DNA of 64,000 nt, taken from NCBI RefSeq assembly GCF_018977255.1, contig NW_024704742.1, forward strand, positions 56,236,001-56,300,000, written 5' to 3'. The position numbers and the translations under genes are program-made. The DNA is from Callorhinchus milii (lineage: Eukaryota). The first letter of the stretch is position 1. Every line of letters starts with the position of its first letter. This document shows positions 1 through 64,000 of the stretch, piece by piece. The notes under the pieces are model-generated. The model had not been told where the DNA came from and searched no databases. It saw nothing but the letters and a program-made list of their open reading frames with translations.

Positions 1-83
1 CCGCATACATGTGGAAGTTAACCCCATGTCTGCGGATGATGTCACCACAGGGGGAGCATATAGAGGGTGAAGAGGAGGGGCCC
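1..83 (-). mobile_element. L2-clade LINE RT fragment (runs off window start)
   Basis: Reverse complement translates to [27 protein letters not shown], the motif preceding YADD in the other L2 copies here. Confidence 0.85.
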
Positions 84-104
84 TTCTCTTTTCAATTAGT
101 GTCA

Positions 105-343
105 TTGGATGTTTAACATCCACCTGAATAGACAAATGGGACCTAGGTTTAACATCTAATCTGAAGCACGGCACCTTTAGCAATGCAGCACATCCCTAAC
201 ACTGTATTTGAGTATCAACCTGGACTATGTGTGTTCAAAATCCCAACATGGCTCTTAAACCCAGAACTGTTTTTTTGTCAGCTGGGTGTCTAACACATGT
301 GAAAACTCATCACCATGCTTAAGAGTATCAATTGAGCCAGGCA
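105..343 (-). mobile_element. Degraded DeuSINE (SacSINE1-like), interrupted at 270-329
   Basis: Matches the reverse of the Deu-type body (...gttaaacc...caggtggatgttaaa) and the tRNA-like head cctggctcaattg seen at 20691 and 35350-35785. Confidence 0.65.
270..329 (-). mobile_element. 3'-terminal fragment of unclassified ~590-bp retroposon (copy F)
   Basis: T-run followed by gtcagctgggtgtctaacacatgtgaaaactcatcaccatgcttaagagtatc, homologous to 56957, 22755 and 61940-61994. Confidence 0.75.
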
Positions 344-1294
344 CCTGTCTCCAGGAGGAGTTGATGCTTGAGGAGCAAAAGAATCAAAGTCTAAATTATT
401 TTGCAATGTATTGGGTCTATTCAATTAGAAATTAGTATTGCAGCTACAATCTATTATCTGAGATATACAAGCTTTGAATAAGAAAATATCAAGGTCAGAG
501 AAAGTGAAGTAAACTGTAAAATGACAAGCAATATGACAAAACTGACAAAACAAATTCATGAAAATAAGATTGGATGTGTGATTCAATCATTTGCATGATA
601 AGCAAACATGTCAAAAAATGATATGATTGACTGTAATTAAAGCCAGACAAACGACAACAGGACAGATGTTTTGGGGAGGTTATATATCAGTTTAATTTTG
701 TCATCGTAAACTGAAACATATATCCAATACCATTTAGATTGTGGTTGAAAATGTGGCAGGATGAATGATCACTATGTGAAATGCTGTGATGAAAAGAATT
801 CTATTCTGAAAAAGTCTACTTGCAGAATTCTATTGATACATCCATGATGCTTAATGTTTGTTTTAAAATTCTCAGTGAAATATCTACCACGTTTTGCTAC
901 GCACGCTCAACAGCAGTATTCTTAAAGTATTAACTAACTGTGCAATACAGACCTGCTTTCTGATGGATCACTGAGGCTCATCCACCCACTCTGTTAAAAT
1001 TTTTACCCTTTGGCAGAGTGGCAGTAAGATTCATGGTGCTCAATATAGCAAACATTAATACGGATCATAGTGTTAAAATAATATGTTGCACTCAAAGAAA
1101 ATGGTGATCTTCTAAGCCAGCTGGAAAAAGAAAAATATTGATAACGTCTTCAACTGTTCATGCTGTGAATCATCATCTAACATTACTTTTAATCCTTTCC
1201 TATTTGGAGGGTTTCAGAATTTCTATCAATGGCAGTTGAAGGATGAAATATTTTTGATGTTAATAAAATCCAATTCAATTTACACTTATATACA

Positions 1295-1905
1295 CATTTC
1301 ATGGTGGAAGGACATCTGAGTTTGACAGTGGTGGCTGGGCACCCCAAGATGGGGAGAGAGGTGGATCGAGGTAAGATCACTGAAAGCACAATTAATTAGG
1401 TTGTCTTGAGATGGGCTTTGAACATGGGGAGGGAGTGAATGGGAGGGACTCTGGGATAGAGTTCCAGAGATAGGTAAGGCAAGGCTGTGAAGGGATTTAA
1501 ATGTCAGAGCGAGGATTTTCTATTTGATTTTCTGGGCAATGGGATGCCATTGGAGCTTTGCGTAGATGGAGGTAACAGGCTCTTGGAGACTGGTGCAAGA
1601 GAAAACACTGGCTGCACAGTTCTGGACGGTCAGTTTTAGACTGATGCATTATTGCCATTCTGAAAATGACAGTCCAGGCATTAAGACTGCTTTGTTGAAT
1701 TTCTCTCACCAAGCCTTCTTGCAGTTCTCTGCAGTGAGTCATTACTTTGCTCCCATTGCTCCCTTTAATTGCTTGGCCATTTCTCCATCTAAGAAATACC
1801 ACTTACCTCCATCACTAAAGCAACCATAATCCTCATTCATGTCCTCACCATTTTAGTATTCAATTCTCAAATACTCTCCTTACCAGCTCCCCCAGCACCT
1901 CCCGT
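1295..1905. mobile_element. Old L2 copy: minus-strand 3' part (1295-1645) plus inverted upstream part (1680-1905)
   Basis: Minus part gives VQNCAA..LQWHPIAQKI..KIL and the L2 tail; plus part gives degraded TETAL.. and LIH..I...NS.L..LP. Confidence 0.55.
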
Positions 1906-2469
1906 TACCTCACCGAGTCAGCATTTACTCTCTTATTGCTATCCACATTCTTTACTGTGTCCTGGCCAACAATCTCTCAAATAAAATTTATCATTCACTT
2001 CATGGATGTTTAAAGGATGTCGCTGTTTTTCAAATTGGCTGCACAATCACTTCACTGTATAGTGTATCCTGTGAAGCATTTTGAGCCATCTTCCTGATGT
2101 GAAAGGAGCTACATCAAATGTAAGGATTATTATTAGTTTATTATTACACTCTGATATCTCCTCCCATCTTTTCTGCTTCCTTCATTCCTCAATTTCTTTC
2201 TCTTCTTTCCAGCCATTCTAGTTTGCTTTCCCCTCCACTGCGTTAATTGTTTATATCCTTCCTAATTGCTCTATTTACTCTCTCCGTTTAATCCGATACA
2301 TGGCGTAATTCTGACCGATCTCAAGTAGGCTTTAAAAGTTAGAGGTTGCAAAGATATGATTGCAATGCATAGGGATATATTTATATGAAGTAAACCCTAC
2401 ATCTAAATCTACAATGACGAACCAGGTCAGTTTGAATAGTAGGCATTTGCAGACGAGCATATTTTGTGT

Positions 2470-4466
2470 ATTGTAATCAATGAACACAATAATTCTAGAA
2501 AAAATGGATACGTCATTAAGGGTACGTCTCGACACACAACAATTGAACAAAGCAATAAAAAGAGAGCACTGTGCAACACCTACTTTAGAGGATGTTCATG
2601 CTCTATTGCATGGAGTCAAATTTTTCTTGACATTACACTGTTCATCCGGGTATTGGCAGGTCAAATTGTCAGAGGAAAGTACATACTTGACAACATTTAT
2701 GACGCCTTACGGGAGATATTGCTTTCACAGAATGCCATTCAGCATCAAATCAGCTCAAGAGGTATTTCAGAAAAATTATCACATCTAATAGAAGGAATAC
2801 CAGGTGTCATAAACTATATTGATGACATCCTAATATGTGGTTAAACAAGAAAGGAACGTGTTAAAAGTTTGAAGCTGGCACTGAAATAATGTTTGCAAGA
2901 AAATGTAAAATTGAACAAGGAAAAATGCCGGCTCGGAGTAAATAAAGTAAAATATTTGGGACATACCATTACCCAAGGATAGGTTAAAAGTTGATCAATG
3001 AAAAGTAATTGCGATCACAAAAATGCCTCCACCTACAGATAAGAAGGCAATAAAAAGAATGATGGGAATGGTGAATTGGGTGGCTAGATTCATTTCAAGT
3101 TATTGAAATCATGGAGCCTATAAGAGAGCTTGTCAAAGAAAACAGAGAATTCATATGCGAAAAGGAACAGCATTTCATAAAATAAAAGAGGCCACATCCA
3201 AAACTCCAGTATTAAAATTTTATGATGTAAGTGCACCAGTGACAATATCTGTGGATGCAAGTCAGAAGCAAATAAAAGAGATAGGATAAGTAAGGCAATT
3301 CAGACAATGCTGAAAAAGGGATGGTCTAAAAACAGAAGAGATGGGCCAGAAGAGATCCAGTCATACTGGGAATACAGAAATGATATATACCAGCAAAAAG
3401 ACTTCACATGTCAAGGTGAAAGAATAATTATGCCAAAATAATTAAGGAATAAAGTATTGAGAAACATACATGAAGGACATTGTGGAATACAAAAAATGAA
3501 AAGAGCAATGGAAGTTGTGTTTTGGCCAGGCATAGATAAGCAGATAGAGGATTATATTGGAAAATGTGAAACATGTGTGAGATATCAAAACTGGAAAAGA
3601 CATGAACCAATATTATGGCACGAGTAACCAAGTAAAGCCTGGACCAAAATAGGAACCAATTTGCTTTATTATAATAGCAAAAACTATTTAATGATAATAG
3701 ACTATACATCGAGATATAGTGATTATAGAGAGTTGAATGACACATCGGAAACTATCGTGGGAAAAAACAAGGAAATCTTTGCCGGCATGGCGTGCCAAAT
3801 TAGATAATTAGTGACAGTGGGTCCCAATCTTCAAGCAAGGAATACAAGACGTTCACAAGGCAGTGAGAAACAAACCACAAAACAACTTCACCAGGATATC
3901 CCCAAAGCAATGGTCTGGTGGACAGGAAATACCGACTATAAAGAAAATATGAAAGAAGACAGACAACGCAAAGGCAGATAAGCACCTGGCAATTCTAGCC
4001 TATAGAAACATGCTGAAAGACAATGAGGAACATTCACCAGCACAAATACTGATGTCAAGACGGTTGAGATTTGTTAAGATGAGAAGAGCAAAAATTGAGA
4101 GAGCAGGTACAACACAATAGAAATGGAAGGAAACCACAAAATGAACCAGGAAAGGAGAAAACTTTTGCAAGAGGAGAGGGAATATGGTTGAGGAAGAAAA
4201 AACCTGAAAACAGAAGGTTGGACAAAAGGAGAAATTTGGAAGAAGGATAGAAACCCAAGATCATCTTTTGGTTTAAAAGTGATAAAGGAAAAATATATCA
4301 AAGGACATCATGGGAAATATGCTAAAGAAGGACAGAGGAAAATGAAGAAAAAGAAAGACGCTGTCATAAAAAAACGAAAGATCCAAATATGGCAGAAACA
4401 CTGAGAACCACCAGGTTCGGAAGAGTAGTAAAAGTAACAAGGAGATTAACTGAACAAGACCGAGAC
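2470..4466 (+). mobile_element. Decayed Ty3/Gypsy LTR retrotransposon pol (RT, partial RNase H, integrase); Mag/K02A2.6-like
   Basis: LRVRLD..LNKAIKREH..PTLE..GYWQVKL..TTFMTPYGRYCF.RMPF; YIDD at ~2815; ISVDAS; integrase Zn finger HEGHCG..FWPGID..CETC; ISDSGSQ and PGYPQSNGLV core; many stops and frameshifts. Confidence 0.92.
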
Positions 4467-4796
4467 AAAAAAAAATAATAATAATAATAATCCTTGCATT
4501 TGATATAGCGCTTTTCACGTCGGGAGGACGTCGCAAAGCGCTTCACAGAACACACTGTAAAGTGAATTGCTGTATATTTGTGGGCGAATGCGGCAACCAA
4601 TTGCGCACAGCGATGTCCCACAAACAGTCGTAGATTGAAAATGACCAATTTATTATTGTTTTTTGTTTTGGAGGGATTATTATTAGGCGTGTGGAGTAAG
4701 GAAACTTGCCCAAGGTTTCGCCCTGACCTGCCTGGAATTGAACTCAGGTCTCTCACTTGCAAAGTGAGTGCTCTAACCACTGAGCTACAGGACTCC
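4467..4796 (-). mobile_element. Young full-length tRNA-derived SINE (short form)
   Basis: Head ggagtcctgtagctcagtggttagagc..gagttcaattcc with A/B boxes, L2-type 3' stem-loop, (ATT)n tail; near-identical to 15764, 40739 and 49730. Confidence 0.95.
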
Positions 4797-4811
4797 AACT
4801 GATAAGAAACC

Positions 4812-4974
4812 AAAAAAGGGGAATATACTAATTAAGACAATAAGGACCAATTGAAGGAGTTCAAGAGAAAGTAGGAAGCATTGACTAGAGGGTGTTTGGT
4901 GTGACTGTTGGATTGTCTAACTGGGGACCTAAAATAAAAGGATGTTCTACACATTGTTTGTTGAGAACGTGACA
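4812..4974 (+). mobile_element. Probable polypurine tract and degraded 3' LTR of the Gypsy element
   Basis: aaaaaaggggaa at 4812-4823 downstream of integrase (across the SINE insertion), AATAAA at 4933, segment ends ..GACA; the expected TG start reads TA. Confidence 0.5.
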
Positions 4975-4997
4975 TATAAGTCACTGCTTAGGCTTTA

Positions 4998-5562
4998 GCT
5001 AGAGTATTGTGTCCAATTCTGGGCACCAAACTTTAGGATGTATATCAAGGCCTTGGAGAGGGTGCAGAGGAGATATACCAGAATGGCACTAGGGATGAGC
5101 GACTTCAGTTATGTGGAGAAACTAGAGAAGCTGGCATTGTTCTCCTTAAAGCAGAGAAAGTTAAGGGAAGATTTAAAAGAGGAGTTCAAAATTATGAGAG
5201 GTTTTGATAGAGTAGGCAGAGAGAAACTGTTTTCACCGGTACGTGGGTTGGTAACCAGTGGACATAGATTTAAGATAATTGGCAAAAGAACCAGAGGGGA
5301 GATGAGGAAAACATTTTTTTTAACACAGAGAGTTGTTACGGTCTGGAATGGAACTACCTGAAAGAGTAGTAGAAACAGATTCAATAAAACTTTCAAAAGG
5401 GAATTGGATAGGTACTTGAAAAGGAAAAAATTGGAAGGATTTGGGAAAGAGCGGGTGAATGGGACTGATTGGGAAGCTCTTCGAAAGAGTTGGCACAGGA
5501 ACGATGGGCTGAATGGCCTCCTTCTGTTCTATAATAGTCTATGATAGATATGATTCTATGAT
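4998..5562 (+). mobile_element. CR1 LINE 3' fragment
   Basis: LEYCVQFWAP..LERVQRRYTRM..LFSL..RGD-like..GHRFKI..FFTQRVV.VWN; ends gaatggcctccttct and a (TCTATGA)-like tail. Confidence 0.92.
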
Positions 5563-6059
5563 AAATGCAACATTGTATGAATTAGAAGACTCCCTCAAAT
5601 CAGACCTTCCTCTTCAAGTGAGACAACAGTCACCCCCCACCCCCTCCTAAATTCTTTGTCAAGCTCCACTACTGTTAAGGACTCTGAGATACTACCCCAC
5701 GAGAAGTGCACTTCATAAATGCAATTTGTTGTTATTGTATCAGCTTAGAGCGGTTCTCAACTGAGAATATTGTGGTTTGTTATCTTTAATTTACTACTTA
5801 TCAGAAGATGCTACGCTCATGCCTGTATGGTAAATGAAGGCATTTACCAACAAATACTTGTCCAAAATTTCTTAATGCCGGCCAGGGAGAAAATCATCTA
5901 CTTCATGACAGTTCTAGTTGCAGAAGATTTGTTTGGTTATTACCTGTTCTTATAATTTTTCTGCATGTTGTTGACCACACTGCCTCCAATCTCTTTTCAC
6001 TGTTCCCTCTTAAAAGGAAAGTGTTAGCCAACCAGCAATGGGGAAGGCAAACATTGTGG

Positions 6060-6295
6060 AACACAAGAGGTTCATTGCAACAGATATTTAGAGAACTGGA
6101 TGATTTTTTTCTGTTTTGTTAATGACATAATTAAAACTAATCTCATGCATCTGTGTAGGTACTTTCTGTAGAGAATCAAGAAATTGACACTAGAGTTATT
6201 TAAAAAGCATTTTGATTATTGATGGGGACTGTTGGGTGAATTTTCTGGAGTGATAAGATCAGATGAGCCTTCTTCAATCAGACCAATCTTGTGAA
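6060..6295 (+). mobile_element. Old CR1 3' end
   Basis: Ends gagccttcttcaatcagaccaatcttgtga, the reverse of the ends at 42558 and 54542. Confidence 0.45.
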
Positions 6296-6900
6296 ATTAC
6301 AAAGCATTACCTAACATATGTTACGCAGTTCACAGCATCATGTAAAATCATGTTCTGCCAGGTGCTGCTTGGGGAAGTGATTAAGGAAGATTAGCCATTC
6401 CTGAGTAATTTAAACTTGCAATCAGTACGGAAGAAACGTTAAATAATGCACCACAAAAGTATTTAAATTACAGATAGATTTGCTGAGTTTAAAATGCCTA
6501 ACTGCTTCCTGAATTATTCTTAATTTCAAGATGAGTTAATTTTATCCGCTTTATATTCTTTTGTGATGTAGGGTAACACCTGCTAAGTCAGTAGGAATTG
6601 AAAGTTTAAAATGATTTGATCATCTCTAAGTAAGTCTCTCATTTGTTATTTTTGACAATAATAGTGCAGAAAAATGACTTCAAAAATAATAATAATTCTT
6701 GTATTTGATATAGTGCCTACCACATTGTTGAGACATCTTAAAGGGCTTCACGGAATATATTGCAAAGTGGATTGTCTGTATTTTGTGGCCAAAATGCAGC
6801 AATCAATTGTACCCAGCAGTAACCCAAAAAAGTTGTGACCAATTTTTTTTTGATATTATTATCCCTGGAAAGCGATCTTCCAATCAACTAACAACTGGGC

Positions 6901-7330
6901 AAAACACAAAATACTGCAGATGCTGGAAATCTGAAAGCAAAAACAGAAGTCGCTGGGAACACTCAGCAGGTCAGGCAGCATCTATGGAAAAAGGAAAGCC
7001 AGTCACCATTTTGGGTCCATCAGCCTTCGTCAGAACTGGGCATGTTGGGAGGGAGAGGCTTTTAAGGGCTAACAGAGAGGGGGGAGGCAGGGCAAGGAAA
7101 ACAAAGGAGAAAATGGGGTAGAGACAGGGGATGAGGTGTTAATGATGCCGAACAAAGGGGGGGATTGAAACAAAGCAGGGGAATAGGGGGGTTAATATTG
7201 CAGAACAAAAGGGGGTGGGGGGGAAAGAACTTGCAACAGAACAGGCAGATCAGGGAGCGAAAAGGTGTGTCTGGGATCAAGATGACGTGGTAATGGTCAC
7301 AGAAGAAGGGGAGGGGGAAGGCGAGCTGTT
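6901..7330 (-). mobile_element. Penelope-like element 3'/pLTR remnant with degenerate hammerhead core
   Basis: aaaatactgcagatgctggaaatctgaa..cactcagcaggtcaggcagcatct; minus strand reads CTGACGA-aggctgatggaccc-AAAA (7033-7009). Confidence 0.8.
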
Positions 7331-9444
7331 ATGGTTTTACCTGTCCTTTACCCCATTTTCTCCTTTTGTCTTCCTTGCCCTGTCTCCCCACACTCTGGAA
7401 AGGAAACTTGCTCAAGATTTTGCCTCACCCAGGAATTGAACCCAGGTCCTCTCCTTTGAGAGGCGAATATTTTTATATTGCAAAAAATATATAACATAGT
7501 TGAATTCACAAAGGTTAAAACATGTGTTAATTTCAAACAGGAGGATAAAATTGTGGCATGTGATGTTTTAATAACTGGTGATAAATTATATCATTAACAG
7601 ATATTGTCAATGAGGCAAGTGGACATCTAGATATGCTCTATTGTGACCTACACTCAATAGTTGTGTCTGACATTGACCCATATGAGACATTGCATTCTTG
7701 CCCTAAGGATCGTGGCACTGGAATGATAAGTAACAGGATACTAGTTTAGCTCAATCAAAAGAGGGGAGTGAAATCACCTTCTTTTATACCACAAGGATAA
7801 TATATATTTAACACAATTCACTGCACTTTACAGTTAATTCTGTGAAGTGCTTTTAGATATTTTGACAACTTGATATGGTGCTGTATCAAATTCAAGGATT
7901 ATTATTAATAAGAAAATACATTATTAGCCCTAATGTTTAAAGATACCAGAAGATGATTTAAACATCAATAATAATAGTTAAATCTTGTAGTTCATACAGT
8001 GGCTATAATCTTAAAGTTTGTCACACAATTTCTGCGAAATGTAGTAACTGTATTTATAATCAAATACTACAATCAATTAGCACATATCAGTTTCCCACAA
8101 ACACTCATCAAGTGACTAATCAATATATCTCTTTTTGAACAGTGCCATGGGATCTTTAACATCCACCTATAAAGCACCCACCTTGGTCGAACATCTCATT
8201 CAAAGCTCGACACCTCTTACAAAACAGCACTGCACTGGAGTGACAGCCTAGACACAATATTTTGTAAATAATACAAGATAAAGATGGTGGTGTACTGTTA
8301 CTTTAACTTGCATAATTTAAATCATTATACAGATCTATCTAGAACATGACTGCAATGCAGAATAATTTGAGAATTCAAAATGAAATTGATGAAAATGCAA
8401 TAAAACTGCAAAGGATTCACATTCCAAATGTGTTGATCAAGTTTTTATTGGCCATTGATAATTTATGACAAGATCCTTAACTCTGCAATCAAATATGATC
8501 TCTGCTCCTGTCATACTAATTTTGTCTCCTTCTCATTCTGTCTTTTAAGAGCGGTCATACCTTTTATACTTCAAACTGTCCACCCTACTGTCTTGGACAA
8601 CTTGAAAGTTAATGGCAGGTTTCATAACTTATTAAAGTACACCTGTACTCTCAGCTTAGCTGCTCCGATTGAGAACTTGACTATTTTATACATCTCTAGT
8701 ACTCTGCTCTTGTGCACTTTTGTGATTTATTTGTCACTCCCTTGTTCACTGATAAACCCTTTGACAGGATCTGGAAACGTGCAACTAAATCAAGTTATGC
8801 CTTTGTAGTTTTCTACAAAAATGATGTTCATAGCTATTCAGTTTATTTTCAAATTGTTCTTTCTTGCCATGGTTGACGGTTTATTCTTTGAGTTTAATCA
8901 TCTCAAGGATTCTTGAGGATTCTTCAGAGCTCTGCATCTCCTTCTTTGATCCGATTCCACATCAATGACCATTCTTCCAGTTCTACCCATATCTTCCAAC
9001 AATGATCTGACATTATATTCAGTAACTTTCTACAGAACACATGTATTTAATGTTCACAACCTTCATTGCTCCTTGTCATCCATCAAAATATGATTGTAGC
9101 TCCCGCTGACTTGCTGCAAAATTTCCTGAAATAGCTTTTTACTTAACCTGTACATAGGCTTGAGTTCCTTTCTCATCCTTATTCTGCTCTCCTGCAGGGG
9201 TCTATTATAAAGCAACAGAGACAGCATAGCTTTGTGACACAGCATTTGCTGACATCTATATACCATCTATTTTTCCAGCAATATAGTTCTCTAGTTCCTC
9301 CAAAATTCCCTTTCTCCAATATTTCTGCTGTTCTAACTTAACATCACCTTGACAACTTCTCAATTGCTCACTAAATTACACTTATACTTTATTAGCACAT
9401 TTATACTTTGTTGTACTTCATTACTACTTAATTCCCATTGCATG

Positions 9445-9779
9445 CTTGGCTCACAAGCGAGAGGACCTGGGTTCGATTCCAGCAGGGTGAAACATTAGTC
9501 AAGTTTCCTTACTTCATGGGCCTCTGTTTACCTAACAGTAAGTAGGAATCTGGTTGTTAATCGATTAGCGGATTGCTTTCCGGTGATAATAATCCCTGCT
9601 CCCCAAAAAATTGATTATTAAATCCTTGACTGTTTGTGGGACATTGCTGTGTGCAATTGGCTACTACATTTTACCCACAACATATACAGTCAATCCAATT
9701 TACAATATATTCTGTGAAGCAGATTGAGACATCTCAACAATGCTTTATCAAATGCAAGGATTATTTTTATTATTATTAC
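9445..9779 (+). mobile_element. Older long-form tRNA/CORE-like SINE
   Basis: Partial tRNA head, retains gcctctgtttacctaacagtaagtagg segment, shared 3' module and (ATT)n. Confidence 0.85.
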
Positions 9780-10665
9780 AACAACATCAAGAACAATTTG
9801 CATTTATATAAAGCCTTTCATGCGGGCTAGCGTCCAGGACCACTTGACAGTGGTGGAGTCTAATGTCGAACCAGGGGAGGTGACAGTAAGCATGATCAAA
9901 AAGGAAGATATTTGGGTGGGATTTGAAAATGGGGAGAGAGCAGGCAAGGCGGAGGAATTGTGGGAGACAGTTCAAGAGTTTTGGGGTTTAGTGACATGTC
10001 CATCGATGTTGGAGCGGAGGTGACGGGGGATGAAGAGGAGGCTGGAGCCAAGCAGTGGCAGCAGGTGGGGGAGTGGAGGGTAAGCTGATCGGATAGGTAG
10101 GGAGGTCGAGTGCATGAAGGGATTTGAGAATAATGAGAGGGTCTTAAAATCGATTCATTAGGCAGTTGGGAGCTAGTGGATCCTGGCAAAGACTGGTGTG
10201 ATGGGGTACGGAGTTTTGTTTGGATGAGTATGCATGAAGTGGAGTTTTGGATTAATTGAATAAATTATTACGTGGAGCTGGAGAGACCAGCGAGGAGGGC
10301 ATTGGAATAGTCCTGCCGGGAAGTGCTGAAGGTGTGGACGAGGGTTTCAGGCTGCATTGGTTGTGAGGTATGGACAGAGGTGAGCAATGTAACGGATGTG
10401 GAAAAAAGTGTTCCTGGCCAGGAAACGTATGTGGGGTATCGAATCTGATGTCTAAATTGCGCACAGGTTTGGTGAGTCTGAGGGAGAGCCCAGGGAGGTT
10501 GAGAAGTTCAGACCTACAGGACAGAAGATGTTGATTAGGGCCAAAGAGTATGGCTTTTCTGTCTTGCTCACTTTCAGCTGCAGGAAATTTATGCTCATCC
10601 AGACTTTGATGTTCGTCAAACAAGCTGACAGGACATCAGCGAAATGGGAGTCACAGCTGGTGGAG
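9780..10665 (-). mobile_element. Degraded L2 3' portion
   Basis: LSACLTNIKVWMSINFLQL..KTE, LTKPVRNLDIRFD; CAA-type tail. Confidence 0.85.
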
Positions 10666-11884
10666 GAGACTCCTCCATTCAGAAGGTCCAAAATGCACTG
10701 AAACTCTGGAACTCTCTCCCTCAATCCCTCAGCCTTGCCCCCTCCCTCAGCCTCCTCACTTTCAAATCCCGCCTAAAGACCTTCCTTACATCTTTTTCAT
10801 TCAGAAAAAATACTCTATCTAACTCCATCTAAATGTGCTGAGTTCTTGCAATGCTGGAACAACCAATACCTTCACAAACTATATTATTAGCGCTTGTTAC
10901 TTAAACCAATTGTTCTAAAAAATATATTATATGTAACTGTTTGAATTTTCATAAGCAGTACCAAAGGTGAAGTTCTCATGATTGAAAATACTTGAAATGA
11001 AATCTATGGATTATACCTGACTGTTTTACACTAAAAGAAAGAACTAAAAATGATCAATAAAAGATATAGACATGATATAACAAAATAACTTTTTTTTCTT
11101 AATTTCTGTCAGAATAATTCATTTCAGATGCTCTATATCACAACTTTGGTTTGATCATGATACAGAATTGTGTCATTTTAAAACAACACCTAAATGTTAC
11201 ACTTTTTGTAAAATATATCATTGGTTAAAAGAGAGAGAATTTGACAAAATAAGGTACAATTTTAATGTTCAATTATTAACAGCAACATAAATTCATACCT
11301 TTACAGTGAATCCAATACTGAAAGATTCAGAAGTGACAACTATTAAATCATTGGACATTGTACTCTTAAGGATAATAATAATATTTGTTGAGTTGATATA
11401 GTCTCTTATCAAAGGTTATCGAAATGCTGCACAGGATTTAATGGTGATGTTTATTTATTGTGTGTTCATAGGTGAACAGAACAGTCAATTTGTACATCAC
11501 AAAGTCCCACAAACAGACACAAAGTGAATGATCAATTTTATTTGGAGGAAATATTGGAGAATTGCAATGTAATAGTTGGTAGCTCTCCTGACAATAGTTA
11601 TTTTCTGGTCTGGATTTGCTGAAGAGCAAGTAAATGCTCTCTCTTCTCAGACCCAGAATCTTTTTTTACCCACTTGAGATCGAAGAATCCCCAAAGCCCA
11701 AGAGAGAGTGATAATTTGAACCTTAATATCGTTAATTATTGACTATGATTCATTGCTGTTTAGCAGAGCTCTACACAAGGGTTAAAGTGTGCATGCTCCA
11801 CTGCCCATTAACACTGGTCAGGACAATACTATGCTGAAATGGCAGCATAACAGGATAAGATTAGCCAGTTCTGTAACATTACTA

Positions 11885-12120
11885 ATTTAACGTCCCGTCT
11901 GCTTGTTCAGTTGGATGTTAAAGATCCCGCGGTACTATTCGAAAAGAGAAGGCAGTTTCTTCCAGTGTCTATGGCTGTTCGTGGGACATTGCTATGCACA
12001 CCTGGCTGCTGCATTTTGCCCACAAAATAGTCAATCCCCTTTACAGTATATCCTGTGAAACCTTTGAGATCAATTAAATGATAAGGTGCTATGTCAAATG
12101 GAAGGATTATTATTATTATT
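11885..12120 (+). mobile_element. DeuSINE 3' part
   Basis: gtctgcttgttcagttggatgttaaagatccc.. joined to the shared 3' module and (ATT)n. Confidence 0.7.
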
Positions 12121-12827
12121 ACCTCAAGTGCTGGATCAAACCAGTGCCAGCATTATAATTCATAAATTGTAAATTACATTTTGCCAGATATAGAATTCAT
12201 TTCATCAGTGGTTTGGGAAGAGGCAGCAAGAGATGTTGAGAAAGTAAGGATATATTATCTGAAAGAATTTTGATGTGAAGTGAGCAGGCATGTCTAAGCC
12301 ATCTGCCTTTTCTTTTCATGTACCTCCAAGCTGGTACTGCGTTGTGATATATCCACAACTTAATCCATGTGGGACACTGCTGTGCACGATTGGCTGCCCC
12401 ATTTCATCCACAAAATATACGGTCAATTCACTTTACACCTGAGTAGTCAGTTGAAAAAAAGACAAAGGATTACAAGATCATGAGATTGGTCTGGATATTC
12501 TACAATATTTGCATGTCTGGTTCCATACCCTCACAATTAATTCTGCAGTATTCAACCAGAGTTAATACTCTCATTATCTCACCACTATCTTGGCTCAGAA
12601 GATGAACCAACTGCAAACACTGAAATTCCACCCTGTCTCGCCCAGGTTAGGGCTGAGCGGAATAGTGGATTGTTCTACAGTTCAGCCTTAATTTGGAAGC
12701 TGCTTTCTTTTTAGAAACTGAAGAAATGTCAACTCAATTGTGGGTTTGGGAGGTTTTCCCCCAATTCTGTGAGTTTCCAGGTTATCTTGATTGAATTGGA
12801 GTTGCGGGGGAAGAGGTGAAATGAGTG

Positions 12828-12935
12828 CTCTGTCTGTCTTGCTCTCTCTGTCTCGCTTTCCATCTCTTTCCTTCATTCTCCGTCTCTGTCTCTCTCACTC
12901 GCTCTCTATCTCTCTCTTCATCTCTGTCTCTCTCG
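12828..12935. repeat. Degenerate (CT)n microsatellite
   Basis: Run of ctct/ctgt dinucleotide repeats. Confidence 0.8.
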
Positions 12936-13060
12936 CTTACTTACTTTGTAATAATTTCTTTAAAACAATTAAAAAATAATAATTTGGTCACTGAATCCAA
13001 GATTGTTTGTGGGACACTGCTGTGTGCAATTGACTGCCGCATTTCGCCTACAAAATATAT

Positions 13061-13881
13061 AGGGAAGTGCAAAGTCATCCACCTAGGTAGCAAAAACAGT
13101 AGAGCGGGTTATTTTTTGGAGGGGAGAGATTGTGTTAGCGTCCAGAGGGACTTGGGTGACCTTGTACACCAATCACAGAAAGTTAGTCTGCAGATGCAGC
13201 AGCAATTAGGAAGGCGAACGGTATGTTAGCATTCATTATGAAAGGATTAGAGTATAAGAGTAGGGAAGTCTTGCTGCAACTGTATAGGGCCCTGGTGAGA
13301 CCACACCTGGAATACTGTGTGCAGTTTTGGTCTCTTTGTTTAAGGAAGGATGTACTTGCCGTGGAGGGGGTGCAGCGTAGATTTACTGGGTTAGTACCAG
13401 GGATGAAGGGGATGAGTTACGAGGATAGGCTGACCAATTTAGGCCTAAAATTCTCTAGAATATAGAAGAATTAGAGAGGATCTTATAGAAACCTATAAGA
13501 TCATCAAAGGGCATGACAGAGTAGATAGTGGGAGATTGTTTCCCCTGGTTGGAGAAACTAAAACCAGGGGTCACAACCTTAAAATCAGAGTCCAGCCCTT
13601 TCACATTGAGTTGAGGAAGAACATCTTCACTCAAAGGGTGGTGAATGTATGGAACTCACTACCCCAAAGGGCTGTTGATGCTCAGTCCTTGAACATATTC
13701 AAGACTGAGATAGATGTGTTTCTTATTGCAAAAGGTATTAAAGGATATGAGAATCAGGCAGGGTTATGGTATTAGCTGGAGTTAGATTAGAAGATCAGCC
13801 ATGATTGAATGATGGGGCAGGCTCGAAGGGTCGAATGGCCTACTCCTGCTCCTACATGTTATGTTATGTTGTGTTATGTTA
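13061..13881 (+). mobile_element. Young CR1 3' fragment inserted inside a SINE
   Basis: KCKVIHLG..LYRALVRPHLEYCVQFW..TRGHNLKI..FTQRVVNVWNSLP; (ATGTT)n tail; SINE halves flank it at ~12950-13060 and 13882-13975. Confidence 0.95.
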
Positions 13882-14017
13882 TACAGTCAATTCACTTTTC
13901 AGTATATTCTGTGAAGCACTTTGAGAGGTTTCAAAGATGTGATAAGGTGCTATATCAAATGTAAGGATTATTTATTTTACACATGTAACCTGTTGTTGTT
14001 GTCAAATTGAAACTTAC

Positions 14018-14100
14018 CAGCTGCTTTATGAAAGGATGCAGCTGAGCATTTGTGCTTAACCTATCCACAATGCTGTAGTCAGCCTCAGCAGAAAATAAAT
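14018..14100 (-). other. Candidate exon (83 bp), unidentified
   Basis: Acceptor atatttgcag|, donor ctg|gtaagt; open frame (x)LFSAEADYSIVDRLSTNAQLHPFIKQL; no family recognised. Confidence 0.25.
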
Positions 14101-14416
14101 CTGCAAATATCTAAATGGTGTACGCTGTGCCAAAAATGTGATTATGTGTACTATGTAATTCCTGCACGGTGTAAAAAGTCATAGGCCACGTGGCTTCATC
14201 CAGGAGTTAAGACAGTAATTTTCAATTACTTCACCTGAATTCTGATTGGATGTGCTATTTTTTAGGATGCAGAGAGAAATCTTTCCTACCAGCCACTTCT
14301 TATTGTGCCAGCTGATTTGGCAGAGAATGCTGAGCTGCATTTTCTCTCACAACAAGCTGAAAGTCTCCCAAAGGTACCCCTCCATGCACAAAAATTCTTT
14401 GTTTGCTCAAACATTC

Positions 14417-15115
14417 AAACAACGACTTGCATTTAAATAGTGCTTTCACGCGGGTTGCATCTTGAAGTACTTGACAGCGGTATAATCTGATGCCAAGCTG
14501 GAAAGAGAGGGAGGTGACTGAAGGCACCACTGAAGAGAAAAGTCTTCAGGTTGTGATTTGAAGATGGGCAAAGGGAGGCAAGATGGAATGATTGAAGCAA
14601 GGAATTCCAGAGATTTGAATCATCGTGGCTGAAAATCATGGCCACTAATGCTGGAGAAGAGGGGAGGAGGAAGGTGCAGAAGACAACAACAACTTGCATT
14701 TATACAGTGTCCTTCATGTGGGGCAGTGTCTTGTAAAGATGGGGCAAGATGGAAGGGTTGTGGGAGAGAGTTCCAAAGCTTCAGGGCGTAGTGGGTGAAA
14801 GTGTGACTGCCGGTGGTGGAGTGGAGGACACGAGCCCCATGTAGTAGGCCAGAGCCACCTGAACAGGTAATGGAGTGGAGAGAGAGGAGTTCAGAAAAGA
14901 ATGGAGATGCCAGGGTGTGAAGAGAATTGTAGACGAGTGAGAGGATCTTGAAATTGATCTGTTCTGTGATAGGGAGCCAGTCGAACCTGGCGAGGACTGG
15001 TGTTATGGTGTGATGTACCGATCCTGAAATCGATGAGATCACGGGCAGCAGAGATTTGTATAATTTGGACCTACTTATCATGGAACTCGGGAGACCTGCA
15101 TGGAACGCATTAGAA
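14417..15115 (-). mobile_element. Two nested or adjacent L2 3' fragments
   Basis: ITPVLARFDWLPITEQINFKIL..LWNSLPQ; two separate CAA tails at ~14420 and ~14683. Confidence 0.85.
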
Positions 15116-15489
15116 AATTTACAAATTCAAAGAAAACAAAGCCAGTTGTCATTCTGTCTATCCAGATAAGATTGATCATTCAATTTTTGACTGTTTGTGA
15201 GACAGTGCCAAATTGGCTGTTGCATTCACTTACTGCAGTTATACACTTTACAGTAAAATTCTGTGAAGTGCTTTAGAACATCCTTCTGTTGTGGAAGTCA
15301 CTATACCGTTCTTTGAGCTTCTATGCCGCCAACCTGTGGAACTCCCTGCCTCAATCCCTTTACCTTATGCGAGGCCATTGTATAAATGCAAATTGTTGTT
15401 TTGGGTGGTGGTGGTGGTGTACAATTTGCATGGATTATTACAACTATTATTGGTTTATGATGTTAAACAGAAAGGTAACCAGGAAGAAG

Positions 15490-15752
15490 ATAGAACTAAT
15501 ATTATTCAGAGTAAACAGACGAGGAAACATGCAAGTGAGATTCAGTTACTTTATATAGTGCAGTGAGTGGTGAATGTGTGAAATAGACTATCCAGGGAGG
15601 AGGTGGAGGAAGATTGTTAGCAAATTCATGGAGAAATATATGATATTTGGCTAATACATCAATGGAAGCACAGCAGTGTGGGATTAATTTTTCTTTATTT
15701 TTGGGCTGGCCAGATGGTCTTTGTCAGCCTTGTACATCTCCATGTTCCTATA
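15490..15752 (+). mobile_element. Old CR1 3' end
   Basis: Degraded ..LFRV...TRGN..F..RVVNVWN.L; ends catgttcct. Confidence 0.55.
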
Positions 15753-15763
15753 TGGAACTATAA

Positions 15764-16081
15764 GGAGTCCTGTAGCTCAGTGGTTAGAGCACTCGCTTTG
15801 CAAGTGAGAGACCTGAGTTCAATTCCAGGCAGGGCGAAACCTTGGGCAAGTTTCCTTACCGCACACGCCTAATAATAATCCCTCCAAAACCAAAAACAAT
15901 TAATAAATTGGTCATTTTCAATCTACGACTGTTTGTGGGACATTGCTGTGCGCAATTGGCTGCCGCGTTCGCCCACAAATATACAGTCAATTCACTTTAC
16001 AGTGTGTTCTGTGAAGTGCTTTGGGACATCCTCCCGACGTGAAAAGCGCTATATCAAATGCAAGGATTATTATTATTATTA
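15764..16081 (+). mobile_element. Young full-length tRNA-derived SINE (short form)
   Basis: Same head, body and (ATT)n tail as 4467-4796. Confidence 0.95.
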
Positions 16082-16433
16082 TATATAAAGAATTTCTATG
16101 TTCCTATATATAAAAAATAAAGATAAGAAAGGATACCATAAAAAACAACAAGATTACATTTGTATAGTGTCTTTCATGTTGAGAAGACGTCCCAAGGTGC
16201 TGGACAGTGTACAACATTTCAGACCCGAGCTGGGATCAGGGAGGGAGAAGGGAAAGGAGGGTGGCCGATGGCATATGCTTCAATCAAAAGAACAATAGAA
16301 TAAAGTATGAAATCAGAGATAAAGACAGCATAAGCTAACCACTAACCAGTAAAAAACAACAACTTGCAAGTATATAGTACAGTGTCATGCATATGGAATA
16401 ACATCTTGGGGCACTTATGAGCTCATATATGAG

Positions 16434-16673
16434 GGGAGAAATTTCACCAGGGTTTAGATTTACTTTGTTTCTGTAGAATTTCGGAGCTTCCAGAATTTTC
16501 CAAATTTAATAAATACAGGCTAATTTTGAAGCCATTTTACTCCAAGCTTTTTTTTAAAGAACTTACCAAACATCAAATTCAAATTTAAGACTGAATTCAA
16601 GAATTTGTCAAATTGTGGACACTTACATTTTTACATTATCAGAGTAAATCTAGACCCTGGTGGATGTTTTCCC
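16434..16673. mobile_element. MITE with ~34-bp terminal inverted repeats
   Basis: Left gggagaaatttcaccagggtttagatttactttg versus reverse complement of right end gggaaaacatccaccagggtctagatttactctg. Confidence 0.75.
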
Positions 16674-17895
16674 AAGAATATTAGAAAAGAGTAAATATTT
16701 TAAACTGAAGAAGTTAGCGTTATTGAAGAACAATGTGTTTCAATATTCACGGCTTTGAAGAATTTTGAAACAACGTAAAAAGCAATATATCAGATGCAAA
16801 GGTTTTCTTTTATTTAAGACCCAATTCCTGGTTTCAATACATAGGAAAGGCCGACATTCCAGTGCAGTACTGGAGAAACGCTGTATTGATGGAGGTATCT
16901 CCTTTGGAGTAAAGTATTACACTCTTAATATATGTGCTCTGAGATGTTACCCTGCGTGAAAGGCACAATATAAATGCAAGTTGTTGTTTTTGTTATATAT
17001 AGCGTGATGAATCCCGTCAGAGATGTTTTGAACATTATTATGATCATGCCCATTAAAATAAAAGGCTGTTGAACCTTAAGAAGTGAGTGATGATACCAAA
17101 GTGATTCATAAGAAAGGGATAATTTTCTTTATTTTTTGGAAATTACCTTCTGATGAATTAGATTTTGTTCTAGAAAAAAGCTGCTGCCTGTAATGAGGAC
17201 ATTAGGAATAAAGTCTATTGAAAATAAATTGCGCAGCTGGGTGGTCCATTTTTCTTATGAGGAATGTAATCTTACCTAAACTGTTCTTAAAGATGTTTCA
17301 TTTGAGTCTGCTAATAAGTTTCTACCTGCTAAAATAATGCAGGTATTAAGAATAAGAGTGATGAATAGACCCTTTTTTTTCTTAAAGCAATTCAGCATCT
17401 AAAACTAAGATACATTTGAATATGATTTTCGAATTGCTGGTACACTTATTGACCTAGAGCTATGATCTTATGACCAGATTGTCCTCTGCCAAATTAGAAA
17501 CTGTAATTGTACCACCTAAGAAATAATATAATTATTTTAGTTATGGTCATTCTAAAAGAAATCTTTGTTATGGTGTCAGCCTGGCTCGGCTGCTAGCATT
17601 CTTGTCTCTGAGTCAAAAGGTTGTGGATTCAAGCCCAATGTTGCAGATTTGAACTCACAAAACTGGACCGAGGATGTGATCTTTGAGTAACCGATTATTT
17701 GAACCTCTGTAGTTGTGTCCTCAATAAGGCTGTGAATGACTGACGAGTTTTAAATTGGATCAGACTTCATAGATGGCCCTGGGCTTTAGCTTGTTCCTTT
17801 CACCTAGCTCCCATCATGTTGCTCGCTATCACATATCCTATTGAGATGGTCTGCCTGTCTTTCTAAAGCTGCTTGCTGGCCTTGGGTCTATCACA

Positions 17896-18792
17896 GTCCT
17901 ATAGTGTATTGTTTAGCACACTCGCCTCATAAGCGAGAGGATCCAGGTTCAATTCCCGGGCAGGGCAAATCTTAGGCAAGTTTCCTTACTCCACACACCT
18001 CTGTTTACCTAGCAGTAAGTTGGAACCCTGTTGTTGGTCGATTGGTGGATCAGTCTTCCGTGGATAATACTCCATTCAAAATAAAATAATATTAATAATT
18101 TGGTCACTCAATCCATAACTGTTTGTGTGACACTATTGTGCCTGTGAGACGGTTCTCACTCCTTGTTATACTTGCAAATTTTATTAATGCTTTCATACTA
18201 AGTGGTTTCTGCTCTCTCCTAACTCTGTCAGTATGAGCCCCTACTCAAAGGTGGCTCAACTGAGTCAGAATTAGACACTCAGACTAGTATTCCCAGTTAA
18301 CTACAATGCCTGGTAACTGGAATGTCCAATCAAAGTCTGCTCACGCTGCCATAACTCCGATGTCGACAGCTACTTTCTAAGTTCTTACTCATTTGCTTTT
18401 TTTAGAATATTACAGAGACTTGAGGATACATTTGGTAGAAAACAACAGCTCTTTATTAAGGCCTAGCAACCCTAGGCTACCTGGCATATAATAAATAAAA
18501 CAACGTAAGATAAACAACAATGGGATAAAATATAATTAACACACATAACTATACAACTAACAGCACAATACTACATTAGTAAAAAGGCTTCAAACAACCC
18601 GATGGTACAGTAGTCTTATACATGTCAATACGTACCGGATGATGACCATTAGCTAGCGACTACGAGGAGCGCCGAGCATTGCCTTTGATAGGCATGTGGC
18701 TCCACCCACAGTATGATGCAAATGCTTTGAGACATCTCGAAGACGTGATAAGGCGTGATATCAAATGCAAGGATTATTATTATTATTTTTAT
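17896..18792 (+). mobile_element. Long-form SINE split by a ~570-bp insertion
   Basis: tRNA-Val-like head at 17896, body to 18142, tail resumes at ~18711. Confidence 0.8.
18143..18710 (-). mobile_element. Putative solo LTR
   Basis: TGTG...CACA termini, minus-strand AATAAA (tttatt at ~18453), interrupts a SINE; no TSD seen. Confidence 0.45.
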
Positions 18793-19155
18793 TTTAAACA
18801 CAACCTGAAGAACAAAAATCAAAAGGGGAAGCATGCAGAGTTTGGTGTGGGCGAGGTTGTGGCAGTGAAGTTTCTAAGGAACTCGATGCTTGCAAAAGAT
18901 GGAACCAAGGAGCCTGGCAAGAAGTGCGTTTAAAGAAGAGCAGAAAAGATAACCCAAAGACAAGTGGTTCAGGGTTGGGCACCACACACGGGCTCACCAC
19001 CTTTTCTTTCTGGCTTGGTCCGTAATGGGAGGATTGTTATCATTGACAGGCACATTCTGTGAAGCCAGCAGTTTTCTCCACTCTAATCAAAGTGTGAACA
19101 AACGGCAAATTTAAAACTGTCATGCAGTTCTGAAGCAATTCAGGAAAGTAATTAA

Positions 19156-19596
19156 AACAACAACAACAACAAGATTCCATTTATTGAGCGCCTTTCACGT
19201 CGGGAGGACGTCTCAAGGTGCTGTACAGTTGGGTCAGGACCCGAGCAGGGGGGAAATGATCAGGGTGAGGGGAGGGAAGGGAGAGAGCGAGGAGGGGGTA
19301 GAGAGTCGAGAGCGGAGCTGAAGGCACGGTCAAAGAGAAAGGTCTTGAGACCGGCCTTGAAGGAGGAAAGGGAGGAGGCGGCGAAGGCACTGGGGATAGA
19401 GTTCCAGAGCCTAGGGGCTGAAAGGCTGAAGGCCCGGCCACCGATGGTAGGGCGGTTGGGGTGGGGGATGTGGAGCAGACCGGAGCCAGAGGAACGGAGG
19501 GTACGGGCAGGTAGGTAGGGGGATAGTAGGTCGGAGAGGTAGGAGGGAGCGAGGCCGTGAATGGCCTTGTAGGTGAGGATGAGGATCTTGAATTCG
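19156..19596 (-). mobile_element. Young L2 3' end
   Basis: FKILILTYKAIHGLAPSYLSDLL..RTLRSSG..GGRAFSLSAPRLWNS..FKAGLKTFLF; stem-loop plus (TTG)n. Confidence 0.95.
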
Positions 19597-20690
19597 AAAA
19601 GCAGTTGAATGCCAATTTTATTGAATTGCAGCAGGAATTCCAATATACCCTGTGCTCAATAATATCCCAATTTGCAGTATATTTTGCCAGCTCAGAGTCA
19701 AAGTTCATATCCTGTAGCTTTACTGGTTGGCGGAGCTGCTGTTGGCTCTAACTGTGCTGGTTTCCAGTCCTGGATGTCCAGGCTGTCAACTGCATCCTCA
19801 TCCACACCAAACTCTGTATGTACATTACCCCAGTCCTTGCCAGATTTCACTGTAGTCCTGTCATCCCAACTTACTTCAAGTTCCTTACTCTCACCTAAAA
19901 TCCCTTCATGCACCATCACCTTTTTGTACTGTGATCTACTCCTGCCAACTCTACAGGAATAATTTTTTCTGACACATTTCTTTTGAGTATAAATTTGCTG
20001 ATTCCTGGGAGCAAAATCACTTGTAGCAATTGGTTGGTGCTACAAATGAAGAGCTCTCGAGTTCAATTTAGAAGATTGCCATTGGTAAATTAATCATTAT
20101 TGCATTAAAAGACTATGGTAATTTCATTTTGCACAAAGACAGCATTTGAGATATCAGTACTGGAACATCATTACCTTATTGATTGTTGAATATTAGAAAT
20201 AATTCTTATCCAGTTATTTGAATGACATTTTATTTGAACTAATTTTGCAAAAATAAAGGTACAGTAATTCTCTTCCTTAAAATAATATGAATTTCACAGA
20301 TTTCGCAATTTCACAGCGGTGAAATTGGAAATTGCTCAATTTATTTTATAATTGCTATCTGTTCTTACGCCTATCGTTGAAATCGCTGGCTTCACTCACA
20401 GGTCAAATAATTCAGCATAAAGACAGAAAATTAAATTACTTTAGCAAAGTATACTGTTGATCAACTTAAAAACATTTAACATTTGCAAAACATTTGTGCA
20501 TCCCATTGTTTCACCCTCCCTCCCCGCCTTAAGACATATGTTTAAAACCCGCCTTAAGACATATGTTTTCGACCGCATTTCCCTCCCCTCAACCCCACAG
20601 CTTGGTTTTCCAGTCAGCCACGCAAGTGCCTTTAGGCAACTTGGGAGGCTGTCTCATCTGCAATTTATAAATGTAAATTGTTGTTGGAGG

Positions 20691-20900
20691 TGTCAGCCTG
20701 GCTCAGTTGGTAGCAATCTCACCTCTGAGTTAGAAGGTTGTGAGTTCAGTGCCCACATCAAGACTTTGAACTTACAAGTCAAGGTGGACACTTGTCTGGG
20801 GTGCATTACATTGATGGATGCAGTGCTTTGGATGAGATGTTAAACCAAAGTCCTGTCTGCCTGTTCAGGTGGACATTAAAGATTCCATGACACTATTCCA
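20691..20900 (+). mobile_element. DeuSINE (SacSINE1-like) head and Deu domain
   Basis: tgtcagcctggctcagttggtagca..tctgagt.agaaggttgtg.gttc; gatgagatgttaaacc..ctgcctgttcaggtggacattaaaga. Confidence 0.85.
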
Positions 20901-21764
20901 ATAGTGAGGTTGACACTCTGTGAAAAAGTTCTCACCGCACTCTGTGAAAACATTCTTAAACTCCTTATTAGATTTATTACTAGCTATCGTATATTTATGT
21001 CCTTGAGTTTTGCACTCACCAACAAGTGGAAACTTCCTAACAACTACATTATGGAATTTTTATGCGCCAGTATGATTTGCTGCTACAAATGTGGATAGTT
21101 CTTCCACATTTGTAGCAGCTCAACAGAAATTATCTCTTATTTTCTATTTTACATATTCTATTTCTCTATTTTTCCCAACAAAAATGTCTACATGTGAAAG
21201 TATTCATAAAGCTAGAGATGTAGAATTAGTATAGAACAAGTTAATAAAATACATTACACATAATCAAACAAGTCTCATAAACTAATACTTTAGTAAAACA
21301 TTTTCATTAGAATATAATATCCTGATTAATGAATATTAGTTTGCCTAATAGCTTTCTTTTCCCTTAATCTATAGTGTACCCTCTATTTGAAAAAAAATAA
21401 TCTCCCTATCATAATCTTCAATTCTGTGACAATTTTAGATTCATTAAAGAGCTCAGCTGGATAATAGAAGATAATCTTTTTCATTCTGTATCCATCTGCC
21501 TTTCTTTGCAAAAGAAACACTGTGTTGTTATTCATGAGAAAACACTGCTTCGATATGAAACAATAATTCTTGTGATTTGAATAGAAAATTGAACTCAATT
21601 CTTAAATGATCTTAACTTTTCAAACACTGAGTCCCATACCCAATTTTAGATGTAAAGTGATGTATAGCTTATCATACTGAATTTTAACAAAAGCATAACA
21701 TTGACAGTGGAAGCAAGGTTTGAATGAATGTGTTATTCCCATTGTTTTAGCAGACGACTATTTA

Positions 21765-22233
21765 CTCTTGCCCAATTCCATTGGCTCCCCATCCCCCAGA
21801 CGATCGAGTTCAAGATCCTCATCCTCACCTTTAAGGCCATCCATGGCCTTGTCCCCTCCTACCTCTCTGATCTGCTGACTCCCTACCAACCTGCCCGCTT
21901 CCTCCGTTCAGCGGGCTCCGGCCTGTTCCATGTCTTTCGCCCGACCCGCCCTACCATCGGTGGACGGGCTTTCAGCCTCTCTGCACCCACACTCTGTAAC
22001 TCCATCCCACAGTCCCTTCACCTCACTTCCTCCCTTGCCTCCTTCAAGGCCGGTCTCAAGACCCTTCTCTTCGACTGTGCCTTTGGTCTCCCTCCCACCT
22101 CTCTGCCTTCCCTTACCCCAACACCTCCCCTCCCCCATGCTCGGGCTCCGACACCTGACTGTTCAGCGCTTTGGGACATCCTCCCGACGTGAAAGGCGCT
22201 CTATAAATGTAATTTTGCTGTTGTTGTTGTTGT
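21765..22233 (+). mobile_element. Young L2 3' end
   Basis: HWLPIPQTIEFKILILTFKAIHGL..GGRAFS..LKTLLF; stem-loop at 22165-22200; (TTG)n. Confidence 0.95.
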
Positions 22234-22744
22234 TTAGGTATTTTACTGGTTTTGCTAACACACCTAGTAACTACATATCTTAATGAGAAACGTAAAATGG
22301 GTAATATATATCAGATCGTATGATGATTTCCCAATTTGTTGGAACAGGTCAAGCCCACTTTCAGATGAATATCAATATTATTCCATTGTGCCAATCTCCT
22401 TCACAATCATACCTTGTGCTAATGTAAATTTTTCATGTATATAATGAAATTTAAAATACCGCAAGTTTGACCAAACTTTATCTTGTATAATCTGATTAAA
22501 ATCAAAACGGTATCTTAAATTATATAGCATAAACCAGTACTGATCCATTTGTAATTTGATTACATTTATCAATGGAACTATATATAACGTTACAAAGAAA
22601 CCTCATCCTTTATCACCCCATCCCCCCTTTCAACCTGTTCTCTGATGGTATTCCTGTTTCCAGGGCAGTCTGGAATATTATAAGAAAGAACTTGGATTTC
22701 CAAATATATAAAATATTTTAAAAAGTGCTTCAGTCATTATTGTC

Positions 22745-23587
22745 TTTTTTATTATCAGCTGGGTGGCTGCCACATGCGGAAACCCAACGATAACAACAAA
22801 TTACATTTATATAGTGCCTTTCACATTGGAAGGATGTCTCTGGACAGTTAAGCACCCGAGCTGGGAAGAGGCACTAATGTGGTCAATAATGCAGAGGTGT
22901 AGGAAGACAGGACAGGTCATGGCACGGATATAGTGTTTAAAGGATACTTGAGGGCTGAACAGGATACCAAGGTTCTGTACTGGCTCTGTGAGGTGGAGAG
23001 TGCGTCTGTTAATAATGATACTAGCAGTGAAACCCATCATCATGCTTGAGCATCCAACCCCCAAACTGAGAGTTCTATGCATCACACCTATACGTGGAAA
23101 TTCCAGAAATATTTGTTAAAATGGAATGCGCAATCTCTCTCCGGAGGGAGCTGCTTTCCTAATTCTGGAAAATATTAGGCACAGATAGGTAAGAGCCAGG
23201 GCTTGGGGGCCTGAGAGTGTGCGCCTGGGTACTGCTGGAGTCTAACCAGCTAAAACTGCACAGCTTTCTGTTGAAAGCACTGTCTGGAAAACGTTTTCTC
23301 TGCTTGTCCAGCTAGGACCACCATACCCCTAGAGCTTTGGTTTATAGGGTTAATGAGAGCTGATTGGGAAGAGTGACTAATCTGCCTTTCCAAGTCCAGC
23401 CAATGAACCGGTCGGGCTGTGCTATCATCAGCAGTGCCCTGGAATATACCATGAACCTGCCTGTCTCAAAAACTGGACTTGCAAGACCGCCACTGGGGGT
23501 TGGCTCAATTTTGATATTCCATTGCGAATCATGTTACTGTGGAACTAGTTCAGCTACGAGGAGATCCCCCGCCAAGGAGGATAATCA
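22745..23587 (-). mobile_element. Apparently full-length copy B of unclassified ~590-bp retroposon, interrupted by L2
   Basis: Collinear with 61402-61994 along its whole length; A-rich tail on the minus strand. Confidence 0.8.
22787..23028 (-). mobile_element. Internally deleted L2 fragment with 8-bp TSD
   Basis: LHLTEPVQNLGILF plus L2 tail; gaaaccca at 22779-22786 and 23029-23036. Confidence 0.85.
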
Positions 23588-23969
23588 ACATGTCAAAACA
23601 ACAACCCTTGGCCTAGAAACAAGAATGCTTTTCTTCATCCTCTTCCATAAACATTGAAGCAAAATACTTAAGTATCTGACAATTTCTTATTCTCTCCTGC
23701 ATTTGATCTATTTTTGGCCCAAGTACTTTCTTGACTTTCCTTCGCTTCTGAAATACATACAAAAACCTGTGCTGTTATTCTCTATGTTGTTTTTATATTA
23801 TTTTATCTTAATCTTCTTATTCCTTTTTTCACCTCTTGTCGTTGTATTTTACCTAATTTCCTCTGTATTACTTATCATGACTTTACGACATATAGCTTTT
23901 TAGTGTCAGTTTCAAGCTGGCACTTGAATCAACCTCCTTACTGCTAGTTGAAATGTTTTTAGTCCGTAA

Positions 23970-25206
23970 CATATCCATCTCATGCTTAATCATTTCCCAT
24001 TACTCATCTCCTTCCTATCATCTGGCACCATTCTCATCCCCCTAAAAACAGTTATAATCACCCCTACCCTGAAATAATAACATTCCTTGGACCAATCCCT
24101 GCTTTTGATCTACCGGCCCATCTCCAACCTCCTTTTTCTTTCCAAGGTCCTTGAAAGAGTCATTGCTTCCCAGCTTCGCTCCTTCCTCTCTTACCTCTCC
24201 CTTCACAAGCCCCTCCAATTGGGTTTCCGTGCTGTTCACAGCAGGGAAACTGCTATGGTCAAGGTCACGAATGACATGTTGTCCAACTGTGACCAGGGCT
24301 CTCTCTACCTCCTTGTCCTCCTTGACCTCTCTGTTGCCTTCGATACCATGGACCATTTCTCTCCTCTAACCTCAACCTTCAAGGTTCTATCCTTGAATGG
24401 TTCAGGTCTTATCTCTCACACCATCTCCAATTTGACTCCGCCAATGGTTTCTCTTCCATCCTCCACATAGTCTTGTGTGGTGTTCCTCAGAGCTCTGTTC
24501 TTGGTCCCATCTTCTTCAACCTCTACAACCTTGATGACATCATCCGCAGACATGGGGTCAACTTCCACATGTATGCAGATGACACCCAACTCTATCTCTC
24601 TGCCTCCACCCTCAATTCCAGGGTGTCAGACATTAGATATCAAATCCTGGATGAGAGCCAATTTTCTACAGCTGAATGTCAGCAAAACCAAGGCTATCCT
24701 GATTGACTCACGCCAGCGCCTCCGTATCTCAGGCACTGGCAGCATCAACATCTATGGATGCACACTCCACCTCACCAAACCAGTCAAAAATCTTGGCATC
24801 TTGTTCGACCGTCAACTGTTCTTTCTCCCCCATATCTATGCCATGACCCACTCTGCCTTCCCCCACCTCTGCAACATTGCCCTACTCCGCCACTGCTTCA
24901 CTCTTTAGGCCCCTGAAACCCTCATACATACCTTCATTACAACCAGGCTGGGCTTGCAGCCTCTCTGCCCCCACATTTGGAACTCCATCCCACAGTCCCT
25001 TTGCCTTGCTCCCTCTCTTGCCTCTTTCAAGGCATAACTCCCTCCTTTTTGACCATGCCTTCAGCTGCCCTCCTACCCCTCTGCCCTCCCTCATCCCAAC
25101 CCTGCCCCCCACTCTCGGGTCTTGATCCACGACTGTTCAGCACCTTGGGACATCTTCCCAACATGACAGGCTCTTACAAATGTAATTTTGCTGTTGTTGT
25201 TGTTGT
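23970..25206 (+). mobile_element. L2 RT region to 3' end with deletions
   Basis: YRPISNLLFLSKVLERV..Q.GFR..ETA..KVTND..LLDLSVAFDT; GVPQSSVLGP..MYADDTQLY. Confidence 0.95.
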
Positions 25207-25750
25207 CCTTGACATTGTTTTTCTCCCTCTGTTCATCTATTCATTCAGATTGCAACATAATTATACAAAAACAACAATTTTGATTTATACAGTGTCTTTG
25301 CATGAGGATGGCTCAAAGCATTTCACTCAGTGAAATGTCTTTTACCTGCCCCCAGTGATTGGTTTGCCTTTCCAAGTCCCGCCTGGGTGTCGGAAGTGGG
25401 ATAGAGGGAGCTGTGGGTGGGGGTGGTGGTCGGGGAAGGGTGTGAAGGTGATGGAAAGTCAATCGAAAAGATAGGTCTTAAAGTAAATTTTCAAGGTGAG
25501 GAGGGAGGGGGGATGGTAGAGAGTCTCTGAGATGGAGTTCCAAATTCCAGAGAGCAGGGGCAAAATTCCTGAAAGTTCACCAGTTGCTAGGATCAATTAA
25601 ACAAGGTACATGAAGTAGGTGAACATGCTGAAATGAGTACAGCATTTATTCCTCTTACAATGCAATGATTCAGTCAGTAAATCTTAATCTCTTCCATGAC
25701 TCTTCCAACGGAAAGATTAAAAATCTTTCTTTCAATTCTTTAAAGATTCA

Positions 25751-25962
25751 CAAAACACAAAATACAACAGATGTTGGAAATCTGAAACAAAAACAGAGAG
25801 AGCTGGGAAAACTCAGCAAGTCAGGCAGCATCTGTGGAGAAAGGAAAATGAGTCAACGTTTCGGGTTCTGACGAAGGTTGTGGACCCGAAACGCGGACTC
25901 ACTTTCTTTTCTCCATAGATGCTGCCTGACTTGCTGAGTGTTCTCAGCTCTCTCTGTTTTTG
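25751..25962 (+). mobile_element. Palindromic Penelope-like mini-insertion with hammerhead core and 14-bp TSD
   Basis: ~80-bp inverted arms at 25787-25866 and 25884-25963; CTGACGA 25868-25874 ... GAAA 25888-25891; TSD tctttaaagattca at 25737-25750 and 25963-25976. Confidence 0.88.
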
Positions 25963-26419
25963 TCTTTAAAGATTCAGGTTGTCTTAAATTCTCTTCCGAG
26001 ATTTACTCCTAATTACTTTACTTCTAATCCTTTGTCATCTCTTGCCACTATTGCCATCACTGTCTCCTTTGATCTCCTCCATTGGTAAGTTGTCTCAAAA
26101 ACATATTTGTCTTTTTCCTGGAGGACATTTATTTCTCCCGTAACAACTCTATGATTTCTCTTTGAAGTCTGTGAGTACCCAGTACTTGATTTGACACTTT
26201 TTTACCAGGGAACATCAAAAATAAAGATTGAAAGTTGAAATTAAAAGCTGGAAAATAGTCTACGGCCTGGAGTAAAGGTCTTTGTGATCTTTACTAATTA
26301 AAGAAACATGAAGGAGATATAGAATATGAAAAGCCTGTTAAATTAAATAATTCTCCAGCAATCGGGGGAGATTATTTAATCGCAAAGCTTATCTTTAAGA
26401 CCAAGTTTAAGGACTGTCC

Positions 26420-26770
26420 TCTACCTTCTCTCACCTCCGTAATATCACCCGACTCCGCCACTACCTCACCCCTCAGGCCGCTGAAACTCTTGTTCATGCC
26501 TTCATCACCTCCAGGCTCGACTATGCAAACACTCTGCTTGTCGGCCTTCCCCACTCCTCCCTCCCCAGGCTGCAGATAATCCAGAACTCTGCACCCCGTG
26601 ACCTCTCCCGCACCAAACTCTGTGACCCCATCTCCCCCTTCGTAGCCTCCTTCAAGTCCCGCCTCAAGATTCTCCTCTTCAACCATGCCATCAGCCACCC
26701 CCCTTCCCATCCCCTCCCTTCTTCCTTTCTGACCTCAGCTTGGGTCTGAAATGCTGTAATCTTGTTGTTG
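26420..26770 (+). mobile_element. L2 3' fragment with internal deletion
   Basis: HLRNI.RLR.YLT..AAETLVHAFITSRLDYAN..IQNSA, joined to FKSRLK.LLF tail. Confidence 0.9.
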
Positions 26771-27074
26771 TCCCATTGATAAAGTGATCCTTGATAAAGG
26801 AAACCTAAAACTCTCTGTGCTTTTCTTTGTATTAATCTAAACAGCTTTACAATTTTAATAACCTTAAGTTACAGTACTAAACTAAATAATAATAATAATA
26901 ATAATAAATGTATAAAATTAAATAGGATGAAAGCATTATCTTCGTTTCTTGTCATTTTCTCTGTTTAATTCAATTCTTCCCTGCTCTCATAACGTTTTAA
27001 AATTCTAACTTGCCTCATTGAGGTAAAGATCGATATTCATTTTGTTGCTAAACATAATGACTTTATTAATATGT

Positions 27075-27390
27075 GCACAGTCTAGGCTGACACTCCAATA
27101 CAGTGCTAGGGGTGTGCTTCATTGTCAGAATTGTTGTCCTTTGGGTGAGACATTGAACTGAAGCCTGTCTGCCTGTCAACTGGCCATTAAAGATCCTATG
27201 GTACTATTTGAAAAGAGAAGGGAGTTTCTCTTGGTGGTCTGGCCAACTATCCCCCAGAGAAAACTGACCATTCACTTCATGGTTGATTGTAAGACATTGC
27301 TGTTTGCAAATTTGGTGTTGTATTTGCCTAAAACTGCACAGTCACTACACTTCATTGCAAAATTCTACCCATTAGCACTTTGATGCCTGA
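27075..27390 (+). mobile_element. DeuSINE body
   Basis: ctaggctgacactcca..cagtgct..gggtgagacattgaac..aaagatcctatggtactatttgaaaag. Confidence 0.8.
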
Positions 27391-27450
27391 ACAAGACTGC
27401 ACATCCATGCCTCATTGATGCTGCAGATTTGATCAGGTATTATGTCAGAT

Positions 27451-27722
27451 ATTCCAGGCAGAGGGCGAAACCTTGGGCAAGTTTCCTTACTCCACACGCC
27501 TAATAATAATCCCTCCAAAACCAAAAACAATAATAAATTGGTCATTTTCAATCTACGACTGTTTGTGGGACATTGCTGTGCGCAATTGGCTGCCGCGTTC
27601 GCCCACAAATATACAGTTAATTCACTTTACAGTATATTCTGTGAAGCGCTTTGGGACGTCCTCCCGACGTGAAAAGCGCTATATCAAATGCAAGGATTAT
27701 TATTATTATTATTATTATTATA
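27451..27722 (+). mobile_element. Young SINE, 5'-truncated
   Basis: Starts at attccaggcagagggcg; body near-identical to the 49730 copy; long (ATT)n. Confidence 0.95.
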
Positions 27723-28006
27723 TGTTTCATACGTTTCGCTCACAAAATACACAGTCAATCTGCTTTACAATATATTCTGTGAAGCACTTTGAGATGATTC
27801 AATGACATGATAAGGCACTATATCAACTGCAAGGAATATTGTTGTTATTTTTATCATTATAGTTTAGTTGGAGTGTCACAATATAGTGAAAGTATCAATG
27901 GCTTTATCTGTTAAAATAATCCATTCTACTGAAATCAACTATAAATCTTGAAGAAGAAATAAGAACTTAGACAGAATTTGTGAAGTTGTAAATTAAATAG
28001 AGTAAA

Positions 28007-28079
28007 AAATTCAATGATGCTTTTTCAAAGAATGTTTATATAAATTCAATGATGCTTTTTAAAAGAATGTTTATATAAA
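28007..28079. repeat. 35-bp tandem duplication
   Basis: aaattcaatgatgcttttt(c/a)aaagaatgtttatat x2. Confidence 0.9.
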
Positions 28080-29169
28080 AGAATAATAGAAATTTGCAAA
28101 TAAAAAATCACAAGCTTCATTTTTACTATTTTGTAGATTGTTACAAATTGGATAATGGACATGGATGTGGACTGCAATAAAATGATCTCATCAGTCCTAA
28201 ATCTAAGGCTAAGACAGTGTGATGCATGCCTGAGCTTCAAAAAACATTACTGCTGCTTATCTTATCTGACATATTTTTAAGGCAAGCTTCAGCAAATGGA
28301 AGTGCAACTGCGGTCACTGACTACATTTGAAATGTTCTCTGCTTCTTTCATCTCTCCAAACTATCAAGCAACAGAAAAGAAACAAATTCATCAGTGCCAA
28401 ATATACTGGAAATAGTTTTTATTTTTATAATGGCGTTTTAATATCTATAATTGATGTGAAATGTTTATTTTCAGGCAGAAACATGCCTTGGCTGCCTCAT
28501 TTGCTGCTAGATGTTTACACAATGTAATGCTGAAACCATCAGAGAGAGTCGATGCAGTACTTTCACAGAAAAATGAAAAAATGTAGAATCCTTTGAAAAT
28601 CCTGCCTGTCCAAATGTTTTCTGTGTCTAACAGAGCATGACAGAATTGCTTCACAGTATGGACATTGATTTGGATTTTGCTTTAGTGTATTCTAGAATCT
28701 ATGCCATTTTAAGAGGTCTTCTGCTTAAACATACCATCTGGATGTGAGGGAATCTTTTGAAGCGTTTGAGGATAAATATACTGTATTTTGGAAGCATGGA
28801 TTTCATTAAAATGATTGATCTCTACCATGCTAGTCAAAATGATGACCTTTCAAAAAATGAAATCAATATATGGGGACATCGGCATTGGCTAAAATCAATG
28901 TATTTATCTCATTCATATCAATAGCTGCATTCAGGTGCTATTTAGAAATGTTTTGATTGTTCTGTAAAAATTAGAGAAATCTAATTGATTAAACATATTA
29001 TGGTCAGGAGAGATTTTTGATATTTTGCCTCCTAATTTAAGCAACAGAGCGATATTTCTTGTATTGTCTGACCAGCTTTGAGCTATTATTTGAACCTGTG
29101 GGAATAACACCATACGAGTTCACACAGAATACATTTTTGTGTGCGTTTGGAAAGAGGCAGTTTTCTCAG

Positions 29170-30372
29170 AACAACAACAACAACAAGGTTACACTTGTAT
29201 AGCGCCTTTCACGTCGGGAAGACGTCCCAAGGCGCTGGACAGTGCACAGCATTTCAGACCCGAGCGGGGTTTGGGGGGGAAGGGAGGGGAGGAGAAGGTG
29301 GGTGGCCGATGGCATGGTCGAAGAGGAGGGTCTTGAGGCGGGACTTGAAGAAGGCTAAGGAGGGGGTGAGGTGGAGTGATTGGGGGATGGAATTCCATAG
29401 GTTGGGGTCAGAGTGGCTGAAGGCTCTCCCGCCAATGATGGGGCGGGTGGGTCGGGGGATGTGGAGCAGGCCAGAGCTGGCCAAGCGGAGGGCACGGGCA
29501 GGTTGGTAGGGGCTTAGGAGGTTGCAGAGGTAGGGTGGAGCGAGGTCATGGAGGGCTTTGTATGTGAGGACCAGGATCTTAAACTGGATCCTCTGAATGA
29601 TAGGGAGCCAGTGGAGTCGGGCGAGAGTGGGGGAGATGGGGTCATGGAGTTTGGTGCGGGAGAGGACACGGGCTGCAGAGTTCTGGATTATCTGCAGCCT
29701 GTGGAGGGAGGAGTTGGGAAGGCCGACAAGCAGGGCATTTGCATAGTCAAGCCTGGAGATGATGAAGGCATGAACAAGAGTTTCAGCGGCCTAAGGGGTG
29801 AGGTAGTGGCAGAGTCAGGCGATGTTATGGAGGTGAGGGAAGGCTGAGAGTGTCATGGCTTGAATGTGGGGGAGAAAAGACAGTTGAGGGTCGAACAAGA
29901 CACCGAGGTTCCTGACTGGCTGGTGAGTTGTAGTGAGCAACCATGGAGGTTGATGCTGCCAGAGGCTGAGGCGCTGAGGCGCTGGCGTGAGCCAATCAGG
30001 AGGGCCTCAGTCTTGTTCACATTCAACTGTAGGAAATTTGCCCTCATCCAGGACTTGATGTCCGACAGACAGTCTGTCAGGTCAGCAGTGGTCCTGGAGT
30101 TGAGGGTGGAGGCAGAAAGATAGAGTTGGGTGTCATCCACATACATGTGGAAGTTGTCCCCATTTCTGCAGATGATGTCACCAAGGGGGAGTATGTAGAT
30201 ATTAAAGAGGAGAGGGCCAAGGACAGAGCCCTGGGGGATGCCAGATGTGACAGTGCGGGGGTGGAGGAGAAACCGTTGGAGGCAACAAAGTGGAGACGGT
30301 GAGAGAGATAGGAATCGAACCAGGCAAGGGCAGGTCTATGAAGATTGAGTAAAGTGAAGAGGCAGAAGTGAG
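29170..30372 (-). mobile_element. L2 RT C-terminal half to 3' end
   Basis: PQGSVLGP..MYVDDTQLYLS..WMRANFLQLNVNKTE..GGRAFS..LKTLLF; (TTG)n tail. Confidence 0.95.
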
Positions 30373-31424
30373 GCAACCAAGAAAGGTATTTGATTAAGAT
30401 GAAGTCAGCCATTGAATTGCAATGTACAGCAACAACTGGACTATGATAATCTTGTTTGATATTATGAAATACAGCTTTATGCAAAGCACCCACGCAAAAT
30501 CAAGCTGAATTTAAGATAAGCTATATTAGGAGCTGACATAATTGCACACATTGTCTCTCTTGCTCATCTCTACAGTCTCAAGTGTGCTGTTGTGTAGACC
30601 CAGAATCTTAGTCAGCTTGTTCCATTGGAACGCGTCCCATTATACTAGTCCTGCACATCCTCTAATTTTATGTTTGCCCAAGAAATCGATCCAGTTTATC
30701 AGCTATTTCTCAAGCTATCAGATGTCATACTAGATGTAACAATGTGCACAGTAATAGTTCCATTACATTGCAGTCACACAACTTCTATTTTAGGCATCAA
30801 TAGTGACTGGTAGGTATTTGGTTTAAGAAGCACCTTCATAAATAAGGTCATTGATTAACAAAATGCTTCAACTTGTGATCAGTTCTTTACATCGTTCAAA
30901 TGAGTTGCTTTGTGGGTTCTGTGATCCACTTAACATTTTGATATGGATTTGCAGCCCATAGACCACTGAGAGAATGCGTCAAAAGTGTTTTGTTTAATTC
31001 AGTTTGCAGTTCACCTTCTTTGAAATATGAGCTACTGATTTTCAATAATAAATCGATAATTTCAAGCATGGGACATTGTCCTTCACTGTCATTAGAGTAC
31101 AAGTGGTTTCTATTTCAGATAGTACAGAAGTTTGTTCGCTGACTCTTATCTGTACATAATTAAAAATATAATTGCATTGGCCTATAGCCCATTCTGCCCA
31201 ATGTTCCTTGTCAATCCGGGAATCTCATGGTAGATGTGTCTCAGACTTTGTGTTTCCAGACGCCACACACCCATTTCCAGAGAATGAAAACTGCAATACA
31301 TTAAAGTATTACTATTTTAAATAAAAACACTTAGAATTCTTCAGACAAGTAATAAAATGTATATTCTTTCAGTCCAAATCTAATATTCTAGGAAAGCAAA
31401 CCTTTTAAGCCTTTATTATAATAA

Positions 31425-31932
31425 TGATGAAAAAATCCTTAAATTTAATATACCATATTATCACAGGACATTATCTTTGAGACATCCCAAAATGATTTAA
31501 AGCATATACTGTAAAGTGGTGTGACTGTGTGATTTGTGGGTGAAATATGGCAGCCAATTTAAGCAGAGTAATGTACCACAAAGTCATGATATGAATGAAT
31601 GACCAATTTTATTTGGGGGGAACATTGACCAGGAAAGAAACTCCCTTCTCTTTTTGAATTTTGCAATGTCCCGGCTCAGGGTCATGTTCCACCACTGTCA
31701 ACCCCTCTGGGACGCTACCCTGCGCGAGTGATGCTATATAATTGCAAGTTATTGTTATTGTCTCATCTGAAGGACAGAACCACTGCCAATGTAACACCCC
31801 CACCCTCCTCCCCTCCACACCAGCCCACTCCAGCTTTGCACTGAAGTGTCAGCATAGCCTACTATATGGGTTACAGGTTCACTCATAAGCCTTGTACCCA
31901 CAACCTCCTGATTCAGAGGCAAGTGAGCCAGG
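31425..31932 (-). mobile_element. Degraded DeuSINE with an L2-tail insert
   Basis: Head at 31932, Deu body, shared 3' module; L2 tail on the plus strand at ~31670-31760. Confidence 0.6.
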
Positions 31933-32483
31933 CCGATACAAATGCATAGATGATATACATGGAAGTGAACCAGTTGATTTAGACAACATACAACTGCAGC
32001 GCAGAGGATTAAAAAAACAACATTCAAGTGAGAGTAGAGATGAGAAGAAACAGTTCTCCCACAGTCATAAAATAGCTGAGCTGATTTCATTCTTCACATA
32101 GGCACTGGCTGTGATAGATACTGGTTATATGGATGGATGTGGACTAAGATATTCAGTTTTCCAGTCTTATTTTTCTCATTCCCAGCAAAAGAAACTTGGA
32201 AGACAAAATAGAGGGAAGACCATTCCAACACGCATAAGTGAAAGTGAAAGTTTTGTTTAAAGGGCTCTAATATGATTAATAGAGTCCCTTCACTCTTGCT
32301 AATGGACCTTGCAATAAAATGCCTCCATAGCAGTTTCTGATTTTCCTCCAGTGGTACAGAAAAGAGAATGAGATACAAGAAAATAAATTCGTCATTGGCA
32401 ATTGAAAATCCAGCACCCACAGTGAAAAGAAAAATTAAACAATGCACAAAAGCAGCTGCCAATTTGTGCACAGCAGGGTTCAG

Positions 32484-33715
32484 ACAACAATAACAACAAC
32501 AGTAAAGCACCTTTCAAGTTGGGAGGACATACCAAGGTGCTGGACAGTCAGGGTTTTGGACCTGAGCTGGGGGTTGGGATTGGGAAGGGTGGAGAGCAGC
32601 GGGGGAAGCTGGGTAATTGAAAGCACGATTGAAGGGGAGGGTCTTGAGATGGTTCTTGAAGGAGGAAAAGGAGGGGACGAGGTGGAGGGACTGTGGGATG
32701 GAGTTCCAGAGGGTGGGGGCAGAATAGCAGAAGGCCTGCCCACCAATGGTGACATGAAGCAGGCCAGAGTCCGCTGAGCAGAGGGAGTGGGCAGGATGGT
32801 AGGGTTTTAGGAGGTTGCAGAGGTAAGGGGTAGCAAGACCATGGAGGGCTTTGTAGGTGAGAAACAGGATCTTGAACTGTATCCTCTGTGTAATGGGAAG
32901 CCAGTGGAGTTGGGCAAGGATAGGGTTGATAGGGTCACAGAGTCTGGTGTGAGAGAGGACACAGGCTGCAGAGTTCTGGATGATCTTCAGTCTGTGGAGG
33001 GAGGAGTTCGGGAGGTGGACAAGCAGGCAGTTTGCATAGTTGAGCCTCGATGTAATGAATGCTTGTATCAGGGTTTTGGCGGGTAGCAGTGTGAGACAGT
33101 GGCGGAGCCGGGCGATGTTGCGGAGGTGGGGGAAGGCAGAGTGAGTCATGGCACAGATGTGGGGTAGAAAGGGTAGTTGAGGGTCAAACAAGACGCAAAT
33201 GTTCTAGACTGGCTTAGTGAGGTGGAGTGTGCAACCATGGATGGTGATGCTGTCAGGGCCTAAGGTGAGGAGGCACTGACGGGAGCCAATCAGGAGAGCC
33301 TCGGTCTTGTTGATGTTCAAAAAGTTAGCTCTCATCCAGGACTTGATGTTTGACAGACATTCTGTCAGGACAGCAGTGGTCCTGGAGCCATCTGCTAATG
33401 GACCATTAAGTTCGATTTAAGCCAGGTGCGTTTAGCGGCACACATCTGTGCTTTAAGGGAGCGGAGGAGGCTGGTGTACCATGGTGACTTACCTGAATAG
33501 GAGACTGTTCAGGAAGAGAGGGGAGCAAGGTAATCGAGAGTTGAGGAGATGGAGCTGTGGAGAAGAGTGACTGAGGAGGATAGATAATTGCGGGAGGAAG
33601 CACATACGGTGAGGCCCTGAGTGATTACCAGGTCGAGGGGATGACCACGGATGTGGATGCCAGAGTGGATGTGGAGGGAACGGTTGAGGAAGGAGATAAG
33701 GGAGGAGAAGTGAGT
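32484..33715 (-). mobile_element. Internally deleted L2: endonuclease C-terminus/linker joined to RT C-terminus and tail
   Basis: HIRGHPLDLVITQGL (33600-33715), WYTSLLRSLK..W (~33420-33480), then HLRNIARLR..ITSRLNYAN..HWLPI..LWNSIP. Confidence 0.88.
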
Positions 33716-34800
33716 ATGGTTGAAGAGGAAGGTTTTCAGGTGGGACTTGAAAAAGGGGAGAGAGGGGGTAAGGCAGAGGGATTGAGGGAGACCGTTGAAG
33801 AGTTTTGGGGTGTAGTGGCTGAAAGCGCGACCTCCGATTGTGGGGAGAAGGGTGCAAGGGACGAGTAGGAGGCCGGTGCCAGTTGAACAGAGACACTGGG
33901 TGGTGGATTGGAGAGTGAGGAGGTCGGAGACGCAGGGATTTGAACACAAGTCTTGAAGTTGATCTGTTCGGTGATGGGGATCCAGAGGAGCCTGGCCAGA
34001 ACTGGTGAGATGTGGGTACAGAGTTTGGTCCAGGTAAGTATGCGGATGCATTGTTCTGAATGAGCTGGATCTTTTGAATAGTGAAGCTGGGGAGATCGGC
34101 GAGGAGTGTGCTTGAGTAATCCAAGTGAGAGGTGGCAAATGCATGCACGGGGGTTTCGGCTGCATTTGGGATAAGCTACGGTCGGAGACAGGCAATGTGG
34201 CAGAGGTAGAAGAAGGCGTTCCTGGTCAGGGACCGGATGTGTGGGAGGAAGGACAGCTGGGGTTGAACCGGATGCCTAGGTTGCGCACTGGTTTGGTGAG
34301 TCCGAGGGATAGCCCAGGGAGGTTGAGGAATTTAGATCCACAGGAGTGAAGATGTTGATGGGAGCCAAGGAGTATGGCTTCCGTCTTGTCCATATTTAGC
34401 TGTTGGAAGTTTACACTCATCAGGCCTTGATGTCTGCCAGACAAGCTGATAGGACATCAGCGGATCTGGAGTTGGTTCTGGAGGAGGCAAAGTAGATTTG
34501 TGTGTCATCCTCATACATGTGGAAGTTTACCCCGTGTCTGCGGATGACATCGCCAGAGGGAGCATATGTATAAGGAAAAGAAGAGGGCCAAGAAGGATGG
34601 AGCTCTGGGGTAACCTGCAGGTGACTGGGTGGGGGCGGGAGGAGAAACCATTTTCCGAGGTGAAATGGAGGCAGTTGGTTAAGTAGGACTTGAACCACTA
34701 AAGTGGATGAGGGAGGAGAGGTGGTGGAGGAGGATGGCATGGTTGACTGTGTCAAATGCGGCACAGAGATCCAGGAGGACGAGGAGGCAGAGGGAGCCTT
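33716..34800 (-). mobile_element. Second L2 RT fragment abutting the previous copy
   Basis: LLDLCAAFDTVNH, HGVNFHMYEDDTQIY, GGRAFS..LKTFLFNH; no tail. Confidence 0.9.
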
Positions 34801-35344
34801 GAATATCAAAACTTTTCACATTATGATCAGGTTCAAAGAAAAGCTTCTCTGACCTTTTTGGCTGCCTGATCTTCCTCATCTATTAAACCTTACTGGCTAA
34901 TGCTGCAGAAAATTATTAATTAAACCAGGACTGTAATCTGCTGTCAATGTTTAGCTGCTGCAATGAAAACACTGAATCACAAAGTATGATCTGCCTGATC
35001 TGAGCCCGTTAAAGATTGGACCTAGATCTTTTGACTGGCAGATGGATACAACCTTCTGTTTTAGACCATTCCAGCTGGCTCTGCCACTCAGCCAAAACTT
35101 GTGCATAGTGTTTCGATCGACAAAAGGATGCATATGCGAGGGCAAAGACTTGTGCCAGCTACGTCAGATTTAAATTAGGATTATTTTCTGTAGCTGGCAA
35201 GTATAGCTGGTGGCAGAGCTCATTAGAACTGTGATGGAGAGATCAACACAGACCTGATGGTCTGCATATTTATTACTTTCCTAGTCAATTCTCATTAAAA
35301 TCTTACAGAACAATTGGGATCTAACATAATAATATGAATATAAT

Positions 35345-35785
35345 AATAGTAATAATAATAATCCTTGCATTTGGTATAGTGCCTTATCATGTTGTCGAGC
35401 TGCCTCAAAGCATTTCACAGAATATACTGTAAAGTGGAGTGACTTTTATTTTGTGGGCAAACTCAGCAGCCATTTGCACACAGCAGTGTCGCACAAACAG
35501 TCGTGGAATGAGTGGCCATTTCTGTTTGGGAGAATTTTTGACAGGGCACCGGGAGAAAATACATTTCCTTTTCGAATAGTGCCATGGGATCTTTATCGTT
35601 CACTTGAACAGGCAGCCGGGACCTCGGTTTAACGTGTTATCCGAAGACGACATCTCCAACAATGCAATATTCAACCCTCAGCACTGCTTTGGAATGTCAT
35701 CTTAGACATTCCAAGTCCTGACGTGGGGTTTGAACCCACAACCTTCTGACTCGGGGCCGAGAGTGCTACCACTGCACCAGGCAGC
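35345..35785 (-). mobile_element. Near full-length DeuSINE (SacSINE1-like)
   Basis: tRNA-like head, Deu domain (cggataacacgttaaaccgagg..aaagatcccatggcactattcgaa), shared 3' module, (ATT)n. Confidence 0.88.
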
Positions 35786-35906
35786 ACTATTTAGTAAGCT
35801 ATCAAAGGTTTCCTCCGGGTAAAGTACAATATAATTGAGGGGGAATTGAATTTAAATAGCATAATAATAAATAACAATAATAATAAACAAATGCATAACA
35901 TTGCCA

Positions 35907-36218
35907 AGTCCTGTAGCTCAATGTTTAGAGAACTCACCTCGCGAGGGAGAAACCTAGGTTCGATTCCTGGCAGGGTGAAACCATGGGCAAGTTTCTTTAC
36001 TCCACGCGCCTGATAATAATCCCTCAAGAAAAAGAAATAATAAAATAATAATTTGGTGACTCAATCCACGACTGTTTGTGGGACATTCCTGTGCACAATT
36101 GGCTGCTGCATTTCGCTCATAAATATACAGTCAATTCGCTTTACAATATATTCTGTGAAGTATGTTAAGACGTCTAGAAGATGTGAAAAGCGTTACATCA
36201 AATGCAAGGATTATTATT
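35907..36218 (+). mobile_element. Short-form tRNA SINE, more diverged copy
   Basis: gtcctgtagctcaatgtttagag head; lacks the ~65-bp long-form segment. Confidence 0.9.
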
Positions 36219-36490
36219 TGAAATAGCATTTGTGAATATAGCTTTAAAAAAAATGTCTTAATGTGTTGCTTGTGATGCATTCACGTATCAGCCTGGCTCA
36301 GTGGATAGTTCTCTCATTTCTGGGTCAGAGGGTTGTGAGTTGAAGCCATCTTCAAGAAGCTTAATTAATCTCATCTAGGCTTACTCTCCAAAGAAGTGCT
36401 GGAAGTGTGCGACACTGTCAGAGGTGCTGTTTTTCAGATTAAACCGACGTCCCATTTCTCTGGGCAGGTGGGCATTAGGTAGCACTATTT

Positions 36491-37188
36491 AGAAAGTTAG
36501 TCTGCAGGTGCAGCAGCAATTAGGAAGGTGAACGGTATGTTAGCATTCATTATGAAAGGGTTAGAGTATAAGAGTAGGGAAGTCTTGCTGCAACTGTATA
36601 GGGCCCTGGTGAGACCACACCTGGAATACTGTGTCCAGTTTTGGTCTCCTCATTCAAGGAAGGATGTACTTGCCTTGGAGGGGGTGCAGTGTAGATTTAC
36701 TAGGTTAGTACCAGGGATGAAGGGGTTAAGTTACGAGGATAGGCTGACCAATTTGTGCCTATATTCTCTAGAATATAGAAGAATTAGAGGGGATCTTATA
36801 GAAACCTATAAGATCATCAAAGGGCATGATAGAGTAGATAGTGGGAGATTGTTTCCCCTGGTTGGAGAAACTAAAACCAGGGGTCACAATCTTAAAATCA
36901 GAGGCCAGCCCTTTCACACTGAGTTGAGGAAGAACTTCTTCACTCAAAGGGTGGTGAATGTATGGAATTCACTACCCCAAAGGGCTGTTGACGCTAGTCC
37001 TTGAACATATTCAAGACTGAGATAGATAGATTTCTTATTGCAAAAGGGATTAAGAGATATGGGGATAAGGCAGGGTTATGGTATTAGCTGGAGTTACATT
37101 AGAAGATCAGCTATGATTGAATGGCGGGGCAGGCTCGAAGGGCCGAATGGCCTACTCCTACTCCTACATGTTATGTTATGTGTTATGT
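36491..37188 (+). mobile_element. Young CR1 3' fragment inserted in a DeuSINE
   Basis: 158-aa open CR1 C-terminus (RPHLEYCVQFWSP..RGDLIETYKI..FFTQRVVNVWNSLP); tattt duplicated at 36486 and 37189; DeuSINE halves at 36286-36490 and from 37189. Confidence 0.95.
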
Positions 37189-37479
37189 TATTTGAAAAGA
37201 GAAAGGATGTTCTGACGAAGATCCTCCAAATAATTTTGGTCATTCATTCTCTTCATGACTGCTTGTGTGAAATTGCTTTGTGCAAATTGACATTTATCAA
37301 GAGGATTGTTGACCATCAATTGTTGACTCCCTTCTCTTTTCCAATACTGTCATGGAATCTTTAATGTCCACTTGAAGACGTCTAGAAGATGTTGCCTTGC
37401 GAACTGAAATATGAAAGCACTTTCTGTGTCCCATTAGGCATCTTCTCTTTTTAAGGTAGGATATTCATGGCTTGTCTAG

Positions 37480-37930
37480 ATTATTTAATCTCTCCTCAAA
37501 GCTCAAATCTAACACAGGGGATTAGACTTCATTGATCACCTCTGCCCTGCTTCTTGGCCACTCATGACACAGAAACCAGAAATATGTGAAGTCCTCTAAG
37601 TGCACCATAGCCAGCTTGGCCATAAATTCTGGGGATCAGAGCTCAGTAATTTGGCAATATAGCCACAATCTTGTTTGCATAAATTCTGGGGATCAGAGCT
37701 CAGTAATTTGGCAATATAGCCACAATCTTGTTTGCTCTGTTTACTGCTAATTCACACTGATAGGCGGTGAATCAACACACATCTCTCAGCTCCTTTCAAT
37801 TTTGCCCTTGTGAAGTTCTGTCCTATCCATGCAGTATATGTGTCTCCTGTTATTACTTTTGAAATGTGATATCTTGCAATTTCACCTTGTTGAACTCCCA
37901 TTTGCCAGTTGTTTTTGATCCCAATAGATG
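37480..37930 (-). mobile_element. Very old CR1 RT fragment
   Basis: WQMEFNKVK..H-like motif, ANKI..YIAK, HLE..FW. Confidence 0.6.
37621..37735. repeat. Perfect 57-bp tandem duplication
   Basis: cataaattctggggatcagagctcagtaatttggcaatatagccacaatcttgtttg x2. Confidence 0.95.
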
Positions 37931-39469
37931 TATCTGTAGGGCATTTAATGCCGTAAATCCAGAAATATTCAACAATGGGTAAACTTAAAAACACTAATGA
38001 TCAAACACGGATTTTTTTCCCCATCCAGAATTTCTCTCATCTATGATTGAGGAAGTCTTTGGTCATGTCTGTGCTAATTCTAGTACTCATGGTAATAATA
38101 ATAATAATCCTTACATTTGATATAGTGCCTTTCATATCAAGAAGATGTCTCAAAGCACTTTACAGGATATACTCTAAATGTAATTACTGTGTATTTTGCA
38201 GGTTGAATGTGGTAGCCAATTTGCAGACAACAATGTCCTACAAACAGCCATGAAGGGAATGATCAAATTTATTTGGGGTATTGTTGGTTAGGACATGCTC
38301 TTTTTTATAGGTGATGCCAAGAGCAGGTTGGATCCTACATTGCTGAACATCTTAGTTTAATACATAAATATTATTCTGACCTCACTGTGTCTTATCACTT
38401 CATCTCTTCACTCTCTCTTTTCCTCTATTGGTTTTTTAGCTATTAACATCCACAATTCATTAATTTAGTAGAGATTCTGGTTGAATTTGGTTAAGCAACT
38501 CATCCTCCACACAACTCTTGAATCTTGAGATAGTTTTGGATAGTACTTGTGAGTGTATTTCTACACTCGTAATCTAAATTATGACTTTGTTGAAGCATTA
38601 CCGAAGTCAGTGAAAGTGTGTTACTATCAAGAAGAACCATACAGGCACCCTGCTACTTCTGGATTAATCGTCATTCCACTGCGCAAATATGTTTTTCTCT
38701 GATAAAAAATGTACAATGAAGAACAAATCTAAAAAAATACATAAAACCTTGGCAGACTGAGAGACACAAACATAAACGCTTCATACAGGACATTTAATCC
38801 AGTTTATCAAATGCCTTGCATTTAAACTCATTTCAGATGAGACTCTGGAATAAATTGAAATTGGAGGTTCCCACAGATTTGGGTGGCTCTTAAAACTTCA
38901 CAGTTCCTGTAAGTCTTTCATGCTGAACTGGGTGTCTTATTTAGAGGAATATTCTTGCTCCTAGTGCTCTCACTAGAGCCCTTAATCTTCCACCTACATG
39001 AATGATGTTCATCTTTCTTATATTGCTGAAGTTTCATCTTTCATTGTACAACAACTCCTCACATCATTCTGGGTTATGTTGCGTCAAAATAATTCTTCAC
39101 TTAAAGACTGTAATTTGGCCTTCATCTGGATTCTGACACTCATTGTATGAAGTAGAAAGGACTGGAATGATTTAGAGCTACGTCATTGGTGTCAGATATC
39201 CTAATTGGATGAAAAGCAACATAATTTACAGGAAATATAAAATGTCATTTTCAAGGTTTGCCCCATGAACTTGCTATTGAAGTGAAAGCTTCTTCCAACA
39301 ATGATATGGTTGTGTTTGAGTCAGACTGAACTGATTATTCCTTGTAAATGTTTTCAATGTAAAATATTGCTGAAGTTTTATTGAACAGCTACTAGGCATT
39401 CATTTTTTATTTGTTATGAATTGAAATAAAATAAAATGAATTCATGGTTTGTGCTTTGTTTTAGTCTAG

Positions 39470-39795
39470 AATGACTATAGTGCTGTGGGTGGGCTACATT
39501 GTTGGAGGTGCCATCTTTTGGATGAGCCATTAAAGCAAGGTACTGTCTGCTTGTGCAGGTGGACATTAAAGATCCTGTGGCACTACTAAAAGAGATTTTC
39601 TCCCGATGTCCAGGTTCACAATTCCCCAAGTAAAATTCATTTAATGGCTATTTGTGAGACATTGCTGTGTTGAAATTAACTTCTGCGATTGCCTACAAAA
39701 TACACAGTCACTACATGATACAACGTATCCTATGAAGCCCTTTGAGGTGTCCTCTCATGTGAAAGGCACTATATCATGTGTAAGGATTATTATTT
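39470..39795 (+). mobile_element. DeuSINE body and tail
   Basis: ggaggtgccatcttttggatgag..caggtggacattaaagatcc..shared 3' module. Confidence 0.8.
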
Positions 39796-40185
39796 TTATA
39801 ATTATACTGGATTTAGGTTAGTTTGCAACAGACTGTAGCACCATACAATGGCTGTCTTGTCAAGTAATTTTATTATAAAAAATAATATAGTATAAATTTA
39901 ACACTTTGCCTTTCATCTACTTTTCCATTAATGAGTATTTTTACTTAATTGCATGAAATACTGAATAGTTTTTGGATTTATTTTGGAAAATTTGATTTAT
40001 GCAGTCATTTTGTTCTCCATAATCTGGAATGGGGGATAATGACTTTGGATATTTTGGATATTTTATGCATTTTTTAAAAAATGATTGGATTTGAATTCTT
40101 CAGTAAAGCATTAGAGACGAGGGTAGGCCAGAAGAGTTAACACTGAGTTTGAAAATCTAGGACAAATGGGCATAGAATCTCTAAT

Positions 40186-40386
40186 TGGGGCTAGATTTAT
40201 TCCTATACATTAACACTTAAGTGTCTAGAGTTTTAAATACTTTTGAAGCAGTCTTTTTAATTTGTTTAAAAAAAAGGGAAAAAGGTGGATCAAAGTTAAG
40301 ACTAAATTCAACAATTTCTCAAATTCTGGTCGCTCTTAAATGCTACAGAAATAGAGTCAATCTAGACTTAGGTAAAATTTCCCCCC
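40186..40386. mobile_element. Second copy of the MITE family
   Basis: ggggctagatttattcc ... agagtcaatctagacttaggtaaaatttccccc; internal ttaagact.aattcaa.aattt shared with 16586. Confidence 0.6.
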
Positions 40387-40738
40387 ACTTTAGTGCAATG
40401 CTGCAGATGGACCTTTGGTTCTTCTAAAACTTGGTAGCCATAGAATCATATATTTTTAATCAGCAAAGATTATTGGCCAGGACAACAGAAGAAACTCCCT
40501 TCTTTTTTGACATATTTAATGTTCCTCAGCACTGCACTGAAGCATCAGCTTCAAATGCTCAATGTAGAACTTAAAACCACAATCTTCAGAGGCCAGTTTG
40601 CTACCAACTGAGCCAGGTTGACATCCACAATAATACATACAAGGTAGCACATTTAGATTTGTTGCACATATTGCAGTTTATAGAAAAACTCAGGAAGGTA
40701 CCATTTTATGATGCATAAATCATATTAAAGTCTTCAAT

Positions 40739-41052
40739 ATAATAATAATAATCCTTGCATTTGATATAGCGCTTTTCACGTCGGGAGGACGTCCCAAAGC
40801 ACTTCACAAATATACTGTAAAGTGAATTGACTGTATATTTGTGGGCGAACGCAGTAGCCAATTGCGCACAGCAATGTCCCACAAACAGTCGTAAATTGAA
40901 AATGACCAATTTATTATTGTTTTTGGTTTTGGAGGGATTATTATTAGGCGTATGGAGTAAGGAAACTTGCCCAAGGTTTCGCCCTGCCTGGAATTGAACT
41001 CAGGTCTCTCGCTTACAAAGCGAGTGCTCTAACCACTGAGCTACAGGACTCC
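40739..41052 (-). mobile_element. Young full-length tRNA SINE (short form)
   Basis: Near-identical to the 15764 and 49730 copies. Confidence 0.95.
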
Positions 41053-41830
41053 ACAATGTTTTTTTCAAGAAAAAGAGGCACTGGATTTAGTAAAGGTTTT
41101 CAACAATGACTTGATTCAAGATGAAGAAAACCAATGGCGAGATACAAAAGCACAATGCTGGTGGGGAGTATTTGTTGGTTGTTGATAAAGGTATACCTAC
41201 TTAGATGGCAAGCATGTACTAATCTCTATTTGACAGTAATTTCACTGTCCTTAGATGTATTTGCTTACTATGGGGAATTCGCAGAGAACAAATGTCGTGC
41301 AGTGACACAATTTGTTAGCATTATATCGTCAAATGCTTTTTTGTGAAAAACTGCATATTTAGAGTTACCAATTTATATCTGCAAAATAACCTACCGTAAA
41401 TGTCACACATATTGCTAAGCAAACTTTCTGGGCTTTTCACAAGTGCAATGCTGCGTCTTTAAAAATATATTCAGCACAAAACATTTATGAAAGATGGAAT
41501 GGAATTTCTATAGTTGTTTGCTTTTTAAGAGCCAAATGGAAGTTCAGTGCTCAAAAATCATTTTCATTAACTAAAAATCCTGCCATTCAAATATAAACAA
41601 TTTGGGTGAGAAAGCACAGAGTGATCAAACTGAGAACAGACTGAATGAGGCAAAGGAATGCATTGCTTGTCAGCATAATAGTTGGAAGAGTAATCACTGA
41701 TACATAGATCAGCTGGTGTTCATTTAATTAATATTTTTAAGAAATCACACAAAATAATCTTGTAATTGGTTATGACTTGATGGTTATTACACATATAACA
41801 ACTCAAATGCTTATTAATACTCACAGTTAG

Positions 41831-42200
41831 TTTTTTTGATCAACTTGGTGTCTGAAAGAGAAAGAGAAATGCGGACAGAGATGACCATGCTTTAGAGTAC
41901 TGAAATCAGTCTAAGAGTTCCACATGTATATGCCACCTACACACAGAAATTTCCCAGTCTAAAATGGAATGCGCACTCTCTTCCACAGGGATATACCCTA
42001 CTTACCTAATTCTGGAGAGTATTAGCACAGGCTAGACTGACAAATGCCAAGGCTTGGGATCCCAGAGTGTGCGGTGGGGTACTGTTGGAGTCTAACCAGC
42101 TAAAGTCAAATAGCTTGCCATTGAAAGCACTGTCTGGTAAACGTTCTCACTGTTTGTCCAGCAAGGGCTACCCTACCCATCTGAGGTTTGAGTTTCTATG
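41831..42200 (-). mobile_element. 5'-truncated copy C of unclassified retroposon
   Basis: aaaatggaatgcgca..cctaattctgga..ggagtctaaccagctaaa..ttgaaagcactgtctgg matches 23119-23310; T-run at 41831. Confidence 0.8.
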
Positions 42201-42557
42201 ATGTTTTAAAATATGCCATGAAATAGATTAATTACTGAACAGCTCGAAGTGGACGTGTCCAATGAAGGACTGACAACTAGGAGCCATAGGCATCAACGTT
42301 CAATTGGAATATTGTTCATCAACTAGAGAAACATTTTTTAGTCTTGCACGGCAAAGCCCCAGCCAGATCTGCACTCAAGAGTGTTTGAAGGATGTTTGAC
42401 TGGTTTCAGCACTGTTGAGCTGCTTGAAGAAGGACAGCTGGACTCATATCAACAGGTTGATAACAGCAGCGCTCTGACAGCTTCCGTACCACAGTAGCTC
42501 AATGTGAAGCTAGTTGAAGGGAAAGTACCCAGCAATTCATTGCTTAATTCATTTAGG

Positions 42558-42945
42558 TCACAAGAGTGGGACAGATGAAGAAGGCTCTTTGGATGATCTG
42601 ATCTACTCTTTCCAGAATACCTATCCAACCATGTTCCCTTGAGACCATTAAACTGATTTTTAAATGAGTCCAGTGTGCTGGCCTTGACTATCCTTCTCAG
42701 TAACCCATTCAGGTCATTGATTTATCTTTTGTGTAAATAAATACTTGTGTAAAAATGCCCTCCATAACCCTGAGCAAATGTCCTGTCCTGCTGCCTTGGT
42801 AATCTAAAGATAACAGATGTTCTGGATTTACTTTATTTATCTCAGTTAGCATCTTATGCAGCTCTGAAAGGTTCTCTCTAAGACCTATCAAGACTGTAGA
42901 GCCCTATCTTATCTATTTTTTTCTCCTGATTCACCCCAATTCTTC
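42558..42945 (-). mobile_element. Old CR1 3' end
   Basis: LRENL.E.HK..KVNPE.L..RTGH.L; 3' end homologous to 54542. Confidence 0.65.
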
Positions 42946-43804
42946 CAACTGCTGTTATCTCAGAGTATTAAAAATATCTAAAGATGATACATTTTGAAAT
43001 CAGTAGCTCACATATCCTTTCATGTTTCAGATGCTTACATGGAGCTAAATTTGTTGTCTTGAGCCTCTGTTGAGGTTCTTAGTTGTTTGTTTGTTCTATG
43101 TAATTTCCCTAATCTGGCAGACCGATTTGCATGCTTGTCAATCACTTTTGACTATGCTTATTGTCACCTCCTCCCCTTCCCTTCCTCCGAGCTCCACATC
43201 CAACTCTGCCACTGTGAAGCATTCCAAGATGTTATCCAAGACTTTGGGATGTCCTTCCAATGTGAAAAGCGCTTTACAAATGTAATTTTGCATTGTATTG
43301 ATCCTATATGAAGGACACTATTATAAATTGCTGTTGTTTCATGGTACTTTGATATACTAAGATATTCTTCTTCTTACCAAGGTCACCAAGGGTTAAACAC
43401 ACAGCCATTGACTGCCTGAGATTATAGGAATATATTTACTGAATGGAGCCAAAGGGAAATGGCACAAAATACTGCTTGTTTACACTTTGACAGTTTATTG
43501 GAATAAAAATACTTTGCTCAACAGGCAAACAAAATGTGTTTATCATTAATGACACATTACATCCTTGTGAGTCATCTTACAAAACAATTTACTTGAAAGT
43601 ATTCGGCTTTGGTCAGGAATTTACGATTTTCCAGACTGTTGCTGACATTTGTGGCTACATTGTTGACTACAACCGTATCTTATGACAAGTACTAATTATT
43701 TCTTGGTTTCTGGGGTATTTGTACATAAAGTATAATGGACTTGGTGTGTGTCCTATAACGTGAGTGTAATGGATGGTTTGACAATTTGTTTGTATCAGGA
43801 TACT

Positions 43805-44034
43805 GCAGTCGCCAGTCAGCGAGCAGCAGGGCCTCGGGAAACCATGGTAAACCAAACGGGAGACAAGAGGAGCGAGGGATGAAGGTTTTGTTCGCCAAAA
43901 GCTGAGCGAGGTTGGTTGTGAGTGGGCACCGGCGGAGACGCCATTTCAAAATCCCGCACCTAAAAAACGGCCTAATCTCAGTGTTGGACGTCATTTCCGG
44001 GCGCCATTTTCAAATCTGCCAAGGTAGGGTAAGT
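43805..44034 (+). promoter_or_regulatory. CpG-rich promoter-like segment (YY1/ETS/CRE motifs) ending in a canonical splice donor
   Basis: CGCCATTT at 43939 and 44002, GACGTCA 43987, ATTTCCGG 43993, AGG|GTAAGT 44029; CpG-dense relative to flanks. Confidence 0.45.
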
Positions 44035-45580
44035 ATAGTGTGTATTCTACTATCCTTCTGCTACCTTGTCCTCCCCTCCCTTCCTTCCCATCTTTGGCAC
44101 CCAAGCCATGACCGCCATCCCTCCTGTCCCACCCTGCACTGCCTCCCGCAGCCCGTAGGCTGATACTGCCCCGCTGATCAATCACTCCTGGTCTTTGCAT
44201 GCACGTTTTGGCTGCTGCCCTGATCCAAACTGCTTGCCCCCCGAAAATGTTCCTGCTCCCATCCCCCACATTCCGCTTTCTCACTCTGTCCTTCTCTCCC
44301 ACCTCCCTCCTCACCTTCTCTCTCTCCTGGACCTCACCATTACTTCCCTCTGCTCTAGCCTGGGTATCCTCCACCATGGCTCCCAGTGTTGGTTGTCCCA
44401 GAGCAGCCATCTCAACTGTCCCATCGTTTACTCTCTCTGCAGCAACTGCCTCCGAAAGGCAAACACCCCTCTCTCAGCCATACCCTCCCCAACACTGCCT
44501 GCTCCTCAAACTCCATGATCACTTCCCCCCTTACGACCTCAAATCCTCTCTATACCACTCTCCCCATCACCACTCCCCACCCCCCACCATTAAACCTATC
44601 CGCATTTCCCTCCAAAATGTCCACTCCCTCTCCAACAAAGCCCTTACTATCCATGACCCCATCCTGAATGAGCACATTGATATTTTTGGACTTACAGAAA
44701 CTTGGTTCTCTCCCAGTGACCCCATCCCCCTCGTTGAAGCCTCCCCTCCTGGTTACACCTTTCACCAGACCACCCCCCACCTCCGCCCCAACCAACGTGG
44801 CAGCAGGGTGGCCCTCATCTCCCAAGCTTCCCTTGGTCTATCCCCTATTCCTCTGGCTGTTTCTCCTCCATTGAGCACCTCACCCTTTACCATCACCCCT
44901 CTCTCTTTCACAAGACTCGCCTAGTTTACCGCCCCCCAAACCTCCTGGCTTCTTCCTCACTGATATTTCCTCTCTATTCTGATCCCTGTCCCTCTGCAAT
45001 GAACAACTGCTCATTAATGTTGGAAACTCCAAGCAACCACCCCTTGCACCACCTCCTCGAATTTCACTGCCCTTCTCTCCTCTGTAAACCTTACCCTCCA
45101 CGTCAACTCACCAACCCACAACCATGGCCTTTCCCTCAAACACGTCATCACACACAGCCTAGACATTTCTGACCTGTCAATCACAGACAAGGCCATCTAG
45201 GACCACTTCCTCATCTCCTCCCACTGCCCCTCGCCTCTTCCAAACCCTCCAATATTTTTTTCCACCCCTGGAGAAAGCTTCCACATGAGTCCCTCACAAA
45301 TGCCCTCTCTTCCTTGGACCTCCACTTCCTCTGGCTCTCCACCTGCAGCGATCCTGATGCAGCCATCAAGCTGAACTCCATCCCAGAATCGCTCTGCCTC
45401 ACCCCCTCCCTTACCTCCTTCAAGGCCTGTCTCAAGACTTTCCTTTTTGATTGTTCTTTTATCTGCTCCCCACCCTTCACCCCTCTTGATTCCAACTCGG
45501 GTACAAACCTTTAACTGTTTAGCACCTTGATACATCCTTCCGAAACACACAATATAGATACAATGTTGTTGTTGTTGTTG
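44035..45580 (+). mobile_element. L2 5' region plus AP endonuclease, RT deleted, 3' tail retained
   Basis: ISLQNVHSLSNKA..IDIFGLTETW..PPGYTF..RGSRVA; NSPTHNHG..DH; jumps at ~45372 to NSIPESL..FKACLKTFLF and (TTG)n. Confidence 0.9.
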
Positions 45581-45807
45581 AAGGAGATGCACTTTATAAT
45601 GTGTGATGCTGTTTACTGGTACGAGGTATGATTTACACTGCCGGTTTCCTGATGAGCATTCTTCAATCACATTGGGATTTTTTTTTAGATTCTCTCAGTA
45701 TACATACCTCTGGCCCTAAACAGATTGGGGCTATTAGGAGTTGTTTAGGTTATTACTGATGCAAATCTCATACTTTTTNCTCCAAATCACTTTGAAGTTA
45801 TATCATC

Positions 45808-46132
45808 ATAATCCTTATATTTGATATGTCCCTTTCATAGAGGAGGACATCTTAAAGCACTTCACAGGATTTACTATCAAGTGTAATAACTGCTGAATTT
45901 GTGGATGAACATGGCACTGCATTATCCCACAAACAGCTAGGAAGTGAATGACCAATTTTATTTGGGAGATTGTTGGCCAAGACACTGGGAGAAACTTCCT
46001 TTCCAAATAAAGCCAGGGATCTTTAATGTCCAACTTAGCAGGCAAGCAGGACTTTGGTTTAATGTCTCATCCAAAAGACAGCACCTCCACAATGCAGCCC
46101 ACTCCCAACATTGCATTTGCGTGTCAGCATAG
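45808..46132 (-). mobile_element. DeuSINE body and tail
   Basis: Reverse of ggaggtgctgtcttttggatgagacattaaacc..ggacattaaagatccc. Confidence 0.8.
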
Positions 46133-46145
46133 ACAACGTGAGTAC

Positions 46146-46530
46146 AACACAACAATTTGCATTTATATAGCACCCTTCATGCAGGGTAGCACCTCTGAGC
46201 ACTTATCAATGGTACAACCTGATGCAGAGCCGGGGGGAGGGTGGATACCTGTAGACAAAATCGAAAAGGAAGGCCTTAAGGCATGATCTGAAAACAGGGA
46301 AGGAAGAGGCAAGGCAGAGAGACTGAGGGAGAGAGTTCCAATGTTGCAGGACATAGTGGCTGAAAGGACAGCTGCCGATGGTAGATGGTAGGGGATAAGG
46401 GATAAGCAGGAAGCCGGAGCCATCCTCACGAAGGCAGTGGGTGGTGGAGTGGGAAGGAACCAGATCAGAGAGATAGGGAGGCTATGAAGGGATTTGTAGA
46501 CAATTGTGAGGATCTTGAAGTGAATCCATT
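46146..46530 (-). mobile_element. L2 3' fragment inserted in a DeuSINE
   Basis: IHFKILTIVYKSLHSL; the DeuSINE head resumes at 46530-46613. Confidence 0.8.
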
Positions 46531-46764
46531 CATGCCAAATCCTCACATGAGGCTTGAGCCTACAACCTTCTGATTCAGAGTCAAGAGTGCTCCCAACTGA
46601 ACCAGGCTGACACACTGTCTCATTATAATATTGTTTTCCCTAAATCAATGCTAAAATTGCTGACATAAATCCTGAACATGGTTTGAGACCCCACGGAGGT
46701 AGATTCAGTAAGACATTTATTTCCACCACTGCAGTACAAACGCAGACAGCGAGATTTTGTCAAA

Positions 46765-46817
46765 AATAGCCTCAAGGTACAATGTTTTCAATAGCCTCAA
46801 GGTACAATGTTTTCAAT
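46765..46817. repeat. 25-bp tandem duplication
   Basis: aatagcctcaaggtacaatgttttc x2. Confidence 0.9.
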
Positions 46818-46949
46818 TTTATTAAAGCACCAGTTGCACTCGCAGTTCTTTAATCTTAAAACATTAATCGTTTTTCATCTCTGGTTAGCAGAGGTCTGTG
46901 TATTCACTCAGTTGTGCTCATTTGTCTCTATCTGCTTGATTTCTATTCC

Positions 46950-48411
46950 CACTGCTTATTTGCCTTTCCTAATCTCATCACTTTCCATTCAAACGACTTG
47001 TAGCACTTGTCAGAATAACATCGTCGCTGGTCAACCAACCGCGTTGTTGCCAACCAACTTCGTGCACATCTCTCCCTCCAAACCCTACTCGAACCCCTCT
47101 AGTCCGGTTTCCACCCTGCCCACAGTACAGAGACAACACTTGGAAAGTCACAAATGATATCCTCTCTATCTGTGATCAGGGCTCCCTCTACCTCCTCGTC
47201 CTCCTGGACCTCTCTGCCACTTTCAACACAGTTGATCACGCGATCCTCCTCCATTGCCTTTCCTTCATCATCCACTTCAGTGGGACCTCACTCGCCTGGT
47301 TCAAGTCCTACCTTACAAACTGCCAGCACTACATTTTTGCAAATGGTTTTTCTTCTCACTTCCACCAGGTCACCTGCGGGTTACCACAAAGATCCATCCT
47401 TGGCCCCCTTCTCTTCCTCATCTATATGCTCCCTTTTGGTGATGTCATCTGCAGACACGGGGTTAACTTCTACATGTATGCGGATGACATTCAAATCTAC
47501 TTTTCCACCTCCAGCTGTGACCCCCAGTCCTCTGGTTTTCTGTCAGCTTGTCTGTCGGACATCAAGAGCTGGATGAGCACACATTTCCTGCAGTTAAACG
47601 TCAACAAAACGGAAGCCATACGCTTTGGCTCCCGCCAATGTCTTCTGTCCCGCGGTTCCGAACTCCTCAACCTACCCGACCTGTCCTTAAAACTCTCCGA
47701 AACCGTGCACAACTTAGGCATCAGGTTCGTTCCCCATTTATCCTTACTCCGCTACATCCTTTCTCTGAGCAGCACCGCTTTCTTCCACCTCCGCCACATT
47801 GCCCGTCACCGACAATACCTCACTCCAATATCTGCCGAAACCCTTGTCCATGCCTTTGTCACCTCTCAGCTGGACTACTCTAACACCCTCCTCGCTGATC
47901 TCCCCTCCTCCACTATTCACAGCTCATTCAAAACTCCTCATCCGCATTCTCACCCACACCAAACTTCATACCCCGATTTCTCCAGTCCTTGCCAAACTCC
48001 ACTGGCTCCCTGTCACAAAGCAGATCAACTTCAAGATCCTCACTCTAGTGTTTAAATCCCTCCATTCCTTGGCACCTCCCCTATCTCTCTAACCTCCTCC
48101 CTCCCCACAGTAGTAGCCGCTGTCTCCGCGCTACTGGGTCCGGCCCCCACCGTGTCCCCCAAATTCTCCTCTCCACTATCGGCGACCATGCCTTCAGCCA
48201 CTACATCCCAAAACTTTGGAACTCCCTCCCTCAACCCCTTTGCCTGGCCCCCTCCTTCCTCATCTTCTGATAGCACCTGAAGACCTTCCTCTTCGACCAC
48301 CCTACGGTCACCTTCCCCCTCCCCCTGGCTTGGCCTTAGGCTCTGCACTTTTAAGTGATCTGAGACGCCACCGGCGTGGAGGGCGCTAAATAAATGAAAG
48401 TTGTTGTTGTT
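46950..48411 (+). mobile_element. L2 RT to 3' end
   Basis: LLDLSATF.TVDH, PQRSILGP, MYADDIQIY, WMSTHFLQLNVNKTE, LDYSNTLL, HWLPV..FKIL; (TTG)n. Confidence 0.95.
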
Positions 48412-48674
48412 ATCAGAAGACTCTGCATCTGGTCCACTTGTTCCCAACTGTTTGTCATCAACACCCAGTTGATTTCCTTGGATCCATTGCCAAAGTAGAT
48501 GGAGGAAAAGTAGGCCATAAATTGCATTAAAATGCCTTTTTTATCAAAATCCACTATGGATGATGAATTAATAACATTAATCCCTGCACCTAAAAATAAA
48601 TCTCTTAAAGCATAAGATTCTACTGTAGTTTGGCAATCTGTGCAAGTTGTTGGCAAGTTACCTCAATTATTTTA

Positions 48675-48688
48675 GCGCCACCTATTGA
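48675..48688. promoter_or_regulatory. Candidate CTCF site
   Basis: gcgccacctattga versus consensus GCGCCACCTAGTGG (2 mismatches), in non-repeat DNA. Confidence 0.35.
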
Positions 48689-49459
48689 GAGCAGAAGTAT
48701 TTCATTGATAGTTGGGAAAGAGAAATTTTAGCAGGATTTGGCTTTCTCCAAAAATATGCAGATATCAAGGAATTCCTGACAAGGGAATTCCACTCCCTTT
48801 GGTTTTCGCACAAAGAAAGAACATTCTTTAACATTTCACTCAAACAGTGGCATAAGGGAATGGCACAGATGCCCTTACTTGATATGACCTAGTGGAGATC
48901 ATCACACATCTACCCTCCAATACCATGTCAATAATAATGATAATAATCCTTGCATTTGGTACAGCGCCTTTCACATTGGGAGGATGTATCAAGGCGCTTC
49001 ACATGATTTACCTTGAAGTAGAGTCACAGTGTATTTGTGGACGAATGCAGCAGCCAATGTTGATTGCTGTTCCTCAAGGGAAGAAACAATCTGCAATGCA
49101 TTCTTCCTCCACCCATCCTCTGGGATGACCTGTACCAGTCAGGTGAAGTTACTGACAAATTGAGGGCAGTTATCTTCCCACTTGATCCAATGTATCTTTC
49201 ACAGCATCTTCCTCTGTGAAACAAGCCTATAAAGTACTTGTTTTCTACGGTATTTATTATTTCCCCCATCATTTCTATCTGTGCCAAGTACCAGAGCTGA
49301 ATTTTTCCTTTGCTTCTGTGCAAAGATGACTGTTTGTGGGACACTGCTGTGCGCAATTGACTGAGACATCTCAACAATGTGATAAGGCGCTATATCAAAT
49401 TCAATTATTATTATTTACTAGCAGCAGCTCAGGAATAATTTCTTCTTCTTTTTCTTCAG

Positions 49460-49564
49460 TGTTTTCAACATGCTACAGAAAAGCACCTGTCCTTCTCTGT
49501 GTACCCGAATGGCAGTACAGCTCAAATGCAATGTTTGAGGGGAAAATCACAGATTATGAATGAG
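49460..49564 (+). other. Candidate exon (105 bp, phase 0-0), unidentified
   Basis: Long pyrimidine tract tcttcttctttttcttcag|, donor gag|gtgagc; open frame CFQHATEKHLSFSVYPNGSTAQMQCLRGKSQIMNE. Confidence 0.3.
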
Positions 49565-49729
49565 GTGAGCTGTAACATCATGTTCAAATCAGTAAACAAA
49601 TTTGTAGGGGGCTTATATTAGCAGTGGCCCATTGCTACAGGCTGAGTATTGTAGTCAGTCTCACATTAGCACTGAAGACAAATGGAGCACCTTTCGTCTT
49701 TCCCACAAACCATTTAATAACTACCCATT

Positions 49730-50052
49730 GGAGTCTTGTAGCTCAGTGGTTAGAGCACTCGCTTTGCAAGTGAGAGACCTGAGTTCAATTCCAGGCAGAG
49801 GGCGAAACCTTGGGCAAGTTTCCTTACTCCACACAAAGCCTAATAATAATCCCTCCAAAACCAAAAACAATAATAAATTGGTCATTTTCAATCTACGACT
49901 GTTTGTGGGACATTGCTGTGCGCAATTGGCTGCCGCGTTCGCCCACAGATATACAGTCAATTCACTTTACAGTGTGTTCTGCGAAGCGCTTTGGGACGTC
50001 CTCCCGACGTGAAAAGCGCTATATCAAATGCAAGGATTATTATTATTATTAT
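49730..50052 (+). mobile_element. Young full-length tRNA SINE (short form)
   Basis: Intact head, stem-loop at 49985-50020, (ATT)n. Confidence 0.95.
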
Positions 50053-51929
50053 CATCAGATGACAAAAGTCCCCAAATATGATAATATTTAGTTAAAAGAA
50101 ATTCAAGCATTAAATAATATACTAGTTTCCCACAGTGCACTACTTTGTCCCTGGGAGTAAATTTTCAAGTGGGATACAAATTTCACCAGTGCAAACTAAT
50201 AAGTTTTAGGAATCATGCAACAGTCTGTATTTACTCTGCACTGTATTTTCCACTCAACTATGCTCTTCTTGCTATTTTTTGCCCCTGAATACATTAATTA
50301 AAGGTCATGTCAGAGCAAAATGTGCTTTAAGTGCTCTCTTTTTCTCTTATGAGCGAATACCGGGAGAAATCAGACACAGATAAAGGCGGGTGGAGGTGTG
50401 GGAGGTGGGGGGAGAGGGCGGTGGGAGGAAGGAAAGAACTGTTCAAACCAAAGAAGCTACACAATACCAAATAGATATACAGTCTATTCACTTTACAGCA
50501 TATTCTGTGAAGCACTTTGAGACGTCTAGAAGACGTGAAAAGCGCTATATCAAATGCAAGGATTATTATTATTATTAGATGTTCAATGCCCAAATATCTG
50601 GTATATACTTGCATTTCTAGTGATGATCCTCTTACTCTCATTCCTTTGGATGTCATTAACCTACACCTGATAGCAAAACGTAATGCTTTGGATCTGTGAT
50701 ATGGCATTTGTTTTAAGGATAATCTGTTTCATAGGTCCACTTCCCCATTAACGTGACCGAGCTGCCATGGGGGAGGTTACAAAAAGATTAGCTGAGTTAT
50801 GTAATACTTCATCTGGCAGTTCAACCTCTGCCTTTCTGCATCTGACTTTACACTGCCTTGTGGGCTTTGCTCCAATTCCTGATTTTTTTTCTTCAGTGAG
50901 CACATTCAAACACACTGGTGTGTGCAGACAGGAGAATGATTCTGCGCTAATTAGTAAATTTACCAAACTTAACAGACGAGCAGGTCCAAATCTAGGCAGG
51001 TCCATAACATACTGACCTTGGTGGTGGAAGCTTATCCCAGGATTTACCTACAAGAGAATAAGATTCCATATAGCTGACCTGCAAGGTCAATACATTTCTA
51101 CTGACTCTTTGAACCGAGATGACCCACAGCATTCAAGACCCACATCTACCAATTTAGAATAGAACCAAGGATGTTACAGCACACAAGAGGTCATTTTGCC
51201 CATTGAGCCTATGTTGGTGATATCTCCTCCATTGCAGCTAGATACTCTAACTCCATTCCTTAATTTACTGTTCTTTCCCTGTAGCTTATTTTGTATTTCT
51301 TCAAATAAATATCAAATTGCTTACTAGCTGTTATGGCACTTGTGGCAACTGAATCTGATTCCACCCTGCCTGTTGTACTCACGAGGTATTGTGCTTCTTA
51401 CAACTCTGAGGCACACAAGGTCTTATAGTTTTAGCCTGAAGATCATTGTCTTAAAATTCTGTTGATACTTTGAAATTAAAGACAAAAGCATTTTAGAAAT
51501 TGGTCATGGAATACTGTATTAAAATATAGGCAATGGAATCTGTATATGGAGTTAAATTTGTGGTTTTCTTCAAGTATTCCTTAAATCAGCAGTGGAAAAA
51601 TGCGGTACATGGAATAATAACAATCTTTGCATTTGATAGAGCTCCTTATCCTATTATCAAAATGTCTCGAAGCACTTCACAGGTTAGGGTGTTTTAATAT
51701 AATATTGATAATAATTCTTACATTTGGTATAGTGCCTTTCACATCAGAAGGATGTCTCAAATTGCTTCACAGTATACCTTGAGCCCACAATCTTCTGACT
51801 CAGAGGCAAGAGCCAGGCTGGATCCTACTGTGAAGTGTAGTTACTGTATATTTGTAGGTGAACTATCAAAAGTGTAATGTAATACGACAAATTTATTCCT
51901 GTTGTTTAATCATTGCCACCTCCACTTAC

Positions 51930-52015
51930 CTGTCGAACAGCATTGTCTTTGTATTGACTGCCATGGCTCCCATGGCCACCTGCCTTCTTGAGCTGCCATT
52001 GTGGATATTGACCAT
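51930..52015 (-). other. Candidate exon (86 bp), unidentified
   Basis: Perfect donor cag|gtaagt; weak acceptor; no stop codon in any frame. Confidence 0.2.
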
Positions 52016-52132
52016 CTAATCACAAGTCCAATCTGGCAATATTGAGTGACAAAGTTGAGGAATCTGACTTAATTCAGTCAGATTCCTATTCTGGTGAGTT
52101 TAATTGTTGTTATTCAGGCATTAAAGCAATCC

Positions 52133-52262
52133 AAAAGCAAATACTATTTATAGTTGGGAACACTCAGCAGATCAAGCAGCATCTATGGAGAAAGGTGACC
52201 TGCTGAGTGTTCCCAGCAATCTCTGTTTTTGTCTCGGATCTCCAGCATCTGCAGTATTTTGG
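52133..52262. mobile_element. Collapsed inverted Penelope-like remnant
   Basis: tgggaacactcagcag...ctgctgagtgttccca inverted arms, ccagcatctgcagtatttt end. Confidence 0.75.
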
Positions 52263-53209
52263 AGTTTACTATTTATAGTTTGTAGAGGCAAAGTATCTCA
52301 AGCATCCAACAAGTGTATTGGCAGAATTACTTTGTCATTTATGAAGAAAACTATCTGGAATCTACAGATCCCAATGGAGAAAATACCATTGTCATTTTGG
52401 ATAAAAGGGAAACTAAAAAAGTTGACAATGTCCAGCAGCACATCAGTATGTCACTATCATGGTAAAGTAACTGCACTGAAATAGCCCATAAAAGCAAGTC
52501 ACCACAATCATAATAATAATAAATAAAAAATATTCTTGCATCTGGTATGGCATCTTTCATGTTGGGAGGATGTCTCAAAGTCTTCATAGGCTTTATTGTG
52601 AAGTGATTATATTTGTAGGCGAATGAGGCAGCCCAATGGAGTACAGCAGTATTTTGCATTATTGTAATATATTGATGTACAATATTCCTGTAAAGTTCAG
52701 GTGGACATTAAAGATCGCATAGCACTAATCCAAAAGAGAAAGAAGTTTCTCCCAGTGTCCTGACCAACAATTCTCCAGATAAAATTGATGTTTGTGGGAT
52801 ACCGCCATCTGCAAATTGGCTGCAGCATCTGCCTACAAATACTCAATCCCTTACAATGAATCCTGTGAAGTACTTCAAGACATTCTCCTGACACAAAAGA
52901 CATATATCAAATGTAACTCTTGTAGCAGGTACTAGAACCTCAGGAGAGGAAGGCTTGAGGGTCAGAGGCTGTGTCTTCCTAAGGAAGTGATCACATTCCC
53001 CATATTCTCCTCTGGCTGGAGCCGTGGGCTGGCAAAGAGATGGTCATTGACCCAAAGCTGGAGGGGCCTGAGGGCTCGGGCAGCTGGTCCGATGTTTGTT
53101 AATGTTTAGGGCAGGAGGGGATTGTGCGAGGGGGATTATTGTTATGCTTGGATTAATGTGATTGTTGGAGAAATTGCCTGTATTTCATCATTATCTTCCC
53201 TTCACTTAC

Positions 53210-53270
53210 CCCCAGGGCTGCTGTCCTTCAGACCATCCATGAGGTGTGAAATGACTTGATTTAAGAAATA
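53210..53270 (-). other. Candidate exon (61 bp), unidentified
   Basis: Acceptor gttctccttcctcag|, donor ggg|gtaagt; open frame YFLNQVISHLMDGLKDSSPG. Confidence 0.3.
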
Positions 53271-54541
53271 CTGAGGAAGGAGAACAAGAAATTTCAAAGG
53301 CTGATTTCATTCTTTTTTGCAAATCCAAATGTTTTCTGTAGTACCGACTTAAAGCCGTGTTGTATCTTAGCTTTCAATAGGTTGCCAAGCAGTAGACAAT
53401 TACATAATAGTGTCAGCCTAAATAATAAGCTCAACACTGAGGTTGGGCACAAACCCACAAACTTCAGACCCAGAGGCAAACTACCATTTTAGGATAAACA
53501 CTGCAACTGCACAGAGTTCAGTCATTCCCAGGATGTCAGAAGGAGCTCCTGGGTAACCAGGTGAATCACTCTAGATTGCTCTTGGGTGTGACACATCCTA
53601 TATAATAATAATAATCCTCGCATTTGATATAGCGCCTTATCACATCTTCGAGACATTTCAAAGCTCTTCACAGAATATATTGTAAAGTGAATTGACTGTA
53701 TATTTTGTGGGCGAAAACGCAACGCACACAGCGGTGTCCCACAAATAGTTGTGGACTGAATGATTGAGTTCAGTTGGTCACACGCTCGTTTCTGAGTCAG
53801 AAAGTTGCGAGTTCAAGATCCATGTCTGGTCTATAACTAACATAAATCTAAGATGATACTCCAATGCTGTGCTGGGGATGTATTGTTGTTGTCAGATGTG
53901 CTGTTCTTCAGAGGTCCACAAGCAACAACACCAGCTTACATTTATATAGCACCCTTTACCTAGGGTAGAGACTCAGAATGCTTAATAATACTGACTTGGC
54001 AGTGCCTCAGCATTATTTTGATACCATTTTAAGTAATAACATAGAGGTATTTACTCAAATTGAAATGTTAGCTTATGCATTATAAGGTTTTAAATGCCCC
54101 CTGGAGGATTTTAATATGCTTGAGGATACTGCCACAGTGCAGCCTTTAATAGACCTTTATCCTTTTATGACCCTTTTAATATTATTTTATTGATACTTGG
54201 TAGAGACAGGAATTACAATATTGTAAAGTTTTAGACACTGCAACTTTCACTATTTCTAATTTGCTTTCTTATATCATAAAATGGCTCCAGGCATCAACCC
54301 TGAAGTCATTTTTAATTGGGACCAAATTATATAAACAATCAATGTGATGTAATATGCTACCATTGTGCAATTTTGATAGCTTTAAGGCATATTTTCCCAT
54401 GCAAAAAATGTGTAACTTTTTTTATTCCAATCTCTCTTGTTGCTGGATCATAGAAACAGATGACAGAAAGTCTTAAGGCATGACATCACAAGTCTCACAC
54501 GTATCTACAGGAAAATAGTGAACACACTGCAGTGGTAATCA

Positions 54542-54780
54542 CACAAGATCTCAAGATTAGGCTGGATGAAGAAGGTCCTCTGATCTCATCCCTGTAGAAC
54601 ACCCGCCCAGAGTCAACCATGCATCATGCATCAAACTGCTCTTTAAATGAGTCTAGTGGCCTGGCCTCCACTGCCTTTTATGGCAACCTGTTTCAACTTT
54701 TGGTTACCCTCTGCATAAAGAAAACCTTGTTACATCTTTACAGCTCTAAACCCAAATCCTCTTGTTCTACTCTCTCGTGA
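54542..54780 (-). mobile_element. Old CR1 3' end
   Basis: Homologous to 42558-42800 (gatgaagaagg..tttaaatgagtc.agtg..ctggcc). Confidence 0.6.
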
Positions 54781-54985
54781 GGCCAGAGGGTTAATTCTCT
54801 CAAAATGGAGAATGTAACAATCTAATGGATTCCCTAATTGCCATAGGTTTTCTTTTCTAGATCTCCTTGGCCTAAAATTGTGGAGAATTCTTAAATTCAG
54901 TCTTAATTCATAATTTGGTTTAGCTCAGCCCTTAAAATGAAAAAACTTCCAAATTAAGACAAAATGTAATCATTTCTACAGTCAT

Positions 54986-55356
54986 ATAATAATAATCCTT
55001 GCAATTGATATAGCGCCTTATCACATCTTTGAGACGTCTCAAAGAGCTTCACAGAATATACTGTAAATTGAATTGACTGTATGTTTTGTGGGCGAAACAC
55101 AGCAGCCAATTGTGAACAGCAGTGTCCCACAGACAGTCGGAGATTGAGTAACCAAATTATTATTTTTTTTGAAGGAATTATTATCCTTAGGAAAGCAATC
55201 CCCAGTCAAATTAACAATTGGATTCCTACTTACTGCTAGGTAAACAGAGGAGTGTGGAGTAACGAAACTTGCCTAAAGTTTTGCCATGCCCAGGAATCGT
55301 ACCCAGGTATTCTTGCTTGCGAGGCGAGTGCTCTAACCACTACATTACAGGACTCC
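54986..55356 (-). mobile_element. Long-form tRNA/CORE-like SINE, full length
   Basis: Head ggagtcctgtaatgtagtggttagagcactcgcctcgcaagc; retains ctctgtttacctagcagtaagtagg. Confidence 0.9.
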
Positions 55357-55504
55357 ACTTCTAAGCAATTTTACATGCTAAAACTAAGAATCAGATACAT
55401 TAGACAAGTTGGGAGGCTGGTGGAGCAGATAGTCTTACTCCAAGAACTTTACCAGTGTACTTTGTGGTCAGTGACCATAAGGATGTGTGTAAGAGAAGGA
55501 AAAA

Positions 55505-55882
55505 AACATTTTTTATAGTGCCTTGTATGTCAGAGTGAACTTTACACTAATTATTATCAAGTTACAGGCAACCTTGCCAATCATTTTGCACACGACTTCC
55601 CACAAATAACCATCACCTACTAATCTGAAAAAATTGCTAGCCAGGACACCAGGAGAAATTACCTTCTCTTTCTGAAGAAGATCATAACATTTAACACCCA
55701 TCTAAACAGGCAGACAGACCTCAGTTTAGTGACTCTTCCAAAAGACAATGTTTCTGACAGCACTTCTCCAGCACAGTACTGGAGCGTCAACCTCGACTGT
55801 GAGTTCATGCCGTGATGAGGAATTCGAACTCAGAACCTTCTGACCCAGAGGCGTGATTGACACCAACTGAGCCAAACTGGCA
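55505..55882 (-). mobile_element. Degraded DeuSINE
   Basis: Head ttggctcagttggt..tctgggtcagaaggtt; Deu body. Confidence 0.7.
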
Positions 55883-56949
55883 CTCGGCACTGACTGAATT
55901 GAATTGCTTTCCCTTTACTTTCACGCAATCTGGGAACTGACGTGAAATTTGAATTAAATCACACACTGAATATGCAAAGCGATTACTTTTGAGTGTTCTT
56001 TTGTGAAAACACAGTGTTAGAAATAGTATGTCACAAATTAAACTCCAGGATCAAATGGCAGGTTATCAGTGATGTTTACAAAACAATGAAGATCGCATTC
56101 CACATCAGCTGCCCATGGGCTGGGAACTCAAACCCTTTCAATTGCTTTCAGATACTGTGCCAAATTCTGCATTTTCATGAGCAGCACAGTAATGTGTTGG
56201 CTGAACATAAAAGCAAAAGGTCCTCACAGATGCAGCTTCTTATTTTTGGATTCCTGGTGTATGTTTACGTGCTGGAAAAGCAGAGAAAGGATGCCACATC
56301 ATTACTTTAATTCACAGTGGTGCAGTCAATTAGATACAGTCCACTTCAATTAGATATAATAGGTCAAGTTCTGTTTATAGTGTTACTGCTTTGCATAAAA
56401 GCCTTTTTGAATTGGGGTGATAAAAAGATAATAACAATGCTTGCATGTCAAAGCATTCACAAGATTTACTGTAAAGTGTAGTGACTACGTGATTTGTGAG
56501 TGAATGTAGCAGTCAATTTCCATACATGAATGTCTCACAAACAGCTGTGAAATGAATGATCAATTTTATCTGGGTGATTGTTGCCCGGGACATCGGGTGA
56601 GATTTTCTTCTATATTTGCCATATTTGACAATTGCACATATTCACAGGTCATCAGTCAATGAAGATGTCTCTGAAAAAACACTGTTGTCGGTGATGAGAT
56701 GTAAACATAGTAAAAGTCATGGCTGCTAAAGAAAATAATAAAATACACACGTACAAATCTATTCTTTGAAAGTTTCAAACTGTAACAATCCTGAGGAAGA
56801 AAAGGAAAACCAGCTCTAAATCTACCAGTGCTCAGAATGCCTGAGGATAGTTAATGACTGGAAAGGTGCCAGGAAGGATGGGTGAGGCCAGAGCACAACT
56901 CATTTAAAATAAGCATTTTGATGTGATGATTGGTAAAAAGATGGAAGGT

Positions 56950-57196
56950 TATTTTGGTCAGCTGGGTATCTGACACATGCGGAAGACCATCACCATGCTT
57001 AAGAATGTCATACATCTCACTGACACATGGAAATTCCAGAAATAAATTGTTGGAATGGAATATGCACTCTCTCCCTGGAGGGATGCATCCTGTTTACCTA
57101 ATTCCGGAAAGTATTTGTCACAGGTTGGCAAGAGCCATGGCTTGGGGACCCCAGAGTATGCGCTGCAGTACTCTTGGAGTCCAAACAGCACTGTCA
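56950..57196 (-). mobile_element. 5'-truncated copy D of unclassified retroposon
   Basis: ggtcagctgggtatctgacacatgcggaagaccatcaccatgcttaaga..ggaaattccagaaata..ggcttggggaccccagagt. Confidence 0.8.
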
Positions 57197-58297
57197 TTTC
57201 TCAAACTGAAAGCTTTTCACAAGAAGACATTTTTATGTTAATCAGAATTTTTTCAAACTATTATAAATGTAAACAATCTGTCCTCTCATATTCACAATTT
57301 AAAGTTAATTTGCTTAATGCTATAATTTGTGTTACCTTCTTAGGACTTTATAACATTTATAAATTTCAATAAATGTTGGCCAAGTGAGATGTAATAGCAA
57401 AGCTCAGGCCATTCGGTGGCATGCACAGGCAATAATTCTATGTTATGCCTGGACTAAACTAAGAATTAATAATGAGAAAAAAACTGTGGATAATAATTCC
57501 TCCCCAAAAAAAATAATAATAGTAAATTAGTCACTTAATCCACGACTGTTTGTGGGACACTGCTGTGTGCAATTGGCTGCCGCATTTCGCCCACAAAATA
57601 TACAGTCAATTCACTTTACAGTATATTCTGTGAAGCAGTTAGGAATGTCTCGAAGATGTGATAAGGTGCTATATCAAACACAAGGATTATTATTATTTTT
57701 ATTGACCCTGTTCCAACAGTCTATTAGATCTTGGCAGATGTTGGCTTCCAACTGATCCAGGTGTTAGACAAGTGTTAGCCAGGTAACACTCTCACCTGAA
57801 TCACAAGGCTTGGTGGGTTGAAACCCCACATCAGGACTTTGAATTCACATAGTCAAGGCTGACAGCTATGCTGGTGGTGTGTCTTACTGTTGGAGGTGCT
57901 TTCTTTTGGATGAGATGTTAAACCGAGATTTCTAGTGACTATTCAGGTGAATCTTAATTCTTTTTGGGTCATTTTCCAGCTCAGACATTGTACCAAAGTT
58001 GGTGGGTGGTGGAGTCGAGATAGGGTGGGGACTTAGACCCACAGACAGACGACTGCAATTGTTTTTCGCAATACGATAATGATACTAATGACAATTATCA
58101 CAATCGTTAATTATCGCAGGTCCCACCACACTTTACAACCAGCTATTTTATATGATGTTCATGATTTCTTGGAAGTCGAAGGTCCACTTAATCCTAAAAT
58201 TAAGAAACTATTGAGGTTGACAAACACTTTATGGATCTGATCACATTGTCAATTATTGGTTTTAAGTTGTCACAAGATATTTATATGCCAGACTTCC

Positions 58298-58655
58298 ATT
58301 TTTATTTGGGCAGCCAGGAATGTGACAATTGCGAAAAACCATCACCATGGTTAAGAGTATCCAAACCTAACTGAGAGTTCCATGCATACCACCTACACAT
58401 GGCAATCCCTATGTTTTGAGATGGAATATTCCCTCTCTCCCTCTCTTGAAGAATGTAACCTGCTCACCAAATTCAGAATTCAGTACAGGCTGTTAAGAAT
58501 CAAGGCCTAGGGACACCAAAGTTTATGTTAGGGTATTGCTGAAGTTTAACCAGCTAAAACTGCATAGCTTGCCATTAACTACATAGTTGTCCAGCACGGT
58601 TTTGTGCTGCGTGTCCAGCACTGACCACCTTACTTATCCATTAGGGCTTTAGCTG
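58298..58655 (-). mobile_element. 5'-truncated copy E of unclassified retroposon
   Basis: aaccatcaccatggttaagagtatcc..actgagagttccatgcat..taaccagctaaaactgca.agctt. Confidence 0.75.
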
Positions 58656-60658
58656 TAAGTTTAGTCTGAGGGACATCATCCAATTAAAGCTGATCCTAAA
58701 CTGACCCCAAATGAAATACATCCAGTACAATTTACATTTGGAATTATTTAATACTTTTCACTGAAGACTACTCAAATAGCTTGACTTAGCTGGAAAGGCA
58801 CTCAAACTAGAAGTTGGAGCCAAAGTGTGGAGAAAAAAGAATCTTTCTGGAGACACAAAATAACTACTGTAGAAACAGGATCAGTTTCAACAATCTGATT
58901 AAAACTGCTCAGATCAAGTTACCCAATATTTGCTTCATTGGGGAGAAGATGGGGTTTGACAAAATGTTACACAACAGTATTTTTTGCATTATTATTATTA
59001 TTTTTATTGATAATCTCCTGTTTTACTGTTAATATTAATTCAGTAAAATCTGTGCTTAGATCTTTGTCTCAGAAAAGAGCCTTGACAAAAATGCTTTACC
59101 TATGGGTCTTTCCCCATCGCATTTCTACATTGTGCGTTGGTCATCAGGTTAGGATGTTCATGAGTCTCACTGGAAGAGTGAGAATTTTCAGGCTGACTCG
59201 TTAAATATATAAATACAAATAACTCCCCCTTGGCCCAGGGGTGCTGAATCCAATTTATTTTCAACTAAAATAGCTATCTCAGCAATTCTAAATTTCACAT
59301 AGAGTAAATCTAGATCCAGATGGAAAGTCTCCCAAATACTATGCAGCAGAACCCTCACTTTGTAACACAGAACAATCAAATCTAAGACCATCTAAAGTCG
59401 AGTGTCATTAGGCCTATGCTGCATAGATTAACAGAGTGCTAGAGAACTGCTCTGAACTCTAAAAGACGATGGTGCTGTGAATCTGGAGCGTTTGTTGCAA
59501 TGCTCTTAGCGAGTCTCTTTCACTGTCATGCGAAGAAGAAAAATCTATCTTCATTTGCACATGTTAAAACCTGTTTTGAGGCTTATAATTGAGGGCCATA
59601 AAATAGTTGTTTAGTTCTGCTGCAGACTGAGCAAACTCAAGGATTCACCTTCAAAGTTGGTATCTTGAAATTCTCATCACTTTATGTTCAGAGAAAGAAA
59701 GAAGGAAAGAAATGTGTAAAATGCTTAAAGGAAGTATATTGAAACTCACTTAAAAGGATTGTGAGTTCTAAAACCTTTAGGGAAAAGTGCTGAAAGTCAC
59801 CTTCTGTAGTATAATTGTGTGCATCATTGCCTATCTAAGTTATATGATCTTGTATGAATTGGCTGAAAAATAGCTACATTAATACTTATTTTACTGAACA
59901 ATATGCTGTTCCATCCGATAAGTGAGTACAGCACCTGAAGTGCTACATCTAAATCTGTTTTGTTACAATGATCCAGTTAACGCTAATAAGTCCTTTACAC
60001 ATTAACAATTTACATGTATTTAGTGATTCACACAGCTGATTGGGGGCCTGAGTTAGGAGGTGGGAAACTGAGAGTGGCGGAAAGATAGATCTTAAAATGG
60101 GTTTTGAAGGCAGGAGGGAGGGGAAATGTCAGAGGGACTCTGGGATAGAGTTCCAGAGAGTGGAAGCAGAATGGTTCAAATCTCACCTAACAATGGTGGG
60201 GAGAATCAGGTGATGGACATGCAGCAGGCTGGTGCAGCAGTATATTCAGTACTTGAGTTGAGAAGACCCCGGCAGAAGCTAAGCAGGAGAGCCTTGGTCT
60301 TGTTGACCTTCAACTGAAGAAAATTAGAGCTCTGAAAGGTGCTCAGTCAGAACAATATTGGACCGGGAATCAAGGGTACAAGCGGCAGAGTGATAGAGTT
60401 GAGTGTCAAACCAGCTTACAAGCCTGCGGAACTCTGCATGTGATTCTGCAGCGGCAAGAATGGAAAAAATTAATAAAATACAAAGAAAAAGGTTTTGAGT
60501 TCACCTTAGAAACATCAATAACTATCCTTCAGATATTATTTCAGCTGAGAGCTTTGAGTGCCCAAGTCAAGTCTCTTTAAATCTACATAGCTGGATTTAC
60601 ATTTTTTTCATAGATGATCTAAATATCCAATTCATTTTCTTCCCATTTAGGAAGTGAC

Positions 60659-61022
60659 GTCCTGTAGGGTAGTGGTTAGAGCAATCGCCTCGCAAGCAAG
60701 AGGACCTGGGTAGGATTCCTGGGTAAGGCGAAACTTTGGGCAAGTTTCCTTACTCTACATGCCTCTGTTTACCTAGCAGTAAGTAGGAATCCAATTGTTA
60801 GTTTGACTAGTGGATTGCTTTTCCGGGGGTAATAATAACTTTTAAAAAATTTGATCACTCAATCGATGATTGTTTGTGCGACAGTACTGTGTCCAATTGG
60901 CTGCCCGTTTCGCCCACAAAATATACAGTTGATTCACTGTACAGTATATTCTGTGAAGCGCTTTGAGACGTCTTGAAGATGTGATAAGGCTCTATATCAA
61001 ATGCAAGAATTATTATTAATAT
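60659..61022 (+). mobile_element. Long-form tRNA/CORE-like SINE, full length
   Basis: tRNA head, ttgggcaagtttccttactctacatgcctctgtttacctagcagtaagtagg, shared 3' module. Confidence 0.9.
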
Positions 61023-61401
61023 AATATTCACCTTAAAAGAGACTGAGTAAAGTACTTGCACATCAGGTAACAGAAAGGCTGTTTGCTGGCCTGGAGAATG
61101 AGCCATATGCACACCTGGAGCACAGACACGTATAGCAATCTATATTGTATATTGGTGCTCATCCTTAACTGTCCAGCACCTTGGGATGTCCTCCTGATGT
61201 GAAAGGCACTATGCAAATGTAATTTGTTGTTGTTGTAAGGGATGAGAATGTCTGTAAATTGTACCAATTGTAAAACTGAGTGGAGAAACCGTTTTCTTAA
61301 TATTAATAATGCAGCACAGTGTTTCTGTCTCTTCAGCATTGCACTGAACAACTGAATTGACAGGAGTGGAATCTTTGGTGATGTAGTAATTAACCAACTA
61401 A

Positions 61402-62005
61402 TGACTATGCCTCGTGGTGGAGAGGTAAGCAGGGTCTCCTCGGAGCTGGCTCCAAGATCTGACATGCTCGGCAATAGAATGTCAGAAATGAATCAAACAT
61501 ATGTGGCGGTCTCGGTAGTGATTCCTGAGTCAAGCGGGTCCACAGTATTCCACAGGACAGCTGATGACAGACCAGTCTGCCTGGCTCATCAATATGGCTT
61601 AGAGGGGAACACTGAGGGCAGGGATTTTTCCCATTCAACTCCTGTTAACTCTACAAACTAAAACCCTAAAGGGAAGGGTGGTCTCAGTTGGACAAGCAGC
61701 AAGATGCTTGCAAGACCATACTATCAGTGGTAAGCTATGATGGTATTGGCTAGTTAGATTCCAGCAGTATCCTAAAGCACATTCTGGGTGCCCCAAGCCT
61801 TTGCACCTGCCAATCTGTGCTTAATGATCTCTGGAATTAGATAAGCAGGATATAGCCACTCTGGTGAGAGTATGCATTCCATTCCAAACGCAGGAAATAC
61901 CATGTATAGGTGGGATGCATGTAATTGTCATGCTGGTTTTGATATTCATAAGCATGGTGATGGGTTTCTGCATGTGTCAGACATCCAGCTGACCAAAAAC
62001 AAAAT
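61402..62005 (+). mobile_element. Apparently full-length copy A of unclassified ~590-bp retroposon
   Basis: Collinear with copy B; 3' hairpin GTCAG-ACATCCAG-CTGAC at 61976-61993, then aaaaacaaaa. Confidence 0.8.
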
Positions 62006-64000
62006 AAGCACATGTTGGAAACTTTCACCCCTTTGTCCCTTTTGTTAGAATTGGTCATTCACTTCATGACTGGTCGGGGGGTTTTGCTACATCAAATGAT
62101 AGGGGTATTATTATTTTATTGTCCTTACCTTTGTCCTACATTTCCATTTGTAAGGTCCTCCAACTGATTTATTGATGCTGGAATAAGCTAATGAAAAATA
62201 TATCACTTCACTTTTGGCAAATTGTGAATAGTAGGAGTACATTCTGCCAGGGATTTATCCTAATTTATGGGTGAGTGAGTGATCCAACCATTTGCTGAAG
62301 TTTGGATGGAAGTTTGGTGAGGACATAATCTGAATCAAAGGTAGGTAAGATCACTTCACAATACTGTTTGAATTCACACAGTGGAATAGTCATTTGAGAG
62401 ATAAGGTTTACAGAGGGTATATCGTTCCCATGGGACACTATTCCACAAAGAGTTAGAGATTGAAGAGGAAAAATTGATTCAAGTGATTCTGCTTTCACTA
62501 TGCTGGGAGGCCTGTTCCAAAAGTCATAGCTCTAAATGTAAAACAGTTCATCTGCAAGTCAGATGTAGCTTTCTGTTTCCTTAGCTTATATTCATGTCGT
62601 ATAGGTCTCCGTGCATAGTTTAAGACAGAAAATCTATCCTCTACTCTGCTGATGACCTTTGAGATTTAAAACTTTTGCATCATATTCCCCTTAGGTTACA
62701 TATTTAAATAATATGCATTGGTCCTGATATCTATTCTTACTATTTCTAAGATGAATCATTCAAAGTACATTCATTTTTCTGCTCCCTTAGGTGAAATTGT
62801 TTCTGTAATATTGCATTATGTCTGTTCCTGTTTCTTATGTTCACCAAAAGGGTCTCGGGAGAATGTTACCTTGTTTTTGTCCAACTTATCTAACGTAAGT
62901 AACCAGCTATGTGTTCAGAAAACTGGCCACTGTGATATGATTAACTCATCTTTGGTTTCTATAGTAATCTTTCTGAGCATTATGTTATGTGATGGCAAAG
63001 AGGCAAAAATAGGCAACGGAGTTTCAAACCTAAAAAAAGGCCCTGCTTCTGACATCAGATTTATGCGATCAGAAATCAACACACTACGATTTGTTCTCAT
63101 GTAATCCGGAGGTGACAGCAGGGTAACTATTTTGTTCTCCCAGTGATTTCACATACCTATAAATGCAACAGTTCGTGATCACGTTTTTGTTCCACATGCC
63201 AGAATGTCCTGGGGATGTAGCTAGCCTCATCTGATCTTCTCTCTCTATTCACCAAGAATGTCAGAGACTTAAACCTGCCACCATTCATTGTTTTCATCCA
63301 ACAATGGAACACATGTAAATGACAAATATGCTTGCACGGAGAATCAAACAGGAAATGTACCTACTGCATAATCGACACACAGTCTCTGAAATGATTCAGA
63401 ATGCTTTATTTAAGAAGCTCCCTTTCATCTGCTCAGAGACTGTGTCAACAAAGGGCACTATTTTGTGCTGGCTTGCTCATTTCCTGCTTTGGTGTGTGTG
63501 GAACCAGTTTATTCTGCAGCACAAGATAACAAGCTTAGTTCAAGTGAAGAAAACCCTTCACCTGATGTAGCATTTGTGCAACGCAATATGAAAGTGTTCT
63601 GTGAAATCTTTTGATTGTTCACATGGGAAATAAAATTCAGTAGAGGGTCACTTGTGGTTCTTCATGTGTATGTGTTGTCTTCTGAAATCATTACTGAGGA
63701 TAGTTTTATTTTTCATCCTCTGAGAAGGCCACAATATATTCTATCATAGCTTCCACTAGGCTGGGGGAAGGGACATCCCCACTATCTACTGCTCCCTGCC
63801 ACTTGCTGTAAAGACCGATCACCTTGACCAGCCACTGGTGACTGGATACCACTTGCTTCTGCTTGTCTACCAATGTTGAGCTGCTTGATGCAGTACTTGA
63901 TGGCACAAGGCTGCTAAAGCTATTCCACACCAACAAGCCTTCTGAATGCTGTCCGGAATGCAGGGTCGGCAAAGATAAAGTGGCGCCCTGAGGGAAAGCT

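Follow-up and report, generated by a model that had tools for sequence, protein, structure and literature searches.

Six copies (A to F) of one repeat family lie in the 64-kb stretch of Callorhinchus milii DNA analysed here (the window). Copy A (61402..62007, plus strand) is the longest uninterrupted copy and comprises about 593 nt followed by an A-rich tail (61995..62007, plus strand). When contigs were aligned to this locus, their depth rose in the bin 61386-61419, their loose ends clustered at 61997-62003 and the loose ends behind 61983-61999 were A-rich in all four contig runs. The other copies are on the minus strand. Copy B consists of a 5′ part (23029..23587), whose alignment to A reaches the first base of A, and a 3′ part with the hairpin and A-rich tail (22744..22786), the two being separated by an L2 fragment with an L2-type tail (22787..23028, minus strand). 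This fragment, a later insertion, was recognised from its junctions and the match of its tail; its likeness to ORF2 was judged by eye. Copies C (41829..42202) and E (58297..58668, earlier bounded at 58298-58655) are 5′-truncated at about model positions 260 and 249, respectively, and C carries a 4-nt insertion variant that is present also in loose-end consensuses. Copy D (56948..57243) is likewise 5′-truncated and has a 24-nt internal deletion, and copy F (267..331) is a 60-nt 3′ stub inside the head of a DeuSINE (SacSINE1-like).

The first-pass annotation had proposed six homologous copies, and all six were recovered both by blastn and by a profile search. With copy A as the query against the window, blastn recovered copies B to F, including the 3′ piece of B that stands apart. 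A profile constructed only from A and the 5′ part of B, which is independent of copies C, D, E and F, returned C (E 1.6e-59), E (E 9e-50), D (E 9.4e-49), F (E 2.3e-9) and the 3′ piece of B (E 4.5e-4); across the whole 64 kb, nothing beyond the six copies scored below E 2.8. Pairwise identity among the copies is 64-83%, and identity to the local consensus, which includes each copy, is 80-91%. The six homologous copies are genuine and all are dead. Among their earlier bounds, that of D is corrected: this copy reaches about 57243 and not 57196. The proposal that the short copies are truncated at different 5′ points holds in that all four lack the 5′ side, but the starts of C and E are only about 10-15 nt apart, a proximity that is not significant (P 0.25-0.45 for some pair lying within 15 nt).

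The window also contains a young tRNA-Ala-like SINE, DeuSINEs, and L2 and CR1 remnants. A short repeat family is found at 6869-7047, 25721-25974 and 52128-52261 (partly palindromic at 52129-52239), which we take to resemble the Penelope-like stubs of cartilaginous fish. A long imperfect inverted repeat (52536-52916) has 60% identity over about 390 nt and probably represents a pair of tails, of SINE or L2 origin, in facing orientation. Four young SINEs with tRNA heads (4468-4797, 15764-16095, 40725-41054 and 49728-50052) are 93-95% identical and fit CmiSINE; a tRNA is called in all four by Rfam and in three by ARAGORN. The elephant shark set CmiSINE, SacSINE1-CM and L2-2_CM, as given in the available part of PMC5499810, fits the tRNA-Ala-like SINE, DeuSINEs and L2 remnants of the window. 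The assembly has a single N, at window position 45779.

Termini and folding of the element

All copies share one end column. The terminal hairpin, with a 5-bp stem and an 8-nt loop (61976..61993 in A, plus strand), is a probable recognition site of the reverse transcriptase (RT). Five 3′ ends were aligned, C being omitted for its microsatellite insertion (an expanded TTTC/TCTC tract at 41850-41870, minus strand, just before the terminal hairpin), and 22 of their 25 stem cells are paired. None of the five stem pairs shows covariation or a compensatory change in these five 3′ ends; the covariation check suggested by the first-pass annotation is uninformative here, since neutrally decaying dead copies are not expected to show any. 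The variants CCCAG and CCTGG suggest that the ancestral loop was probably the CpG-containing ACACCCGG. In the 12 nt past the end, five of the six copies have at least 8 A, compared with 1.9% of window 12-mers, and D has 6. The common 3′ end with a stem-loop and then an A-rich run, as originally described, is thereby confirmed. It is also distinct from the L2 and CR1 tails of the window, as had been claimed: in comparisons of the family tail with the window L2/SINE and CR1 tails, 11 of 12 were at chance and one was at 1/200.

The signals AATAAA and ATTAAA are absent from the five copies checked. An AATAAA-type signal before the poly(A) is typical of L1/Tx1 ends, though not strictly defining. 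Patterns of the family tail had 0 matches in viral contigs, and nine matches in metagenome contigs were rejected as chance, being without A tails and having a best E of 0.002 despite selection by the pattern. A convincing target-site duplication was found at none of the six copies, which are 10-20% decayed; the best candidate matches at 8 of 10 nt around copy A.

At the other end, contig depth upstream of 61386 is at the single-copy level. The 5′ flank of A is therefore single-copy, and the start of A near 61402 is genuine. The two longest copies had been said to begin alike, and B does align to the first base of A, with unrelated 150-nt flanks (268 of 500 shuffles); a precision of a few nucleotides holds for A only, and B might extend by as much as about 45 nt more. 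If truncation is random and exponential, a coincidence of the two longest among six copies has a P of about 0.01 within 5 nt and 0.06-0.11 within 45 nt, and all six are shorter than 640 nt with P 0.14-0.30 (means of 500 and 376 nt). Short of proof, the A/B coincidence hints moderately at a natural end or a stop hotspot. None of the six local copies continues into an RT/endonuclease ORF, and Pfam gave no TE domain in 15 frames upstream of five copies (B, C, D, E and F). Loose ends before 61933-61949 continue as family sequence and not as another upstream class, and among the 24 of 1820 loose-end rows examined, no second upstream class was present at the tail junction. Upstream of B, at 23630-23800 (minus strand), lies what by eye is a decayed CR1-like ORF2 linker (YFASMFMEED-type words), for which there was no Pfam match and nothing alike elsewhere in the window.

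Folded singly, the copies do no better than shuffled sequence (z -0.64 and +0.30, and -1.4 to +0.5 in the comparison with the consensus described next). For folding, a consensus was built from the six copies and 36 genome-wide majority letters, of which only 25 equal the commonest letter among the other local copies; it has 115 tied columns and was folded with four tie-breaks each and 20-40 shuffles. The last 350 nt of this consensus gave z -2.4 to -3.6 in the sense orientation vs -0.2 to -1.2 in antisense. A long internal hairpin (61526..61588, plus strand), with arms at 61526-61538 and 61576-61588, has 13 bp in the inferred consensus; the majority letters at 61530 and 61533 both restore Watson-Crick pairs in it, and the consensus segment with this hairpin gave z -1.7 to -5.6. 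The first 120 nt of the consensus, where many of the 115 tied columns lie, fold poorly (z +0.4 to +2.3), so there is no support for a 5′ ribozyme. These folds suggest that the master RNA was probably structured and putatively functional.

Abundance and relative age

Contigs from C. milii and two relatives (organisms A, B and C) were aligned at 80% likeness to 61250-62250. This gave 9,643 contig pieces in organism A, 5,321 in organism B and 3,618 in organism C, numbers that include a smaller second repeat at about 62040-62133. A run only guessed to be of RNA origin gave 2,328 pieces, which carry no information on transcription. Over copy A, contig depth, which is not a copy number, is highest in the final 70 nt in every run and falls off beyond about 62000; past the hairpin, the loose ends start A-rich and become heterogeneous. 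The second repeat (62040-62133, plus strand) is just 3′ of copy A, and its depth is about 2,000 in organism A but 9,000-12,000 in both organism B and organism C. With a (TAT)n-like run at its end, it may be an L2-type tail variant that has decayed.

The density of the family in the window is 94 copies per Mb (95% interval 34-204), which corresponds to roughly 30,000-180,000 copies per 0.9 Gb if the window is typical. The same alternative letter was dominant in all three organisms in most of 40 of 142 difference rows, and this sharing indicates one family common to the three. A loose-end variant that equals the insertion of copy C hints at subfamilies.

Nesting at two copies gives the relative age of the family. 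In the DeuSINE head that hosts copy F, the insertion separates the A-box part from the B-box part and about 25 nt are missing; the L2 piece of 242 nt that splits copy B is flanked by an exact 8-bp duplication (23036-23029 and 22786-22779). The family was therefore mobile later than some DeuSINE copies but earlier than some L2 copies. The junctions and the duplication agree with the nesting order given in the first-pass annotation. In addition, a junction between the tail and the second repeat (61973 to 62049), with the same 31 intervening letters, was found in one contig each of organisms B and C. These contigs may represent the orthologous locus, dating copy A before the species split.

Identity of the retroposon

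The family is an old, abundant, non-LTR retroposon family of the type mobilised by target-primed reverse transcription (TPRT), resident in the holocephalan genome and common to three related species. The fixed 3′ end, A tail and 5′ truncation bear out the proposed mobilisation by TPRT. Its non-coding character is likewise upheld, in a sequence compatible with Pol II transcription: six frames of copy A gave no Pfam match and no TE domain, and the lone long frame, 101 codons over the 5′ part of A, was rejected as a candidate, having matched by chance two long unrelated repetitive proteins among 1.84 billion. The earlier interpretation thus stands for TPRT, the lack of coding capacity, the nesting and the failure of the collections searched to yield a named match; its choice between a SINE and retrocopies of an unknown ncRNA finds no support.

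The reading that we favour, with moderate confidence, is that the copies are the structured 3′ UTR of an old LINE outside CR1 and L2, 5′-truncated, with a presumptive RT ORF attached upstream in the parent. The features observed are the family itself, its common 3′ end, A tail, 5′ truncation and sense-strand folding, and the absence of a Pol III promoter. Counted for a 3′ UTR are the loss of the 5′ side in all four short copies, the depth peak in the last 70 nt and the unremarkable finding that all copies are shorter than 640 nt; counted against it are the lack of any copy extending into an RT/EN ORF, the common start of A and B and the missing AATAAA/ATTAAA. The first-pass annotation had set a LINE 3′ UTR against its SINE/ncRNA proposal, and this identity is now the most likely one, with no RT ORF seen on the six local copies. 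The parent would be an old autonomous LINE, L1/Tx1-like or of another APE clade, with a 3′ untranslated region of roughly 600 nt. The ORF2 protein of this LINE would bind its own Pol II transcript close to the terminal hairpin and poly(A), genomic DNA would be nicked by the endonuclease, and reverse transcription would start in the A tail. Reverse transcription would usually halt in the folded UTR, which would explain why most copies lack an ORF. Three parts of this scheme are our inference: that an ORF2 was attached, that the hairpin had this role and that reverse transcription stalled at structure.

A possible, though clearly less probable, alternative is that a LINE gave rise to an ORF-less, non-autonomous derivative whose own 5′ end lies near 61402. 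This element would be either UTR-only or bipartite (a 5′ UTR and a 3′ tail left by an internal deletion) and would owe its transcription to Pol II and its mobilisation to the parent LINE, acting in trans via the terminal hairpin. That A and B start at the same base between unrelated upstream flanks argues for it, as does the flank of B, which by eye turns CR1-like within about 45 nt. According to the available part of PMC5786205, bipartite elements occur in RTE, Ingi, Vingi and R2, four clades in all. The last ~35 nt of the family are loosely like a BovB/RTE tail, with several short words in the same order (about 23 of 34 positions by eye, from the part of the PMC5786205 supplement available). 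The RTE tails in that part of the supplement end in microsatellites, however, and not in poly(A); the RTE/Vingi 5′ UTR segments examined there show no likeness by eye, and the word matches to it are only short and RTE-tail-like or chance. Rfam gave nothing near significance at the 5′ end of the element, ribozyme families included, and the absence of a second upstream class among the loose-end rows examined also counts against a derivative. We regard as doubtful, slightly more so than a derivative in general, the fuller claim of a ~600-nt holocephalan retroposon with a true 5′ end and consecutive hairpins, without a small-RNA head or Pol III promoter, depending on a non-L2/CR1 LINE and present in tens of thousands of copies; this claim includes that such a head-less SINE equivalent lies outside the four clades known for derivatives, or is new within them.

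Improbable by comparison is that a poly(A)-recognising LINE moved either a true SINE headed by a small RNA or, as mass retrocopies, a structured ncRNA that is itself unknown. The discrete-looking 5′ end in A and B, the lack of an ORF, the folded RNA and the A tail are compatible with it, and SINE heads with external promoters, snRNA or snoRNA heads, exist according to the available part of PMC7245038. The 5′ truncation is compatible with a SINE as well: the young tRNA SINE in the window is often truncated too, so truncation was dropped as an argument against. The A-box-like site noted earlier in copy A, with its weak B-box, did not survive scrutiny. The A/B box pair of A was equalled by 246 of 300 shuffles and that of B, which gave no support, by 73 of 300, whereas three SINE heads of the window, used as positive controls, were equalled by 0, 1 and 5 of 300. 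Runs of T4-T5 occur inside four of the five longer copies, and about 600 nt is long for a SINE. Neither ARAGORN nor Rfam found a tRNA on the element. Rfam scans of copies A, B, C and D/E were at chance level (best E 0.34 over five scans, far below the gathering score), with no match to 5S, 7SL, snRNA, 7SK, RNase P/MRP or telomerase RNA; at gathering level only tRNA was called in the window, on another SINE. The search for an ncRNA identity thus yielded no family, leaving the SINE and ncRNA-retrocopy identities unsupported. Likenesses to twister, hammerhead, HDV, U3, telomerase RNA and 28S rRNA were rejected as partial words with no Rfam match. By eye, the UCON3_CM body segment in the available part of the PMC7245038 supplement was not matched.

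Very improbable, and already largely refuted, is an origin as a DNA transposon, a solo LTR or a terminal repeat of DIRS/Ngaro or Penelope-like type. In its favour, the long copies begin with TG, the consensus ends in CA before the A run, convincing target-site duplications are lacking at the six copies and a CTGATGA word is conserved mid-element. Against it, all truncations are 5′, the end is followed by an A run across the genome, no poly(A) signal is present and the termini show complementarity of 9/30 and 6/30, so that terminal inverted repeats are absent. By eye, the CTGATGA word is unaccompanied by the rest of a hammerhead, and it has no Rfam match. The first-pass annotation had named inverted-repeat or LTR termini as evidence against retroposition; neither terminal inverted repeats nor LTR-type termini free of an A tail are present.

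Relation to known elements and significance

By the tests run, the family is outside the tRNA, 5S and 7SL SINEs and the Rfam families, and it works like a stringent LINE 3′ end. With the poly(A)-tailed, stringent LINE 3′ UTRs described in the available part of PMC3747384 (L1/Tx1 group, R1-type SART1 and the plant L1 3′ stem-loop), it shares a terminal stem-loop followed by poly(A), dispersed 5′-truncated copies and the lack of an internal Pol III promoter. Unlike them, it shows no ORF2 on the six copies and no AATAAA, and it is set beside them by features and not by sequence. The bipartite non-autonomous LINEs (RTE-N, Bov-A and WALLSI3, with Vingi, Ingi and R2 derivatives), as far as covered by the available part of PMC5786205, are similarly ORF-less, a few hundred nucleotides long and without a small-RNA head, and resemble the family in a possible discrete 5′ end and the loose BovB-tail likeness of its last 35 nt; the family differs in having no recognisable RTE or Vingi 5′ UTR segment and in ending in an A tail, not a microsatellite.

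Closer in host are CmiSINE (SINE2-1_CM) and SacSINE1-CM with L2-2_CM (PMC5499810, available part), which are alike in the kind of host genome, in TPRT and in an overlapping age, the last because one copy lies in a DeuSINE-like head and one was hit by an L2. The family, however, has no tRNA head and no A/B boxes, and its tail is unrelated to the L2 tail. Zenon (CR1 group; elasmobranchs, coelacanth and hagfish) is similar as a poly(A)-ended LINE of cartilaginous fish, but in the available part of PMC13343379 it is reported among chondrichthyans only from elasmobranchs, and its 400-nt 5′ end is unlike the family by eye. MER131, an unclassified SINE-like ancient repeat of human (PMC5753468, available part), was compared by description only; it owes its SINE classification to the poly(A) tail alone, which is the same level of evidence.

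The family is not described in the available parts of the literature located, including PMC7245038, PMC5753468, PMC4350176, PMC1845163, PMC3747384, PMC9004415, PMC5381603, PMC13343379 and PMC12952989, and the PMC3964593 supplement gave no word matches. For elephant shark and silver chimaera, repeat libraries have been built de novo (PMC4350176 and PMC12952989, available parts), and it is unlikely that so abundant a family was missed by them, at least as an unknown; Repbase, Dfam or supplements may already hold it.

If the copies were a non-autonomous derivative, the family would add an ORF-less element of high copy number that lacks a Pol III head, and it would bear on how non-autonomous LINE derivatives are transcribed. 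If, as we favour, they are the 3′ UTR of a LINE, they would represent a third old, A-tailed LINE lineage, with very many copies, in chimaera genomes that have been called L2/CR1/SINE dominated. The value of this 3′ UTR reading would lie mainly in annotation, and the long folded 3′ UTR would be a candidate cis-acting element for RT recognition. Shared insertions of the family might then be usable as markers across holocephalan families.
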